In this document: positions 1-64,000 of the stretch, one piece after another
Layout: each line of letters starts with the position of its first letter
Position numbering within the stretch: position 1 is the first letter of the stretch
Translations under genes and position numbers: made by a program
The notes under the pieces: generated by a model
What the model was told of the DNA's origin: nothing
The model's input: only the letters and a program-made list of their open reading frames with translations
Databases searched by the model: none
Source of the DNA: Gemmatimonadaceae bacterium
GTDB taxonomy: Bacteria > Gemmatimonadota > Gemmatimonadetes > Gemmatimonadales > Gemmatimonadaceae
NCBI GenBank assembly: GCA_051859245.1
Contig: JBHYGA010000001.1
Location: 480,001 to 544,000 of the forward strand
DNA: 64,000 nucleotides
Direction: 5' to 3'

Positions 1-243
1 CGCGCTGAAAAGCGCGCAGCAGCGATGGCGCGCGGCGATCAGTGCCGACGTAGACTTTGTCGCCACCGACCAGTACGAGGCGTTTGCGGATGCGCGCGAC
101 GAGCGCTAGTGCTTCTCTGCGGACGCGAGGGCGCGGTAGCGCCAAGGCCCCTTCCTTTGCTGCCGTTTATCGTGCGCCAACGTCGCGTTGCGTGATCACT
201 GTCTGAAGCATGCGTCGCCGTGCTGTTGGCAAATCGCCGTTGT

Positions 244-1122
244 TCACCGAATTGGCCGCTGAATGCGCGCAGCGCCGAGCACTTTCTCGATAAACGGATC
301 GATGTCGTTGTTTCGAGCCTCTAGGGGAATCTGATGCCCAAAGTTTTCATACACCACGGCTCGGGCATTGCCGCCCGCGCGAGTGATGTGCTCTGCCAAC
401 GTCCGCGCTTGATTGGGGTCGGTGCGATCATCCTTCGCGCCATTGAGAATCAAGACTGAGGCTTTGATGTCTCCAGCGCGGTGCAGTATCGACCGGGCGA
501 GCAGTGCAGCATCGCTCCCCCCTGTTTCAGATATCATCGACCTGACAATCAACTTCCTGGCGCCCGTCGCGTTTGAATCCGCAACGTAGGCTTGCACGTC
601 GAAGACTCCCGAGATCAGAACGAGTCCTGCAACGGACGGGTCTTCCGCCGCCACAAGGCCGGCAGTCAGGGCGCCGCGGCTGATGCCCTGAATCAACAGC
701 CTGTTGCGTGCGACGAGACCTTCATCGTGCAGTCTGGCGATCACGCCGGCGACGGCGTGCTGCGTAAACACCCCACTGTAGTCCGCGGGGCCACTCGACG
801 CTCCGTACCCGGGCTGCGAGACGGCAACCGCGAGATAGCCGCGACCTGCCAGTTGCTCCAACACCCCCCAGTCCACGAAATCTTTGCCGCCTTGCCTGGC
901 GCCTTGTTGGTGCCCGTGCAGCAGCACCACGGTTGGCCAAGGGGCATCGCTTCCTTGCGGGCGTGCCAGAAAGTATTCAACGGTCTTGGTCGCGTCATCT
1001 GGATGTGCGATTCGCACGGACGCCGACGCTGAGCCTGACTGACATGACGACAAGAGAAGAGCGGCAACGCAGATGCGCAGCGTAAGGTGCCAGATGGCTT
1101 TTTCGATCTTGGCGAAGATCAT
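244..1122 (-). CDS. Alpha/beta hydrolase (S9 peptidase-like), lipoprotein-type signal
   Basis: GISRG nucleophile elbow, NGAKDD acid, GH His; LSSC lipobox-like motif. Confidence 0.8.
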   Translation of the reverse strand: MIFAKIEKAIWHLTLRICVAALLLSSCQSGSASASVRIAHPDDATKTVEYFLARPQGSDAPWPTVVLLHGHQQGARQGGKDFVDWGVLEQLAGRGYLAVAVSQPGYGASSGPADYSGVFTQHAVAGVIARLHDEGLVARNRLLIQGISRGALTAGLVAAEDPSVAGLVLISGVFDVQAYVADSNATGARKLIVRSMISETGGSDAALLARSILHRAGDIKASVLILNGAKDDRTDPNQARTLAEHITRAGGNARAVVYENFGHQIPLEARNNDIDPFIEKVLGAARIQRPIR

Positions 1123-1203
1123 GACATGTATCGGTGAGGTTTCCTGAAACTACGCACCAGTTGTTGCGTGAGAAATATTTGCGTCTGCGAACGTCAGCCG
1201 CCG

Positions 1204-1569
1204 CTACTCACGCCAGACTTCCACGGACGCCTCCGCGAAGGCGGACAGCGTGGTTGGCGCCTTTCCGAGCAAAAGGGCGAGGTCCGGACTCAGATGATCC
1301 GCCAACCCGAGGCGAGCCGTGCTGTACAGCGCGACCATTACGCCCACGAACACGCGTGCGAATGTTGATGGTTCGCTGAAATCGAAACGGACGAAACGCA
1401 GGAGTGCGTCATCGGCTGGCTTGCACGTAAATGCGGCTGCACTTGGATCCGTCACCAGCGCGCGCACGGGGTGTCCCTCACACAGTAAGGATTCCACGAC
1501 AGAGCGCCCCACATTTCCGTTCGCGCCAGTCACGAGGATCGGCGCTGGTGACGCGACTCGTGCAGTCAT
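1204..1569 (-). pseudogene. NmrA/SDR-family oxidoreductase with internal deletion
   Basis: N-terminal ILVTGANGNVG Rossmann motif joined directly to an NmrA-type C-terminus (LLGKAPTTLSAFA); only 121 aa. Confidence 0.7.
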
Positions 1570-1675
1570 CGGGTAGACCCTTCCAGAAAAACGGGTTCGG
1601 ACGGCGATTGTCGGCCTGACGCGTACGTGCTACTGAATCGTTTCCTCTAGCGAACGTCCCGCGCGTGAAGACACA

Positions 1676-3985
1676 TTGACGAATATGCATGCCCTTGCTC
1701 CACTCCGCACCACCATCCCCACATCGATGCCGCTCCGCCGGACGCTGCTCATGCTGAGTTTTACCACCTTCGCGATCAGCGCGGTGGCCCACGCCCAGTC
1801 CCCACTCACCGCCAGCGACCTGCTCGACGTTGCCAACGCGTCAGTGGCGGACTTGAGTCACGACGGCAACTGGATTGCGCTCACGGTGAGTACGCGCCGC
1901 GACAACCTGGGCGTCGATGCGTCGCGCGATGGTGACCCGAGTTACCTCCGTGTCGCTCCGGTCACACTCTACGCGGTGAACGCGCGTACGCTTGCACGCA
2001 CACCGGTGTTTGCGGCGGCGCGCGCGGTGCGCAGCGTGATCTGGTCCCCTGATGGCACGCGCCTCGCGTTTCTCGAACTTGTGAACGGTCAGCTGCGCCC
2101 CACGGTCTGGGAACGCGCGTCAAAGCGGTTCATCGCAGCGCGCATTACGGACAGTCAATACGTGGCCGAGAACAGCGAACTGCGCTGGAACGGCGACGGT
2201 ACGCAGTTGTACTTCGCGCTGCGCAGCAATGCCTGGCGCACACGCGCCCAGGAACGGTTCGCGACTCTCGTGCGCGGACCCATCACGCACCTCGGCTCGA
2301 GCAAAGCCGAGCCCTTTCTCCCGTGGGAAGCACTGCGTCGCGAGGCTTTCAAACGAAGCGTGGTCGCGTGGAACGTCTCGCGCCAACAGATCACCACGCT
2401 GATCCCTGAAACAATGGTGAGCAGTTGGGATGTGTCCCCCGATGGCGAAGTGCGCGTGTGGGCCGATGATCAAACAAAACAGACTGACTATCAGACCATC
2501 ATGGGGCGCACCGAACGCCTCGTCGCGCGCGTGGGTCGTGACACAACGCTGCGCGTAATAGTGCCGCGAATGCAGGGTACCACCGTGCAATGGAGCGAGG
2601 ACCAGCGGCGATTCTTTGTCGCACGCGAAGGCGCCATTTCGATGGGACGTATCAGCGTGGCAACCGGTGGTGCGGCTGGCAACAACGCCGCCAACGACAC
2701 CGCGCGTCGACGCATTCTCGCGCCCGATTCCATTCCGACCAGCGATACCTCCGCCACAGCGCGCGCTCGTCGTGCCGCCACGCGCTGGTCGCTGGTGCGC
2801 ACAAGCGCGCGTGGTGACGCCATCATCGTGAGTCGGCAGGACGGCCTGTATTTGTCCGACACACTCGGCGCGCTCACCCGTATCGCCGCACTTCCTGATT
2901 CCACCGACCAGAGTGCACCGCGTGCGACGGTGCTCGAGTGGTCGAATGACGGGCGTCACGTCTATCTCGCGCTCAACGCACGCGATCGCTACGATCGCGC
3001 AATTGTCCGCTGGGACGCGCAGACGCGCACGACCGACACACTCGCGCGTGATGCGCAATATCGCACCGGGCTGCGTCTGGCAAAGCAGGGCGGCACACTT
3101 GTGCTGAATCTTGCCGCGGCCAATCGTCCCGCTGATCCGCACGTGGCCGACGCAGCGCTCGGCAATCTGCGCAAGGTGCACGACGCCAACCCGCAGCTAA
3201 CCAGTAACCGATTGGCCCGCACGGAGCTGGTGCGCTATCTCGACGCCGACGGTCAACCGCAATGGGGCGTGCTGTATCATCCCATCAGTGGCACGCGTCC
3301 CGCGCCTACAGTGTTCCTCGTGTACGAAACATTCTTCGACGACAGCTTCGATCCGGTGGCGAACTTTTTGGCATCACGCGGTTACGCGGTGATGAAACCA
3401 AGCGTGAGTTTTGAGACTGGGTATCCCGGCGAAGCGTGGCTCAAGGGCGTGACCGCTGCGGCCAATCATCTCATCACGACCGGAGTGGCCGACTCGGCGA
3501 GACTCGGTGTGCACGGCACCAGTTACGGCGGCTACGCAACTAATCTGCTCATTACGCAAACCAAACGGTTCAAGGCCGCGATCAACATTTCGGGAAAAGT
3601 GGACTTCATTTCGTTCTACACCGATTCGCCGCGACTTGGCGACCGCAACACGCACGCTGCCGAACGCAGCCAGGATCGCATTGGTGCCACGCTGTGGGAA
3701 GCGCCGCTCAAGTACGTGGAACACTCGGCCGTGATGTTCGCCGATCGTATCACCACACCGCTGCTACTCATGACGGGTGGTGAAGATCACAATGTGCCGG
3801 CGATCAACACACGGGAGATGTATTACGCACTGCGCAGGCTCAACAAGGAAGTCGAGTGGGTGAATTACGCGAATGGTGGACACGGCATTCCGATGACCAA
3901 CGCCAGCGAGTTCACGCACTTTCACGACACGCTGGGCGCGTGGTACGACCGTTGGTTGAAGCGCGAAAAGTCGGCAATGGATTAG
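1676..3985 (+). CDS. S9 prolyl oligopeptidase family serine peptidase with N-terminal beta-propeller
   Basis: Signal peptide, WSPDG repeats, GTSYGG catalytic Ser, GGEDHNV Asp, GGH His. Confidence 0.9.
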   Translation: MTNMHALAPLRTTIPTSMPLRRTLLMLSFTTFAISAVAHAQSPLTASDLLDVANASVADLSHDGNWIALTVSTRRDNLGVDASRDGDPSYLRVAPVTLYAVNARTLARTPVFAAARAVRSVIWSPDGTRLAFLELVNGQLRPTVWERASKRFIAARITDSQYVAENSELRWNGDGTQLYFALRSNAWRTRAQERFATLVRGPITHLGSSKAEPFLPWEALRREAFKRSVVAWNVSRQQITTLIPETMVSSWDVSPDGEVRVWADDQTKQTDYQTIMGRTERLVARVGRDTTLRVIVPRMQGTTVQWSEDQRRFFVAREGAISMGRISVATGGAAGNNAANDTARRRILAPDSIPTSDTSATARARRAATRWSLVRTSARGDAIIVSRQDGLYLSDTLGALTRIAALPDSTDQSAPRATVLEWSNDGRHVYLALNARDRYDRAIVRWDAQTRTTDTLARDAQYRTGLRLAKQGGTLVLNLAAANRPADPHVADAALGNLRKVHDANPQLTSNRLARTELVRYLDADGQPQWGVLYHPISGTRPAPTVFLVYETFFDDSFDPVANFLASRGYAVMKPSVSFETGYPGEAWLKGVTAAANHLITTGVADSARLGVHGTSYGGYATNLLITQTKRFKAAINISGKVDFISFYTDSPRLGDRNTHAAERSQDRIGATLWEAPLKYVEHSAVMFADRITTPLLLMTGGEDHNVPAINTREMYYALRRLNKEVEWVNYANGGHGIPMTNASEFTHFHDTLGAWYDRWLKREKSAMD

Positions 3986-4020
3986 AAGGAAACTTGCTCC
4001 AGAGATCGCGCATAGCGGCT

Positions 4021-4968
4021 TTACGGTAACGTCTTCCGAATGTGCGCGCGCACTGCCGTCGCCACGGCCTCTCGTTGCACCACGACCACCACGTGTCCCC
4101 CCGTGTCAAAGCGTAGCAGTTGTGCCCCTGCAATCGTCGCTGCTGCGTACTCGGCGTTGTGATAAAGTTGTAACAGGTCGTCTTTCGCGTGTACGATCAG
4201 TGTTGGTGCGGTGATCGATGCAATCCGCGCCCCCGGCAAGGTGGCTGTGTTGTCGAACACCACGCCAGCGGCGCGCGGCGAGGCGGGATTCATTTCATCG
4301 ATCAATCGCTCAACAAGGCCGCGTGCCTCGGGCGTCAGCGTTGAGACCACGGCATCACTTGCGCCGAGCACTCCCATGAGCTGGCGTTTGAAGAATTTCG
4401 AGATTGGCCAATACGTGTAGTCGTGCGCGAACACCTTGCGCAGCAGGTCACCATTGGCATTGGCAGACGCTTGGTCCACTGAGCTCGAAGCCACCACGCC
4501 GCACGACAAACACGTGAGCGACGCAACCCGCTCGGGATACAACGCGGCCAGCAACAGTCCCGATGCGCCGCCCTGCGACATGGCAACAACGGCCACGCGT
4601 TCGATGCCGAGATGGTCGAGCACGCGTACGTACGCCGCTGCCTGGTCGTCCCATGTCGCACCTGCGGGGAGTGACGATCCAAGGTATCCGAAGCGTGAGG
4701 GCGTGATCCATTGAAAGTCGTCGCCCAGAAGCGCGTCCACGAGCAGTTGCCCCTGGTCGAAACCGCCGCCCGCGCCGTGAATGACGAGCACCGGCACGCC
4801 AGACCCGCCGGTTGTGTACTCGATGTCTCCGTTCGCGCTTTTCAGCACGGTGCTTTTGCCTCGCACGCGCGCGTACGCCTTACGCAAATCGTAGGCATAA
4901 CTGACGCCAACCGCCACGATCGCCAGCGTGATCGCTCCAAGCACGATGAACAACGGTTTCCGTCGCAC
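4021..4968 (-). CDS. Alpha/beta fold hydrolase
   Basis: HGAGGG oxyanion motif, AMSQGG nucleophile elbow, GGH; N-terminal TM. Confidence 0.85.
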   Translation of the reverse strand: MRRKPLFIVLGAITLAIVAVGVSYAYDLRKAYARVRGKSTVLKSANGDIEYTTGGSGVPVLVIHGAGGGFDQGQLLVDALLGDDFQWITPSRFGYLGSSLPAGATWDDQAAAYVRVLDHLGIERVAVVAMSQGGASGLLLAALYPERVASLTCLSCGVVASSSVDQASANANGDLLRKVFAHDYTYWPISKFFKRQLMGVLGASDAVVSTLTPEARGLVERLIDEMNPASPRAAGVVFDNTATLPGARIASITAPTLIVHAKDDLLQLYHNAEYAAATIAGAQLLRFDTGGHVVVVVQREAVATAVRAHIRKTLP

Positions 4969-5001
4969 GTTTCCCCTCCGCGTGGTGCGCTTGTGCAGCG
5001 G

Positions 5002-5307
5002 CTACACGTCTTCGTGTGCCTCAGGCTCGGGCTGCTCGTACACCTTCACCACAAACTCGCGATGCAAGATCTCAATAACGTGCCGGACGTGCGCTCCCGC
5101 TTTTGCTGATTTGATTTGATGCTTCAACGAGGTGAAGGTATCGATCGCGACGTGCTCGTCACCGTCCACGATCCAGATCCACGAGTCGCCCTGCAGTCCG
5201 GATTGCACCTGCGCAAAGTGCTTGCGCACACAGACAAGCAACTGATCGTGCACGTCGGCGTAGTGTTTTTCATACAGGAGCTCCGCAAATATCATGACGC
5301 GTGCCAC
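5002..5307 (-). CDS. Hypothetical protein
   Basis: 101-aa ORF with protein-like composition, GAGG-like RBS. Confidence 0.6.
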   Translation of the reverse strand: MARVMIFAELLYEKHYADVHDQLLVCVRKHFAQVQSGLQGDSWIWIVDGDEHVAIDTFTSLKHQIKSAKAGAHVRHVIEILHREFVVKVYEQPEPEAHEDV

Positions 5308-5308
5308 C

Positions 5309-5491
5309 TCATCTCAGCGAAATGAACGTTCGCCACGTCGTATCGAGATCCGCAATCTCCCCTTCATCACGTACCACCCTGAGCATCGCGTGGTCAGTAT
5401 TTGATACACGACCCAGGAGACGACTCAGCAGTCCACCACGTCGCGAGCGTCGCCGGGCATCGGCATAGGATTTTGGATCATCGTGTGCCAT
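5309..5491 (-). CDS. Small hypothetical protein or gene fragment
   Basis: ATG at 5491 with GGAGG upstream; 60 aa; directly upstream of 5002-5307. Confidence 0.35.
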   Translation of the reverse strand: MAHDDPKSYADARRRSRRGGLLSRLLGRVSNTDHAMLRVVRDEGEIADLDTTWRTFISLR

Positions 5492-5566
5492 GGGCCTCCA
5501 GACAAGGTGCGGGTCGGAGATCACGCGCGCTGCAACGCAGCAGCGTGACGGATCAGCGCGTACATT

Positions 5567-8008
5567 TTGCTCGTGACTATAACCGCGCAACTTCAAGAAG
5601 CACTTGGCAACCGCTTCGACATTGACCGCGAGCTGGGTGGTGGCGGAATGTCGTTGGTCTTTCTGGCACTCGAGCGCGCCCTCGACCGGCGCGTGGTCAT
5701 CAAGGTGCTGCATCCCGAGCTCAGTCAGTCCGTCAACGCGGAGCGATTTCGTCAGGAAATCGCGACCCTCGCCACGTTGCAGCATCCGCAGATCATCCCG
5801 ATTTTGACCGCGGGAAACGCGGGCGATCTGTTGTATTACGTCATGCCATTCGTAGCCGGCGAATCGCTTCGGACGCGGCTCGAGCGAGACGGGGCCATGC
5901 CGGCGCGGGACATGGTGCGGCTCATTGTCCCCTTGGCACGCGCCCTCGCCTATGCCCACCGGGAAGGCGTTGTGCATCGCGACATCAAACCGGAGAACGT
6001 GCTGCTCGCGCAGGGGGAACCGGTGCTGGCCGACTTCGGCATTGCGAAAGTGTTGCGCGAAGGGAAAGCCCAGGGCACGCTCACGACGGCTGGCATGTCG
6101 ATTGGGACCGTCACGTATATGGCGCCCGAGCAAGTCCTGGCCGAGCCGGTCATCGATGGACGCGCCGATGTGTATTCGCTCGCTGCGATGGCGTGGGAGT
6201 TAGTGGCGGGACGAGCGCCGTTCGAGGGCACAGCGCAGCAGGTGATGTCGGCGCACGTGGTCAAGCCCGCGCCAGCGCTTACTGAAGTTGCGCCGACGGT
6301 GACGGCGGGAGTGGCCGCGGTCATCATGCAGGCGCTCTCCAAGGAACCGCGCGAACGGCCGTTGGCCGAGGCGTTTGCGACGGCGCTGGAGAGCGCCGCG
6401 CAGAGCATCGGCTCAACAGAAGCCGCGGCCACATCGCCCGCCGCGTCTCGCCGTGACCGCGCTCCGCGCACGTGGCTTGCGGTCGCGTTGTGTGTACTGG
6501 TGCTTGCATCGGGTGGCGCGTGGTGGTGGAGCGCGCGTGGTGCCACTGGAGCCAGCAACGTCGATACGGCCCTGTCCACGAACTCGCGCCCCGGAGTGGC
6601 AGTACTTCCCTTCGAACGCATTGGTGAGGCCAACGACGCGTATCTCGCGGCCGGTCTGACCGACGAACTCATGACCCAGTTGGCCGACGTACCCGGGTTG
6701 CGCATTGCGGCCCGTACGACAGTTCGTGCCTTCGCCGATTCGGCGCTCACCCCGACAGAACTGGGGAAGCGTCTCGATGTCCGGGCGCTCATTGAAGGGT
6801 CGGTGCAACGGGCGAACAATCAGCTCCGCGTCACCACGCGCTTGGTGGATGTCCGTGACGGCAGCACCATCTGGAGCAACCGGTACGAACGCACCACCGA
6901 TGATTTATTCGCCGTGCAGCGCGATATCGGTGCCGCTGTTGTCGCGGCACTCGCTCCGCGGTTGGGCATTGCCACGCGCAGCAGCAACGCCGTTCCTGGC
7001 GACGTGGATCCCGCAGCGTTCGATGCGTATCTGCGCGGCCGCTTTGCCATGCAGCAGCGTGGGCGCGATTCATTACGCGCCGCTATTGTGCATTTTCGTG
7101 CGGCGATCGCGCGTGACAGTACGTTTGCGCGTGCCTGGGCGAGCATTGCCGAAGCCAGCGCACTGTTGCCGGTGTATGGCGGTGGCGGATGGGACGTGCA
7201 CGGCCCGGTGTTGCGCCTCGCCGCGGAACGCGCACTCGCGCTCGACAGCACGATGGGGGCGCCGCACTTCGCGTTGGCCACACTCGCGAAAGGAACCGGC
7301 GACTGGTCGCGCGCGGAACGTGAGTTTGATCTCGCGCTGCAGCGACAGCCCGATCTGGGGGCCGCGCACCAGAATTTCGGCGAACTGCTGTACACGGTGG
7401 GGCGAGTGGATGACGCAGCAGAAGCGCTTGCCCGCGCCGCTTCGCTCGAGCCCCAGGATGCGCCAATCATGAGTCAGTTTGCTGGTACGTTGGTGATTGC
7501 TGGTCAGTTGGACAGCGCACGCCGAGTGCTCGATCGTGCGTTGGCGCTCGATCCGCGACTGGCGTTTGCGTATTGGTCGGAGATGATGCTGACTGAACGG
7601 CAAGGAGATGACCGCGCGTCGCTGGTCGCCGCGCAGCGCGCTACAGAGTTGGCACCGCTGCCGTTCTTCGTGGGACTCACCGTGCGCGCGGCGCGGCGGG
7701 CAGGGGATGGCGCGGCGGAGAGCCGTGCACGGGCCGAGCTCAGGGCGCTGGGCGAGAGCCCGGGCGCTGCGTTGGCGCAGGCGCTGGCGGATGTCGACGT
7801 TGCCCCACCTGAAGCAACGCTGGCCTTGTTGAATCGCGCCGTGACCGAGCGTGATCCTTTCATGTGGCAGCTACCACTTCGACTCTGGTGGTTCGACCGG
7901 CTTCGCGCGTCCCCTGGCTTCACGTCGCTGAGCGAACGGTTGCAGCTTCCGCGTGAGGTACTGGCGCCGTTACCGGAAGGCCGACGTGAAACGAAGCCGA
8001 GCCGTTGA
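5567..8008 (+). CDS. Hanks-type Ser/Thr protein kinase with TM, TolB-N-like domain and TPR repeats
   Basis: LGGGGMS, VVIK, HRDIKPEN, DFG and YMAPE motifs; AVLPF..GLTDEL domain; TPRs. Confidence 0.93.
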   Translation: MLVTITAQLQEALGNRFDIDRELGGGGMSLVFLALERALDRRVVIKVLHPELSQSVNAERFRQEIATLATLQHPQIIPILTAGNAGDLLYYVMPFVAGESLRTRLERDGAMPARDMVRLIVPLARALAYAHREGVVHRDIKPENVLLAQGEPVLADFGIAKVLREGKAQGTLTTAGMSIGTVTYMAPEQVLAEPVIDGRADVYSLAAMAWELVAGRAPFEGTAQQVMSAHVVKPAPALTEVAPTVTAGVAAVIMQALSKEPRERPLAEAFATALESAAQSIGSTEAAATSPAASRRDRAPRTWLAVALCVLVLASGGAWWWSARGATGASNVDTALSTNSRPGVAVLPFERIGEANDAYLAAGLTDELMTQLADVPGLRIAARTTVRAFADSALTPTELGKRLDVRALIEGSVQRANNQLRVTTRLVDVRDGSTIWSNRYERTTDDLFAVQRDIGAAVVAALAPRLGIATRSSNAVPGDVDPAAFDAYLRGRFAMQQRGRDSLRAAIVHFRAAIARDSTFARAWASIAEASALLPVYGGGGWDVHGPVLRLAAERALALDSTMGAPHFALATLAKGTGDWSRAEREFDLALQRQPDLGAAHQNFGELLYTVGRVDDAAEALARAASLEPQDAPIMSQFAGTLVIAGQLDSARRVLDRALALDPRLAFAYWSEMMLTERQGDDRASLVAAQRATELAPLPFFVGLTVRAARRAGDGAAESRARAELRALGESPGAALAQALADVDVAPPEATLALLNRAVTERDPFMWQLPLRLWWFDRLRASPGFTSLSERLQLPREVLAPLPEGRRETKPSR

Positions 8009-8039
8009 TACGCTGCTGCGTCGGCAAAACACTGTTCGT

Positions 8040-8605
8040 CTACGTGGCGCCGGAACTGCTGTCGGTTTCTTTGGCGTGAAAGAGCAGAATGGGCGCATCG
8101 GTGGCGTCGAACGAGATAAGCGCGTCGATCTCGTTCGATGACCATTGCAACGACGCGCCGGTGGTGACCGCCCCATTCACTCGCGCACTGATGCCGGCAA
8201 AATCCGAACGCGCGCGCGCATCATCGGGTTGGAGCCCCAGCATGAAATGCACCGCGCCACCGGCTGATTAACCCACCGACACCACGCGTGTGGGGTCAAT
8301 GCCATACCGCGCTGCATTCGCCCGCAGAAAGCGCACCGCGTTCATGGCATCTTCCGTGGCGTGCTGCACGGCCGTGATGCGAATGGAATCGCCGACGGTG
8401 CCGCCACCATTGGTCAGTCTGTAGTTGACAGTGGCCACCACGTAGCGGCGCGTGCGTACGACTCCATTTCGGGAAAGAAATCACTCTTGTCGCCAGCAAT
8501 GAAGCCGCCGCCGAACACGAACACCAAGAGTGGCTGCCGAGCCGTCGCGGTGGCGTTGGGTGGCACCGCAATGTCCATTCGCAACGTGAGCGTGGGCTCC
8601 GCCAT
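8040..8605 (-). pseudogene. Carboxylesterase / HSL-like alpha/beta hydrolase, disrupted
   Basis: LLVFVFGGGF, YVVATVNYRL, RFLRANAARYGIDP and G*SAGG motifs split across frames with an in-frame stop. Confidence 0.7.
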
Positions 8606-8610
8606 TTAAT

Positions 8611-8898
8611 GTGGTGCTCGACGTCAGCAGCACCTTCGCCGACTTCTCATGGGGCTTCGCCCTCAACGCCATCATGGAAGCGGGCGCTACGGGAGCGGTG
8701 GGCGGCTACTACTTCAGCACGGCGTCGATCGACAACATCGCACTCATCGACGATGTGACGGGCGAGAACGTGAGTGACGAGTTCGGGCTGGGCTTTGAGT
8801 CGCGCGCAACATACAGGGTGCCCGAGCCGTCCACCGGTTTGCTGCTGCTGGCCGGCCTCGGCGCTAAGCTCCTGCTCGCGCGACGCCGCGCGCACTGA
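8611..8898 (+). pseudogene. C-terminal fragment of a PEP-CTERM protein
   Basis: VPEPSTGLLLLAGLG...ARRR sorting signal; no N-terminal signal peptide. Confidence 0.65.
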
Positions 8899-8978
8899 GC
8901 GCTCTCCGCGCGCGGCAAGAGGTGCGAGTCTAACCTGTCGTGCGAAGCGTGAGGGAAGGAGCCGCCTGACGCGTGCCT

Positions 8979-10559
8979 TTACCTGACGATCTCGGCGGCG
9001 CGATCAAGCATCGCATCCAGATCGGATCGGGAGAAGTAGCGACCATTCACCATCACGGCCGCAATGCGGCGTGTATGTTCGATTTTCTCCAACGGATTCG
9101 CCTCAAGCAGTAGCAGGTCGGCCAACTTCCCGGGAGTAACCGTCCCGAGCTCCTGTTCGCGTCCAAGGAATCGCGCTGGATTGATCGTTGCGCTCTGCAA
9201 GGCGGCGAGAGGCGTCAACCCGCTCTCGACAAGCAGTGCGAGTTCATCGTGCAGGCTGAAGCCAAAGAAAAGAAATGGAAACGTGTTGTCGACGTCCGTA
9301 CCGGCGAGCAGCGACGCGCCACCCGCGTGCAGATCGGCCGTCATTCGCAGGCGCGTTTTGACCTCCCGCGCTCGTTCGGCAAACAGTGTGTCCGGGCCGC
9401 GGGGCCCAAAGCTGAACTGTCCCTGCACGATTCCCGCATCCAGCGCCATCGATGTACGCCATTCAATCACGCGCTCCGGCGACACGTAGCGCAGCCGCGG
9501 ATCCTTGAAGCGATTCTTGAACTCGTCACTGAGCGGATAGTCTGAAACGAATCGTGTTTGCATCTCCACGAGCGTCGGTACGAACCACGTGCTATTTCGC
9601 GCAAAACGTGCGCCAAGTTGACGGCACTTGTCCGCGCTGTAGCTGTTCAGTCCCAGCACAAACGCCGAGTCTTCGGTTGCCGCAGCACCTTGATCGTTGA
9701 ACGCCGCATAGAGCGGGAGCAAGTTGCGCAGCAGGCGCCGAATGTTGTCTTCCTCCGTCGCGCACGACATGCGATGCCGATACGCGTGTTCTATGCTGCG
9801 CATTCCCGCATCGGACGCTTCCGCCGCTGTGATCGCGAGCGGCACATGTCCCGCAAGCGGAATGCGAAGCCGCCGCGTCTCTGCCGCCGCCGCAAAGAAC
9901 ACGTCGCGCGAAAGACGAGTGTACACCTTGATGAAATCCAGACCTTCTTGCTGACGACGAACGATCTCGGCCCGCATGGCATCGGGCTCCGTGATCTCTA
10001 CGTACGTGCGGCGTGACTTGGGCGCTCCGTCAACGATGGTACCGCTCGCGACGAAACGAGGTCCAAACGTCTCACCTTGCTCAACCGATCGGCGCAGCGC
10101 GATGATCGCGCGCGAGTCCATCACCGCGCCGGGGTCGCGAAAGCCTGTCACTCCATTCGCAACGTTGAGCAGCGACGACCATTCCCAGCGGTCGAGCGAA
10201 TGGCTGTGCATATCCCACAAGCCCGGAATGAGCACCTTGCCTCGGGATTCGATGACGCGCGCTGCATCCGGAATGCGCGCGTTCGCACCGACCGACGAGA
10301 TACGATTACCGGACACCACGACGGTGACATCGGGAGTGATTTGTCCAGTCTCGACGTTGAGAACACTTACGTGCGTAAGCGCGATTACTTGCGATGCGGC
10401 GGGTGTTGGCCGTGGTTGCGCAGTCGCAGGGCCCGCTGCCAATGGAAGCGACTGCGCGCCGAGCACGGTCGGTACGAAGAGTATCCAGCTCAGGCTGTGC
10501 TGAATCGTGCGGCGCCAGTGGAGCACAACTGTCATCGAATCTCCAGTGGTCATGAGCAT
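8979..10559 (-). CDS. Amidohydrolase family protein (secreted)
   Basis: IPGLWDMHSH, IKVY, GH, SIEH, LAGTD, GKLADL motifs. Confidence 0.9.
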   Translation of the reverse strand: MLMTTGDSMTVVLHWRRTIQHSLSWILFVPTVLGAQSLPLAAGPATAQPRPTPAASQVIALTHVSVLNVETGQITPDVTVVVSGNRISSVGANARIPDAARVIESRGKVLIPGLWDMHSHSLDRWEWSSLLNVANGVTGFRDPGAVMDSRAIIALRRSVEQGETFGPRFVASGTIVDGAPKSRRTYVEITEPDAMRAEIVRRQQEGLDFIKVYTRLSRDVFFAAAAETRRLRIPLAGHVPLAITAAEASDAGMRSIEHAYRHRMSCATEEDNIRRLLRNLLPLYAAFNDQGAAATEDSAFVLGLNSYSADKCRQLGARFARNSTWFVPTLVEMQTRFVSDYPLSDEFKNRFKDPRLRYVSPERVIEWRTSMALDAGIVQGQFSFGPRGPDTLFAERAREVKTRLRMTADLHAGGASLLAGTDVDNTFPFLFFGFSLHDELALLVESGLTPLAALQSATINPARFLGREQELGTVTPGKLADLLLLEANPLEKIEHTRRIAAVMVNGRYFSRSDLDAMLDRAAEIVR

Positions 10560-10634
10560 AGCCGTCCCTGCCGCGAGCTCAAATCAACTTGCAGCGCGAT
10601 CACCAAAGCGCGCCAGATAGTGCCAGACTTTTTT

Positions 10635-11060
10635 TCAGATCTTGCGGATGGTAACGCTCCGTGCGCACCGCTGACTCGAGAATTGTTGGCGTGAGATAGC
10701 CATCGATTGCGATCGAGCGTCCCAACGCAACGAACTCTGGTCCTCGGTAATCAGGATGTCGTGCCATCTCGTCGACGTGAAGACAAAAGCCCGCGTGCCA
10801 CTCCAGCGAACAGGGGAGCGCCCGAGCGAACTCCTCAATCTCCGAACCGCGAAAACATGGGTCGTCGCGCGATGTCGGAAGTTCAACGCACCAACTTTAG
10901 GACGTGCTGCGGTCGGAGCCGCATCGTAGGCGCCGCCAAAGAGTCGAGTCTCCCAGTGCCAACGCTCGCCGCCCGGAAATGCAGACAAGCTTCCCGCGCC
11001 GGTGCCGGAGGTGGAGACCAAGCGGTGGCGTTCAACGAACGACCTCATGGAAGGAATCAA
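10635..11060 (-). pseudogene. DUF3626-like protein fragment
   Basis: GGERWHWETRLFGGAYD..RPKVGALNF segment resembles DUF3626; remainder frameshifted. Confidence 0.5.
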
Positions 11061-11098
11061 GGCACGTCTACAGCGACGTGAGTCACCAGATGCGTCAC

Positions 11099-11515
11099 TT
11101 AAGGGTAGATCAGATCAATCGACGTGACGGGTGCAGCTTCGAGTGTTGTTGCGAAGCCGACAATGACGCTATCGCGCGGCGCGCCCCTACGATTCAAATC
11201 TACTTCACATCGCACGCGAAGCTCAGCTACTTGGTCAGCGGAGAATAGTCCGACCGGCGGAAGCGCTCCCGTAGCACGGAAGCGACCTGCAGCGTCACTC
11301 ATCGCAGTCGTGAGGAAACCGCCGATCGGCGACTCACACTTGCCAAAAATAACCTCGACTCCGACCGCCGGTGCGCCGCTCGGCTGGCGCACCGTGCCGA
11401 CAAGCACAGTGTAACCAGCCGGCGGTCCCCAGTCGTCAATGATGACGCCGCGATCCCCGCAGGATGCAAGCAATGCCATGGCGGCGGCGCACATGGAAAG
11501 TCGAGGATGTTTCAT
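11099..11515 (-). CDS. Lipoprotein with carboxypeptidase-regulatory-like beta-sandwich
   Basis: LASC lipobox; GTVRQPSGAP...SDAAGRF motif. Confidence 0.65.
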   Translation of the reverse strand: MKHPRLSMCAAAMALLASCGDRGVIIDDWGPPAGYTVLVGTVRQPSGAPAVGVEVIFGKCESPIGGFLTTAMSDAAGRFRATGALPPVGLFSADQVAELRVRCEVDLNRRGAPRDSVIVGFATTLEAAPVTSIDLIYP

Positions 11516-11788
11516 TTGCGTCTTCGCCTCTGGAGATCTGACTGGCGAACTTGAATGCGTTATCGAGCCGAGTGATCGTGAAGAATCAATCTCGGTGTGC
11601 AGCTATTGGAACAGCAATGCGGCAGATCCACCCAGGCAGCGCAAGCGAGGACCCGCATTGATGTAAACCTAGTGCCAGGCCCGGACCCACCGTATTGTTC
11701 AGTTAGGCGGCGTCCCCTCCCCGCGCCGTGGTTTCCACCCTCGCTCGGCTCGCGACACGGGCCGGCACTTCGACCGAGTACAGTCGCC

Positions 11789-12412
11789 ATGAACGTCCAA
11801 CGCTCGATCCTCGCCGTCGCTGTCGTCTCACTGCTCGCCGGCGCGTCGTCGGTGACGTTCGCACAGGCCAGCGGACACAGCGGGCACAGCATGCACGGCA
11901 TGAATATGCCCGAGATCGTGATCCCTGCAGGGGCAGGTTACACGAAGGCCGATGTTGAGTTCATGCAGGGAATGATCGCGCACCACGCGCAAGCGATCGT
12001 CATGGCGCGACTGGCCGAGTCGAACGGCGCGAATCCGCAGGTGCTCAAGCTCTCGCGAAAGATCGATCAGTCGCAGGTGCCGGAGATTCAGATCATGCAA
12101 GAGTGGTTGCGCCAGTACAAACAGTTCGCACCCGACACCTCCTCGTGGCAACACATGTCGATGACGGGCATGCTGACCACGGAGCAGCTCAAGGAACTCG
12201 AAGTAGCCAAAGGCGTCGAGTTTGATCGCGCGTTCCTCAAATACATGATCATGCACCATGAGGGCGCGTTGAAAATGGTCGATGATCTCTTCGCGTCTCC
12301 GATGGCCGGTCAGGAAGTCGACGTGTCGGTATTCGCGAACGATGTCGTGACGGCGCAGACCGGCGAGATTGGCATCATGCGACGACTGCTCGCCCAGCTC
12401 CCGCCGAAGTAA
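11789..12412 (+). CDS. DUF305 domain protein (ferritin-like)
   Basis: ADVEFMQGMIAHHAQA and FLKYMIMHHEGA repeats; signal peptide. Confidence 0.9.
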   Translation: MNVQRSILAVAVVSLLAGASSVTFAQASGHSGHSMHGMNMPEIVIPAGAGYTKADVEFMQGMIAHHAQAIVMARLAESNGANPQVLKLSRKIDQSQVPEIQIMQEWLRQYKQFAPDTSSWQHMSMTGMLTTEQLKELEVAKGVEFDRAFLKYMIMHHEGALKMVDDLFASPMAGQEVDVSVFANDVVTAQTGEIGIMRRLLAQLPPK

Positions 12413-12493
12413 CGCACCACGTCGTTGCGCCCGACGAAACGCGACGCGCACGGCGTCCCGCCCGCCCCAATCCCACCACAGGAGTTTGTCCCC

Positions 12494-14362
12494 ATGCGTG
12501 TCGACCGTGGCTTGAATTTTCTCCGGATACTTCTGCTGGCGTCTCTTGTCGCGCCGAGCATCGCGTCGTCGCAGACGTACCCGACGAGACAGGATCCCCG
12601 CTCCAACCTGAAGCCCGGGCGCCACGACGCCGGCACCGCGTTTCTCGGCATGAAGCTTGTGTCGAACACACACAAACCGCCGCAGCTCGACACGACTCGC
12701 GGTCTGACGTTCGCCAACTCCGACATCGCGTTTGGCACGCACTACGCCTATCAGGGCAACTTTGCCGGCTTCACCATTTGGGACATTACCGATCCGGCCA
12801 AGCCGGTCGTCACGGCGGTTGTAAAGTGTACCACGTCGCAGGGAGACCCATCAATCGTCGGGAATCTGCTGTTCCTCTCGGCGGAGGGCGCGGGCAATCG
12901 CAATGATTGCGGAAGCCAGGGTGTGCAGGACCCGAAGGATCACATGGCGGGTGTGCGCATTTTCGACGTATCCAATCCGAAGGCGCCCAAACTTGTGAAG
13001 AACGTGCAGACGTGCAAAGGATCGCATACGCACACCATCGTACCGAGCAAGAAGGATCCGAACATCATCTACATCTACGTGTCGGGGCAGTCGAATGCGC
13101 GGCCCGAGACGGAACTGGCCGGCTGCAAGAACGGCACGGATCCGGATGATCCAACGAACTCGCTGTACATGCTCGACATCATCAAAGTGGAGCTCGATCA
13201 TCCCGAACGCGCTGTGGTAATTCCTGGCGCGCGGATTTTCTCGGGTCTCGACGTTGATGCAACGTGCAAGCAGTTCTGTGCGCCCACTGATCCGCGTCGT
13301 CCTGCTGGCCGCGGTGGACGTCGCGTTCCGGGTGATACCGCGGCGGAACCGCTGCACACCGGTCCGCGCAACTGTCATGACGTGACTGCGTATCCGGCGC
13401 TCAACCTGCTGGCCGCTGCGTGTTCGACGCACTCCATTCTGGTGGACATCTCAAACCCCGAAAAACCGTTTCGCATCGACGCACTGACCGACGAAAACAA
13501 TTATCAGGGGCGCCACACGGCCGCGTTCAGCAACGATGGCACGAAGATGATGCAGACCGACGAGTGGGGCGGCGGCACGGGCCCGATGTGTCAGGAGTCG
13601 AGCATGATTGAGCTGGGCGGCAACACGGTCATTTCACTCGATGCAAAAAAGAAACAGAAGCAGCGCGCGTACTTCAAGCTGCCGTCGGCGCAGTCCGCCG
13701 AAGAAAACTGTGTGGCGCACAACGGAGGAATTATCCCGGTACCGGGACGCGATCTGTATGTGCAGGCGTGGTATCAGGGTGGCATCAACGTGATGGACTT
13801 CACCGACCCGGACAAGGCGATCGAAATCGCGTACTTCGATCGTGGGTCGATCGATCCGCCGGCACTGGTTGATGTTCCGTCGGCCGCGGCTGAAGCGGCG
13901 TTGGCGGCGAGCGGTGGTCGCAGTCGCAACACGATTGGCGGATCATGGGGCGCGTACTACTGGAACGGCATGATCTATTCTTCCGAGATCGATCGCGGAT
14001 TGGATATTGTTGAGCTGACGCCAACCGCGCAGCTGTCTGCGAACGAAATCGCGGCCGCAAAGTTGGTTGTCCTCACCGACTACAATCCACAAAGCCAGCC
14101 CAAGATCACGTGGCCGCCGGCGTTCGTTGTTGTGCGGTCGTACTACGACCAGCTGGTGCGCGGCAAGGGTCTCGCTGCGGACCGTCTCGCGGCGATTGCA
14201 ACCGCACTCGACGCAGCGGAGATGAAGTCCGGCGCGGCGCGCGCGAGCGCGCTCAACGTGCTTGCTCGGCAGGTCGATGGTGATGTGAAGGGCGCTGCAG
14301 ACAGCGCGCGTGTGCGCACGATGGCGAGCGAGATTCGCCGTCTGGCAACAGCATCGAAGTAG
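12494..14362 (+). CDS. LVIVD-repeat secreted protein (usual DUF305 partner)
   Basis: NSDIAF, GVRIFDVSNP, GSHTHT, CHD, DEWGGG, NCVAHNG, AWYQGG motifs. Confidence 0.85.
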   Translation: MRVDRGLNFLRILLLASLVAPSIASSQTYPTRQDPRSNLKPGRHDAGTAFLGMKLVSNTHKPPQLDTTRGLTFANSDIAFGTHYAYQGNFAGFTIWDITDPAKPVVTAVVKCTTSQGDPSIVGNLLFLSAEGAGNRNDCGSQGVQDPKDHMAGVRIFDVSNPKAPKLVKNVQTCKGSHTHTIVPSKKDPNIIYIYVSGQSNARPETELAGCKNGTDPDDPTNSLYMLDIIKVELDHPERAVVIPGARIFSGLDVDATCKQFCAPTDPRRPAGRGGRRVPGDTAAEPLHTGPRNCHDVTAYPALNLLAAACSTHSILVDISNPEKPFRIDALTDENNYQGRHTAAFSNDGTKMMQTDEWGGGTGPMCQESSMIELGGNTVISLDAKKKQKQRAYFKLPSAQSAEENCVAHNGGIIPVPGRDLYVQAWYQGGINVMDFTDPDKAIEIAYFDRGSIDPPALVDVPSAAAEAALAASGGRSRNTIGGSWGAYYWNGMIYSSEIDRGLDIVELTPTAQLSANEIAAAKLVVLTDYNPQSQPKITWPPAFVVVRSYYDQLVRGKGLAADRLAAIATALDAAEMKSGAARASALNVLARQVDGDVKGAADSARVRTMASEIRRLATASK

Positions 14363-14388
14363 CTGCGGTTACGCCTCGCTGTTTGTAT

Positions 14389-14422
14389 GAATGGCGCCTC
14401 TCACAGGGGCGCCATTCTTTTT
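14389..14422 (+). terminator. Rho-independent terminator
   Basis: GAATGGCGCCTC-tcaca-GGGGCGCCATTC hairpin followed by TTTTT just after the LVIVD gene. Confidence 0.85.
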
Positions 14423-14475
14423 CCGCCGTTGTTCGTGTGTGTCACGTGATATAGGACTCTCCAGGGAACGGTCGC

Positions 14476-15852
14476 ATGCTGAAAACGGACTATCTGGTCA
14501 TCGGTGCGGGCGCAGCCGGCATGGCCATTACCGACGCGCTGCTTAGTCATAGTGACGCCACGATCACCATCGTCGATCGTCGACACCTGCCGGGAGGGCA
14601 TTGGATCGACGCGTACCCGTACGTGCGTCTGCATCAGCCGTCGGCATTCTATGGGGTGGACTCTACGCCACTGGGGCAGGATAGCCTCGACGTAACCGGT
14701 TGGAATGCCGGGTACCACGAACTCGCCACGGCAGACGAAATCCGTGCGTATTTTCATCGCGTGATGGAACGTCGCTTTCTCGCAAGCGGTCGCGTCCAGT
14801 ACTTCCCAAACAGCGACTACATCGGTGAGCAGCGTTTCGTGAGCAGGCTCACCGGGCAAGAACGGGAGTGTCGTGTCACGCGCAAAATCATCGATACGAG
14901 GTATCTGGAAGGGGAGATCCCCGCCACCAGTGCGCCCCCGTTTGATGTCGCCACGGGAGTGCGCTGTGTTCCGGCGGGCGGCATCACGCGCCTCGACGAG
15001 CAACCCGACGATTTTGTTGTAATAGGCGCCGGGAAGACCGCTCTCGATACCTGCATCTGGCTGCTCACACAGGGCGTGCCTCCCTCGTGCATTCGCTGGA
15101 TCAAGCCACGCGAATGTTGGTGGCTCAATCGCCGCTTTTTGCAGCCGCATGCAGGGCTGCCCGAGATGTACCGTGGCGTGGCCATCCAACTGGAGGCGAT
15201 GGCGCAGTCGACGTCGATCGCAAATCTGATGGCACGGTTGGAAGCGGAGCACATCGTTTTACGCGTGGACACCACCGTGACGCCGACCATGTACCGCGGC
15301 GCGGTCATTGGTGAGTCTGAGATTGAGCTCGTTCGTCAGATTCATCAGGTAATCCGACACGGCCATGTCCGCTCGATCAGTTCGGACACCATCATGCTCG
15401 ACCAGGGGCAGGTGAAGACGCACCCACGCGCCTTGCACATCCACTGCGCAGCCCGCGGTCTTGCCCGACCTCCGTTGCGGCCGATCTTCGAGCCGGGCCG
15501 GATGACCGTGCAGCCGTTCTTGCGGGGATTCGCTTGCTTTCAGTTTGCCATGCTGGGTGTTGCGGAAGCGATGCTCGAGACGGACGCACAGAAGAACGAG
15601 CTGTTTCCGCCCATCGCGTATTGGGACAACAACGTTGACTTCATCACCGGCTTCCTCGCCACCATGGCGAACACCCGAGGACGCGCCGCATACCCCGCAC
15701 TCGCGAGCTGGGCGAATGAGTCTCGCCTCAACCCGCTCGCCGGCGTCGATCGCTTCCGCGATCACCCGACGGTGATCGATTCCCAAGCACGGATCAAACT
15801 CTCAGGGCCCGCGGCCGTCGATACGCTGACGCGCTTGCTACGATCCCCTTGA
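14476..15852 (+). CDS. FAD/NAD(P)-dependent oxidoreductase
   Basis: VIGAGAAG..GGHW..YPYVRLHQPS; second VIGAGKT motif. Confidence 0.85.
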   Translation: MLKTDYLVIGAGAAGMAITDALLSHSDATITIVDRRHLPGGHWIDAYPYVRLHQPSAFYGVDSTPLGQDSLDVTGWNAGYHELATADEIRAYFHRVMERRFLASGRVQYFPNSDYIGEQRFVSRLTGQERECRVTRKIIDTRYLEGEIPATSAPPFDVATGVRCVPAGGITRLDEQPDDFVVIGAGKTALDTCIWLLTQGVPPSCIRWIKPRECWWLNRRFLQPHAGLPEMYRGVAIQLEAMAQSTSIANLMARLEAEHIVLRVDTTVTPTMYRGAVIGESEIELVRQIHQVIRHGHVRSISSDTIMLDQGQVKTHPRALHIHCAARGLARPPLRPIFEPGRMTVQPFLRGFACFQFAMLGVAEAMLETDAQKNELFPPIAYWDNNVDFITGFLATMANTRGRAAYPALASWANESRLNPLAGVDRFRDHPTVIDSQARIKLSGPAAVDTLTRLLRSP

Positions 15853-15949
15853 ACCTTGCGGCGACGTCCGCGGATAACCGTAATGGCTTCGCGGAGCTAC
15901 TTTGTCGCACCATCAAACTGCACGAGCACCGTCGAACGGAGAGATAGCC

Positions 15950-17689
15950 ATGTCCCCAGGACCGATCTCGCGGAAGGAGTTCCTTGGACTCGGCGCGCTG
16001 ATGGCGGGCGCGCTGGGCGCATCGAAGCTGTCTGTGCCCGCCGCGCCGTGGCGAGCCGATCCCGGGCCGCCGCTGCCGCAGCGCGGCGGCGGCATTGAGG
16101 CCGACCTCATCGTCGTGAACGCGCGCGTACTCACGCAGGACTCGGCGCTGCCGCGCGCCGAAGCGTTCGCGGTGAAGGACGGACGGTTCCTCGCAGTGGG
16201 GAGCAATGCTGACATCCGAAACCTCGCGACTGCGCGCACGCGTGTCATCGATGCGGCGCAATACACCGTACTGCCGGGCTTCATCGACACACACTGTCAT
16301 CCACGCGGCTTGTCGGAGCTCTTCGAAGCCTCGGCGAATGTGCGCACCGTCGCCGAGCTGCAGGCGAATCTGCGCGCGCGTGTTGCGACCACGCCCGAGG
16401 GTTATTGGATCACCGGCGCAATGTTCGACGACACCAAGCTCGACAAGCGCCTCACGATTGCCGACCTCGATGCCGTGTCAACGCGGCATCCAATCGCGGT
16501 GAATCATCGTGGCGGGCACACGAGCTGGTACAACAGCAAAGCGTTCGAGCTCGCGGGTGTTACGCGCGACACGCCTGACCCGACCGGCGGGCGTTTCGTG
16601 CGCACTGCGAACGGCGATCTTGACGGCATGGTGGCCGAACTCGCGCGTGGTGTGATTTCGCGCGCTGGTCAGCGCGAGCGGTTCACACCGGAGCAGCAGC
16701 GGGCCCGCAGTAACGAGGGCATGGCGCACATCTCCAAGCTACTTACGGCGGCCGGACTTACGACCGTGCACGACGCCGGTACCGACCGGAACGCGATCCG
16801 CGCGTACGAAGACATGCGCGCGGCCGGGTTGCTGCGGCACCGCGCCTATTTGATGGTGCGCGGCGCCTACACCCAGCTGCGAGACGCCGGCGTGTACACC
16901 GGGTTCGGCGACGACATGATTCGCATCGGCGGCGTGAAATACTCGGCCGACGGCTCCGCGTCGGAGCGTACGATGCTCATGAGCACACCGTACGTGGGCA
17001 CCAACGACTACGGCATCGCGACGATGAGCGTGGAGGAGATCCACGAGGCCGTAGACGACGCACACCGCAACAACTGGCAGGTGGGTATCCACGCCAACGG
17101 CGACGTGACGATCGATCGTGTGCTCACCGCGTACGAACGCGCGCTCGCGCAGTGGCCGCACCCCGACCGGCGGCACCGGATCGAGCACTGCTCCCTCGTG
17201 AATCCATCATTGATCGCGCGCATTGCGAAGACCGGCACGATCCCGACACCGTTCTGGACCTACATCTACTTTCACGGCGAAAAGTGGGCGCAGTACGGTG
17301 ACGACAAGATGCGCTGGATGTTCGCGCACCGGTCGTTCCTCGACGCAGGTATTCGCGTGCCGGGTGCGTCAGACTACGGGCCGGGGCCGTTCGAGCCGCT
17401 CATGGCGATCCAGAGCATGGTCACGCGGCGCGACTTTCGCGGGAAGGAGTGGGGGCCCAACCAGCAAGTCACCGTTGACGAGGCGCTGCGCATCGCGACC
17501 GCGCACGGCTCGTATGCGTCGTACGAAGAGCGGACCAAGGGCACGATCACCGCGGGCAAGCTCGCCGACTTCGTCGTGCTCGAGAAGGATCCGCACGACG
17601 TGGCGCCCGATGCGATCAAGGACATCAAGGTGGTGCTGACGGTGGTCGGGGGGCGGACGGTACATCCTGAGCTCGAAGACGGACAGTAA
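15950..17689 (+). CDS. Amidohydrolase_3 (YtcJ-like), Tat-type signal
   Basis: SRKEFL signal, PGFIDTHCH, ADGS, IHANGD, RIEH, GASD. Confidence 0.9.
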   Translation: MSPGPISRKEFLGLGALMAGALGASKLSVPAAPWRADPGPPLPQRGGGIEADLIVVNARVLTQDSALPRAEAFAVKDGRFLAVGSNADIRNLATARTRVIDAAQYTVLPGFIDTHCHPRGLSELFEASANVRTVAELQANLRARVATTPEGYWITGAMFDDTKLDKRLTIADLDAVSTRHPIAVNHRGGHTSWYNSKAFELAGVTRDTPDPTGGRFVRTANGDLDGMVAELARGVISRAGQRERFTPEQQRARSNEGMAHISKLLTAAGLTTVHDAGTDRNAIRAYEDMRAAGLLRHRAYLMVRGAYTQLRDAGVYTGFGDDMIRIGGVKYSADGSASERTMLMSTPYVGTNDYGIATMSVEEIHEAVDDAHRNNWQVGIHANGDVTIDRVLTAYERALAQWPHPDRRHRIEHCSLVNPSLIARIAKTGTIPTPFWTYIYFHGEKWAQYGDDKMRWMFAHRSFLDAGIRVPGASDYGPGPFEPLMAIQSMVTRRDFRGKEWGPNQQVTVDEALRIATAHGSYASYEERTKGTITAGKLADFVVLEKDPHDVAPDAIKDIKVVLTVVGGRTVHPELEDGQ

Positions 17690-17750
17690 GGGCGACGTCT
17701 TCGTGACGCTGAGTTGAGCTGTATTGCCAGTTGCGTGCTGCAGTGTCGAG

Positions 17751-18104
17751 CTATTGACGAACGTTGCGCATCTTCAGCCGATGTCCCACGTCAACGATTG
17801 CGGCAATCAGCGGCTGCAACTCGCGCCCGAGCTCGGTCAGGCTGTATTCAACGGTTGGTGGAGACGTAGGCATCGCGTGGCGTGAGATCACGCCCATGCG
17901 CTCCAACTCAACCAAACGTGCCGAGAGCATTTTCGCGGAGATCCCGTGCACGTCGCGACGGAGTTCACTGAATCGGCGCGGCGCGTCGCGCAGGTTCCAG
18001 ATGATGTGCGGCTTCCACGCGCCGCCGATCACGCGCATGCACTCCGTGAGTGGACACTCGGTCGGAGGCGGCGCCACTCGATTCTTGCGCATCGGAACGG
18101 GCAT
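17751..18104 (-). CDS. HxlR-family winged-helix regulator
   Basis: CPLTE..IGGAWK..RRFSEL..ISAKMLS..PPTVEYSLT. Confidence 0.9.
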   Translation of the reverse strand: MPVPMRKNRVAPPPTECPLTECMRVIGGAWKPHIIWNLRDAPRRFSELRRDVHGISAKMLSARLVELERMGVISRHAMPTSPPTVEYSLTELGRELQPLIAAIVDVGHRLKMRNVRQ

Positions 18105-18116
18105 GTTTCTGCTCCG

Positions 18117-18177
18117 GTTACCGCGAGGTAACTCAATTCTCTCTGGTGGGTCTTGGTCGTGGTTACCAACGGTAACC
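18117..18177. promoter_or_regulatory. Two palindromic GTTACC-N3/4-GGTAAC operators (putative HxlR sites)
   Basis: GTTACCgcgaGGTAAC at 18117-18132 and GGTTACCaacGGTAACC at 18161-18177, between divergent genes. Confidence 0.65.
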
Positions 18178-18244
18178 AGATTCTCCTCATGACGGCAAGC
18201 GCACCGAAGCGCGGTGCACAACAGTCAACATGAGGAATAGATCC

Positions 18245-18868
18245 ATGGCGAAGGTCGCGATTGTGTATCACAGCGGGTTCGGCCACACAAAGGTTCAGGC
18301 CGAAGCGGTGCATCGCGGGGCATCCCGCGTGGAGAATGTGGATGCGGTGCTGATCCCGATCGAAGAATACGAAACGCACTGGGACGTGCTTGATCGTGCG
18401 GACGCGATCGTGATGGGTGCGCCCACCTACATGGCCGGTGCGTCGGCGCAGTTCAAGGCATTCCTCGATGCAACTGCATCACGGTGGGCCGAGCAGCGCT
18501 GGAAAGACAAGCTCGCCGCCGGCTTTACCAACTCCGCCGGCTACAACGGCGACAAGCTCAATACGCTGCAACAGTTCAATCTGTTCGCGATGCAACACGG
18601 AATGATCTGGGTCGGGCTCGGACTGTTACCGGGGAATCACACGAGCAAGGGCTCGCCGGAGGATCTCAACAGACTCGCCAGCTTTCTCGGCGCGATGGCG
18701 CAGTCGAATGCCGATCAGTCAGCGGAGTTGGTACCGCCCCTGTCCGATCGCGCGACCGCCGAACATCTCGGCCAGCGAGTCGCCGAGGCTGCGCTAACGT
18801 GGCGCAGTGGTACACATGCGCAACGGTTGCAGTACGCAAGCGACACGCACGTGGCTATCGGGGCCTGA
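18245..18868 (+). CDS. Flavodoxin / WrbA-like NAD(P)H:quinone oxidoreductase
   Basis: YHSGFGHT FMN loop, GAPTYMAG, WKDKLAAGFTNS..GDK. Confidence 0.88.
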   Translation: MAKVAIVYHSGFGHTKVQAEAVHRGASRVENVDAVLIPIEEYETHWDVLDRADAIVMGAPTYMAGASAQFKAFLDATASRWAEQRWKDKLAAGFTNSAGYNGDKLNTLQQFNLFAMQHGMIWVGLGLLPGNHTSKGSPEDLNRLASFLGAMAQSNADQSAELVPPLSDRATAEHLGQRVAEAALTWRSGTHAQRLQYASDTHVAIGA

Positions 18869-18869
18869 C

Positions 18870-19244
18870 ATGGACAACTCGTACGCAGCAATCGTGCAGG
18901 TAATGTCCGAATATTTCGATGGTTTGCACCACAGCGATTCAAATCGGTTATCGCGTGTGTTTCATCCTCAGGCGCATTACGTCTGCCCAACGGAAGACGC
19001 GCTCGTGTATCGCACGATGTCGGAATACTTCCCCATCGTCGACGCGCGTGAGTCACCGGCGAGTCGCGGCGAACCGCGACACGATCGGATTGTGTCGATC
19101 GAGTTTAGCGGTCCGGCACTCGCGTTTGTGCGCGCCGAATGTTCGATCGGACCGAAGTTCTTCACCGACTTCCTGACGTTTATCCGCACCAACGATCAGT
19201 GGCAGATCATCTCCAAGGTATTTCACTTCGACCTGCGCTCCTGA
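18870..19244 (+). CDS. NTF2-like (lumazine-binding_2) protein
   Basis: YFDGL..VFHPQA..FTDFLT..WQIISKVF. Confidence 0.85.
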   Translation: MDNSYAAIVQVMSEYFDGLHHSDSNRLSRVFHPQAHYVCPTEDALVYRTMSEYFPIVDARESPASRGEPRHDRIVSIEFSGPALAFVRAECSIGPKFFTDFLTFIRTNDQWQIISKVFHFDLRS

Positions 19245-19282
19245 CAAAGCGCTGGTCGCTCACATCATCGAGTGAACAACAC

Positions 19283-19486
19283 ATGCCGTACATCAACATC
19301 AAGATCACGCGCGAAGGCGCGACGCGAGAGCAGAAGGCGCAACTCATTGCGGGAGTGACCGACCTCATGGTGCGCGTGCTCGACAAGAGTCCAGCAACCA
19401 CGTTCGTGGTCATCGACGAGGTCGAGCTGCGAGACTGGGGGATTGGTGGTTTGCCGGTGGACGAGTTTCGTGCGCAGGCGACGTAA
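19283..19486 (+). CDS. 4-oxalocrotonate tautomerase family protein
   Basis: Met-Pro start (catalytic Pro1), EQKAQLI..WGIGG. Confidence 0.9.
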   Translation: MPYINIKITREGATREQKAQLIAGVTDLMVRVLDKSPATTFVVIDEVELRDWGIGGLPVDEFRAQAT

Positions 19487-19599
19487 ACGAAGCGAGCGAA
19501 GCGAGGGAAGGGGCCGTCAGGCGACGCGCCGTTCGGGCGTCGCGAAACTTTCAACCGGCTTACGGCGTAAGGCGAACATCCGCCCTGCTTGACCGACAC

Positions 19600-19637
19600 A
19601 AACTTACGGTGTACGTTCAACCATACACCGTAAGTTT
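19600..19637. promoter_or_regulatory. Perfect 14-bp inverted repeat, putative repressor operator
   Basis: AAACTTACGGTGTA-N10-TACACCGTAAGTTT; related CTTACGgCGTAAG at 19559-19571. Confidence 0.55.
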
Positions 19638-19733
19638 ACGCCACCTCGCTCTCCCACTCCCCATGCGTCATGCTTTCGCCGCCCTCATCGAACGGGCACG
19701 TTGCACAACATCATTTCACGTCTCGAAGTTTTC

Positions 19734-22181
19734 GTGAAACGCGCACTCTACGTTCTCGCGCTCCTCATGGCAGTGCACGCCGCAACGCCGCTGCGCGCGA
19801 TGGCGAGCCCAACAGTCCAGGCGCCGGTCCCGACACAGGACACGCTCCCCTCCGCCCGCCCCGAACGCGTGGCCGGCTACGTGCGCAGCGTCGCCTCGGG
19901 CGAGGTGGTGCGCGGCGCGATCATTCGCGTGGATGCCGACGCGCAGGTGCGCCAGACCAATGAAGAGGGGTTCTACGCCCTCGTGCTTCCCGCGGGCCCG
20001 CATCGGTTGCGTGTGCGAGCGATCGGCTACGCGCCGCTCGACACCACCATCGTGGTGAATGGACGGCTGGATCTCACCCTTCGCCTGCGCGCGTTGGAGA
20101 AAGTGTTGCAAACCGTGCAGGTGCAAGCGAAGCGCGAGGAACGCGCCGACCTGGATCCCGCTGCGCCACAGATGAGCGTCGTGCGCCTGAGCATGGCCGC
20201 AGCCAAGGCGGTGCCACCGGTGCTCGGCGAGGTAGACCCGTTGCGCACCCTCACGCTGCTGCCGGGTGTGTCGACGACGTCCGACGCCTCCACCGCCTTC
20301 TCCGTGCGCGGTGGTAGCGTCGACCAGAATCTCATCCTGCTCGATGAATCCACGATCTACAACCCATCACACATTCTCGGCTTCCTCTCCACGTTCAACG
20401 CCGACGCGATCGACAATGTCACGCTCTACAAGGGCGGTATTCCAGCGCGTTTTGGCGGGCGCCTGTCGTCGGTGGTCGACATCCGACAGCGTGATGGCAA
20501 CCGCGAGGAGTTCGCGGGCACGGCGTCCATTGGTCTGCTCTCCAGCAAGCTGCTGCTGGAAGGGCCAGTGCCGGGCAAACGCGGGTCGTACATTCTGGCC
20601 GCGCGACGCTCCTATGCCGATGCCTTTCTGCCGCTGGCCAGCGACTCGACGATCCGCGACAACCGCGCCTACTTCTACGACCTGAATGCCAAAGCGCAGG
20701 TCAACATCGGGACCACCGGAGCTGTGATCGCGTCGGGCTTCATGGGCCGCGACCTCTTTGCGGTGCAGAACGCCGGCTTCGGCGCCACGTGGGGCAACCG
20801 GGCCACCGCGCTCCGTTGGAATCAGGCCTTCGGTGGGCGGCTGTTCTCAAAAATCTCCGGTGCCTGGAGCGACTACGACTACAAGCTGGGCCTCCGCGCC
20901 GAGCCCGACGACTCGGCGACCTGGGTCGCGCGGATCGTGAGCGCGGACCTTCGGATCGATGAGACCTGGCAGATGACCGCCAACCAGCGGCTCAGTGCCG
21001 GCGGCGAGTTCTCGCGCAGCATCTTCCGTCCTGGTCGGCTGAGCCCGGTTGGTGACACGGCGGGCTCCAGTTTGCGCACGCGCGAAGTGGAACGACGCCT
21101 GGGCGTCTCCCGTGCCGCATTCGTGAACTGGGAGATGGAGGTGGGAACGCGACTGGGCTTGCAGGCTGGCCTGCGCTACGCCGACTTCGCCCGCGTGGGC
21201 GAGGGTACGCGGTACGAGTACGCGAACAATGCGCCACTCGTCTGGAACCCGTTGCTGGCTCGGTACGAGCCTGGTGTGCTGGTGGACAGCAGCCGTGTGC
21301 CTCGCGGCACGCGCATGGCGTTCTACGATGGCCTTGAGCCGCGCGCTACAGTGCGCTTCTCCCTCACACCACAGCACAGCCTGAAGGCCAGCTACGCGCG
21401 AACGCAGCAGTTCCTGCAGCTCGTGTCGAACACGAACTCGCCCACGCCGCTGGATGTGTGGGAGCCGGCCGGGCCGTACATCCGCCCGCAGGTGGCCGAC
21501 CAGTATGCGTTCGGTTGGACGGGACAGTACCGCGGCGTGGAGCTCACGGCTGAGGCGTACTGGAAGCGGGCGCAGAACGTCGTGGACTACATCGATGGAG
21601 TAGATGTTTTTCTGAATCCGCGCCTGGAGACAATGCTCGTTCAAGGCGAAGGACGCGCGTACGGACTGGAGCTGTTTGCCAGGCGCGCCGAAGGACGCTT
21701 TTCCGGCTGGGCGAGTTATACGCTGGCACGCGCCGAGCAGCGCTTTCCCGCGGCGGGCACCACGAATGGTGGGATCAGTGGCGGACGCTGGTATGCGTCG
21801 CCGTTCGACAAGACGCACAACCTGTCGCTCGTGGGCAGCTGGTTGTGGAAGCCAAAGTGGCGCGTTGGATCGACCTTTGTGCTCGCGTCGGGCCTCCCGG
21901 CCACACTGCCGCGCGCGCGCTACTGGGTGGATGGTTTTCTCGTGGCGGAATACGGCGATCGCAACTCATCGCGCCTGCCACTCTATCACCGCCTCGATCT
22001 GAGCCTCACGCGACAGCTGCGGCGTGGCGAGCTGCAGTTCGGCGTGGTGAACGCTTACAACCGCTTCAACGCGCAGTCGCTGCGCGTTGAGCAGCGCAAC
22101 GACAATCCGCTGGTCGCTGACGCGGTCCAGACTTCCATTTTTGGCATCATTCCGAGCTTGAGCTATGTCTTCCGTTTTTAA
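19734..22181 (+). CDS. TonB-dependent receptor with N-terminal carboxypeptidase-regulatory domain
   Basis: VRGG..DQNLILLD, YKGGIPARFGGRLSSV, YHRLDLS, terminal Phe. Confidence 0.92.
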   Translation: MKRALYVLALLMAVHAATPLRAMASPTVQAPVPTQDTLPSARPERVAGYVRSVASGEVVRGAIIRVDADAQVRQTNEEGFYALVLPAGPHRLRVRAIGYAPLDTTIVVNGRLDLTLRLRALEKVLQTVQVQAKREERADLDPAAPQMSVVRLSMAAAKAVPPVLGEVDPLRTLTLLPGVSTTSDASTAFSVRGGSVDQNLILLDESTIYNPSHILGFLSTFNADAIDNVTLYKGGIPARFGGRLSSVVDIRQRDGNREEFAGTASIGLLSSKLLLEGPVPGKRGSYILAARRSYADAFLPLASDSTIRDNRAYFYDLNAKAQVNIGTTGAVIASGFMGRDLFAVQNAGFGATWGNRATALRWNQAFGGRLFSKISGAWSDYDYKLGLRAEPDDSATWVARIVSADLRIDETWQMTANQRLSAGGEFSRSIFRPGRLSPVGDTAGSSLRTREVERRLGVSRAAFVNWEMEVGTRLGLQAGLRYADFARVGEGTRYEYANNAPLVWNPLLARYEPGVLVDSSRVPRGTRMAFYDGLEPRATVRFSLTPQHSLKASYARTQQFLQLVSNTNSPTPLDVWEPAGPYIRPQVADQYAFGWTGQYRGVELTAEAYWKRAQNVVDYIDGVDVFLNPRLETMLVQGEGRAYGLELFARRAEGRFSGWASYTLARAEQRFPAAGTTNGGISGGRWYASPFDKTHNLSLVGSWLWKPKWRVGSTFVLASGLPATLPRARYWVDGFLVAEYGDRNSSRLPLYHRLDLSLTRQLRRGELQFGVVNAYNRFNAQSLRVEQRNDNPLVADAVQTSIFGIIPSLSYVFRF

Positions 22182-23052
22182 GCAGCGTACGCGTGTACCA
22201 GTGTTGGGCGCCGCGCTGTTGTTGGTGATGGGCTGCGAGCGTGTCGTGGACATCACGGTGCCCACGATGCCCACACGCCTCGTGGTGAGCGGGCGACTTG
22301 AGCTCGTACGCGGCGCACCGTCTGGTCGGCAAGTCATCACGCTGAGCACCACCACGCCGTATTTTGACGCGGAAGGTCCACTGCCTGCGTTCGGCGCGGA
22401 GGTGCAGGTGACAGACAGTCGAGGTGTCACCACGATGTTCCGCGAGCAGCCGAGGGCGCCGGGCGTGTATCTGACTGACAGTCTTGTTCCGGCGCTCAAT
22501 CGGCGGTACACGCTGCGTGTGCGCTGGAACAACGAACTGTACGAGGCGAGCGACTCACTGCTGCCGGTGGCCCCGATCGATTCGTTTTATTTCCGGGAGC
22601 GTACGGGACTCTTTGCGCCACCAGATGTCGCGCAGGAATCGGGCCCGCGGGCGACGATCGACTTCCGCGATCCGCCCGGCGTGGACAACTACTACGTCTG
22701 GGACCAGTTCGTGGACGGGCAGCAACTGGTGGCGGCTGACACGGCATTTCGGTTTCGCCCCATGGAGCGCGATGCCTTCTTCAACGGCGCGCTCGTGCGT
22801 GGCTACCAGCCGTACTCGGGCATCGTGCTGCGCTCGGGCCAGACGGTGCGCCTGCGACACATGTCGCTCAGCGAGCAGGGGTATCGCTTCTATCTCACGC
22901 TGAACAACACGTCGCTCGGGGACGGCTCGCCGTTCTCGACACCGCCGGCGAGCTTGCGAGGCAATGTGGCCAACCTCACCCGTCCCGGGGAGCCTGCGTT
23001 GGGCTACTTCCTCACGGCGGAAGTGGATGAGCGAATCGGGAGGGTGCCGTAG
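22165..23052 (+). CDS. DUF4249 lipoprotein
   Basis: MGCERVVD lipobox; LRGNV..ALGYF C-terminus; follows the TonB receptor. Confidence 0.85.
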   Translation: MSSVFKQRTRVPVLGAALLLVMGCERVVDITVPTMPTRLVVSGRLELVRGAPSGRQVITLSTTTPYFDAEGPLPAFGAEVQVTDSRGVTTMFREQPRAPGVYLTDSLVPALNRRYTLRVRWNNELYEASDSLLPVAPIDSFYFRERTGLFAPPDVAQESGPRATIDFRDPPGVDNYYVWDQFVDGQQLVAADTAFRFRPMERDAFFNGALVRGYQPYSGIVLRSGQTVRLRHMSLSEQGYRFYLTLNNTSLGDGSPFSTPPASLRGNVANLTRPGEPALGYFLTAEVDERIGRVP

Positions 23053-26000
23053 CGAACGGCGTAGCTGCTGCGGTTTTGTGAATCACGCTCACGGCGCGTC
23101 GATTGTTCGAACGCTCTCGATCAATCCACCGCACGTCAGGATCGATCTCCACGTGCACCGGTCGCGCCGCGATCGTCTCGGACCAGCGCAACACGCCGTG
23201 CTTCGCACGCACACTGCCCCGGTGCAGCACCCGCGAGTCTTCACCGCGCACGACAACATCAACGAGCGTTTCCTCGGCGGGCGACGATTGTTCGACGCCG
23301 TTGTGGTGCACAAGACGATCCACACGCGCCACCAGCTCAACGCGATAACCCGCCGCAACTTGCCTCGCCGAGGCGCTGTCGACTCGCATGTCGTACAACA
23401 CACGCTCGGTCATCCATTCGTCCACCAGCGCGCGCAACTCTGGTGTGGGCGCCGCGGCGCGCAGGTGCTGGTGCAGCATGCTGGCGGTGGCCGCCCCTCT
23501 CGGCCCACCTTCAGACTGCACGAGTGATCGTAACACGGCTGTCATGAGCGAGTCTCCCAAGCGCGCGTGCAACGCCGCCATCGCCAAGGCGCCCTTGCCG
23601 TAGCTCATGTACGACTGATCCGTCATGGCCACCAGCGTTGGCTCGCTGCGTATTTCGCGGGCGCGTCCCGACAGATAGCGATCGTGATCGTACGCGAGGA
23701 TCGGCGCCACCGCATCAGCGCCGTGCATGGATGCCGTCACCAGTTGTTCACCGTATTTGGCCAGCGACTCCACGATCACACCACTGCCCGGCACGGACAG
23801 CGGCATCACCGTGTGCCCCCACCACTGGTGTGCGACTTCGTGCGCGACGCGCCGCGTCACAAGATCGATGTCGCCTGCACGCACGTCTGACAACATGCCA
23901 CGATCTTCGGTAAAGAACAGCGCGCCCGAACTCGCATACGCACCGAACCGCCAGAAAAGCGGCACCTCCGCCATGCGCAACACTGGTCGTGGATACGGGC
24001 TCAGCTTCGCGCCAAGCAGTGTGATTGTGCGCTGCGCCGCTTGCACCATCTGCTCGGCGTTGCGCGCGTGATCCGGATGATGCCACGCCTCGATGGTCAG
24101 ACCGCGTGTCGTCGCGCGCGTAACTGCGTAGCGCGCAGCTGCGATCGCAAACACCGGCGTTGTCGGACCATCGGATACATACTCGAAGTGGCGCCGTTCA
24201 TCGGCCGTCCATTCGCGCGTTAATCGACCAGGACCGATCACGGTTTGATCAACATCGGTGGACACATTCAGCGCGAGCGTGAACCACGCCGCACCTGCGC
24301 CGCGCCGAGCCAACCTGGTGAGCGAGTCCACACGCACCGTGGTGTCACGCGTCAGGTCTGCGGTGGGCGCGCCAAGTCCGGCACGGGCGCGCGCTTGCAG
24401 GTTTTGCTCTTCGTAGCTGGCACGATAGCCGATGATTGGGATCAGCGTGGTCGACATGATGAAGCTGCCGTTCTCGGCGACATCCGGCTGAAAGTTGTCG
24501 AAGCGCACACCGCCGCGATCCAGCGCCGCGTTGTACGTCATCGTTTGCGACGCACCGGGAAGCAGCGGCAACCGCAAGGCGAACACCCAGGTTGCGTGCG
24601 CCGAATCCAGGCGCACTAGCTCGGCGTTCGGTAGTTGCACGACGACCGCGCTCAAGTCGCGGGGCGGGGCAATCCATACCGTGTCGATTGGCATGTCGGT
24701 GCGATTCTCGAGCACAAACGTGGCACGAACCGTCGCCACGCGCTGCGCTGGCGGCAGATCGACGGCCATGCGCGCGTCGACGATGTTCGGCTGCGCACGC
24801 GTTTGCACATGTCGATAGTCTCGTTCGTACGCTACACTCCACGCCGTGCGCGCGGATGCCGACATCCAGTCGGAGTGCGGTTGCCCGCGCTGGTACAGCC
24901 ACGCACCCGACGCCACAATCGCAATCAGCGCAAAGGCCAACGCACCTCGCGCACCAGCAACTCCACCCACACCTGACTCGCGATTCTTGCGCGCAACTAC
25001 GCGCCGGAATGTCGCAAGCACGCGCGCGCGAACACCACGGTCAAAACCACGACGCCACAGTTGCCAGGTGCACGCCGCCACGAGCACGGCCCAACTAGCC
25101 CAGTACGTCGCAATCGCCACGAACGACTCCGCGGCAACACCGAAACCATCAAGATCCGAGAAGATGGGTGTGGGGAACACGCTGTACTGCAGCATGCTAT
25201 GCTGCAGCCCAGGCACACCGCCGCCAAACGTGACGATCATGAACGCGACGCCCGCAATGATGCCGATCCACCGATTCGGACTGATGAGCTGCAGCCCCAA
25301 CAACACCACTACACGAAGCATCACCGGAACCGACACGAACCAGGCAACGCCGAGATATGCGCGCACACTCACCGGTTCGTTGCCGCTCAGCAACTGCAGC
25401 GCCAGCATGATCGCGAGCCCCGCGGCAGCAAAGACCAGCGGAATTGCGCACAGCGCGACGAGTTTTCCGATATACAACGTGAAGTTGGAAACTGGTGTGG
25501 CATCAATCACACCGTCCGCTGCCAGCAGGCGTTCCCGCCACACGGTTTCGGCGGCGAAGTACACTGCGGAAAGCGTAGCAATCAATTCCAGCGGCTGACT
25601 CAACTTGCGCATGAGCACCGCACTCGTGGCCACAATGCGCGTGCCATATTCGCCGCTCGTCAGTTCCGAGAGTGCTTCAATGCCTACCGTCACGGCAAAC
25701 AACACGACCAGCGCCTGTACAATCCAGGAGCCAAATAGCAGGCGGCATTCCAAACGTGTCCGACGCAACATCTGTTGCAGCACAACATCAGCACCGGCCA
25801 ATGCGGGCGCGACGCGTTCGTACACGGGCGCGGCGCGCAACGCGTCGCTCCGAGGAGGGTGCGCCGAAACGTGCGTGGTGTGTGTCGTGGCGTGTGCCGT
25901 GGCGTGTGCCGTGGTGTGCGACACTCCGCCGCCGCGACCGAACCAGCGTCGCGCACCGGACACGCGACGGGACAACGCGGACGATCGGCGATACGTGAGC

Positions 26001-26785
26001 AGTAGAAGACCCACTGACACGCCACACCACAACAACCGGTTGACAAGGAAACGTCCGGTGAGTGGCAGCAACAGTTGATTGCGTTCCGCGGGCGTCCAGT
26101 AACGTGTAGCTTCGAAAAACGCCGATGTACCGAACGGATCGAGCAGCGCGGCGCGTGCGAGCGTTTCGGGAGACGATGGCGCCGCGTTGGCCATAAGCGG
26201 CGAATCGACCAGCAGCGCAACCACCATGTACAGCGCGAACACCGCAATCGCCCCGACATAGGTGGCCATGGTTTTGCGCGTGAACATCGCCACCGCGTAC
26301 AGCACCGCGGACACGAACAGCACGTTCGGAAGTACGAGAACGAGCAGTACCCACACATACGGCAACAGGCGCAGCGGGCCAACACGCGTGGGATCAGTCG
26401 CAATGACAAAGGGCGCCAGCAGTTGTACCAGCAACACCACCACCGCGATGACAACACCAGAGCCCACGATGCCGAGTACGCGAGACGACACCAGTTGCCA
26501 CGGCTGAATCGGTCGAGACGCCAGCAATTCGTGCGTGCGATGCTCGTCGTCGCGAAGACCGCCGTGAACGGTGAAGATGGTTTGCGTGGCCAGGAACCAT
26601 AAAGACAGCAGGCCCCAGCTCTGCGCGATGCTGTACGGCGAGTTGATGTTCACTGCGTCGGGTCCGTAACCCTGACGGATCATCATGAGCGCCATGGCAA
26701 CCAGCACGGCGGCGATCGCCCACGGGAACACGCGATGCAATTGCCAGCGCCACTCGAAGCGCAGCATCTGACGCAGTTGTTTCAT
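23012..26785 (-). CDS. ABC-2 permease / M1 aminopeptidase fusion
   Basis: Multiple TM segments; HEVAHQWWG..ESLAKY zinc motif; YGKG. Confidence 0.9.
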   Translation of the reverse strand: MKQLRQMLRFEWRWQLHRVFPWAIAAVLVAMALMMIRQGYGPDAVNINSPYSIAQSWGLLSLWFLATQTIFTVHGGLRDDEHRTHELLASRPIQPWQLVSSRVLGIVGSGVVIAVVVLLVQLLAPFVIATDPTRVGPLRLLPYVWVLLVLVLPNVLFVSAVLYAVAMFTRKTMATYVGAIAVFALYMVVALLVDSPLMANAAPSSPETLARAALLDPFGTSAFFEATRYWTPAERNQLLLPLTGRFLVNRLLWCGVSVGLLLLTYRRSSALSRRVSGARRWFGRGGGVSHTTAHATAHATTHTTHVSAHPPRSDALRAAPVYERVAPALAGADVVLQQMLRRTRLECRLLFGSWIVQALVVLFAVTVGIEALSELTSGEYGTRIVATSAVLMRKLSQPLELIATLSAVYFAAETVWRERLLAADGVIDATPVSNFTLYIGKLVALCAIPLVFAAAGLAIMLALQLLSGNEPVSVRAYLGVAWFVSVPVMLRVVVLLGLQLISPNRWIGIIAGVAFMIVTFGGGVPGLQHSMLQYSVFPTPIFSDLDGFGVAAESFVAIATYWASWAVLVAACTWQLWRRGFDRGVRARVLATFRRVVARKNRESGVGGVAGARGALAFALIAIVASGAWLYQRGQPHSDWMSASARTAWSVAYERDYRHVQTRAQPNIVDARMAVDLPPAQRVATVRATFVLENRTDMPIDTVWIAPPRDLSAVVVQLPNAELVRLDSAHATWVFALRLPLLPGASQTMTYNAALDRGGVRFDNFQPDVAENGSFIMSTTLIPIIGYRASYEEQNLQARARAGLGAPTADLTRDTTVRVDSLTRLARRGAGAAWFTLALNVSTDVDQTVIGPGRLTREWTADERRHFEYVSDGPTTPVFAIAAARYAVTRATTRGLTIEAWHHPDHARNAEQMVQAAQRTITLLGAKLSPYPRPVLRMAEVPLFWRFGAYASSGALFFTEDRGMLSDVRAGDIDLVTRRVAHEVAHQWWGHTVMPLSVPGSGVIVESLAKYGEQLVTASMHGADAVAPILAYDHDRYLSGRAREIRSEPTLVAMTDQSYMSYGKGALAMAALHARLGDSLMTAVLRSLVQSEGGPRGAATASMLHQHLRAAAPTPELRALVDEWMTERVLYDMRVDSASARQVAAGYRVELVARVDRLVHHNGVEQSSPAEETLVDVVVRGEDSRVLHRGSVRAKHGVLRWSETIAARPVHVEIDPDVRWIDRERSNNRRAVSVIHKTAAATPFATAPSRFAHPLPP
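25875..25922. repeat. 4 x 12-bp tandem repeat encoding HTTA/HATA
   Basis: GTGGYGTGYGNC units inside the permease gene. Confidence 0.8.
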
Positions 26786-27720
26786 TGAGTGCGATGCTGA
26801 TTGCGGTGCAGCGATTCGAAGTACACGTCTTCGAGTTCTGGAGCCACCGCGGTGAATGTCGCGTCTGGTGCGGTCGCGGCAAGCACGCGAAGACGCGTGG
26901 CGCCAGCGTTCAGTTGTGTCGAGAGCACGCGATAAGCCGAGAGCGAGAGTCCGACGTCACGCTTCGGCACCGTCTTCGTCCACACGCAACCATCGAGTTC
27001 CGCCAGCAGCGCATCAGGTGTGCCTTCGGCCACCACCTGTCCCGCTGCGACAATGGCGAGTCGCGAACAGAGCTGCCGCACATCTTCAACGATGTGCGTG
27101 GACAGAATGACGACGACGTCTTCACCGATTTCACTGAGCAGATTGTAAAAGCGATTGCGTTCGGCTGGATCAAGTCCCGCTGTCGGTTCGTCCACGATGA
27201 TCAACTTCGGATCGCCGAGCAGGGCCTGCGCGATGCCGAATCGCTGTCGCATGCCACCGGAAAATCCGCTCACGGCGCGCTTGCGATGCTCCCACAAATT
27301 CATCTGGCTGAGCAGTGCTTCCACCTGTGCGCGGCGTGACACGCTGTCCGTGAGCCCCTTCAGCACCGCCAGGTGATCAAGCAGATCCTGCGCGGACACG
27401 CCGGGATACACCCCGAAGTCCTGCGGCAAATAACCCAGCTGCCGACGATGCGCCGTGGGATCGGCAAAAATGGAGCGACCGTCGAACGTGACGTCGCCGG
27501 CGTCCGGAACCTGGAGGGTTGCCAACGTGCGCATGAGCGTGGACTTTCCGGCGCCGTTAGGACCAAGCAAACCGAACAGTCCGCGCCCCACCGTGAGGTC
27601 GATACCGCGCAGCGCCTGCACACCATTGGGATAGCGCAACGAAACACCGGAGATGTGGAGCATGTGTTCGTGGGACGGGGAGAGAGCGTCTCGAATCGGC
27701 GGGGAGGCCGACGTGTTCAC
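26782..27720 (-). CDS. ABC transporter ATP-binding protein
   Basis: GPNGAGKST, FSGGM, IIVDEP, STH. Confidence 0.95.
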   Translation of the reverse strand: MNTSASPPIRDALSPSHEHMLHISGVSLRYPNGVQALRGIDLTVGRGLFGLLGPNGAGKSTLMRTLATLQVPDAGDVTFDGRSIFADPTAHRRQLGYLPQDFGVYPGVSAQDLLDHLAVLKGLTDSVSRRAQVEALLSQMNLWEHRKRAVSGFSGGMRQRFGIAQALLGDPKLIIVDEPTAGLDPAERNRFYNLLSEIGEDVVVILSTHIVEDVRQLCSRLAIVAAGQVVAEGTPDALLAELDGCVWTKTVPKRDVGLSLSAYRVLSTQLNAGATRLRVLAATAPDATFTAVAPELEDVYFESLHRNQHRTQ

Positions 27721-27791
27721 GTCCCGGACGGAATGGCGAAACGCATAGTTTCAGCGGTACTATATTGAATCGTCCATTTAGTCACGCCTTA

Positions 27792-28706
27792 ATGATCACA
27801 ATCGCAGACCTTGAGTTCTTCAGCGTGATCGCGCGCTCGCGCTCTCTGGCGGCGGCCGCGCGCGCGCTCGACGTGACGCCATCCGCGGTCACGCAACGTC
27901 TGCAGGATCTCGAGCGGCGCGTTGGCCTGCCACTCGTGTTGCGCAGCGGTCACCGCATCGCGCTGACCGATGAAGGCGAGCTGCTGCTTGATCGCGGACG
28001 GCGCATCACCGACGATGTTGCGGCACTGGTCGACGGACTCGCGGCACGACGTGGTGAAGTGGTCGGACATCTACGCATCCTGGCGCCGCTCGGCTTTGGA
28101 CGTCGATTTGTCGCGCCCATGGCGGGCGACTTCGCAGACGCTCATCCCAAGTTGACGCTGACGCTCATGTTGTCCGATCGTCCAGCGCGCATTCCCGAGA
28201 GCGACTGGGATGTGGCGGTGCATGTTGGCGAACGGCCGGCCACGTCGGGTTCGATTCGTACGTTGGCGCCTAACATGCGCGTACTCTGCGCGTCGCCCGC
28301 GTACCTGACGCGTTACGGTGCGCCCTCGCGCCCGCACGACCTCAGCGATCACCGATGCATCGCGCTGCGAGAGAACGATGAAGACGTCACCCTGTGGCGA
28401 TTCACGGATATCAACCGGCGTGTCACACAGGTGCGCATCGCGCCGATTCTCGCCAGCAACGACGGCGATGTTGCGCGCGAATGGGCGCTTGATGCACGCG
28501 GGATCATTGTACGTTCAGAATGGTCGATTGCCGACGATCTGCGAACAGGACGCCTCGTGCGCTTGCTTGACAGTTATCGTCTGCCGACCGCAGACGTGGT
28601 GGCAGTCGTTGGTTCGCGAGGCGGACAACTGGCGCGCACCTCGCAGTTTGTCAAAGCAGTACGCGCGTCGTTGACACCGACGCCCTGGCGAGATGCGACG
28701 TTGTAA
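27792..28706 (+). CDS. LysR-family regulator (CrgA-like)
   Basis: SLAAAARALDVTPSAVT HTH; CASPAYL; SNDGD. Confidence 0.9.
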   Translation: MITIADLEFFSVIARSRSLAAAARALDVTPSAVTQRLQDLERRVGLPLVLRSGHRIALTDEGELLLDRGRRITDDVAALVDGLAARRGEVVGHLRILAPLGFGRRFVAPMAGDFADAHPKLTLTLMLSDRPARIPESDWDVAVHVGERPATSGSIRTLAPNMRVLCASPAYLTRYGAPSRPHDLSDHRCIALRENDEDVTLWRFTDINRRVTQVRIAPILASNDGDVAREWALDARGIIVRSEWSIADDLRTGRLVRLLDSYRLPTADVVAVVGSRGGQLARTSQFVKAVRASLTPTPWRDATL

Positions 28707-28715
28707 GGAGCGTCG

Positions 28716-29681
28716 CTACGCGCCAGCCGTGTTGCGCGACGCACGCCATCGCTCGCACAGTTCACTCGCGGCCGATTCCCAGTCAGGATACGCAAAACAA
28801 AAGCCGCTGCCGAGCAGTGTGCCCGGCACAACTCGGCGGCTCTTGAGCACGAGCTCTGTCTCGGTTCGCAGCGCGATGGCGCCGAGCTCAAGCATCCACT
28901 CGGTCGCGGGCAAGCCCATTCGCGCTCCCCAGGCGCGTCGCAGGACGCGCATGAACTCAGCGTTGGGCAGCGGATTCGGCGAGGTGATGTTGATGGCCCC
29001 ACTCAGGTCAGGGTGTTCAACAATCCAATCGAGCGCGGCAATGAAATCGCGCTCATGAATCCACGAGATAAACTGCCGGCCATGTCCCGACTGTCCGCCC
29101 AGGCCGAAACGCACCAAGGCGAGCAGCGTGGCGAACACGCCGCCCGCATCCGGGCTCATGACCATTGCGGAGCGCAGCTTGACCACGCGGGTTGCCGGCA
29201 ACGTGAACCTGTCAGTCGCCTCTTCCCACGCTCGCGCGACGCCAATGCTGAAGCGCCAGGTACTCGGCGCTCCCGGCTCGTCTCCGCCAATCAGCCCGGT
29301 CGCTTCATCGTTGGGGGCGTCGTAGCGGTGCGCGTAAATCGTGGCGGTGCTCGCCTGCAGCCAGATCCGTGGCGGTATCGCCGCCGCCGCGATGGCCTCG
29401 CCAATGAGGACGGTGGAATCCACGCGCGACTTCAGAATGAGGTCTCGATTGGACGGCGAGTAGCGGCAATTCACGCTCCGTCCAGCGAGGTTGACGACCA
29501 CGTCCGCGCCTTCGAGTTCACGCGCCCATGCGCCGTGTGTGCGAGCGTCCCACGAGACGACCCGCCACGGCGCGGGCATCGGCGCACGACTAAGAACAAC
29601 CACATCGGCGCCGCGAGCATGGAAGGCGCGCGCCAGCAGTGTGCCGACCTGGCCGCTCCCTCCGGGAATGACAATTTTCAT
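28716..29681 (-). CDS. TIGR01777 family NAD-dependent epimerase/oxidoreductase
   Basis: IVIPGGSGQVG, NLAGRSVNCRY, SWIH..D, DUF1731-like C-terminus. Confidence 0.9.
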   Translation of the reverse strand: MKIVIPGGSGQVGTLLARAFHARGADVVVLSRAPMPAPWRVVSWDARTHGAWARELEGADVVVNLAGRSVNCRYSPSNRDLILKSRVDSTVLIGEAIAAAAIPPRIWLQASTATIYAHRYDAPNDEATGLIGGDEPGAPSTWRFSIGVARAWEEATDRFTLPATRVVKLRSAMVMSPDAGGVFATLLALVRFGLGGQSGHGRQFISWIHERDFIAALDWIVEHPDLSGAINITSPNPLPNAEFMRVLRRAWGARMGLPATEWMLELGAIALRTETELVLKSRRVVPGTLLGSGFCFAYPDWESAASELCERWRASRNTAGA

Positions 29682-30007
29682 TGGGTCTCGTGTCAGGCTG
29701 ACGGGCCCGCGGGACGTCCGCGCTTATGGCGCGTCAAGCGGATTCCGACAGGACGGGATCGTCACGCCGCCGCTCTCCGTGAGCGGCGGATTAACGCGTG
29801 GCATCGTGGGCACGGCGCTGGAATCCCGGCGGACAACGGGCATCGGACACGTGACCATCGACGATAGCGACGGCGCCGATTCCGCTGGGGACGACGCGGG
29901 CATGAGCAGCGACGCGCGACCCCACCCACGATTCGCAGTGACCACCGACATCAGACACTCCGCGTCAAAGGACCAACACACCGAAGCGTGGCGCGCAATA
30001 CTTGGCA

Positions 30008-30048
30008 ATCTAACGTGCGGTCGCGCCGGGCCCACTCCGCAGCGCGCT
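30008..30048 (-). other. Degenerate attC-like right arm
   Basis: Minus strand ...CGGCGCGACCGCAC-GTTAGAT just downstream of 30057-30539; left arm not found. Confidence 0.35.
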
Positions 30049-30056
30049 CATCGGCA

Positions 30057-30539
30057 TCAAGCGTCGCTCTGACGCGCCTGGCGGTTCAGGAGCTGGTCGA
30101 TGCGTCTCTTGTTCTCTTGCTGGAGCAGGGAGGGATAGACGTTGAGGATCACATTGGGGATCATCATGCTGAGTGCAAAAATGAGGCTGACATTGAAGCT
30201 CTGATACAACGCAGCGGCAGCCACAAATAGAAACCCGATCAAGTGGTTGAGCTCGGCAATGGTCATGTGATGGCGGATCGAAGCCAGATCCGTGTGCTTG
30301 CCCTCCACCTTGATGCTCTGATTCAAGAACCTGAAAAAGCTGTTCTTCACGACCCATTTGAACTGCGCAATTCCGAGCGCTCTGTTCAGGGCCTTGCTTG
30401 AGATGAAGTTCAGATGCGACAGCTTTTCGAAGTAACTGGTTTTGAGCAGGAGGGCGCCGCCCAGGATTCCGATCGTCCACGAGACGATGGACAGGGAGAG
30501 TCCAAAGGCGAAGCCGTTGAGGAGGTGATTCGCAACCAT
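30057..30539 (-). CDS. Membrane protein, CrtO (glycosyl-diaponeurosporenoate acyltransferase)-like
   Basis: AELNH and NVYPSLLQQENKRR motifs; lower GC than flanks. Confidence 0.6.
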   Translation of the reverse strand: MVANHLLNGFAFGLSLSIVSWTIGILGGALLLKTSYFEKLSHLNFISSKALNRALGIAQFKWVVKNSFFRFLNQSIKVEGKHTDLASIRHHMTIAELNHLIGFLFVAAAALYQSFNVSLIFALSMMIPNVILNVYPSLLQQENKRRIDQLLNRQARQSDA

Positions 30540-30610
30540 GGGTCAGGCACGGCAGGGAATTGAAAAGGTACGCGTCGGAAGGAATCACAAATCGCCGTCG
30601 CGCTTCCGCA

Positions 30611-30640
30611 GCATAACGCTGGCTTTTGCAGCGGGCGATC
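30611..30640 (-). other. attC right-arm remnant
   Basis: Minus strand GATCGCCCGCTGCAAAAGCCAGC-GTTATGC closely resembles the right arm of attC 38831-38922 (CGCCCGCTGCAGCAGCTGGC-GTTAGGC). Confidence 0.55.
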
Positions 30641-31828
30641 CTACTTCGCCGCTCGGATCAGCCGTTCCTGAACCGCGCGCAGCGGAAGCGTCGGCCCGCC
30701 ACTGATGTTCCACGCGTTGAAGACCACCACCATCTCCTGATCGGGAAACGCCATTGGGAACTGCCCGCCGAATCCGGACCCGGCCCAGATAAACGCGTCA
30801 GGCTGCACTGGATTGTTGTACAGCCACCACTTGTACCCGTACTTCGGCGCGCCGACGCGAGTGCTCGTCGCGATGTGTGGTGTCACAGATTCGCGCACCC
30901 AGCCTTCCGACACGACGGTCTTCCCATCCCACCGGCCGTCCTGCAGCCACAGTTGCCAGATGCGCGCCAGGTCGGTCGCTTCGAGATACAAGCCACCCTC
31001 GGTGTCGATGGCGCCCGAGGTTGTGCGCTTCCAATGCCAGTTGGTGATGCCGAGTGGCGTGAAGAGATGGCGCGCCGCGTACTCCTCAATGTCGACGCCA
31101 GTTGCGCGGAAGAAGATGTGCGCGAGCAACGCGCTCTCACCGCTGCTGTAGTTGAACTGTGTTCCCGGCTCACGCATCATCGGCCGGTCGATGGTGAACT
31201 TGACCCAGTCCGGGCTGGCCTCGAGCGCGCCCGCCGTATTGCGCGGATCGCTATACGGAATGCTTTCGTTCCAGTCGAATCCGCCCGTCATCGTGAGCAA
31301 GTGGCGGATGGTGATGCGCCGCTTGCGGTCGTCGAGGTTCGCGACTGCGGTGGTATCCCAGTATGTGAGAATGGGCGTGTCGAGTGCGGGGAACTCACCG
31401 CGGGTGACCGCCACCCCGATGACCGCGGATGCCACGGTCTTGGAGACGGACTGCAGCGTGTGCAGCGTGCCACGACGATACGTCGGGTGCCACCACGGGT
31501 TGAAATAGTTGAACGGCCCGGTCGGGTCGTGCGAGTTGTTCAGCGACGAGCTGGCGCGCGACGAGTCGCCGTAGATTTTGTCATAGTCGCGCGGATACCA
31601 CTTGTCCATCACAATCCGACCGCGACGAATGATCAGCATGCGGTCGATGTTGCCGTATTTCCCCGCCGTGATCTCGGCGTCGAGGCTGTCGAGCACGGCG
31701 GGGTTGAGACCGACCGCCGACGGGGTCGACGTTGGCCACGTGAATGACCTTGGCTGGGCGCCGAGCGACGAGGCCGCGAGCCACGTAAGTGCGACTGCGC
31801 AGGAGAAAAGTAGACGAGTCATGGCCAT
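30641..31828 (-). CDS. Serine hydrolase, beta-lactamase (class C-like) family
   Basis: SVSK (SxxK), HLLTMTGG, FNYSS, GSGFGGQ. Confidence 0.9.
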   Translation of the reverse strand: MAMTRLLFSCAVALTWLAASSLGAQPRSFTWPTSTPSAVGLNPAVLDSLDAEITAGKYGNIDRMLIIRRGRIVMDKWYPRDYDKIYGDSSRASSSLNNSHDPTGPFNYFNPWWHPTYRRGTLHTLQSVSKTVASAVIGVAVTRGEFPALDTPILTYWDTTAVANLDDRKRRITIRHLLTMTGGFDWNESIPYSDPRNTAGALEASPDWVKFTIDRPMMREPGTQFNYSSGESALLAHIFFRATGVDIEEYAARHLFTPLGITNWHWKRTTSGAIDTEGGLYLEATDLARIWQLWLQDGRWDGKTVVSEGWVRESVTPHIATSTRVGAPKYGYKWWLYNNPVQPDAFIWAGSGFGGQFPMAFPDQEMVVVFNAWNISGGPTLPLRAVQERLIRAAK

Positions 31829-31911
31829 ATGCTACGCGTCCGTGGCAGATGGCGGAACTCGAACGGATCACCGTGTGAAGAGAGGATCGTGAACCGAGTG
31901 GTCGCCATCCC

Positions 31912-32361
31912 TTACGGCTCCGCCGGGTAGAACCACGCGCGCTGCACCCGCCCGGCGCGCACCTCGTACACGACAACGCTCGACTGCCCGCCAACCCCAG
32001 CCGTGGGCGTACTCCAGCGCGTCCGCTCGTGCGTGGTGACCCACGGTCCGAGGGCGCGCACATCCAGGAGCTCCGACTGGGCGGTGGGTACCTCACGAAA
32101 GTAACCGGCCAGCAGGCGCCGAAAGGCGTCGACACCGCGTCCGCCGAGCGTGGTGGAGTCTCCCGCGACGTTCAACCAAACCATTCCAGGTGCAACGTGC
32201 GCCATCATCGCGTCGAGGTCCTTGGCGTTGAACGCCGCCACGTACGCGCGCACCACAGCGGTCGGGCTGGTGTCTCTTGGCGAGACCGAAGCAACGGCCT
32301 GGGCGGGCGCGTCCGTCGCGCCCAGCAGCAGCATCATGAGAAGCGTTGTGGCTCGGATCAT
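31912..32361 (-). CDS. SnoaL/NTF2-like secreted protein
   Basis: Signal peptide; YVAAFNAKDLDAM; VVYEV..GRVQRAWFY. Confidence 0.8.
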   Translation of the reverse strand: MIRATTLLMMLLLGATDAPAQAVASVSPRDTSPTAVVRAYVAAFNAKDLDAMMAHVAPGMVWLNVAGDSTTLGGRGVDAFRRLLAGYFREVPTAQSELLDVRALGPWVTTHERTRWSTPTAGVGGQSSVVVYEVRAGRVQRAWFYPAEP

Positions 32362-32362
32362 C

Positions 32363-32680
32363 CTAGAGACGCCCCGAGCGCATGGCTTCTTGAACCCAGG
32401 TGGCGTACTCCGCCTGCATGCATGTGCCACACGGTCGGTAGCCGGCCGCGATGGCGGTCGCCTCGTCCGCGAAGAAGACCCGATGCTTCGCGTATCCCGT
32501 AGGCAGCGAGCCGACCGCGCTCCGGCAGTCGAGGCGCCCATAAATTTTCCGCCGGCGGTTCCCGCCAAGAGTACCTGGTACTGCACTCAGCACTTCCTGT
32601 CCGTCTGGGCCGATCAGTTTGAATTGTTTTGCGGTCATGGCGGAAAGATGAGACAGTGCTCGTGAGATGTCGAACGACAA
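32363..32680 (-). CDS. Ada metal-binding domain protein
   Basis: IYGRLDC..RVFFADE..AAGYRPCGTC. Confidence 0.85.
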   Translation of the reverse strand: MSFDISRALSHLSAMTAKQFKLIGPDGQEVLSAVPGTLGGNRRRKIYGRLDCRSAVGSLPTGYAKHRVFFADEATAIAAGYRPCGTCMQAEYATWVQEAMRSGRL

Positions 32681-32793
32681 GTAGCAGCTGCAGTCTCATC
32701 CTGCCAGGAGAGCGCAGCGTGCGTTACGAACCTCGTCGCCTCCGTAGCTCATTGCTCCGCGGTTAAGACTCGTGTCGGCGACCTGAATACGGC

Positions 32794-34254
32794 GTGGCTT
32801 TGTCTGCAGGATATTGTTCATTGGTGATCACGTTCTCTCCCGCGCCAGCCGACGCCGAATACCCCACCCGCTTCCCGTCGCCATTCGACCGCGGTGCACT
32901 GCACCCACTCGCGCGGCGCGCGGCCATGGAACTCGTCGACATGCTGCAGTCGCCGCACGCGAACTCGTGGCGACTGAACGAACCAGGTAACGGCAAGATG
33001 TTCGGCGTGCTTGTCGTCGCCGCACCCGACGGAACCGTCGGTTACCTGCGCGGCTTCTCCGGCATGGTGAACGGACAGTGGGAGATCGAGGGCTGGACGC
33101 CTCCCGCCTTCGATCGCACGATGCGCGACCTCGCGTGGATTCCAGGTGAAGCAGAAATGCTGGACTTCTCGGCGCGACGCGCAACGCTGCTCGCGAGTTT
33201 GCCCGAAAACGCGGATACGCCAGAGGCGCGACGAGTGACCGCTGCCGTACGCGCACTCGATGAAGCGCGCACCGCGCGTTCTCGCACGCTGATGGGACAG
33301 ATCCAGGACAGCTACCACTTCTCGAATGCGCGCGGTGAGGAGCGTTCGCTGCGGGCGATCTTCGCGCCCGCCGAACCACCTGCAGGAGCGGGTGATTGCG
33401 CAGCGCCGAAATTGCTGGCGCACGCGTATCGGCTTGCGCTCCGTCCGCTCGCACTCGCGGAATTCTGGTGGGGCGCTCCGTCGCCAACGGGTGATCGCCG
33501 CGCGGGCGTATTCTACGCCGCATGTCGCGGTAAGTGTCATCCTATTCTCACGCACATGCTTGGTGGACTTGAAGCAGATCCCGCACCGCTCTACGGGTCC
33601 GCCGCGGTCGATGCTGCCGAGCCGGTCGCAGTTTACGAAGACGAACACCTGCTGGTGGTGAACAAACCAAGTGGGCTGCTTACGGTGCCGGGCCGCAGCG
33701 CCTCGTTGCAGGATTGCGTCGTGACGCGACTCCGCGCGCGCTATCCTGACGCGACCGGTCCGATGGTGGTGCATCGTCTCGATCTCGATACGTCGGGATT
33801 GCTCCTCGTCGCGAAAACCCTCACGATTGCATCGGCACTGCAACGTCTTTTCTCACTGCGCCTGATCGACAAACAATACGTGGCATGGCTGGATGGTGAC
33901 GTCACGGGTGATCACGGCCACATCACGTTGCCGCTGCGAATCGATGTGGACGACCGGCCGCGAAACATTCACGATCCGATCTTCGGCAAGCCCGCAGATA
34001 CCGAATGGCGTGTGCTCGCGCGCGAACATGGATGTACGCGAGTGCAGTTCACACCGCACACCGGTCGCACGCACCAGTTGCGTGTGCACTCGGCACACCC
34101 TCAGGGGCTCGACGCGCCCATTGTCGGCGATCGGCTCTACGGGCGAACGGCACCACATGACGACGAACGCCTGTTGCTGCACGCCGAACGGCTGGCATTC
34201 GAACATCCGGTGTCCGGCGCGTCAGTGGTTGTCGAGCAGCCGGCACCGTTCTGA
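32794..34254 (+). CDS. RluA-family pseudouridine synthase (long form)
   Basis: GKMFGVLV, GDCAAPKLL, NKPSGL, HRLDLDTSG, TGRTHQLRVH. Confidence 0.92.
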   Translation: MALSAGYCSLVITFSPAPADAEYPTRFPSPFDRGALHPLARRAAMELVDMLQSPHANSWRLNEPGNGKMFGVLVVAAPDGTVGYLRGFSGMVNGQWEIEGWTPPAFDRTMRDLAWIPGEAEMLDFSARRATLLASLPENADTPEARRVTAAVRALDEARTARSRTLMGQIQDSYHFSNARGEERSLRAIFAPAEPPAGAGDCAAPKLLAHAYRLALRPLALAEFWWGAPSPTGDRRAGVFYAACRGKCHPILTHMLGGLEADPAPLYGSAAVDAAEPVAVYEDEHLLVVNKPSGLLTVPGRSASLQDCVVTRLRARYPDATGPMVVHRLDLDTSGLLLVAKTLTIASALQRLFSLRLIDKQYVAWLDGDVTGDHGHITLPLRIDVDDRPRNIHDPIFGKPADTEWRVLAREHGCTRVQFTPHTGRTHQLRVHSAHPQGLDAPIVGDRLYGRTAPHDDERLLLHAERLAFEHPVSGASVVVEQPAPF

Positions 34255-34271
34255 ATGCGATAGATTCCGAC

Positions 34272-35177
34272 ATGCTCGACTCCCCGCTTTCCGATGCACT
34301 ACGCGCAGCCGAATCTGTGTTGAGCACTTCCCAGTGGGAGGCACGCGCCGCTGCACATTTCGAGCGCGTGCAGCGGTGGACGCAACCGAATAGAGAGAGG
34401 CGATCACGTCGGGAGGTGCATCCCGTCTACGACTTTCTGTTTCAGTATTACAGCTATTCGGGTGGGAAGCTGGAGTCGTGGCATCCGGCACAGCACGAGA
34501 TGCTTGTCGATAGCGCGGAAGCGCGGGCGCGATTCAAGGGACCGGAGTATCATGTGACCGACGGCGTGATCCGTCGGAACACAAGCGCCCTTTCGTCTGC
34601 GGAGCGTGCGACGCTCGACGACGTGCTGCACTTACTGCGTGCGACACGAGATCGACCCGCGAACTTTGGATGCTTTGGCATGCACGAGTGGGCAATGGTG
34701 TATGGCGGTCACGACGTGCGGCATGCTGCGATCGCACCGCTCCGTCTACCGCAGCAACAGGTGGACGCGTTTGTGGAGAGTCGTCCTGTCGCGTGCAGTC
34801 ACTTCGACGCCTTCCGGTTTTTCGCGCCCGCCGCGAAGCCGATGAATCGCGTTGCGCTGTCGTGGTCAACGCGACATGACGTCGAGCAGCCAGGCTGCAT
34901 CCATGCCAACATGGACCTGTATCGCTGGGCGTACACGTCGATGCCGTGGATCGGGAGCGATCTGCTGTGGGATTGTTTTGCACTCGCGGTGGAACTGCGG
35001 GTGCTCGACATGCAGGCCGGTCCGTATGACCTTCGCTCCATCGGCTTCGCCCCAGTGTGTGTGGAGACGCCCGCAGGGAGAGACGAATACCAGCGACGTC
35101 AGCGGAGCCTGAGTGAACGTGCGAGCGTATTGCGGGCGCGGTTGATCGATGCGGTGGGGGGCATTCTCTCTGGTTGA
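34272..35177 (+). CDS. Conserved protein (family often annotated '3-methyladenine DNA glycosylase'; function unverified)
   Basis: HPVYDFLFQYY, CFGMHEWAMVY, CSHFDAFRFF, QPGCIHANMDLY. Confidence 0.7.
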   Translation: MLDSPLSDALRAAESVLSTSQWEARAAAHFERVQRWTQPNRERRSRREVHPVYDFLFQYYSYSGGKLESWHPAQHEMLVDSAEARARFKGPEYHVTDGVIRRNTSALSSAERATLDDVLHLLRATRDRPANFGCFGMHEWAMVYGGHDVRHAAIAPLRLPQQQVDAFVESRPVACSHFDAFRFFAPAAKPMNRVALSWSTRHDVEQPGCIHANMDLYRWAYTSMPWIGSDLLWDCFALAVELRVLDMQAGPYDLRSIGFAPVCVETPAGRDEYQRRQRSLSERASVLRARLIDAVGGILSG

Positions 35178-35203
35178 CCGAACAGGCCACCGCGAACGTC
35201 GCA

Positions 35204-35776
35204 TTACTCAAATTGATCCGAATACACGACGACCGTATTTGCCACTCTATCGTGCAGTGTGCGGCGTGCCACGTCGCGCCATGCTGACAACCACGTGGCA
35301 AGTATCACGACCCACATAAGTATTCCGCATCCAATGGCCACAGCGGACCCCAGTGAGGTGGTCTGGCTATAGAAGAGTGCGATGTGATTCAGTTCGAATG
35401 GAAGCAACTTGATGGCATTACGCCCGAGCGCTCGCGGCCAGTTGAGTGGATCCGCACTGCGCGATACCACACGCAATCCCAGCCATGCGGCAGCAGGCGA
35501 CGCACCGCGAGGCCGTCTGTCGCACCACGCGAAGTAGACGCAGAGGGGCAGTGTCACCGTACTAAAGACCCACACGTGCAGCACCGTGGGCGTGGCATTG
35601 CTGCGCGCTGGATTGACGACGTAGAACAGTGCCTGCGTCGCTGCAATCGCCAGATAGGCCAGGGCCGAGTCGAGAACAAAGGCTGAGAGGCGACGGCGCA
35701 GTGATGCCGGTACGCCTGAGGAGTGTGAAGTCATGCGGTCATGATGGCGCGTGCCCGTTCGCATGCCAACCAGCAA
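35204..35776 (-). CDS. RDD family membrane protein
   Basis: RRLSAFVLD..GLRVV..RNAIK..LHDRVANTVVV. Confidence 0.85.
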   Translation of the reverse strand: MLVGMRTGTRHHDRMTSHSSGVPASLRRRLSAFVLDSALAYLAIAATQALFYVVNPARSNATPTVLHVWVFSTVTLPLCVYFAWCDRRPRGASPAAAWLGLRVVSRSADPLNWPRALGRNAIKLLPFELNHIALFYSQTTSLGSAVAIGCGILMWVVILATWLSAWRDVARRTLHDRVANTVVVYSDQFE

Positions 35777-35779
35777 CTA

Positions 35780-35808
35780 AGTGAAGCGTCATCTCGCTGC
35801 GGTGAACT
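35780..35808 (-). promoter_or_regulatory. Putative LytTR-type direct-repeat site
   Basis: GTGAA repeated at 21-bp period (35781, 35802) between the LytTR gene and the RDD gene. Confidence 0.4.
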
Positions 35809-35819
35809 GCAGTGACGAG

Positions 35820-36605
35820 CTAGAGAGTTTGCTCGCGGATACGCTTGGAGTGGGAACGGCTCGCCAGCACGGTGCTACCATCTCGCAGTTGTACCTGAAA
35901 TCGACTTCCGTCGTACGGGATGAACTGTTGAATGTGGCGCTGGTTCACGACATGCGAGCGGTGCACTCGAAGAAACATCCCTTCCGGCAGTCGCCGCTCA
36001 ATCTCGAACAGCGGCATGTGCACGAGAAATCGGCGCCCCTGCGCGTGAATAGCCACATAGATGTCATCGGCCTCAAGACGTACAATGTCCTGAATGCGAA
36101 GCGCGACAATGCGCGCGCCGTCACGCACAAACACGGTGTGTAGTGGCTCCGCCTGCAACACGGCGCGCACTCTGTCACGCGTTGATTCGCCGTCATCATC
36201 ACCGCGTCGTCGGAGGAACACTTGCTCGCGGGCGCGCTCGACAGCTTGGTGTATCCGTGACGAATCAAATGGCTTCAGCACGTAGTCGATTGCAGCGAGC
36301 TCAAACGCATGCGTTGCATGCTCCCCATGCGCTGTAACGAAGACCACGGCCGGCGGATGCGCGCAACGCGTCAGTACCTCCATACCCGAGTAGCCTGGCA
36401 ACTGGATGTCCAGGAGGACCACATCGACATCATGGAACGCAAGCATTGCTGATGCCGACGGACCGTCCGCTGCCGAGCCGACGACCACGACGTTCGACAT
36501 GCGAGCGAGCTCGTCGAGCAACGCACGCCGCGCCAGTGGTTCGTCTTCGACCACGAGCACGCGAATTGGTGTCGTGTGTTGGTGATCGCGATCGGCCGCA
36601 GTCAC
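35820..36605 (-). CDS. LytTR-family response regulator
   Basis: VVEDE, LLDIQLP, FVTAH, DYVLKP, FLRVHRSHVVN. Confidence 0.93.
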   Translation of the reverse strand: MTAADRDHQHTTPIRVLVVEDEPLARRALLDELARMSNVVVVGSAADGPSASAMLAFHDVDVVLLDIQLPGYSGMEVLTRCAHPPAVVFVTAHGEHATHAFELAAIDYVLKPFDSSRIHQAVERAREQVFLRRRGDDDGESTRDRVRAVLQAEPLHTVFVRDGARIVALRIQDIVRLEADDIYVAIHAQGRRFLVHMPLFEIERRLPEGMFLRVHRSHVVNQRHIQQFIPYDGSRFQVQLRDGSTVLASRSHSKRIREQTL

Positions 36606-37726
36606 GATTCGCTCGAGTGCGCAGGCATTCGGAGCACGACGTGATACCCACCGTCGTTCCCGCTCGCAATCTGCATGCTTGCGTTCGTGCCGTACGCGCT
36701 TTGCAGGCGCTCCAACACGGCACGCTGACCAATGCCGATTCCGTTACCGAATCCGTTTGCTGAATGCGACGTCACGCCGATACCGTCATCGCGCACATCG
36801 ATGCGGAGCTGTCGATCGCGGACCACCGCCAGTATCTGCAGCGTGCTGGCGCCGAGTTTTGGAAAGATCCCATGGCGAACGGCGTTCTCCACCAGTGGTT
36901 GCAATGTGAGCGCGGGCAGCAGGCACTCACGCGCCTCCTCCGAGAGCGCAACGCGCACACTCAATCGATCCTGCATGCGCAGTTGCTCGATGTCGAGATA
37001 GTCGCGAACGAGTTGCCATTCTTCAGCGACCGTGACCAGATGATCGGCACGGCCGCCAAGCTCCAGCACGCGACGAAGCAATGTCCCGGTGCGAACCAGC
37101 ATCGCCCGCGCCGTGGCTGGATCGCGCTCCACCACCGCCGCAATGCTGTTGAGCGCATTGAACAGGAAGTGTGGATTCAAATGTGACCGAATCGTGCGCA
37201 ACTCCGCTTGTGCACGAAGCGCGTCTGCCCGGTGTGCTTCACCTACCGCCGTGCGCAGTGCCAAATCCTGTTCCCGTGCGCGACGCATGGACTGCACCAT
37301 GGTCATCGCGACCAGAGCGAGCGAAAAGAGCCAAAGTCCACCGAAGGCGTCCCATGCCACCGCGTCGACGACGGTATCGGTCTCGACCCCTGCGACCCGC
37401 AAGCCCAGTCCCCACACGGCCGCATGCGCGGTGGCGAGGAGCAGCACCGCGAGCGCGGCGCCCAGACGATGCCGCCAGCGTGCGAGGTGTTCCGACTGGA
37501 TACGTCTCGCCATCGGCCACAGCAACAGTGCCAGCGTTGCGGATAGCGCACAGTTTGCTGCGGCATACCATGCAGCCGCCGAGAGCGAACCTCCGGGGCC
37601 TGCGGCGAACCCGATGAAGTACATGGCGGTCACGGGAAGCCAAGCCGCCAGGTAGCTGAGCAGCCACAGTGTCCTCGTGACGCGTGAATGCGTGTCGATA
37701 GCCGAAGGCACCCCGGTCGTTTTCAT
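36602..37726 (-). CDS. LytS-type sensor histidine kinase
   Basis: LNPHFLFNALN, LQPLVENAVRHG, DDGIG. Confidence 0.93.
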   Translation of the reverse strand: MKTTGVPSAIDTHSRVTRTLWLLSYLAAWLPVTAMYFIGFAAGPGGSLSAAAWYAAANCALSATLALLLWPMARRIQSEHLARWRHRLGAALAVLLLATAHAAVWGLGLRVAGVETDTVVDAVAWDAFGGLWLFSLALVAMTMVQSMRRAREQDLALRTAVGEAHRADALRAQAELRTIRSHLNPHFLFNALNSIAAVVERDPATARAMLVRTGTLLRRVLELGGRADHLVTVAEEWQLVRDYLDIEQLRMQDRLSVRVALSEEARECLLPALTLQPLVENAVRHGIFPKLGASTLQILAVVRDRQLRIDVRDDGIGVTSHSANGFGNGIGIGQRAVLERLQSAYGTNASMQIASGNDGGYHVVLRMPAHSSES

Positions 37727-37859
37727 CGTGATCGAAGAGTAGCGTGGCGCTCACGTGCAGGCGCGCATCGCTGTGGCGAACGGGCATATGGATGAGGTGA
37801 GCCGTGAACCCATCGCGAACTCGAGACGGAGGATCAGCACTTCCGTACGTCCTCCCGGG

Positions 37860-38124
37860 ATTCCGCCCCGACTTGGGTCCAGTCTTCAGCTGACAATCGG
37901 GTGACTTCGACCGGAGCCGAAGAGGTGAGTCGAGCGGCGTACTCCGCCGACGTCAAGCCACCGAGGCTGCTGTGACTGTGTTCCGCGTGGTACTCGACGC
38001 GAAAGGCTTCGATCTTGACCTGCGCGTCCACCGGCGAGGTGAAGAAGTGCTCGTTCAGGCATTCGTCGCGCAGTCGACTGTTGAAGCTGTCGATGAACGC
38101 GTTGAAGTTGAGCTTGCCGGGCCG
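37860..38124 (-). mobile_element. IS3-family (IS407-like) transposase 3' remnant
   Basis: RPGK..NAFIDSFNSRLRDECLNEHFF..HSSLGGLT integrase-core C-terminus; 5' part absent. Confidence 0.8.
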
Positions 38125-38151
38125 ACTGGAGTCGAGTCATTGTGTAAGTCG

Positions 38152-38248
38152 ACCTAACGCCTACCGTTCAGCTGAAGCCGCATCAAATAGAAGCGCGCGA
38201 AGCGCGCCATCCATCGCGCGGCTGTCAGTCTGCAACGGCTTGTTAGGC
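38152..38248 (-). other. Integron attC site (97 bp)
   Basis: R'' GCCTAAC contains the stop codon of 38243-38812; R' GTTAGGT; paired arms. Confidence 0.88.
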
Positions 38249-38812
38249 CGATTTCGTAATTGGTATTTTGCCGACGAAGTAGAGACCTTCGCCGAGTGAG
38301 CCGAGGTCAGACAGCGACGCGGCCGAGGGTTGAAGGCATCCGACGTTGGCATCGAAATGGTAGAACGTGACATCTCGGATGATCGAGATTGAATGCATGC
38401 CCGACAGACCGCCAAAACGGCTTGAGTTAACAAATGCCATCAGCGCGGATTCCGAGTACCCGAGTAGGTCTTGCTCAATCTTCGCAGCATTGGTGGTGAC
38501 GTCGGCATAGGATGTATGGCTCACGGCTGCCCTCGCTCGCACAAAGATCGAGTGATTCGACGTTTCATGTAATGATTGAATGACTTTGTAGCCGCTCATG
38601 CCGGGCTGGCTATACCTCACGACGAAGTCGGCGAGATACGTAGCCTCGGCACATCGAGGATCAGGCGACAACCCGAAGTGCTCACAGTACGCGACAAAGT
38701 ACGAGAGGGGCGTCGCCCGCAGCCACGGCCATAGTGCCGAGGCGTAGCTCGCCAACACGCAGTAATTCCCCGATTGCACGTATGCCAAGCTTTCGAAATT
38801 TCGTCGGTCCAC
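38243..38812 (-). CDS. Cassette protein, putative papain-like (C39-like) Cys-His-Asp enzyme
   Basis: QSGNYC, HSISI, YHFDAN; AGGAGG RBS; bounded by attC boxes. Confidence 0.6.
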   Translation of the reverse strand: MDRRNFESLAYVQSGNYCVLASYASALWPWLRATPLSYFVAYCEHFGLSPDPRCAEATYLADFVVRYSQPGMSGYKVIQSLHETSNHSIFVRARAAVSHTSYADVTTNAAKIEQDLLGYSESALMAFVNSSRFGGLSGMHSISIIRDVTFYHFDANVGCLQPSAASLSDLGSLGEGLYFVGKIPITKSA

Positions 38813-38830
38813 ACTCCCTCCCTGTATTCG

Positions 38831-38922
38831 GCCTAACGCCAGCTGCTGCAGCGGGCGTTAAATGAAATGCGCGCGCAGCGCGCTACGGACAGTTCGCCCG
38901 ACTGCAGCAAGCATCGTTAGGT
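38831..38922 (-). other. Integron attC site (92 bp)
   Basis: R'' ACCTAAC contains the TIR stop codon; R' GTTAGGC; CTGCAG/CGGGCG arms pair. Confidence 0.9.
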
Positions 38923-39885
38923 GCCGTCTAGTGGAAATGCAGCTCTGACAAGTGCAGCGACCAGCTCGTCCGCCAACTCCGTCGAGCTGAATGGGCGCCC
39001 GCGTCCGTCCTCGTGCCAGACCCATCGATCACCCTTGGCAAGCCGAGAGCGGAAATCTCTATCTACAAGTCGAGTGACCTGATGGCTATCATAGCCACGC
39101 GCGCCAGGAAACCGCATGTATCCGCGGATGATTCGAGCATGAAGTCCAGACTTCTCGAGCGTGTTACTCCAGTTGAGCCGGAATCCAATTGAAAGAGCGT
39201 GATCGCGAATCTGCACGACGACGTGCTCACCGTCGGCGCCGGATACTACTCGCTCACCTGGAGCGTTCTGAGCAATCAGCGCGACTGACCGCTCAACGTG
39301 CTCGAACATGACGATTAGCTCGGACTTGAGCATTCGAACTCCGGCGTCGCTCGACTCAATGCTCGCCCGTCTCTCCTCATCCTGGTGTGTCCTCAACAAT
39401 CGCTCGGCGAGCTCCGCAGGCGTCTCTATGCGCTCCTGCACCCCAATCTCGCGCGTACGCGCAAGAACGACCGCCGCGAGGCCGTCGACACCGAAGTCAG
39501 CGACACTCGCGTAGATGCGGCTCTGTGGTAGCCATTTAGGCGGCTTCTCGCCGGCTACCAAAGAAGCGAGCAGAACCGTCTCCCACCCGCCCTCGAGCGC
39601 TCGGTCTTTAATCGCTGCTGCTTCAACTCTGGTCCAAGGAGTCTGCTCGTAGCCCTCGCGGAAGAGGATCACATTTAGAGCGGACTCACTTCTAAACGGA
39701 CTGCGAAAGGTTTCGAGGCCGTCCGTGCCGGCCACTTCTTCTTGACTACGCTCGTACATAAAGACCTTTAGACGTGGCGCCAGCGCTGCGTAGAGCGCAC
39801 GGGCTATATCAATGTCGCGAGCGAGAAATGAGATGGCTACGTGATACTTGAACTCTGGCATCTTTAGTTGGACGTCCGTGGACAC
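38917..39885 (-). CDS. Cassette TIR-domain protein
   Basis: YHVAISF..VFMYE..TPWTRVEAAAI (TIR with catalytic Glu); coiled region and unknown C-terminal domain. Confidence 0.8.
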   Translation of the reverse strand: MSTDVQLKMPEFKYHVAISFLARDIDIARALYAALAPRLKVFMYERSQEEVAGTDGLETFRSPFRSESALNVILFREGYEQTPWTRVEAAAIKDRALEGGWETVLLASLVAGEKPPKWLPQSRIYASVADFGVDGLAAVVLARTREIGVQERIETPAELAERLLRTHQDEERRASIESSDAGVRMLKSELIVMFEHVERSVALIAQNAPGERVVSGADGEHVVVQIRDHALSIGFRLNWSNTLEKSGLHARIIRGYMRFPGARGYDSHQVTRLVDRDFRSRLAKGDRWVWHEDGRGRPFSSTELADELVAALVRAAFPLDGT

Positions 39886-39976
39886 CTAACGCCCAGCTTC
39901 TGTTGCGAGCGGACGGCAAGAGGCTTCATGCGACGCAGATGGTCGGTCCGCTCGGCAACAGCAAGCACCGTTAGGC
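39884..39976 (-). other. Integron attC site (93 bp)
   Basis: R'' GCCTAAC, R' GTTAGGT; CTGTTGC/GAGCGGAC arms pair. Confidence 0.88.
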
Positions 39977-40082
39977 CGCGCCACGCAGATGTTGCGTCGA
40001 AACAGCCCGTCGCGCAACGAAACGGTGACGGTCACCGGCCGGGTCGGGCGTACGCTCGACGCTCCCCGGTCCCGAAGCGCGG

Positions 40083-40110
40083 TTGCCCCACGCGGCGCGC
40101 GCGCTAGAAT
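40083..40110 (+). promoter_or_regulatory. Putative sigma70 promoter (near-leaderless) of the Avs-like gene
   Basis: TTGCCC-N16-TAGAAT, 6 nt before ATG 40117. Confidence 0.5.
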
Positions 40111-40116
40111 TTCATC

Positions 40117-43100
40117 ATGCCAGCAAAGGGTGGAGCATCCGGGAAGTTTGGCGACCAGTACGAAGCGCTCTGGACAGTCGACGCATTGCTACGGGTCGTT
40201 GATGGCCAAGCAGATTCCGTCACGTATGAATCCCTCGACCCTGCGTTGTCCCGTGGTGTTGAGTTCAATCTACGGTCGTCAGCAGGGTACCTGGAGTTCT
40301 GGTCGATCAAGCGACAGACGGCCACGGCGGCCGGGTGGACTCTTGCAACGCTAGTGAAGCCGGACAATGCCGGTAGATCAATCCTTGGCGACCTTATTGC
40401 CCACGTAGAACGTAACGTCAGCAATATCGCCGTTTTTGCATCCACACTTGGAGCGGCAAAGCTTGAAGAACTTCGTTCCGCTTCAGCAACAGCTGATACC
40501 TTCAATGCACGCCTCGATCAATCCAAGGAACTCACCGCCGACTACAAAAGGTACCTCCTACCCCTCTTCGGTGGTGATCAAGAGCGTGCTCGCCAGTTCC
40601 TGACACGGGTCCAAATCCGAACATCGGATGAGACATCGCTCCGGACTAATATTGAATCGGCGATCTCTCGACTGTTCTATCGAGAGACGGGTGAAGCAAT
40701 CAATGCGTCCGGGATCCGCCGATTTCTGGCCGAATACCTGCTCAATCACATCCACGAGCAGATCGATCGGAGCATGCTATTTGACCACATCGCGGCGAAC
40801 GGCATCCGCCGAATGGATTGGAAGGTCGAGAAGACGATCCGCGAGAAAGTTTCGGCGCTCTGCGATGAGTATACCCAACCGCTACGTGAGCAGTTGATTC
40901 GCGGTGTGCTTCAGACATTGCCGGGGGCAGACAAGTTGCTCGGCCCTGACGGACTGCCGATTGCCCGACGGACGCTTCTTGCGGGTGGTGCTGGGGGAGG
41001 CAAGAGCACTGAACTTGCGCACATTGTGGAACGACTTCGCAAGGCGGAAATACCCACGCTTCCTATACGGCTGGACGTTGTCCCAGAGAGCATTCTCACG
41101 CCGACGAGATTGGGGAGCGATGTGCTGTCCCTTCACACATCCCCAGTGGCCTTACTTGCGGGTATCGCCGAAGGCGGGAACTGTGTTCTGGTCATCGATC
41201 AGCTCGACGCTGTAAGCCTTGCCTCTGGTCGCCGCACCGAGGTCTGGACGCTGTTCGAGCGGCTATTGGCCGAGGCGGACGGCTATCCGAACCTTAGGAT
41301 CGTAGTCGCCTGTCGAGCTTTCGACCTGGAGCACGATCATCGAATGCGGTCGCTGAAGGCAAAGTCGTCCGTATTCGAGGTCGTCGAGATCGGCTCATTC
41401 GACTCGAAAACGGTGAACGCCATTCTAGGGGATCGGAAGGTACATCCCAAGCTGAAGCCTCTACTAGTTGTTCCTCTCCATCTCGCCATGTTCCAATCGT
41501 TGGCGACAGGCGAGAGCGAACGCATCGAAACCCGTGATGAACTGTTTGCGGCCTTTTGGACCGACAAGCAGCGGAAGACGTCACATCGCCTTGGGAGAGA
41601 TTGCAACTTCGCCGGTGTGATCGATTGGCTGGCTACTTGGCTGAGTGATCATCAAGAGTTGTCGGCGCCTGCCAGCATGCTCCCGGACGAGAGGCGTGTG
41701 GATGCCGACGCCCTGACGTCAGAGCACGTGTTGGTGCTCGCGGACGGTCGATACCGATTCTTCCACGAGACGTTCTTCGACTATGCCTTCGCTCGCCGCT
41801 TCGTCCAGCGAGGCGAAACATTGATGGATCTGGTGCTACACGGAGAACAGCATCTGTTTCGTCGAGCACAGGTACGACAGATTCTCACGTTTCTGCGCGC
41901 GAATGATCGGGCGCGATACCTCGAAGAATTGCAGTCCATCCTCAGCGAGGATCGCGTCCGCTTTCACATAAAGCGAGTGTTGTTTCAATTCCTTTCAGCG
42001 CTCTCTGATCCGACGCACCCGGAGTGGGCCGTGCTGCACGAGCTTTCGTCTGTACAGCCGGATTTACTTGGCCAAGTAAATGGAGTTGTATCGAATCACG
42101 CCGGCTGGTTCGATGTGATGCGTGCGGACGGATTTTTCGACGCGGCGCTGTCGAGCAGGGAGGCGAAGCAAGAGGAACGCGCTATATGGCTCTGTGGAAT
42201 GCCAAGGGTAATGGAGCAGTGTTCCGCGCAAGTTGCCGGGCTATTGGTGAAGTACCGGCGCGATGATGAAGCGTGGCGAAAGTATCACCGACATATCTGT
42301 CGGACTGGAAATACATTCCACAGCCGCGAGATGTTCGACCTATTCCTCTACCTGATTCGGGATGGGACGCTTGATGGAGCACGGCCCGGTTTCGCAGTTA
42401 ATGACAACTGGTGGAGTATGCTTTACTCGGTAGCGGACAAGGCCCCTGCATTGGCTAGTGAGGCAATTGCGGCCTGGTTTGACCGAAAGCTAGAAATCTG
42501 GCGTGCGGAAACCTCGGAAAGAAACGCGCTCACGAATGGTGGAGACGACGCAGACGTAGGGGACGAAAACGCCCCTGTCACCGATGCTGTTGAGTCGTCG
42601 GCGCAGAACTTGCGACGACACGTTGAAGACGACGGAAATGACTGGGGCGTTATCCAAAAGGCCGCAGAAGCGTCGTTGGAATTCGCGCAGCATCTGTTAC
42701 CCCGAATCGCAGACGTCGCCGCTGAGCAAGCGAAGCCCTCCGGTGATGATTTGGCAATTGACCCGCTGTGGTCGTTTAGGATGTTCGGAGATAGCGGGCA
42801 TGGAGCGTCCGACTTAGTCCTCAGCAACGTCGCGCAAGCACTTGAGAGGCTCGCGCAGAAGTGCCCTGAAGAGCTGGACAAGATTCTCGCGCCATACACT
42901 GAACGCCCGCACGACGCCATTGCCTATCTTGTGCTCCGCTCATGGACAGCTGCTCCAACCACCTACGCAGAACGTTGTGCTCAATATCTGAGCGAAGACG
43001 CGCGGCGACTGAAGATCGGATACGCGTCGTGGGGCGGAGGTGCTGGGGCCGGAATGGCATCCGGATACCGATCGATTGAGGCAATACGCGCATCGTCGCC

Positions 43101-44769
43101 ACACTGCGCACCCGAGACGTTCGCCGCTCTGGAAACAGCAATCGTCAATCTAGCGGACAACTGGGAGACCAAGCATCCGAAGACGCGAGGATTGCGGCAA
43201 TTGCAGCTCCTCTCCGCCATGGATATGAGTCGGCTTGGAACTGCCGGTAGATCGAAGCTGGCTGAACTCAAGGCGAAATTCCCTGAAGTCACGCACGAGC
43301 CTCCCAAAGCGATGGAGGTCGTTTGGGTCGGATCACCGATCCCCGACGACGCTCAGGCGAAAATGACCGATGATCAATGGCTCTCGGCTCTGGCGAAGTA
43401 CGCTGGTGTTGAGCGCCGGCACGATAGAGACTTCGGAGCATCGGGTGGTGAATACCAACTCGCGCAATCGCTCGAAGCCAGAACAAAGGCTAATCCCAGT
43501 CGGTTTGCCGCGCTCAGCTCCAGAATGCCGACGACGTTTCCGTCTTCGTACTTCAACGCGGTACTCCGTGGCGTTGCCGGCTCATCGTCACTAGACGGTC
43601 CGGCCGCGCCTCCCGTGTCCGTGCCTGATGTAGTCGCACTAGTCGAGCAAGTTCACGCGCTGCCAGAACGTACTTGCGGACGATCGATCGCGCACCTTCT
43701 CGAAGGCTGGAGCAAGGTCGAGTGGCCGCCTTCGATCATTGAGGCGATTGCCTGGTATGCTATGGAGGATCCTGATCCCACGGAAGAAGTCTGGCGAACG
43801 CGTTCAGCCAGTGGCCAGTTCTACTACGGCGGCAAACCCGACTCGGCAGGGTTGAATTCGACCCGCGGAGCGGCCGCCAACGCAATTGCACGGTTGCTTC
43901 TCGAGAAGCGCGAACCGGGTGACGTGCTCAGAAAGGCAGTTGAACATCTCGCCCATGACACGTCGATCGCGGTGCGGTCTCAGGCGGTTTACCCCCTGCT
44001 TGCGTTGCTCGATACACATGCCGACCATGCCATCAGGTGGTTCGTTGAATGTGTCAGCCTTGACCCGATTCTGCTCAAGGCGCACTTCGTTGAGCAATTC
44101 CTTTATCATGCGGCGTTTCGTGACTATGCTGCCATTCGACCTGTACTCGAACGAATGACCGCAAGTGACGATGAGGAAGTAGTTGAGGCTGCCGCTCGAT
44201 TGTGCTGTGTGCTCGCATTTGGCTTTGAACCAGCCGACAAAGACGCCAAGAAGATTCGCGAGGGAGGTCCAGCAATGCGCAAGAGCGCTGCCAACGTCTA
44301 CGCTACCAACGTCGCGAACGAAGAAGTCGGGGCGAGTTCACGCGAACTGCTGCTGCCTTTTTTCTCAGACACTGAAGATGCGGTGAGGACACAAGCGGCA
44401 AGTGCATTCCACGAACTTGAAAAGCTTGATGCCGCCGAGCAGGCCAAGTTGCTCGGAGCATTCTTGGATGGCAAACCTACAGCCGAAGCGTTGGAACGCG
44501 TCATCCGCGCGATCGAAGACTCGCCGGTTCAATTGCCCGACCTCGTCATCCGCGTGGTCGAAGAGGGTATTGCGGCATTCAAGGCAGATGCGGGCGACAT
44601 ATCCAAAGCGGGAGCCATGGTCGCTGGCGACCTTTCGAAAATTGTCATTAGACTGTACTCGCAGTCGGATGGTGAGCAGATCAAGAAGCGGGCTCTTGAC
44701 GCGATTGATGACATGGAGCGGGCCGGATTCTTCGGATTGGCGGACGAATTAGGGAAGCTCGAACGCTGA
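40117..44769 (+). CDS. Nuclease-STAND NTPase, Avs/AVAST-like anti-phage protein
   Basis: N-terminal GDQYE..GVEF..SIKR (Cap4/PD-(D/E)xK-like); Walker A GGAGGGKST; Walker B VLVIDQLD; VACR; FFHETFFDY winged helix; long helical-repeat C-terminus. Confidence 0.82.
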   Translation: MPAKGGASGKFGDQYEALWTVDALLRVVDGQADSVTYESLDPALSRGVEFNLRSSAGYLEFWSIKRQTATAAGWTLATLVKPDNAGRSILGDLIAHVERNVSNIAVFASTLGAAKLEELRSASATADTFNARLDQSKELTADYKRYLLPLFGGDQERARQFLTRVQIRTSDETSLRTNIESAISRLFYRETGEAINASGIRRFLAEYLLNHIHEQIDRSMLFDHIAANGIRRMDWKVEKTIREKVSALCDEYTQPLREQLIRGVLQTLPGADKLLGPDGLPIARRTLLAGGAGGGKSTELAHIVERLRKAEIPTLPIRLDVVPESILTPTRLGSDVLSLHTSPVALLAGIAEGGNCVLVIDQLDAVSLASGRRTEVWTLFERLLAEADGYPNLRIVVACRAFDLEHDHRMRSLKAKSSVFEVVEIGSFDSKTVNAILGDRKVHPKLKPLLVVPLHLAMFQSLATGESERIETRDELFAAFWTDKQRKTSHRLGRDCNFAGVIDWLATWLSDHQELSAPASMLPDERRVDADALTSEHVLVLADGRYRFFHETFFDYAFARRFVQRGETLMDLVLHGEQHLFRRAQVRQILTFLRANDRARYLEELQSILSEDRVRFHIKRVLFQFLSALSDPTHPEWAVLHELSSVQPDLLGQVNGVVSNHAGWFDVMRADGFFDAALSSREAKQEERAIWLCGMPRVMEQCSAQVAGLLVKYRRDDEAWRKYHRHICRTGNTFHSREMFDLFLYLIRDGTLDGARPGFAVNDNWWSMLYSVADKAPALASEAIAAWFDRKLEIWRAETSERNALTNGGDDADVGDENAPVTDAVESSAQNLRRHVEDDGNDWGVIQKAAEASLEFAQHLLPRIADVAAEQAKPSGDDLAIDPLWSFRMFGDSGHGASDLVLSNVAQALERLAQKCPEELDKILAPYTERPHDAIAYLVLRSWTAAPTTYAERCAQYLSEDARRLKIGYASWGGGAGAGMASGYRSIEAIRASSPHCAPETFAALETAIVNLADNWETKHPKTRGLRQLQLLSAMDMSRLGTAGRSKLAELKAKFPEVTHEPPKAMEVVWVGSPIPDDAQAKMTDDQWLSALAKYAGVERRHDRDFGASGGEYQLAQSLEARTKANPSRFAALSSRMPTTFPSSYFNAVLRGVAGSSSLDGPAAPPVSVPDVVALVEQVHALPERTCGRSIAHLLEGWSKVEWPPSIIEAIAWYAMEDPDPTEEVWRTRSASGQFYYGGKPDSAGLNSTRGAAANAIARLLLEKREPGDVLRKAVEHLAHDTSIAVRSQAVYPLLALLDTHADHAIRWFVECVSLDPILLKAHFVEQFLYHAAFRDYAAIRPVLERMTASDDEEVVEAAARLCCVLAFGFEPADKDAKKIREGGPAMRKSAANVYATNVANEEVGASSRELLLPFFSDTEDAVRTQAASAFHELEKLDAAEQAKLLGAFLDGKPTAEALERVIRAIEDSPVQLPDLVIRVVEEGIAAFKADAGDISKAGAMVAGDLSKIVIRLYSQSDGEQIKKRALDAIDDMERAGFFGLADELGKLER

Positions 44770-44778
44770 ATATCGGAA

Positions 44779-45110
44779 TCAGGCAAGGTCGACTTGCTCC
44801 ATCGCACAGTTGAGCAATTTTTCGGGGTTGATGTCGAGCACGCACTGCACGCCGTTGATGAACAGAATGACGTCGTAGGGTGTGATCCAAATGGTCGGCG
44901 TTGATGCGCACTTGGAGGACGACCTCGTAAGGTGTTCTTGCACCAGTCCTTGATGATCACCAGCGTGAAGTTCAGCGGCGTGTCGTCGTCGCGGGTGAAG
45001 CTGTTGGTTGTGCAGCGGGTCTGGCTGGACGTTGTAGACGTCGGGGGTGGTAGTCTCGTCCAGCAGGCGGACGAACCCGTGTAGTAGCATCAGCGAACGG
45101 TGAGCTGCGC
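44779..45110 (-). pseudogene. hsdR: Type I restriction endonuclease subunit R N-terminal relic
   Basis: FVRLLDE..TPDV, TRDDDTPLNFTLVIIKDWCKNT, RINAD and YDVILFINGV spread over several frames. Confidence 0.7.
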
Positions 45111-45177
45111 TGAGTTTCTCCCATCAGTGGGAATGCTTCGGATTGAACTTCGAAGGCCGTCTAGGTCTTTGGGGTTT

Positions 45178-45268
45178 GCCTTACGCTAGCGTTGTCCTGT
45201 GGCGGCCGAGCGCAGCGAGGAATAGCCACCCCTTTGTGGCGGCCGTCAGGACAAACGCGAGGTTAGGC
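45178..45268 (-). other. Integron attC site (91 bp) with mutated R' (GTAAGGC)
   Basis: R'' GCCTAAC contains the stop of 45263-46177; TTGTCCTG/CAGGACAA arms. Confidence 0.85.
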
Positions 45269-46177
45269 CGGAGCGCCGAAGCCTGTTGGCAGGACGGTCG
45301 CGCGAATACGTCTGTCGAGCGCCTCAACGAGATCCTCCGGCGCCTTCCACAGGATGTGACTGTACTGCCTCGTGTCAAAGTGGGCGTCCTTGATAGCGTC
45401 CTCACGGCAGGTCCAAATCACCGGAATCCCGTGCCCCTGGGCGAGACCGGCTTCGAAGTAGACTCCGCCTCGATGACCCGTGAAATCCGCGACCAGCAGT
45501 CCGCTTCGCTTGACTTCGGCGACGATCTCGTCATCAATCTTGTTGTTGTGTTCCTTGCGGTCGATGCGGAGCGCGGAGAAGTACTTCGAGCGCTCGATAC
45601 CGGGCTTGAATCCGTGAGTCCACGCGTCATCGAGCGAAGAATCGAACCACATCGCGACGAACGCCTGCCGACTGTCACGGTTCACAGCTCGAAGTGCTTC
45701 AATGCGCTGCCAGCCGGCGGCAGTGATTCGCTTCGTCGTCTGGTCGAAGAAGCCCATCTCCGCAGCCATGAACACCAAGTCGCCATACTGCGACTCGTCA
45801 CGAACCGGTACGCGGACATAGTCGTATTCCGGCTGCAGATTGATTTGCTCGCTGTATCGACGTGCCTTGGTGGCAAGATGGAGCAGAATTAGATCGACAC
45901 CAGAAGCCAACGTGCTGGTAGATGGCGCTGTGGCCGCAAGCTGCGGAGTGTTCTCGACGGTCACGAACAGATGCTCACGTCGATCTGTGGCAGCGCGGAT
46001 CGCGAATGCAAGGCGAAAGCGATCTCGTCCGAGTATGCGTTCGATTGTGGATCCAGTTGCTAGACGATCAATGGAATAGCTTCCGCATCGAGGGCATGAG
46101 AGCGTGACGGCATCGCGTTCCGGGAACCGCACCTTTTCGGTCTGAGCACCGTCACGACCACAAATCGAGCATTGCAT
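45263..46177 (-). CDS. Cassette protein: Zn-ribbon + nucleoside 2-deoxyribosyltransferase/TIR-like domain
   Basis: CSIC..CPRC; AFVAMWF, RID..HNNKIDDEI, VADFT..GVYFEAGLA, HFDTRQY. Confidence 0.8.
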   Translation of the reverse strand: MQCSICGRDGAQTEKVRFPERDAVTLSCPRCGSYSIDRLATGSTIERILGRDRFRLAFAIRAATDRREHLFVTVENTPQLAATAPSTSTLASGVDLILLHLATKARRYSEQINLQPEYDYVRVPVRDESQYGDLVFMAAEMGFFDQTTKRITAAGWQRIEALRAVNRDSRQAFVAMWFDSSLDDAWTHGFKPGIERSKYFSALRIDRKEHNNKIDDEIVAEVKRSGLLVADFTGHRGGVYFEAGLAQGHGIPVIWTCREDAIKDAHFDTRQYSHILWKAPEDLVEALDRRIRATVLPTGFGAPA

Positions 46178-46216
46178 GCGGAAAGTGCCCTCGAACAGGC
46201 AGGTGCTTGGTTGCTT

Positions 46217-46245
46217 GCCTAACGCGTATTGGACTGCAGGCGATC
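46217..46245 (-). other. attC right arm / cassette 5' boundary
   Basis: Minus strand GATCGCCTGCAGTCCAATACGC-GTTAGGC; complementary to R'' at 45262-45268. Confidence 0.65.
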
Positions 46246-46445
46246 ATTGCACAGTGAGATTTATGTCGCGGGTCAGCGCAGCATAATCGGCGGCGACAGT
46301 GAAGCCGTTGAACAGCTTAAACACATTCGCTCCAATAGTTTATTTGGTCAAGAGTACGCCGTGTGCGAAGCGGTTATGCTGCAGATATCGCAGCCTAACG
46401 CGAGCCTCCGCCGAGCTGCGACCAAACGAACTCTGTCATGATCCG

Positions 46446-46760
46446 CTATGTCGGATCCATGTCGAGCGGGCTACGGACGCCAGGGCCACCGCGATTGAGG
46501 ACGTGCGTAAAGATCATCGTGGTCGACAAGTAGCGATGGCCGAGCAACTCTTGCACGGTGCGAATGTCATAACCGGCCTCAAGCAAGTGCGTCGCGAACG
46601 AGTGACGGAAAGTATGGCAACCCACACGCTGGTCTAGGCCGATACGTCGTCCTGCTTCACACACCGCACGCTGAAGCACGCTGGGGTGGATGTGATGCGT
46701 CAATCGTACCCGGTAGTCAGGTGATTCGAACTCGCGACTCGCAGGGAACAGCAAATTGTC
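46446..46760 (-). pseudogene. intI: Integron integrase C-terminal fragment, catalytic Tyr->Phe
   Basis: [12 protein letters not shown] (IntI-specific region), [45 protein letters not shown]. Confidence 0.9.
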
Positions 46761-46776
46761 CACGCTGATACGCCGT

Positions 46777-47067
46777 CTACTCACGAACAACGGGCATCAG
46801 ATGCATCTCCACTCCCAGCGCGCGAAGAAGCTTTAGCACCGTGTCATATCTTGGTTTGGCTCCAGGAGCCAACGCCTTGTAGAGGCTCTCTCGGCCGAGT
46901 CCCGTATCCTTGGCCACCTGCGCCATGCCACGAGCCTTCGCTACATCGGCAATCGCCTGCAAAAAGAGTTCCGGATGCTCGCTCGCAAGTGCGACGTTGA
47001 GATATTCGGCGATGACTTCTTCGCTATCGAGATAGTCAGCGGCATCGAATGCAACAGGCTTTTTCAC
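46777..47067 (-). CDS. Addiction-module antidote (HigA-like HTH antitoxin)
   Basis: [33 protein letters not shown] start overlaps the toxin stop. Confidence 0.9.
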
Positions 47068-47369
47068 AGGTCTTTCTCCAAGCGGGTGCGCAAGGCTTTC
47101 GCTTTGCCGATGTCTCGGCGCTGTGTCGATTTGTCGCCGCCACACAGCAGCCAATGGGTGTCGGTTCCGTGGCGCCAGTAATACACGCGATAGCCCGGCC
47201 CCACGTGAATACGGAGTTCAAAGACGCCGTCACCTACTGCCGTACTGTCAGCAAAGTGCCCCAGTTCCGCGGCGCGGATTCGAGCAAGAATGCGCGCTTT
47301 CCCAATTGGGTCTTTGAGTGCCTTTAGCCACTCGTCGAACTCGGGAGTGCGGAAGAAACCGGATGTCAT
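47064..47369 (-). CDS. Addiction-module killer (RelE/HigB-like toxin)
   Basis: FDEWL..GDGVFELRIHVGPGYRVY..LLCGGDKSTQRRDI. Confidence 0.9.
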   Translation of the reverse strand: MTSGFFRTPEFDEWLKALKDPIGKARILARIRAAELGHFADSTAVGDGVFELRIHVGPGYRVYYWRHGTDTHWLLCGGDKSTQRRDIGKAKALRTRLEKDL

Positions 47370-47375
47370 TTTGAA

Positions 47376-47393
47376 TGTATCCATTCGGATACA
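47376..47393. promoter_or_regulatory. TA operator palindrome
   Basis: TGTATCC-attc-GGATACA immediately upstream of the toxin ATG. Confidence 0.65.
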
Positions 47394-47535
47394 GCTCGTC
47401 AAGCGCGGAAAACGCGTCTGCAAGCTGGCGTGAACTGCGTGGCTCGACACCCGTGCGTCTGCACGCTACTGGCGCCGCTACTAACCAGAGTACGCACCGG
47501 GCGAAACGCACGCGTCATCACAACACCGCCGCTCG

Positions 47536-48330
47536 CATCAATCAAACCACCCATGCACAAACCACCGTCCCATTTCCTGATACAACAACAAATCTCCCTC
47601 GCCATCGGCCACACACCGCCAGTAATCGCGCGCGAACGCATCCGCACGCCACCAGTCGCCGGTGAGTCGCTCGGGACCACTCGCGTGTGACACCACCACG
47701 CGGCGCTGCTGCCACGCCACCGCACTCGGCGCACCATGCACGCCACATTCCACCGTGACGGGATCCGGCGTCTCCAGTAAACGCAACGCGGCGTGATCGA
47801 GTGGCGACGCTGCACGCGGTGTTTCATCATCACGCGATGTCACATCAGCGCGCGCACGAACATCACGCGCTGTCGCACCACCCGACGTCACATCCTCACG
47901 CGTCGCACGCTCCGCTAACGTCCACGCATCCGCACGCACCCACACACCGGCGCGATCATACCGATGTGCATCTTGGCTTTCCGGATGCACCACCACATCA
48001 CCGCGTCCGTCCGGATCAAGCGCCGCCGCCAATCGCGCAATCGCCGCTTCAACACTCGCCGCGGCATCACGCCACGACGGTTCAAGCAAATCCCCTTGAT
48101 CTGCAGCAAGTGGTGCAGTGGCGGGAATGTGCACGGTCACACCAGTCACAGCCGCCGACCGTATCCATCGCTCAAGCAACGAGCGACACTGTTCAACAAG
48201 AGGTTCAACACGCGCAAGCGGACGAGCAGGACGCACTTCGCGCGTAATGCTGCGCGTCGCACGATCCCATCCGTCGAGACGCTGCGCATCGACGCCCACA
48301 ATCGCTTCGAGATGCGCGTCGCTACTCTGA
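47536..48330 (-). repeat. Duplicated 3' half of imuB (copy 1, lacks 5' end; 48-bp in-frame insertion)
   Basis: Near-identical to 51240-51986; differences mostly synonymous. Confidence 0.92.
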
Positions 48331-48470
48331 GTCTCGCTTGTACACCTTGCCTACGCCTTCGCAAAGATGTTTCGCAATCTGAAATCCGCGTTAGTTGCGC
48401 ACGCGGGAAATCGCGTATGTCCCGTTATCAATGATTCTCGCAAGGCGAGCTCGGCCGTATAAATGAAGAC

Positions 48471-48500
48471 TTGACAAAATGGAAGGGGGGGGGGCATCGT
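48471..48500 (+). promoter_or_regulatory. Promoter with G10 tract in the spacer
   Basis: Perfect TTGACA (48471-48476), G10 (48485-48494), weak -10 CATCGT at 18-bp spacing. Confidence 0.5.
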
Positions 48501-48539
48501 AGCACCAGATCAGTTTGTCGCGCTTGACTCTCTTCGGGG

Positions 48540-49223
48540 GTGCTTACTATGCGTGCAGGCTCACTTGATCGGTTTGCTACTTGGGCAGTGATAGTAGCGG
48601 CGATCAGCGTTGCAGCGAGTTCGCTGCTGAGGGCGGTTGAGCGTGTCCCCGTAGACTCCGTAACGGATGACGCGCCCCAAACCCGGTTCGTCGATGATTG
48701 GAAGCTCTTGGTCGCCGACGGAATTTCTTCAGGCGATGCGAATGCCGACGTGACGCTTATCGAGTTCGCGGATTTTGAGTGCTCGTACTGTGCACGCGCG
48801 CACTTGGGGCTGCGCGAACAACTCGCTCAGCGCGGCTCGACAGTGCGACAGGTCTTTATGCATTTCCCGCTTAGGTCTCACCGCTTCTCTCTGCCATCTG
48901 CTCACGCCGCTGAATGCGCCAATGTGCAGGGCAGGTTTGGTGAGATGAAACACGCACTGTTCTCACGGCAAGATTCCCTCGGGCTCAAGTCCTTGCGAAG
49001 CTACGCCGAAGATGCAGGTGTAGCCAACTTGGATGCGTTCGATGAGTGCCTCAAGGGAAGCCCGAACGATTTTCCACGTATCGCAGCGGGTCTAGCCGCC
49101 GCCGAACGACTGCGACTTCAAGTAACGCCCACCTTCATCGTGAATGGGTGGCAGCACATAGGCCTTTCCGCCGATTCACTGGTTGCGCTCATCGATGCGG
49201 AGCTTCTCAGCCAGGGGCGTTGA
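48540..49223 (+). CDS. DsbA-family thioredoxin-fold protein
   Basis: EFADFECSYC (CxxC), HFPL..H, TPTFIVNG; N-terminal anchor. Confidence 0.88.
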   Translation: MLTMRAGSLDRFATWAVIVAAISVAASSLLRAVERVPVDSVTDDAPQTRFVDDWKLLVADGISSGDANADVTLIEFADFECSYCARAHLGLREQLAQRGSTVRQVFMHFPLRSHRFSLPSAHAAECANVQGRFGEMKHALFSRQDSLGLKSLRSYAEDAGVANLDAFDECLKGSPNDFPRIAAGLAAAERLRLQVTPTFIVNGWQHIGLSADSLVALIDAELLSQGR

Positions 49224-49284
49224 AAGCAGTAACGTTATGGTGTTGTGTTGCGGTTCGTTTTCATCTTTCAATCGGAGCCGGACG

Positions 49285-49560
49285 ATGTCGCGATCACTGT
49301 TGGCGAAGACTGCGTTTCTTGTTGCTCTTGCAACCGTCGAATTTGGCATCGCCCCCAAGTCAGCCGGTGCGACAGAGAGCTCTAAAGCAAGTTCCTGTTC
49401 GTTTTGCTGGCCGTTTGGTTGCCCATCGAACATGGTGTGGACGGATCTGTGCCACCATTTTTGTGGAAATCACACCTTGTTAGGATGGTGTGAGGAGATG
49501 ACTGACCAGTGCGGTATTTTTATGGATGGCAATGTCACGTGCGCTGGCAACATTACGTGA
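49285..49560 (+). CDS. Secreted cysteine-rich peptide (8 Cys)
   Basis: GGAG RBS; signal peptide ending AGA; core C-x2-C-x4-C-x9-C-x3-C-x8-C-x6-C-x9-C. Confidence 0.7.
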   Translation: MSRSLLAKTAFLVALATVEFGIAPKSAGATESSKASSCSFCWPFGCPSNMVWTDLCHHFCGNHTLLGWCEEMTDQCGIFMDGNVTCAGNIT

Positions 49561-49573
49561 GGGGGACCGCGAT

Positions 49574-50026
49574 ATGAGCGCGATTTCTCGGCAGCTCACT
49601 GCGCGCATTGTGGCGCCTTACCTCTTGTGCCTCTGCCTTCCGCTTTCTGTGGAGGCGCAGCGAACTGGGCATCCGCCGCTTCCGGCGGAGGTTCTGAAAC
49701 AGGCCGAGGGAGCGTACTATGCCCCACGAGATCAATCGCATCGACGAGCGTGCATGCTGAAGGCGGTCAGCCGGGGGCTGGAGTTAAAACCTGCACAGCT
49801 GGCAGGGTTTGTTGACGCGATCGCTGTATATGCCGACACGACCAGTTCCCCACGCTCCCGTGCTGAAGTCATGCAACGTACCCGAGTTCGCGATTCCTCT
49901 CTCTTCGCTCTGGTGGCGACGAGAAAGGACTCGTTGGCGCTCAAGCGAAGTATTGGAACTGAGGAGGCTTGGTGGCGTGCCGGCAACTGCAACGGAAGAC
50001 TCGTTTCGCGTGATGCGCCACCGTGA
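49574..50026 (+). CDS. Secreted hypothetical protein (2 Cys in mature part)
   Basis: Signal peptide ending VEA-Q; RBS; operon position. Confidence 0.55.
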   Translation: MSAISRQLTARIVAPYLLCLCLPLSVEAQRTGHPPLPAEVLKQAEGAYYAPRDQSHRRACMLKAVSRGLELKPAQLAGFVDAIAVYADTTSSPRSRAEVMQRTRVRDSSLFALVATRKDSLALKRSIGTEEAWWRAGNCNGRLVSRDAPP

Positions 50027-50072
50027 TTTCAAGGCACGGCCCACATTGCATCGTGGCAGCCACTCTGTACTA

Positions 50073-51284
50073 GTGCGATGGTGTTCTATCACGCGTGGAT
50101 CTCGTGTTGTGCTGCTTGGTTCGCTGTTCTGGGGAGGCTGTGACGGGGCGTCTAGTGAATCGGGGTCTCTCCCGCTACTTCAGCTCGCGCCCGTTTCCGC
50201 AGAAAGTGTGGTCGGTTACACATCCATCACCAGCGTTCGAGAACTCGGTGACGGACGTGTTCTGGTGACTGACCCGCGCGAAGGACGCGTTGAAGTGCTG
50301 GACTTTTTTACTGGCACTGCCACTCCAGTCGGGCGGCGCGGCGCCGGTCCCGAAGAATGGTCGTCGGCAGTGGCGGTGTGGCCCTTGGGAACCGATTCGA
50401 GTCTACAGTCGGATCCGCTGGCTCGTCGCTGGGTGTTTTTTTCGGGAGACCGGGTAGCAGCAGTTCAAACTGGTGAGTCTCTGCCGAATGAGCTCGGGCG
50501 GATGCTGATATACGGCGCAGACTCGCTTGGGAATGTGCTGAGTTTTCATCAACCCGAGATTCGGGAGCTCGGTGCTTCTGCGGACTCAGCGTCAATCCTC
50601 ATCGTTCGTCGTGCTTCCGGTCGTGTCGATACCGTCGGTCGGCTTCTCAGCGCACCCGGCGTATTGGTCGGATCAAACGTTAGAGCTGTGAGTCGACCCG
50701 CGCTCGCGGTCGGTGAGCAAGCTGCAATGTTCGTCGACGGCTGGATCGCTATTCTGCGATTACGCCCGTATCGCGTTGATTGGAGATCTCCGGACGGCAG
50801 CGAGTTGCGTGGTGCCCCGGTTGAAGTCACCGATCCCCCACTCACAGAGTCCGATCGCAGTCTCTACATTCGCGACCATCAGACGTTTATTGCGTCAGTC
50901 GACAAGATGCCGCCCGGAATGCGTGACCTCGCGCGTCGGGCGGTCTCTGATTTCCCTTCGACGCTGCCTCCTGTGCAACCTTTCGCTTTGGTCGCCGGCG
51001 GAGACGGGCTGTTGTATGTTCGTCGGACTAAGTCCGCTGACCTGCCGATGCCGATTCTCGACGTCGTAGACCGATCAGGCGTTCGTTGTGCACGCATTCA
51101 GCTTGCTGTGGGGGAGCGGCTGCAGAGCGTGACCCAGCGTTGGATGTATGTAGTGGTTATTGATGAAGACAACGTCGAGCGTGTTCGTCGCTACGAAAAT
51201 GTTGCCTCGGCCGCCGCGAATAGTTCGCCGCTCACGAGTCATCAATCAAACCACCCATGCACAAACCACCGTCCCATCTCCTGA
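50073..51284 (+). CDS. 6-bladed beta-propeller lipoprotein
   Basis: WGGC lipobox; VRELGDGRVLVTD, VGRRGAGPEEW, DGLLYV, DEDNVERVRRY; start uncertain. Confidence 0.75.
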   Translation: MRWCSITRGSRVVLLGSLFWGGCDGASSESGSLPLLQLAPVSAESVVGYTSITSVRELGDGRVLVTDPREGRVEVLDFFTGTATPVGRRGAGPEEWSSAVAVWPLGTDSSLQSDPLARRWVFFSGDRVAAVQTGESLPNELGRMLIYGADSLGNVLSFHQPEIRELGASADSASILIVRRASGRVDTVGRLLSAPGVLVGSNVRAVSRPALAVGEQAAMFVDGWIAILRLRPYRVDWRSPDGSELRGAPVEVTDPPLTESDRSLYIRDHQTFIASVDKMPPGMRDLARRAVSDFPSTLPPVQPFALVAGGDGLLYVRRTKSADLPMPILDVVDRSGVRCARIQLAVGERLQSVTQRWMYVVVIDEDNVERVRRYENVASAAANSSPLTSHQSNHPCTNHRPIS

Positions 51285-52963
51285 TACAACAACAAGTCGC
51301 CTTCACCATCGGCCACACACCGCCAGTAATCGCGCGCGAACGCATCCGCACGCCACCAGTCGCCGGTGAGTCGCTCGGGACCACTCGCGTGTGACACCAC
51401 CACGCGGCGCTGCTGCCACGCCACCGCACTCGGCGCACCATGCACGCCACATTCTACCGTGACGGGATCCGGCGTCTCAAGTAAACGCAACGCGGCGTGA
51501 TCGAGTGACGATGCTGCACGCGGTGTCTCATCATCACGCGACGTCACATCCTCACGCGTCGCACGCTCGGCTAACGTCCACGCATCTGCGCGCGTCCACA
51601 CACCGGCGCGATCATACCGGTGCGCATCTTGGCTTTCCGGATGCACCACCACATCACCGCGTCCGTCCGGATCAAGCGCCGCCGCCAATCGCGCAATCGC
51701 CGCTTCAACACTCGCCGCGGCATCACGCCACGACGGTTCAAGCAAATCCCCTTGATCTGCAGCAAGTGGTGCAGTGGCGGGAATGTGCACGGTCACACCA
51801 GTCACAGCCGCCGACCGTATCCATCGCTCAAGCAACGAGCGACACTGTTCAACAAGAGGTTCAACACGCGCAAGCGGACGAGCAGGACGCACTTCGCGCG
51901 TAATGCTGCGCGTCGCACGATCCCATCCGTCGAGACGCTGCGCATCGGCGCCGACAATCGCTTCGAGATGCGCGTCCGTATTCTGACGCGCCACATCAAG
52001 CTCCAGCGTAATCGCCACCGACGCCGCTGATCGTCCGTCACGCACGAGATCGTGCACCAGACGTTCAAGCGCCGCGCGCACAAGAAATCCAACTGGCGTC
52101 ACAGTCTGCGCCGGTGTCGCCAACTCGGCGTGCACCGCGCGTGGTGCATCAACACGCACAAGTCCCGGACGACGCGGATCAATACCGCGCGCGAGTTTCC
52201 AACTGGCTAGACCGGTGGCACCCCAACGCGCTTCTACATCACCAGACGCCAGCGCCGCAAACGCACCGAGTGTGCGAATGCCGAGTGCGCTCAGTGCAGT
52301 GCGCACATCCGCGTCCATGGGAATCAAACCCAGCGGAGCGGGAGCCAGATACGCCGCACACCCACCACTCGGCACAATCGTACTGGCACTGCCACGCGGA
52401 GGATTCCACGTCGCCGCGCGCGCTGACACACACGAATCCGCAATCGCCACACGCGCATCTGGATGCCAGCGGCGCGCAATTGTGAGCAACAACTCGAGCA
52501 ACGCGTCTTCACCACCGGGTCGATTGGCAAAACCATTCGCACCAATCCACCACGTGCCTGCGGCACCCGCGGCCGGCGTGACCTGCGGACTGGCCGCCAG
52601 AAATGACGCCGTGGTTTCGGTAATCGCACGCGTGATCGTGTCATGATCCCACTCGCGCACATCAAGCGTCGCACACCGCGCCCGCGCTTCGGTCACGCGC
52701 ATTCCCGCCGTGACGCCAGCCCGCGCCGCCGCCACCGACACGGCCTTGAGCCGCTGTCCCTCCATGAGCGCCCGCGGAGCCGTATCCCAATGGGCAGCCG
52801 GCGCCGCCAGCACCGTTTCCGCCGGCCCCATCGCCAGCGCCAACGTGAGCTGCACCGGCGCCGCACCCACCGGTACCGGCGCATTCCGCCACACCGCCCC
52901 AAGAGGGAAGCGCGGAATGCGAACACAGGCAATTCGCCAGGGGGAAGGGGCAGGGGAAGTCAT
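51242..52963 (-). CDS. imuB: ImuB-like inactive Y-family polymerase
   Basis: IACVRIPRFPL, AARAGVTAGM..ARA, LGIRTLG, GPERLTGDWW..RDYW..W..HGWFD; lacks catalytic DxD. Confidence 0.85.
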   Translation of the reverse strand: MTSPAPSPWRIACVRIPRFPLGAVWRNAPVPVGAAPVQLTLALAMGPAETVLAAPAAHWDTAPRALMEGQRLKAVSVAAARAGVTAGMRVTEARARCATLDVREWDHDTITRAITETTASFLAASPQVTPAAGAAGTWWIGANGFANRPGGEDALLELLLTIARRWHPDARVAIADSCVSARAATWNPPRGSASTIVPSGGCAAYLAPAPLGLIPMDADVRTALSALGIRTLGAFAALASGDVEARWGATGLASWKLARGIDPRRPGLVRVDAPRAVHAELATPAQTVTPVGFLVRAALERLVHDLVRDGRSAASVAITLELDVARQNTDAHLEAIVGADAQRLDGWDRATRSITREVRPARPLARVEPLVEQCRSLLERWIRSAAVTGVTVHIPATAPLAADQGDLLEPSWRDAAASVEAAIARLAAALDPDGRGDVVVHPESQDAHRYDRAGVWTRADAWTLAERATREDVTSRDDETPRAASSLDHAALRLLETPDPVTVECGVHGAPSAVAWQQRRVVVSHASGPERLTGDWWRADAFARDYWRCVADGEGDLLLYQEMGRWFVHGWFD

Positions 52964-52976
52964 TATCAGGTTCGTT

Positions 52977-52995
52977 ATACCGAATAAATACCGAA
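52977..52995 (-). promoter_or_regulatory. Direct-repeat operator ATACCGAA-N3-ATACCGAA over the imuB promoter
   Basis: 11-bp period; overlaps a TATAAC -10-like hexamer upstream of ATG 52963. Confidence 0.55.
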
Positions 52996-53021
52996 AACAA
53001 ACCCCGCCGTCCAGCACGCAG

Positions 53022-53053
53022 TTCCTCCGTGCCTCCGTGTCCCCGTGGTAAAA
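53022..53053 (-). repeat. REP-like CACGGAG/CACGGGG heptad-type element
   Basis: TTTTACCACGGGGACACGGAGGCACGGAGG, intergenic. Confidence 0.45.
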
Positions 53054-53112
53054 GCAGTTGCCGTTCGGATCTCTGTCTTGACATCTGATGCGTGATGCGT
53101 GATGTTTCCACC

Positions 53113-53340
53113 GTGCGCACCACGCTAACTCTGGACGACGACATTCTCGACGCGGCCAAAGCAATCGCCGCCGCCCGAGGCGTCTCCATTGGCGAGGTGA
53201 TCTCTGAACTGGTCCGTACGGCGCTGTCGACTCCCACCCAGCGGAGCACGCGCAACGGTATCACGCTTTTCCCGGCGCGAGCGGGCGCCGGACGCGTGAC
53301 GCCCGACATCGTACGCACCTTGCTCGATGAGTCCGCGTAA
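53113..53340 (+). CDS. VapB-like RHH antitoxin
   Basis: MRTTLTLDDDIL..SIGEVISELVR; TTGACA and TGATGCG repeats upstream. Confidence 0.85.
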   Translation: MRTTLTLDDDILDAAKAIAAARGVSIGEVISELVRTALSTPTQRSTRNGITLFPARAGAGRVTPDIVRTLLDESA

Positions 53341-53788
53341 GGGGCGGCATATTCGCCGCGCTCTGCTCGATGTAAACACGGTGCTGGCGCTGCTCGACCC
53401 GCAGCACGTGTTTCACGACGCCGCGCACAGCTGGGCCGCCTCCAATCCTGAGGCGCGCTGGCTCACTTGCCCACTGGTGCAAAACGGTGTGCTGCGCGTC
53501 GTCGGCAACCCCGCCTATCCCAACCACCTCGGCAGCGTTACCGCCGCGCGCGAAGTGCTCGCCGCGTTCTGCGCATCACCACGCCACGAGTTCGTGCCCG
53601 ACAACATTTCGTTGCTCGACGCCGATCGTGTGCGTGATGCGACCATGCTCACGCCATCGCGCGTGAACGATTTATATCTGCTCGCGCTGGCGATCGCGCA
53701 TGACGCGCAGCTCGCGACGTTTGATCGCAAGTTGCCGGCCGATGCGATTCACGGTGGACGTGAGGCGGTGCAGTTAATCGACGCGTGA
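53327..53788 (+). CDS. vapC: VapC-family PIN ribonuclease toxin
   Basis: ALLDVNTVLALL..H..H, NDLYLLALA..LATFD. Confidence 0.9.
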   Translation: MSPRKGRHIRRALLDVNTVLALLDPQHVFHDAAHSWAASNPEARWLTCPLVQNGVLRVVGNPAYPNHLGSVTAAREVLAAFCASPRHEFVPDNISLLDADRVRDATMLTPSRVNDLYLLALAIAHDAQLATFDRKLPADAIHGGREAVQLIDA

Positions 53789-53800
53789 GCTAACGCCGCA

Positions 53801-55096
53801 TTACCGAACAACGTCAAAGTGCGCCATCATGCCAGCGGCGTGGTGTTCGAGGATATGACAGTGGTACATCCAACCACCGGGTCGATCATCCGGGAGCCAG
53901 GCAATTCGCACGCTCCCGAATGATGGCACGTTTACTGTGTCCTCCCACGACAGTCTGTCGGTCGGTATGCCATTGACCGCCAACACCTGAAAGAAGAAGC
54001 CGTGCAAGTGGAACGGATGATGAATCGGTGAGCGATTCAACACATCCCAAACCTGCAACTCTCCGACCCGAACCGGATCGGCGTGGTGATGCTGCTCGCG
54101 ATTGATGTTGAACTCAGCGCCGTGCTTCATGCCGAGGCTGAAGCCGAGACGCACCTCGCGAGTAGGTGTGACAGGTCCCGTCACGAGCGGCTCGATCGTG
54201 CGCAGCGGATTCGGAACTTGCGCAAGCGAAGGCGCGCGCGCGCCAAGCTTCAGTGTAGCGAAGCGCTCCGGCCTGCGGTGAGACTTGAATGAACCGCGAT
54301 CGAACGGCAGCGTCTCGATGCGAAACGTGTCACCCTCTGCGAACGGGCCGACGGCGATCTCCGTACGATTCGCGGTGCAGAGGAGGACTTCGGTCGCGAT
54401 CACTGGCGAAGGAATCAATCCACCTCCGCTACCGATGATCTGGAACGGCTGGCCGCCCACCGAGAGCCGTACATAGCGTGCGCTGGAAGCATTCACGATT
54501 CTCCATCGCTCAATTTGGCCAGCCGCCATGTGGATCACCGGCTCGTGTTGGCCGTTCACAAGACGGGTGCTTCCCTCGCGTCCGTCATGCGATTCAAGCC
54601 ACCACCCGGGTGACTTGATGGCGCCGTCTTTCTCAAGCTCCACGTCGTCGAACACGAACGTCCGGTCGGCATCGAACACCGGTTCGTCGGCCGCACGCAC
54701 GATGACTGCGCCGTAGAGCCCGCGTTCCAACTGCACCGTTTCATTGAAGTGCGAGTGGTACCAGAACGTGCCGGCGTCAGGCACACGAAATCGGTACGTG
54801 AACGTCTCGCCCGGGAACACCGGGCGTTGGGACCGCTCCGTACCGTCCATGTCTGCCGGAATCCGGAGCCCGTGCCAATGCACCACCGTAGGCTCGGGAA
54901 GACGATTGACGAAGCGGATCTCAAGTACATCACCAACCTGCGCCTCGATGGTGGGGCCCGGCACCTGCCCGCCAAACGCCCAGGCCCGAGTTCGCTGACC
55001 GGGCACGAACTCCCAGTCGATTTCACAGGCCTCAAGCTCAACGATCACGACTTCGCGTCCCGCATCCGGCTCCGCAGACTCCAGTGCACTGTACAT
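53801..55096 (-). CDS. Multicopper oxidase
   Basis: HWHG, WYHSH, HPFHLHG, HCHILEH...M. Confidence 0.95.
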   Translation of the reverse strand: MYSALESAEPDAGREVVIVELEACEIDWEFVPGQRTRAWAFGGQVPGPTIEAQVGDVLEIRFVNRLPEPTVVHWHGLRIPADMDGTERSQRPVFPGETFTYRFRVPDAGTFWYHSHFNETVQLERGLYGAVIVRAADEPVFDADRTFVFDDVELEKDGAIKSPGWWLESHDGREGSTRLVNGQHEPVIHMAAGQIERWRIVNASSARYVRLSVGGQPFQIIGSGGGLIPSPVIATEVLLCTANRTEIAVGPFAEGDTFRIETLPFDRGSFKSHRRPERFATLKLGARAPSLAQVPNPLRTIEPLVTGPVTPTREVRLGFSLGMKHGAEFNINREQHHHADPVRVGELQVWDVLNRSPIHHPFHLHGFFFQVLAVNGIPTDRLSWEDTVNVPSFGSVRIAWLPDDRPGGWMYHCHILEHHAAGMMAHFDVVR

Positions 55097-55097
55097 G

Positions 55098-55703
55098 CTA
55101 CAGTCCCACGCCGAAACGCAGACCCACGAACGTCGCGCTGAACTCCGAGAGTCCGCCCCGCTGCTTCTCACCGAAGACGTTGACCTGCTTCACGAACATG
55201 CCAATCTCGTACTGTCGCAACCGACGCCCCACGTCGACGTACGGCGCGAGAAACGCACCGTTGCCCTTGAAGAAGGAACCCGTCGCTGCTCCTTCCGTTG
55301 GCGCCGCACCTTCGCGAGCCATCGCGTTCACGATGAGCCCACCACCGTGTACGCCGCCCGAAATAAACCAGGACTTCCCGTACGAGAGTTCGATGACCGG
55401 GCCTGCGGCTTGATAGTTCATCGACGTGACGGCGTTCTTATCGGAGTTGGCAACGAGCGTCTCAACACCGATCCGCAGAAACGGCTTCACTTTGTACATC
55501 AAGAAAAACCCGGACATGTGCGGGCCCTCAGGGCCGTCCGGTGCGAGATCGTCGAACGCGGGATCGAGACCTGATAACTCCATCGTGCCCGTGATCAGCG
55601 CCGAACGAATTCCTGCGACGTACTTGCGATCGCGTTCCTGCGCCGCTGCCATCGACGGCAGCATGGCCGCCAGAATCACGAGCAAACCAATTTTCTTGAA
55701 CAT
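55098..55703 (-). CDS. Putative outer-membrane beta-barrel protein
   Basis: Signal peptide; alternating strands; C-terminal FVGLRFGVGL. Confidence 0.65.
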   Translation of the reverse strand: MFKKIGLLVILAAMLPSMAAAQERDRKYVAGIRSALITGTMELSGLDPAFDDLAPDGPEGPHMSGFFLMYKVKPFLRIGVETLVANSDKNAVTSMNYQAAGPVIELSYGKSWFISGGVHGGGLIVNAMAREGAAPTEGAATGSFFKGNGAFLAPYVDVGRRLRQYEIGMFVKQVNVFGEKQRGGLSEFSATFVGLRFGVGL

Positions 55704-55706
55704 GTT

Positions 55707-56756
55707 TCACCTTTTGATTGAGTGTGTACGATTGCCTGTTTGGCGAACCACTTCCTGCACTGCAAGCACTACTGCATCGGGTCGATCGAACTGCACGTAG
55801 TGCGACGCGTCCTGCAACAGCACATGCTGACCATTCGAGGACCACGTCGAACGCTCCTCCTGCATCGCGATCCATTCCATCCGCATTCGTTCTCCCTGGT
55901 CCGCGGTCATTCCCATGAGCTCGAGCGTGGCGCCCGAAGTCGGTGCTGCGGCGGTGAGCACCACGAGCGGGAGATCGCCAAGCGCGCGGAACGCGCGGGT
56001 GTCATCGAAGGTCGCACGCAATCCCTGCAACTCTGACGCGAGTGCCGAAAGCGACACGGGCAGATGTGCGTCCGCGATTCTGCGCACGAGTTTCGGCGCT
56101 GCGCGCGGATCTGTACTCGGCGGCAGCATTCGCAGAATGCCCGTTCGTGAAAGCCGCGCTCCGACAGAGACAGAACCCGTCGCTGGCATCATGCCGACGC
56201 CAGTGACGGTCTCAAGGCGAGTGATCTGATCTGGATGCGATGCGTCAACGAGTACGAGGCCCACAACATCCACACCGAACCGTCTGATGAACTCGGTCGC
56301 GTAGAGTCCACCGATCGAGTGCGCGACGAGCACGAAGGGTGCGCGCTCATGCGCGTTCTCGAGTGTTGCGCGAAGGTCAGACACAATCGCCGCGACACTG
56401 AGCTGTTTGTCAGACGGTTCGCTCCAGAGAATTCCCGCGCGGCTATACGCACAAACGCGCGTCGTCGCGGCCAACGAATCGTGAACCAGTGCCCAGGAGA
56501 GTGAGCCGAGCACGTCGAGACCGGATTCGAGAACAACTGTGGGAGAACCAGTGCCCCGGCAGTCGAGCTGGATGCTGCGTCCACCGATGTCCACGAGCCG
56601 ACCAGGCACCGGGAACTGATTGGCGACTCGCCGCCGGATCACTTCCTCTGATCCGGCTCCGACGAGGATCGCAAGGGCCACGAGTGCAACAAGACCCTGA
56701 ACCATATTTCGAAACCCGCGCATCAAGAGAACGGCTCTCGTTTGCGTTGCCGTCAC
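55707..56756 (-). CDS. Alpha/beta hydrolase
   Basis: PTVVLESGL, YSRAG, AHSIGG, SHYVQFDRPD. Confidence 0.88.
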   Translation of the reverse strand: MTATQTRAVLLMRGFRNMVQGLVALVALAILVGAGSEEVIRRRVANQFPVPGRLVDIGGRSIQLDCRGTGSPTVVLESGLDVLGSLSWALVHDSLAATTRVCAYSRAGILWSEPSDKQLSVAAIVSDLRATLENAHERAPFVLVAHSIGGLYATEFIRRFGVDVVGLVLVDASHPDQITRLETVTGVGMMPATGSVSVGARLSRTGILRMLPPSTDPRAAPKLVRRIADAHLPVSLSALASELQGLRATFDDTRAFRALGDLPLVVLTAAAPTSGATLELMGMTADQGERMRMEWIAMQEERSTWSSNGQHVLLQDASHYVQFDRPDAVVLAVQEVVRQTGNRTHSIKR

Positions 56757-57202
56757 GAGCCCGCCCTCGCGATCTGCTCAGCAATGCGAGACGCGTCACG
56801 ACCCGCGTCTTCGATCACGTAGAGGCCAGGGTCCCCTTCAACCCAGCGCAAGTCAAACGGCGTGTGAGCGCGACCCAGCGCGACGACGACGCTCGTCGCT
56901 TCGTATCGCAGCTCGTTAGCGAGGATCTCGAAGTGCTCGCCTGCGCGTCGCAGCGATTGCACCGTGACGCCGAGTCGCAGCGAGAGGTCGAAGTGTGCGA
57001 CATACGCAGCAAGCGATGCCGCGAGTTCGCGATTGTCCGCGACGAGTTCGGGTGCTGCCGGGAGCACTACGCCGGGGTCGAGCACGAGGTAGTCGACATC
57101 GCGCCCTTGCAACTCGTAGGCAGCGGCGAGTCCGGCTTGGCCACCGCCAATGATGATCGTTGCGTAGCGCTCGGTGCGCATGTTCGGAACGTCCTGCCGC
57201 AT
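56753..57202 (-). pseudogene. Shortened flavin-dependent oxidoreductase (probable internal deletions)
   Basis: IIIGGGQAGL N-terminus and GRDASRIA C-terminus within only 149 aa. Confidence 0.55.
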
Positions 57203-57258
57203 TGCGATTCCCCGTTGAAGTGACGCAGGGATAGTCGCATTGAACAGTGACCTCGCGA

Positions 57259-57314
57259 TTGAACGAGGGGGCTAACATTTGCGGCACGTCTGCCAGGTCA
57301 GCCGCTTCGTTCAA
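57259..57314. promoter_or_regulatory. Inverted pair of TTGAACGA-N3-GGCT boxes (putative AraC-family sites)
   Basis: TTGAACGAGGGGGCTA (+) and TTGAACGAAGCGGCTG (-) between divergent operons. Confidence 0.5.
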
Positions 57315-57377
57315 GCCACACAAGCGGGACGCTCGCATGCTTCAGCAGGGTAAAATGTCCTGCACAATGGAGACAAG

Positions 57378-58352
57378 ATGAAAGCTGCGATTTACGAGCG
57401 TTACGGCCCGCCTGAAGTGGTATCGATTCGCGATGTTGCGTCACCCTCACCGCGGCCGGGCGAAGTACTGATCAAGGTCCGCGCCACCACAGTATCCACC
57501 GGAGATTGGAGAGCGCGAAGCCTTGAAATGCCGCCAGGCTTCGGACCATTCGCACGTCTGGCGTTCGGTACTATCCGTCCGCGCCAGCCAATTCTCGGGA
57601 CGGAACTAGCAGGTGTGATCGATGCGATCGGAGATGGCGTCACTGCATTCAACGTTGGCGACGAAGTGTTCGCGTTCCTTGACGCGAAGATGGGGGCACA
57701 CGCGGAATATCGGTGCATCGCGGCAAACGGTCTTGTGGCGCACAAGCCAAAGAACCTCTCGTTTGAGCAGGCGGGCGCGCTCTCGTTTGGTGGAATGACT
57801 ATGATGAACTTTTTCCGGCGCGCCGCGCTCGCGCGTGGTGAGCGTGTACTCGTGAACGGCGCGTCGGGTAGCGTGGGCTCGGCCGCGGTGCAACTCGCGC
57901 GGCACTTCGGCGCAGACGTCACCGGAGTATGTAGCAACGTGAACGTCGAGCTGGTTCGCGCAATCGGTGCACATCACGTGATCGACTACACTGCGGAAGA
58001 CTTTGCGGGGAATGGCGAAACGTACGACGTGATTGTGGACACGGTCGGAAACGCGGCGTACCCACGGGCAAAACGATCGCTCGCGAAAGGTGGTCGTCTG
58101 CTGGGCGTGCTCGGATCATTCGGTGCGCTGCTTCGTGCTCCGCTTGCGGGAAAGGCTCGCGGGCATCGCGTGATCAACGGACCCGCCCTCGCGCGCGTTG
58201 ACGACTTCCATCGACTCGCCGCGATCGCAGCGCAGGGCGCGTTCACTCCGGTGATCGATCACGTCTTTCCGCTTGAACAGATCATTGACGCACACCACCG
58301 CGTCGAAACCGGTCGAAAGCGTGGCAGCGTCGTAGTAACCATCACGGCGTAG
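57378..58352 (+). CDS. MDR-family NAD(P)-dependent alcohol dehydrogenase / quinone oxidoreductase
   Basis: YGPPEV, VLVNGASGSVG, VIDYT, GRKRGSVV. Confidence 0.92.
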   Translation: MKAAIYERYGPPEVVSIRDVASPSPRPGEVLIKVRATTVSTGDWRARSLEMPPGFGPFARLAFGTIRPRQPILGTELAGVIDAIGDGVTAFNVGDEVFAFLDAKMGAHAEYRCIAANGLVAHKPKNLSFEQAGALSFGGMTMMNFFRRAALARGERVLVNGASGSVGSAAVQLARHFGADVTGVCSNVNVELVRAIGAHHVIDYTAEDFAGNGETYDVIVDTVGNAAYPRAKRSLAKGGRLLGVLGSFGALLRAPLAGKARGHRVINGPALARVDDFHRLAAIAAQGAFTPVIDHVFPLEQIIDAHHRVETGRKRGSVVVTITA

Positions 58353-59124
58353 TGGGTCCCGCCGCCACTTGCAGCAACGACGGAGGGAAGCCGAACATCT
58401 GATTTGATGTACGGGTGAAGTGTGCCGAGTCGGCAAAGCCTGCACGATGTGCGGCCGTCGAGATGGATTCACCTTGCGCTAGCAGGTCCCAGGCAAGGAT
58501 GAAACGACGCCAGAGCACGTAGGGTCGCACGCCCATTCCCGTCTGCGCCACGAAGAGGTGACGCAGCCGGCCTGGCGAGAGAAACACGTGCGCGGCGACA
58601 TCATCCAGCGCGACGCTCCCGTTGAGATGCGTGCGAATGTACTCGACGGCTCGCATGATGCGTTCGTCTGTCACGCTGGTCGGGGCGACGTCCGCCGCGA
58701 GCGCTCCGACGACGCGCGTTGCGCCCGCAATGAGGTGCTCCTTTGATGCGCCGCGTAACCAGCTTGCAAACAGATCCGCGCACGTAGCACGGACCTGTGT
58801 GTCATCGACTGAAGCGACGCCCTGCGTGATGTAGCGTTCAGTGAGTGCACGGCCAAGTGTCGCTTCGGGCTCCACGAAGATGACGGCGTTATAGGTAGCG
58901 GCAGTCGCGTCCATGGAGTGTGGCTGTCGCGACGCAACGATGCCGAGGGCATACGCGGTCCAGTCTTCCTGCTCACTTGTTCTCAGTGCGACGGGGCCCG
59001 CGTAGCCGAACGTCACCTGAATGGCTTGATGAGCGTGCGTGGGAATGACGCGATTCGCGCGTCCGATGAGCAGTACGCCTCCATCCCACGCGACGAGGTC
59101 GCCGACGCCGACGGGAGTGGTCAT
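58342..59124 (-). CDS. AraC-family regulator
   Basis: HAHQAIQ cupin; LSPGRLRHLF; AGFADSAHFTRT. Confidence 0.92.
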   Translation of the reverse strand: MTTPVGVGDLVAWDGGVLLIGRANRVIPTHAHQAIQVTFGYAGPVALRTSEQEDWTAYALGIVASRQPHSMDATAATYNAVIFVEPEATLGRALTERYITQGVASVDDTQVRATCADLFASWLRGASKEHLIAGATRVVGALAADVAPTSVTDERIMRAVEYIRTHLNGSVALDDVAAHVFLSPGRLRHLFVAQTGMGVRPYVLWRRFILAWDLLAQGESISTAAHRAGFADSAHFTRTSNQMFGFPPSLLQVAAGPTTP

Positions 59125-59429
59125 CCGCCGAGACCGTCCCAGTCATGGTCGATATTCCGAACGCCTGCTCGGTACAGTGATCGCATCAAAAAGACTCCGC
59201 CGCTTCTGCCGAGGCTATTGTTGCCGTCGCAAAATTATCTGCTCGGCTGCTATGACGTTCACTCTCCAGCCCGTATCCATGAAGATCGCTCGTGGAATCT
59301 CGCCAGGCCAGTGCTCAGCAAGCAGGAACCAGGGAAGGTGCGTGAACACGCGCATGCCGGCACCAAGTCCGTTCGCGTACGCGCAATCATCCACTCGCCG
59401 TGTGCCAGGAACGAACGACGGCGGATCGC

Positions 59430-60455
59430 ATCGACGCATCCCGGCACGCTCCGCTGCCGCATTGGCACGCGAGATATCAGAACTGCGGGAGATCACCGTG
59501 AACGCGGCGCCCATCACCGATGCGCCAGTGAGCAGGCCGAGATTGCGCGAGAAGTTGAGCAGTCCAGCCGTCACACCGCGCCGCGCTGGACTGGCGCCCG
59601 ACATGACGACCGGGCTGTTCGCTGTCTGAAAGAGTCCGAATCCTGCCGTCATGATCGCAATCGCACCGAGGTAGCCACGCACGCCGAGTGTGGATGGCAA
59701 CACCCGATGTCGCGCTCAAGGCGAGCGAACGCGAGAGGTAGAATGGACCGATGACCCGCGTCGACATCAGGAGACTCGAGACGAGTACACGCATGGCGAG
59801 ACTCGATCGCAGCCCCCGATCGCGAAACATCGGCGAATAGATGAGTGGCGACGACACCACCGACTCAACCCGTCTCAGCAGTACTCCTCCACTAACCGCT
59901 GCAGCGAGCAGCATGGCATTGACCATGCCCACGTTTCCCCTGCCAACGGTCATGGCCATCGAATAGACCGCGAGTGTCAATGCCATCACCGTCGTGCCGA
60001 GGATGTCGAGTCCCTGCAGCGGCGACCTTCCGTCTCGCGCCGCTCCCGGAAAAGCTGGCAGGGAATAGCGCGCCAGTGAAAGTGCGACAATCCCCAGCGG
60101 GATGTTGACGAAGAAGATCGCGCGCCAATCGAACCACGCGATCAGGAAACCGCCTAACGATAGACCAAGCCCCGTTCCGACCGCAGACATGGTGCCCATC
60201 AATCCCATGGCGCTGCCCATCCGCGATGTCGCGACGGAATCGCTGATGAAGGGATGCGTGCGCGTCATCATGATGGCTGCGCCCACGCCCTGTGCCGCAC
60301 GAGCAACGAAGAGCTGCGACAGCGTGATGGCACGTCCGCAGCGCATGGACAACAGGGTGAAGAGCGCAATGCCAGCACACAATACGCGCCGGCGGCCAAG
60401 GATATCTCCAAGCCGTCCGGCGGCGACGAGAAGCGAGGTGAAGGAAAGCACGCTG
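59430..60455 (-). pseudogene. MFS (DHA2) efflux transporter, truncated and frameshifted
   Basis: AGRLGDILGRRR, ARAAQGVGAA, WRAIFFVNIPLG, FQTANSPVV..SRNLGLLTGAS across two frames. Confidence 0.75.
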
Positions 60456-60469
60456 TGACGAGATGGCGC

Positions 60470-60900
60470 GGTTGATCTCGAAACGAGAGTGGTCGAGGCG
60501 AGCACAAGCCCCGAGCATCGCGTGCATGCGCTGATTCGAGACCGATACGCAGGCGTGGTGCGACAAGGCCATCCGCTCGCCAAGGGGAAGATCACGCCTT
60601 TGATATGCCCGCGGCTTGCATAGCTCAGTTTCCCGTCGCGGGCCTGACGAGGATCCGATCGATGCGGCGCTTGCAGCGTTTGATGTGAAGCGTCAGGTCG
60701 TTGTCGCGATTCTTGGCGGATTCTCTTCGGCACTCGCTCTCGCGCGCGCATCCGATCTAGTCGAAACAGTACCGGAGCGCCATTCCGGCACGCTGCGTGC
60801 AGGGACGCATACATTTCCGCTTCCGTTCGCTACGGAGCCGTTTGCGATATCGATGCTGTGGCACCCGCGCTTGGACGCGGATCCGGCTCATCGGTGGTAG
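60470..60900 (+). pseudogene. LysR substrate-binding domain fragment
   Basis: RDRYAGVVRQGHPL, IDAALAA..FSSALALARASDLV, MLWHPRLDADPAHRW*; HTH missing. Confidence 0.7.
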
Positions 60901-61095
60901 CGCACGTGTGTGTAGAAGGCCTGCGTCACCGAGCGCGCACCAAGCGCTCGTGTGAACATGCCCGGAACAGCTGACCGCCAACGCCGACCGCGCAAGTGAC
61001 GCTGGACGGAGGCGCACAATTCGTGTGCCTCGTCCAGCGTTCACTGCACTTCAGGTCTTCGAACCGACGAATGCTTCGCCAGCCAACCGTCAGCG

Positions 61096-61629
61096 TTACG
61101 GGACGAGGGTTACCTGTCCACGAATTTCTCCACCCGTGTTCGCGTCGGTGTGCAAGTTCACATAGATATTGCCCGCACGCATCTGGTCGATGAGCGCCGA
61201 AAGCGGCTGGTTGGCAAGCGTACCACTCAGGTTCGCTGCAGTAATGAACTGCTTGCCAATGCGCCCGTTCTGCACACCGGTCAACGTGGGCGGATCAACG
61301 AGAAACGCGACGACACCACCGTTTGCACCACGTGCACCCGCATGGAAATGGCCGAAGCGTACGTTCGTCAACCCGTTCACGGTCACGTTCACAAAGAGCG
61401 TGTCGTTCGTGCGGCTGAGCGTGAACTCGCTGGTGCCAGAGGCAGTGGTCGTCACCGGCGGCACTTCTTCACTGCCAGCCAACGTCGCGCGGAAGCGCAC
61501 AAGCGGGGTCGGTGTCGCTTCTGCCGGAGTGTCTTCACTGCAGCCTGCGATCGCAACCGATGCCGCGATAGCAAAGCTGCAGGACAGCATGAGGCGCGCG
61601 AGGCGCTGACCGCGAGGATGGATATTCAT
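61096..61629 (-). CDS. CHRD-domain lipoprotein
   Basis: IAGC lipobox; LAGSEEVPPV, HFH, YVNLHT..GEIRGQ. Confidence 0.9.
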   Translation of the reverse strand: MNIHPRGQRLARLMLSCSFAIAASVAIAGCSEDTPAEATPTPLVRFRATLAGSEEVPPVTTTASGTSEFTLSRTNDTLFVNVTVNGLTNVRFGHFHAGARGANGGVVAFLVDPPTLTGVQNGRIGKQFITAANLSGTLANQPLSALIDQMRAGNIYVNLHTDANTGGEIRGQVTLVP

Positions 61630-61748
61630 TGAGAAGTCCCGAAAGTGGAAGGAAGTTGAACCGTTCGGAATCCGAACAGTCAGCAGCCTAATCGCGTTCC
61701 GTGGAACATCTCTGGCCACATCGGGGTTTCGGCGCGGATCGTACGATG

Positions 61749-62693
61749 CTAGTGCACGCCCATCGTGCTTCTGGCACACGCAGCGCGCCATTGTCCGTTC
61801 CGCGTTGAGTCTCGTTGCACAACGCAGTGATACGTACCAACCATCGTGGCGTGTTTCATCGCAACATCGATAAGCACGGTCGCGTCATCAACACGCTGCG
61901 GCACGAGCGGTGTGAAGATCCATGGATCTTCGCCCGGTGGATCCGGCTCGGGCCGGCGAAACATCGACCCGAAAGTTTTCGGACACCGCCGCGATGCGAC
62001 CACCGTGTACGTGGAACGTGACAAGCGACGCAGCAGGTGAAGCGGTGGTTCTTGGGGTGTGCCTGTCATTCCGAGCGCCAAACACGCGATGCGCGCAGGA
62101 TAGGCAGTATCAACCTGCAGGGACGCAAGAATTGTGTCCATCGCGGCGGCGGCGACCGGTAGATGCAGAGAATCGGCAACCGGGCCGAGAGGTGGCATCT
62201 GCACTGGTCCACCAATGACCGTGCGCCAACGCCGAGGTCCCATCGCTTCACGCGCGAGCGCGCGTGCCGGCAGGAACTGGAGTGCCTCCGCCGGTGGTGG
62301 CACAAACTCGAACAGTTGCTCAACTGTATCCGCTACCTGGCGCCCGGCGCGAATCGCAGGAGCGAATCGCCAACGCGGAATTGCATTTGTCACTGCGCGG
62401 GTGAACAACTCGTGCGCCGACTCGCGTACCATGTAGCTCGCCATGTCGGGGCGTCCGGTTGAATCCACAACGAACGTTACGCGCACCACGCCCCCGAGTG
62501 TCGCAGAGCGCAGCATGGTGGGATACACGGGGACGGAGTTCGCGCTGTCTGGCAACGCCGCGCGATTTGCGGGAGCGCGCTGCGCCGCGAGTGGTACGGT
62601 CAGCAGTGCGCACAACAGCAGCGGTGCGAACGCGTTCGGAATTGCTATCGGCATAGTACGATATGACGTGTCAGCATCGCGAATGTCGGGCAC
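61749..62693 (-). CDS. TonB C-terminal domain protein
   Basis: PVYP..G.VRVTFVVDSTGR..WRFAPA..GR.V. Confidence 0.75.
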   Translation of the reverse strand: MPDIRDADTSYRTMPIAIPNAFAPLLLCALLTVPLAAQRAPANRAALPDSANSVPVYPTMLRSATLGGVVRVTFVVDSTGRPDMASYMVRESAHELFTRAVTNAIPRWRFAPAIRAGRQVADTVEQLFEFVPPPAEALQFLPARALAREAMGPRRWRTVIGGPVQMPPLGPVADSLHLPVAAAAMDTILASLQVDTAYPARIACLALGMTGTPQEPPLHLLRRLSRSTYTVVASRRCPKTFGSMFRRPEPDPPGEDPWIFTPLVPQRVDDATVLIDVAMKHATMVGTYHCVVQRDSTRNGQWRAACARSTMGVH

Positions 62694-62700
62694 ATGAATT

Positions 62701-64000
62701 TTACTGGATTGCTGCGCGCGCTGCCACGGGAATCGAGCCCGCGAACACCCATTCCACCACTACGAGCTCTGCTGCCTGGAGCCACTCACGGTCAAACGGT
62801 ATGGCGGACATGTTGATCTGTTGTGAGCCGCCTGGTGTGAGTCCATAGGTTTCAGGACGCAACAGGCCGTACGTCCTTCCTGAAATGGTCGGTGCGAGCA
62901 GCCACGATCCTGGCGAGTAGTTGGTTTCAAACCACTCCAAGCGCAGTACTTCATTGCGCTGCGTGTTCACCAGCAGAAATGTATAGTGCTCAAGATCCTC
63001 CCATCCGTCACCTGGCAGACGCTCAAACTCCACGCTCAGCTCAGGCTGTGCCGGCAGTGAAAAACTGCGCACCGTGATCGTGCGGCCATTCCGCACCAGA
63101 CGCGCGTTCGTACTAAGCGGCAGTCGACCTAGTAGCAGTGGTTCGCGAAGTTCCATGCTGCCGCGAACAGAAACGTGGGTGATGTTGTGGATGATTTCAT
63201 TATTGATCACCGCCGCGACACCAGTTTCTGACCGGCGCAGGATGACGTTTGCTGATCCAAGCATGCTGCCGATCGTATCCCCAGTCAACGTGCGAACGAC
63301 GCGACGAGGCGAGGCACCGAGCCACGCCAGGTTTGATGGCAGCGGGAGCAAAGGAGCGTTGAGAATCTGCCGTAGAGAAACGGACGACAGCGTACGTGCC
63401 TCTGCGCCGGCAATTCCCAACTGCACGGATGCTGGCTTCCACTGTACACGCTGAGTCGGAGTGAGGCCACTGAAGTTCGGTGCGATCACCAGTCGCTTAT
63501 CGTCGCGCAGTTCACCACCAACCCGCTGCACGAGCTCAGCGGTTACAGTGACATTTTCGGCGTTCACTCGTACGTGCGCGGCATTCACGCTCGGCGTCGC
63601 GAAATGCAGACCGATCAGAATGATGACACTGCCGAACACGCTCGCCCGCGTGGGTAGAGTAGCGCGACGCGCACGGAACATGTGCACCACACCCACGAGT
63701 CCAGCCACTCCTATCAAGATCAACAGGACAGCGGGACCGGACGTATTTCCCACACGGTTGGGCAGCAAACGAGTGGCGACCATGCCGATCAGGAAGAGGG
63801 CAGGTAGCGCGCAAAGCAGCACGAGCAATGCCGCCCGTAGGCTGCTTACAACGGTAGCGGTTAGCGCCGCTGCAGACAGCAGTGCCGCGAGCGGCAGAGT
63901 GCCACGCATTAGCGGCCGCAGCATCAGCGACATTTGCACGTCGAGTGCGCGCAGGAAGATCACCGTTGCAGACGCCGTGAACAACAAGAGTATGCCGATC
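62701..64000 (-). CDS. Membrane protein, 5' end beyond the window
   Basis: Several TM segments followed by a soluble domain; frame open to the window edge. Confidence 0.6.
   Translation of the reverse strand, partial: IGILLLFTASATVIFLRALDVQMSLMLRPLMRGTLPLAALLSAAALTATVVSSLRAALLVLLCALPALFLIGMVATRLLPNRVGNTSGPAVLLILIGVAGLVGVVHMFRARRATLPTRASVFGSVIILIGLHFATPSVNAAHVRVNAENVTVTAELVQRVGGELRDDKRLVIAPNFSGLTPTQRVQWKPASVQLGIAGAEARTLSSVSLRQILNAPLLPLPSNLAWLGASPRRVVRTLTGDTIGSMLGSANVILRRSETGVAAVINNEIIHNITHVSVRGSMELREPLLLGRLPLSTNARLVRNGRTITVRSFSLPAQPELSVEFERLPGDGWEDLEHYTFLLVNTQRNEVLRLEWFETNYSPGSWLLAPTISGRTYGLLRPETYGLTPGGSQQINMSAIPFDREWLQAAELVVVEWVFAGSIPVAARAAIQ

Follow-up and report, generated by a model that had tools for sequence, protein, structure and literature searches.

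A chromosomal reverse integron, with its integrase gene (intI), attI site, and cassettes on one strand, appears to have lost two thirds of intI while four cassettes stayed behind, likely frozen because of this loss and likely serving in part in phage defence; we put the probability of this overall reading at about 0.7. The locus lies in the window, the 64,000-nt stretch of DNA analyzed here. Both reverse integrons and defence carried by integrons have been published before. The following minus-strand features define the integron:

46446..46754, minus strand: intI stub, the 3′ third of an integron integrase gene (TIGR02249 positions 216–313 of 315)
46373..46399, minus strand: GTTA-type boxes arranged as an inverted repeat, between the intI stop codon and attI
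46217..46234, minus strand: attI simple site (GTCCAAT, 4-bp spacer, G|TTAGGC), assigned by comparison with relatives
45178..45268, minus strand: attC-A, 91 nt, 31 bits with model R1, R′ box GTAAGGC rather than GTTAGGC
39884..39976, minus strand: attC-B, 93 nt, 61 bits with R1
38831..38922, minus strand: attC-C, 92 nt, 44 bits with R1
38152..38248, minus strand: attC-D, the final site of the array, 97 nt, 52 bits with R1

The sequence-only reading had described four full minus-strand attC sites of 91–97 bp, and all four were recovered, at the scores listed, with the covariance model R1, which was trained on 24 attC sites from related genomes and none from the window. Aligning the window's own four sites with MAFFT gave nothing usable, which is why R1 draws on relatives; an initial strict heuristic for attC had been dropped after recovering one of the four together with many false sites. 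E-values ranged from 2.5e-5 to 1.4e-12, and the minus-strand score exceeded the plus-strand score at every site. No other R1 match below E 0.4 was found in the 64 kb, and an Rfam search of the window returned no family. The training set shows covariation, and the window sites carry R′′, L′′, L′, and R′ boxes with strand polarity and are each predicted to fold into a long hairpin. As had been noted for three cassettes, in cassettes 1, 3, and 4 the first bases exactly complement the cassette's own R′′ box, inside which lies the stop codon. The start of cassette 2 (GTAAGGC) matches its own R′′ (GCCTAAC) at 6 of 7 positions, the single mismatch falling in the GTT triplet.

The best profile for the intI stub was TIGR02249 (133.6 bits versus 80 for XerC); the stub scores below the TIGR02249 cut-off because it is truncated, and its orthologue in G002, a genome of the same genus, passes. 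The stub is oriented into the array. Its amino acid sequence is 92% identical to that of the intact G002 IntI, and homology in the DNA begins at 46752. No other IntI was found in the host genome (rated 99.9% complete), leaving the stub as its only integron-integrase piece. The GTTA-type inverted repeat, shared with the C6 platform, G002, G005, and G004, likely represents accessory integrase-binding sites. At the adjacent simple site, relatives were conserved up to the GTT and diverged beyond it, and in 11 of 14 platforms the R box and the R′′ of the first cassette were complementary, versus 2.6 expected by permutation. These comparisons identify 46234–46217 as the attI at the array head; its earlier description as one extra attC right arm, that is, as an attC remnant, was rejected on the same two grounds.

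Among 21 related loci, 101 attC sites were located 3′ of intI (166 kb), all on the intI strand, versus 0 in 134 kb 5′ of intI. An orientation-blind hairpin scan likewise found no attC 5′ of intI in these loci, and R1 does detect 5′ attC sites in canonical integrons of other phyla. The layout inferred from the window, a co-directional intI with the array after its 3′ end, was thus seen in 20/20 related loci having attC calls (the remaining locus had none) and a divergent intI in none, a stronger case for a reverse integron than had been claimed. In G002, the orthologous locus, syntenic at 89–95% nucleotide identity on both flanks, has an intact co-directional intI and other cassettes. The reverse layout is therefore inherited and not a local rearrangement. 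That the co-directional intI reflects a local inversion or assembly artefact of a canonical integron is extremely improbable: a duplicated imuB end just upstream and the single class 1 integron for which the available text of PMC4889954 records an inverted integrase would fit such an event, but the 20 related loci and the G002 orthologue refute it, and one contig from the probable source run, not independent evidence, covers 36500–47565 without differences. In an IntI tree without a fixed root, a single branch of support 67 separated 31 reverse from 10 canonical sequences, and a larger tree placed Treponema-like rows beside the window's group (support 84). Our literature search found no published report of an order-wide reverse layout in Gemmatimonadales.

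The array is flanked on its two sides by the following elements:

46777..47375, minus strand: RelE/HTH toxin–antitoxin pair (TIGR02683 and TIGR02684, above cut-off) in place of the 5′ two thirds of intI
37930..38121, minus strand: 3′ relic of an IS3-like transposase at the array end (Pfam rve_3, 6.6e-17)

The toxin–antitoxin pair is 79% identical in nucleotides to attC-flanked cassettes of G005 and G008, a likeness that marks it as a former cassette minus its attC. The host genome has two further intI-less attI platforms, three in total, across which the intI stubs shorten from about 100 codons to only a few C-terminal codons. The description of the integron as decaying thus holds, intI being truncated here while the G002 locus keeps an intact gene. 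While still intact, IntI would have placed new cassettes at G|TTAGGC, on the 3′ side of the gene encoding it; the toxin–antitoxin ex-cassette would then have arrived in a replacement event that deleted the 5′ portion of intI but spared attI and the array. Release of cassette 2 may be hindered further by the GTT-to-GTA change in attC-A. The different cassettes of G002 at the same locus are an indirect sign of IntI-catalyzed exchange. No excision joints were found in two contig sets, although contigs cannot reveal rare excision.

Three of the four cassettes carry a single gene in the array direction:

45263..46177, minus strand: cassette 1 gene, 304 aa; Zn-ribbon, helical middle, C-terminal TIR/NDT-fold domain
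38917..39861, minus strand: cassette 3 gene, 314 aa; predicted N-terminal TIR with a WTxxE motif, helical linker, C-terminal domain of unknown type
38243..38812, minus strand: cassette 4 gene, 189 aa; predicted papain-like (C39-type) peptidase

The cassette 1 protein matched a PADLOC TIR effector model (5e-11) and, below the curated cut-off, Pfam NDT (0.003). Its predicted structure (pLDDT 93) matched TIR-APAZ and DNPH1/MilB about equally, and D231 and E242, an acidic catalytic pair in a flavodoxin-like fold, were invariant in the alignment. A 68% homologue in G432 has an attC after it; two homologues had no PADLOC match. No sequence relationship was detectable between the cassette 1 and cassette 3 proteins. 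The latter matched Pfam TIR_2 at 0.013, below the curated cut-off (homologues, 1.8e-4 and 4.9e-5), with W76, T77, and E80 invariant in 4/4 sequences; no attC was found within 1.5 kb of its homologues in three genomes. The TIR and TIR/NDT proteins may cleave NAD+ or nucleotides. For the cassette 4 protein, no meaningful match was found in Pfam or PDB and no relative among 250 genomes of the order; its ESM Atlas neighbors (0.93–0.94) include clusters with Peptidase_C39 on 25–29% of members, and C18 and H140 were invariant in 45/45 sequences. PADLOC matched neither cassette 3, nor three of its homologues, nor cassette 4.

Cassette 2, a 5,293-bp unit, contains the following features:

40117..44769, plus strand: gene for a 1,550-aa Avs7-like protein, opposite to the array
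40083..40110, plus strand: weak promoter-like site, 7 bases before the Avs7-like start (9/12 consensus matches)
44849..45069, minus strand: internal, frameshifted hsdR fragment, split over two frames

The Avs7-like protein comprises a putative Cap4-type nuclease, a STAND NTPase, and a putative helical-repeat sensor modeled as all-helical (pLDDT 90.5). Its only significant PDB match was SeAvs7 (PDB 9N00), found with phmmer in the NTPase region (8e-15) and weakly in the sensor region (5.5e-4); a family profile matched SeAvs7 at 2e-51, and its sensor region at 2.7e-17. Residues of the nuclease, Walker A, and Walker B were invariant in 39–40 of 40 homologues (E38, E49, S63, and K65 in 40/40). Its own N-terminal 200 aa had no Pfam match; two homologues, P0103 and P0119, score above the Pfam cut-off for Cap4. 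Judged from sequence, the protein is homologous over its full length to SeAvs7, a receptor that has been tested. By analogy with SeAvs7, it would be expressed from its own promoter, bind the phage major capsid protein, oligomerize, and cut DNA, resulting in abortive infection; promoter-like sites in the region numbered 4 versus 3.7 by chance. The hsdR relic reported earlier was borne out by blastn, with 75% nucleotide identity over 221 bases to an annotated type I restriction hsdR (E 5e-30); blastn alone identified it, Pfam and a pairwise test giving no match. The same arrangement of hsdR beside a STAND gene occurred in 0 of 159 loci elsewhere. Nearest neighbors of the STAND family matched PADLOC in 12 of 47 loci, a count without a random-gene control, or in 10 of 47 after removal of two generic methyltransferase matches. 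No published Avs protein inside an integron cassette was found in our literature search.

Cassette 2 may well never have been mobile as one unit; part of a defence island, comprising the hsdR fragment and the Avs7-like gene, would then have entered a small cassette already in place, at a later time and through ordinary or illegitimate recombination. Consistent with such insertion, the receptor gene is reversed and adjoins a gene scar, no attC at E<0.05 was found near STAND homologues (best 0.073 in 75 loci and 0.096 in 88), attC sites in the relatives' arrays lie a median of 692 bp and at most 3,655 bp apart (101 sites), compared with 5.3 kb for this unit, and integron defence genes are described as shorter than average in the available part of 10.1101/2024.07.02.601686. 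On the other hand, the cassette 2 borders lack long terminal or target repeats, its short head and tail matched no cassette in the fetched related loci, its start still fits its own R′′ at 6/7, another genome of the same genus (G012) has a first cassette of 3.3 kb that carries Hachiman HamB, and the closest STAND homologues (70–90% identical) fall outside the examined loci, of which the best is 66% identical. It seems rather doubtful, if conceivable, that cassette 2 is instead a genuinely mobile 5.3-kb cassette, excised as DNA from a defence island; such an origin is suggested because a reversed, self-promoted receptor and a mid-gene hsdR scar would be absent from a transcript-derived cassette. 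If so, reverse integrons of the multi-phylum group (Gemmatimonadales, Planctomycetota, and others) could capture whole immune receptors and then fix them via intI loss, without array damage because attI sits 3′ of intI.

The sequence-only reading had seen an anti-phage arsenal in which every recognizable cargo fits immunity. This stood for the Avs7-like gene, a SeAvs7 homologue; the two cargoes assigned to TIR/NDT folds matched no tested system, and the papain-like cargo showed no defence link. A tested defence relative exists for the Avs7-like gene alone; a defence role for the other cargo is what we infer. PADLOC matched two of the four window cargoes at about 1e-10 or better, but 9 of 100 cassettes of relatives at 1e-5 and 0 of 7 ORFs in the genome's other two attI arrays; arrays elsewhere in the genome and order hold mostly unknown, membrane, or toxin–antitoxin genes. 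Because of the low counts elsewhere (0/7 and 9/100), the platform is, by this measure, general-purpose and the window copy defence-rich. The array could alternatively be a neutral relic of mixed, mostly non-defence cassettes stranded after intI loss, decaying and poorly expressed or silent. The truncated intI, the mutated attC-A, the hsdR and transposase scars, the two further intI-less platforms, the lack of a defence link for cassette 4, and the Pc search, in which the lone candidate (a 9/12 site at 46465–46438) was at chance level and no Pc was found, are all consistent with this. We nevertheless regard it as improbable: none of the four cargo genes is shortened, one of them being an open frame of 4.65 kb, their catalytic residues are conserved, and PADLOC matches are more frequent than among the relatives' cassettes.

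Together, these results show reverse integrons to be more than a Treponema curiosity, the layout being the apparent default in an entire bacterial order, and define an attI consensus usable by tools. The window locus and G002 form a natural pair for studying reverse-integron recombination. Since the origin of new cassettes is stated as unknown in the available text of PMC4889954, the 5.3-kb unit with its reversed receptor gene and gene scar offers a direct test case for DNA-level capture. The locus also adds a distant Avs7 relative and three uncharacterized candidate defence genes.

The integron resembles the Treponema denticola-type reverse integrons, as described in the available portions of PMC7691350, PMC4889954, and PMC3575428, in its IntI family, in having attI and cassettes on one strand, and in the position of attI 3′ of intI; Treponema-like IntIs also adjoin the window's group in the tree, and the available text of PMC4889954 calls the reverse-integrase group paraphyletic. 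It differs in its host group, placed in Gemmatimonadales by the best named match and the tree, in its apparently order-wide layout, in its attI sequence, and in its truncated integrase. The 1,550-aa protein shares with SeAvs7 (1,523 aa; PDB 9N00/9N01/9YIX; PMC12803255, available part) a predicted nuclease–STAND–helical sensor order, with homology in the NTPase and sensor, and its Avs7 membership is a sequence-based assignment. It is distant from SeAvs7, has an S-x-K nuclease motif where SeAvs7 has Q-x-K, keeps D1059 but not K1044 or H1048 of the three placeable EF-Tu contact residues, and is encoded between attC sites. Defence-type and toxin–antitoxin cassettes likewise occur in the sedentary and mobile integrons covered by the available parts of 10.1101/2024.07.02.601686 and 10.1101/2024.07.02.601719; the former describes integron-borne defence systems as small and streamlined, with 73% in Vibrio, whereas the window has a 4.65-kb reversed gene and a gene scar within cassette 2. 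Finally, as in Xanthomonas integrons with inactivated intI and in CALIN arrays (10.1101/2025.06.18.660453 and PMC4889954, available parts), the array stays stable, at a fixed place in the chromosome, once intI is lost, but the window genome has three separate attI platforms, each with a shorter intI stub.

The locus in the window is a real but dead reverse integron carrying one notable passenger. The sequence-only reading had described four attC sites, three cassettes whose starts exactly complement their own R'' boxes, and a co-directional intI stub, all of which were confirmed in the window sequence. The stub aligns to positions 216-313 of the integron-integrase model, which has 315 positions in all. 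Elsewhere in this genome, which comprises 11 contigs and is rated 99.9% complete, that model matches two XerC/D-like genes, ~30% identical to a full IntI. The attC sites were scored using a covariance model built from 24 aligned attC from ten loci of related genomes, with zero window sequences in training; in this alignment, pairing was found in 91.7% of cells and both-sided change in 15 of 26 pairs. The window sites scored 61, 52, 44, and 31 bits, and the only other hits in the window with E under 0.4 were two of these same sites read on the opposite strand.

45178..45268, minus strand, attC-A (31 bits, the lowest score)
39884..39976, minus strand, attC-B
38831..38922, minus strand, attC-C
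38152..38248, minus strand, attC-D

The R' box of attC-A reads GTA where GTT is expected; a GTA triplet in attC impairs recombination.

An IntI match was found in 44 of 61 genomes searched, 37 of them above the cut-off (a tally including G021, whose sequence was unused), and the best named match was Gemmatirosa (64%), which makes the host a probable member of the Gemmatimonadales. We examined the long flanks of 20 integrases from 19 IntI-bearing genomes, picked for contig room, together with the Gemmatirosa record. The covariance model detected 101 attC on the 3' side of intI (166 kb), 24 of them being its training sites, versus none on the 5' side (134 kb). An orientation-blind hairpin scan likewise found none 5' of intI, and the model is capable of seeing such sites, since it detects those of canonical integrons elsewhere. 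A divergent intI in relatives, which would have pointed to local rearrangement in the window, was not seen: attC were present in 20 of the 21 loci, every one on the intI strand.

The element previously described as an extra right arm is real; it is, rather, the attI, as it is conserved to GTT among relatives and then diverges. It is built like a simple site: an inverted box is separated by 4-5 bp from GTTRRRY, a spacing consistent with PMC12614218. A pattern-located attI and a first attC were both available in 14 platforms, 12 of them in related loci and the other two being the window and contig C6 of the same genome. In 11 of the 14, the attI R box complemented the R'' of the first cassette exactly, where permutation gives 2.6. 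The pattern was unmatched in eight other attC-bearing loci, though similar motifs were visible in several.

The same-genus genome G002 shares both flanks with the window at 89-95% identity and retains an intact, co-directional intI (322 aa). Its array differs from that of the window: one unknown gene and a PDC-M30-like pair are accompanied by genes that probably do not serve defence. Where the 5' two thirds of intI once were, the window has a RelE/HTH toxin-antitoxin pair; G005 and G008 carry this pair as a cassette flanked by attC, and the window copy lacks its attC. Two additional attI platforms were found in the window's own genome.

G000:C6:208123-210761, second attI platform (L286): a few intI codons left, three attC; membrane-type protein, unknown protein, HigB/HTH pair
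G000:C4:523495-523756, third, more decayed attI platform (L287): a few intI codons left; restriction-type ATPase and methyltransferase genes upstream, PDC-S05 gene downstream

Such repeated intI loss with survival of attI and array would fit the placement of attI past the 3' end of intI. Loss of intI freezes arrays, according to 10.1101/2025.06.18.660453.

Several further features were observed nearby. The imuB 3' end is duplicated (97%) at window 47536-48299 and 51240-53164, enclosing a 3-kb block absent from G002 (a DsbA-like gene, two small secreted-type ORFs, and a 491-aa unknown). G002 instead has a different small two-gene pair between imuB and intI (L036:14050-14570), presumably a toxin-antitoxin judging by resemblance, and diverges from the window immediately after GTTT. 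Possible attC right-arm remnants, below model detection, lie at window 28274, 30014, and 30611 (minus strand), and at 30057-30539 lies a gene of the CrtO family, another member of which forms a cassette in G024; this stretch may therefore be an older, decayed array.

Counted from attI, cassette 1 encodes a Zn-ribbon, a helical part, and a flavodoxin-like domain in the predicted structure; this domain matches TIR-APAZ (3.5e-4) and DNPH1/MilB (1-3e-3) about equally, and D231 and E242 are invariant in the alignment. Cassette 3 has a putative TIR domain scoring under the Pfam cut-off, with WTxxE conserved. The cassette 4 protein is likely papain-like, with C18 and H140 invariant, and no tie to defence was found for it. 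Two of the four window cassettes matched PADLOC at ~1e-10 or better, versus 9 of 100 relatives' cassettes at 1e-5 (two of the nine generic; the 100 being longest-ORF picks, some of them probably not the true gene of the cassette) and 0 of 7 ORFs in the C6 and C4 arrays. By kinship, the relatives' matches comprised 6/20 in the same genus, the first-position Hachiman HamB gene listed below among them, versus 3/80 in other genera. The platform is thus general-purpose, and the proposed anti-phage arsenal is supported in part, this copy being defence-leaning.

L039:9627-12970, first cassette of G012: 3.3 kb, Hachiman HamB helicase gene

Later G012 cassettes include Mrr_N-NOV_C and NYN genes. Another related locus (L048:7360-8557) has a tandem run of four near-identical ~295-bp cassettes with no clear gene. 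On contig C5, a lone attC (30.5 bits; L288, G000:C5:520763-529988) closes a cluster of DNA methyltransferase, metallophosphoesterase, ORC-CDC6-like ATPase, and CARF-like genes and is followed by a WYL gene; the adjoining genes we take, by resemblance, to be for bacteriochlorophyll synthesis.

The notable passenger lies in cassette 2 (5,293 bp), where the suspected hsdR relic proved to be an internal, frameshifted hsdR fragment. A 1,550-aa gene on the strand opposite to the array encodes a STAND protein with intact conserved motifs, whose sole significant PDB match, over NTPase and sensor parts alike, is 9N00. PMC12803255 describes 9N00 as SeAvs7 in the apo state, a receptor of Cap4 nuclease-STAND-TPR architecture that recognises phage major capsid protein. 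The sensor of the window protein is predicted with confidence as an all-helical solenoid; its likeness to Avs7 is one of sequence. It is possible, if rather doubtful, that a whole immune receptor was captured at the DNA level as one 5.3-kb cassette: the unit's boundaries agree at 6 of 7 positions, no terminal repeats were found at it, and its head and tail are unlike every other cassette fetched. Against this, attC spacing in relatives has a median of 692 bp and a maximum of 3,655, and two sets of sources carrying STAND homologues (75 and 88) yielded no attC at E<0.05. These homologue loci reach no more than 66% identity, and many belong to other phyla, in which the model may fail to see sites. 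Published integron defences are also streamlined (10.1101/2024.07.02.601686). The STAND family has restriction and other defence genes as neighbours in 10-12 of 47 loci, so the hsdR scar is accounted for whether or not the 5.3-kb unit is one cassette.

Literature searches, with most subscription journals outside coverage, found no link of Avs7 or AVAST with integron cassettes and nothing on the layout of this order among reports of reverse or inverted integrons; PMC8618304 lists integrons in Gemmatimonadota, orientation not given. In a quick IntI tree (84 rows, one short row omitted, phylum labels as on seed records), 28 of 29 IntIs of this order clustered with twelve others, six from the Planctomycetota phylum and six from the G490 phylum (support 96). 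The sole integrase of the order outside the main branch (L006) has a second intI copy directly after it. Four IntIs that we read as Treponema-like lay near that cluster (support 84). Among orientation-called rows only, 31 reverse and 10 canonical IntIs fell on opposite sides of one branch (support 67, unrooted). Reverse integrons as such are already documented in PMC7691350, PMC4889954, and PMC3575428.
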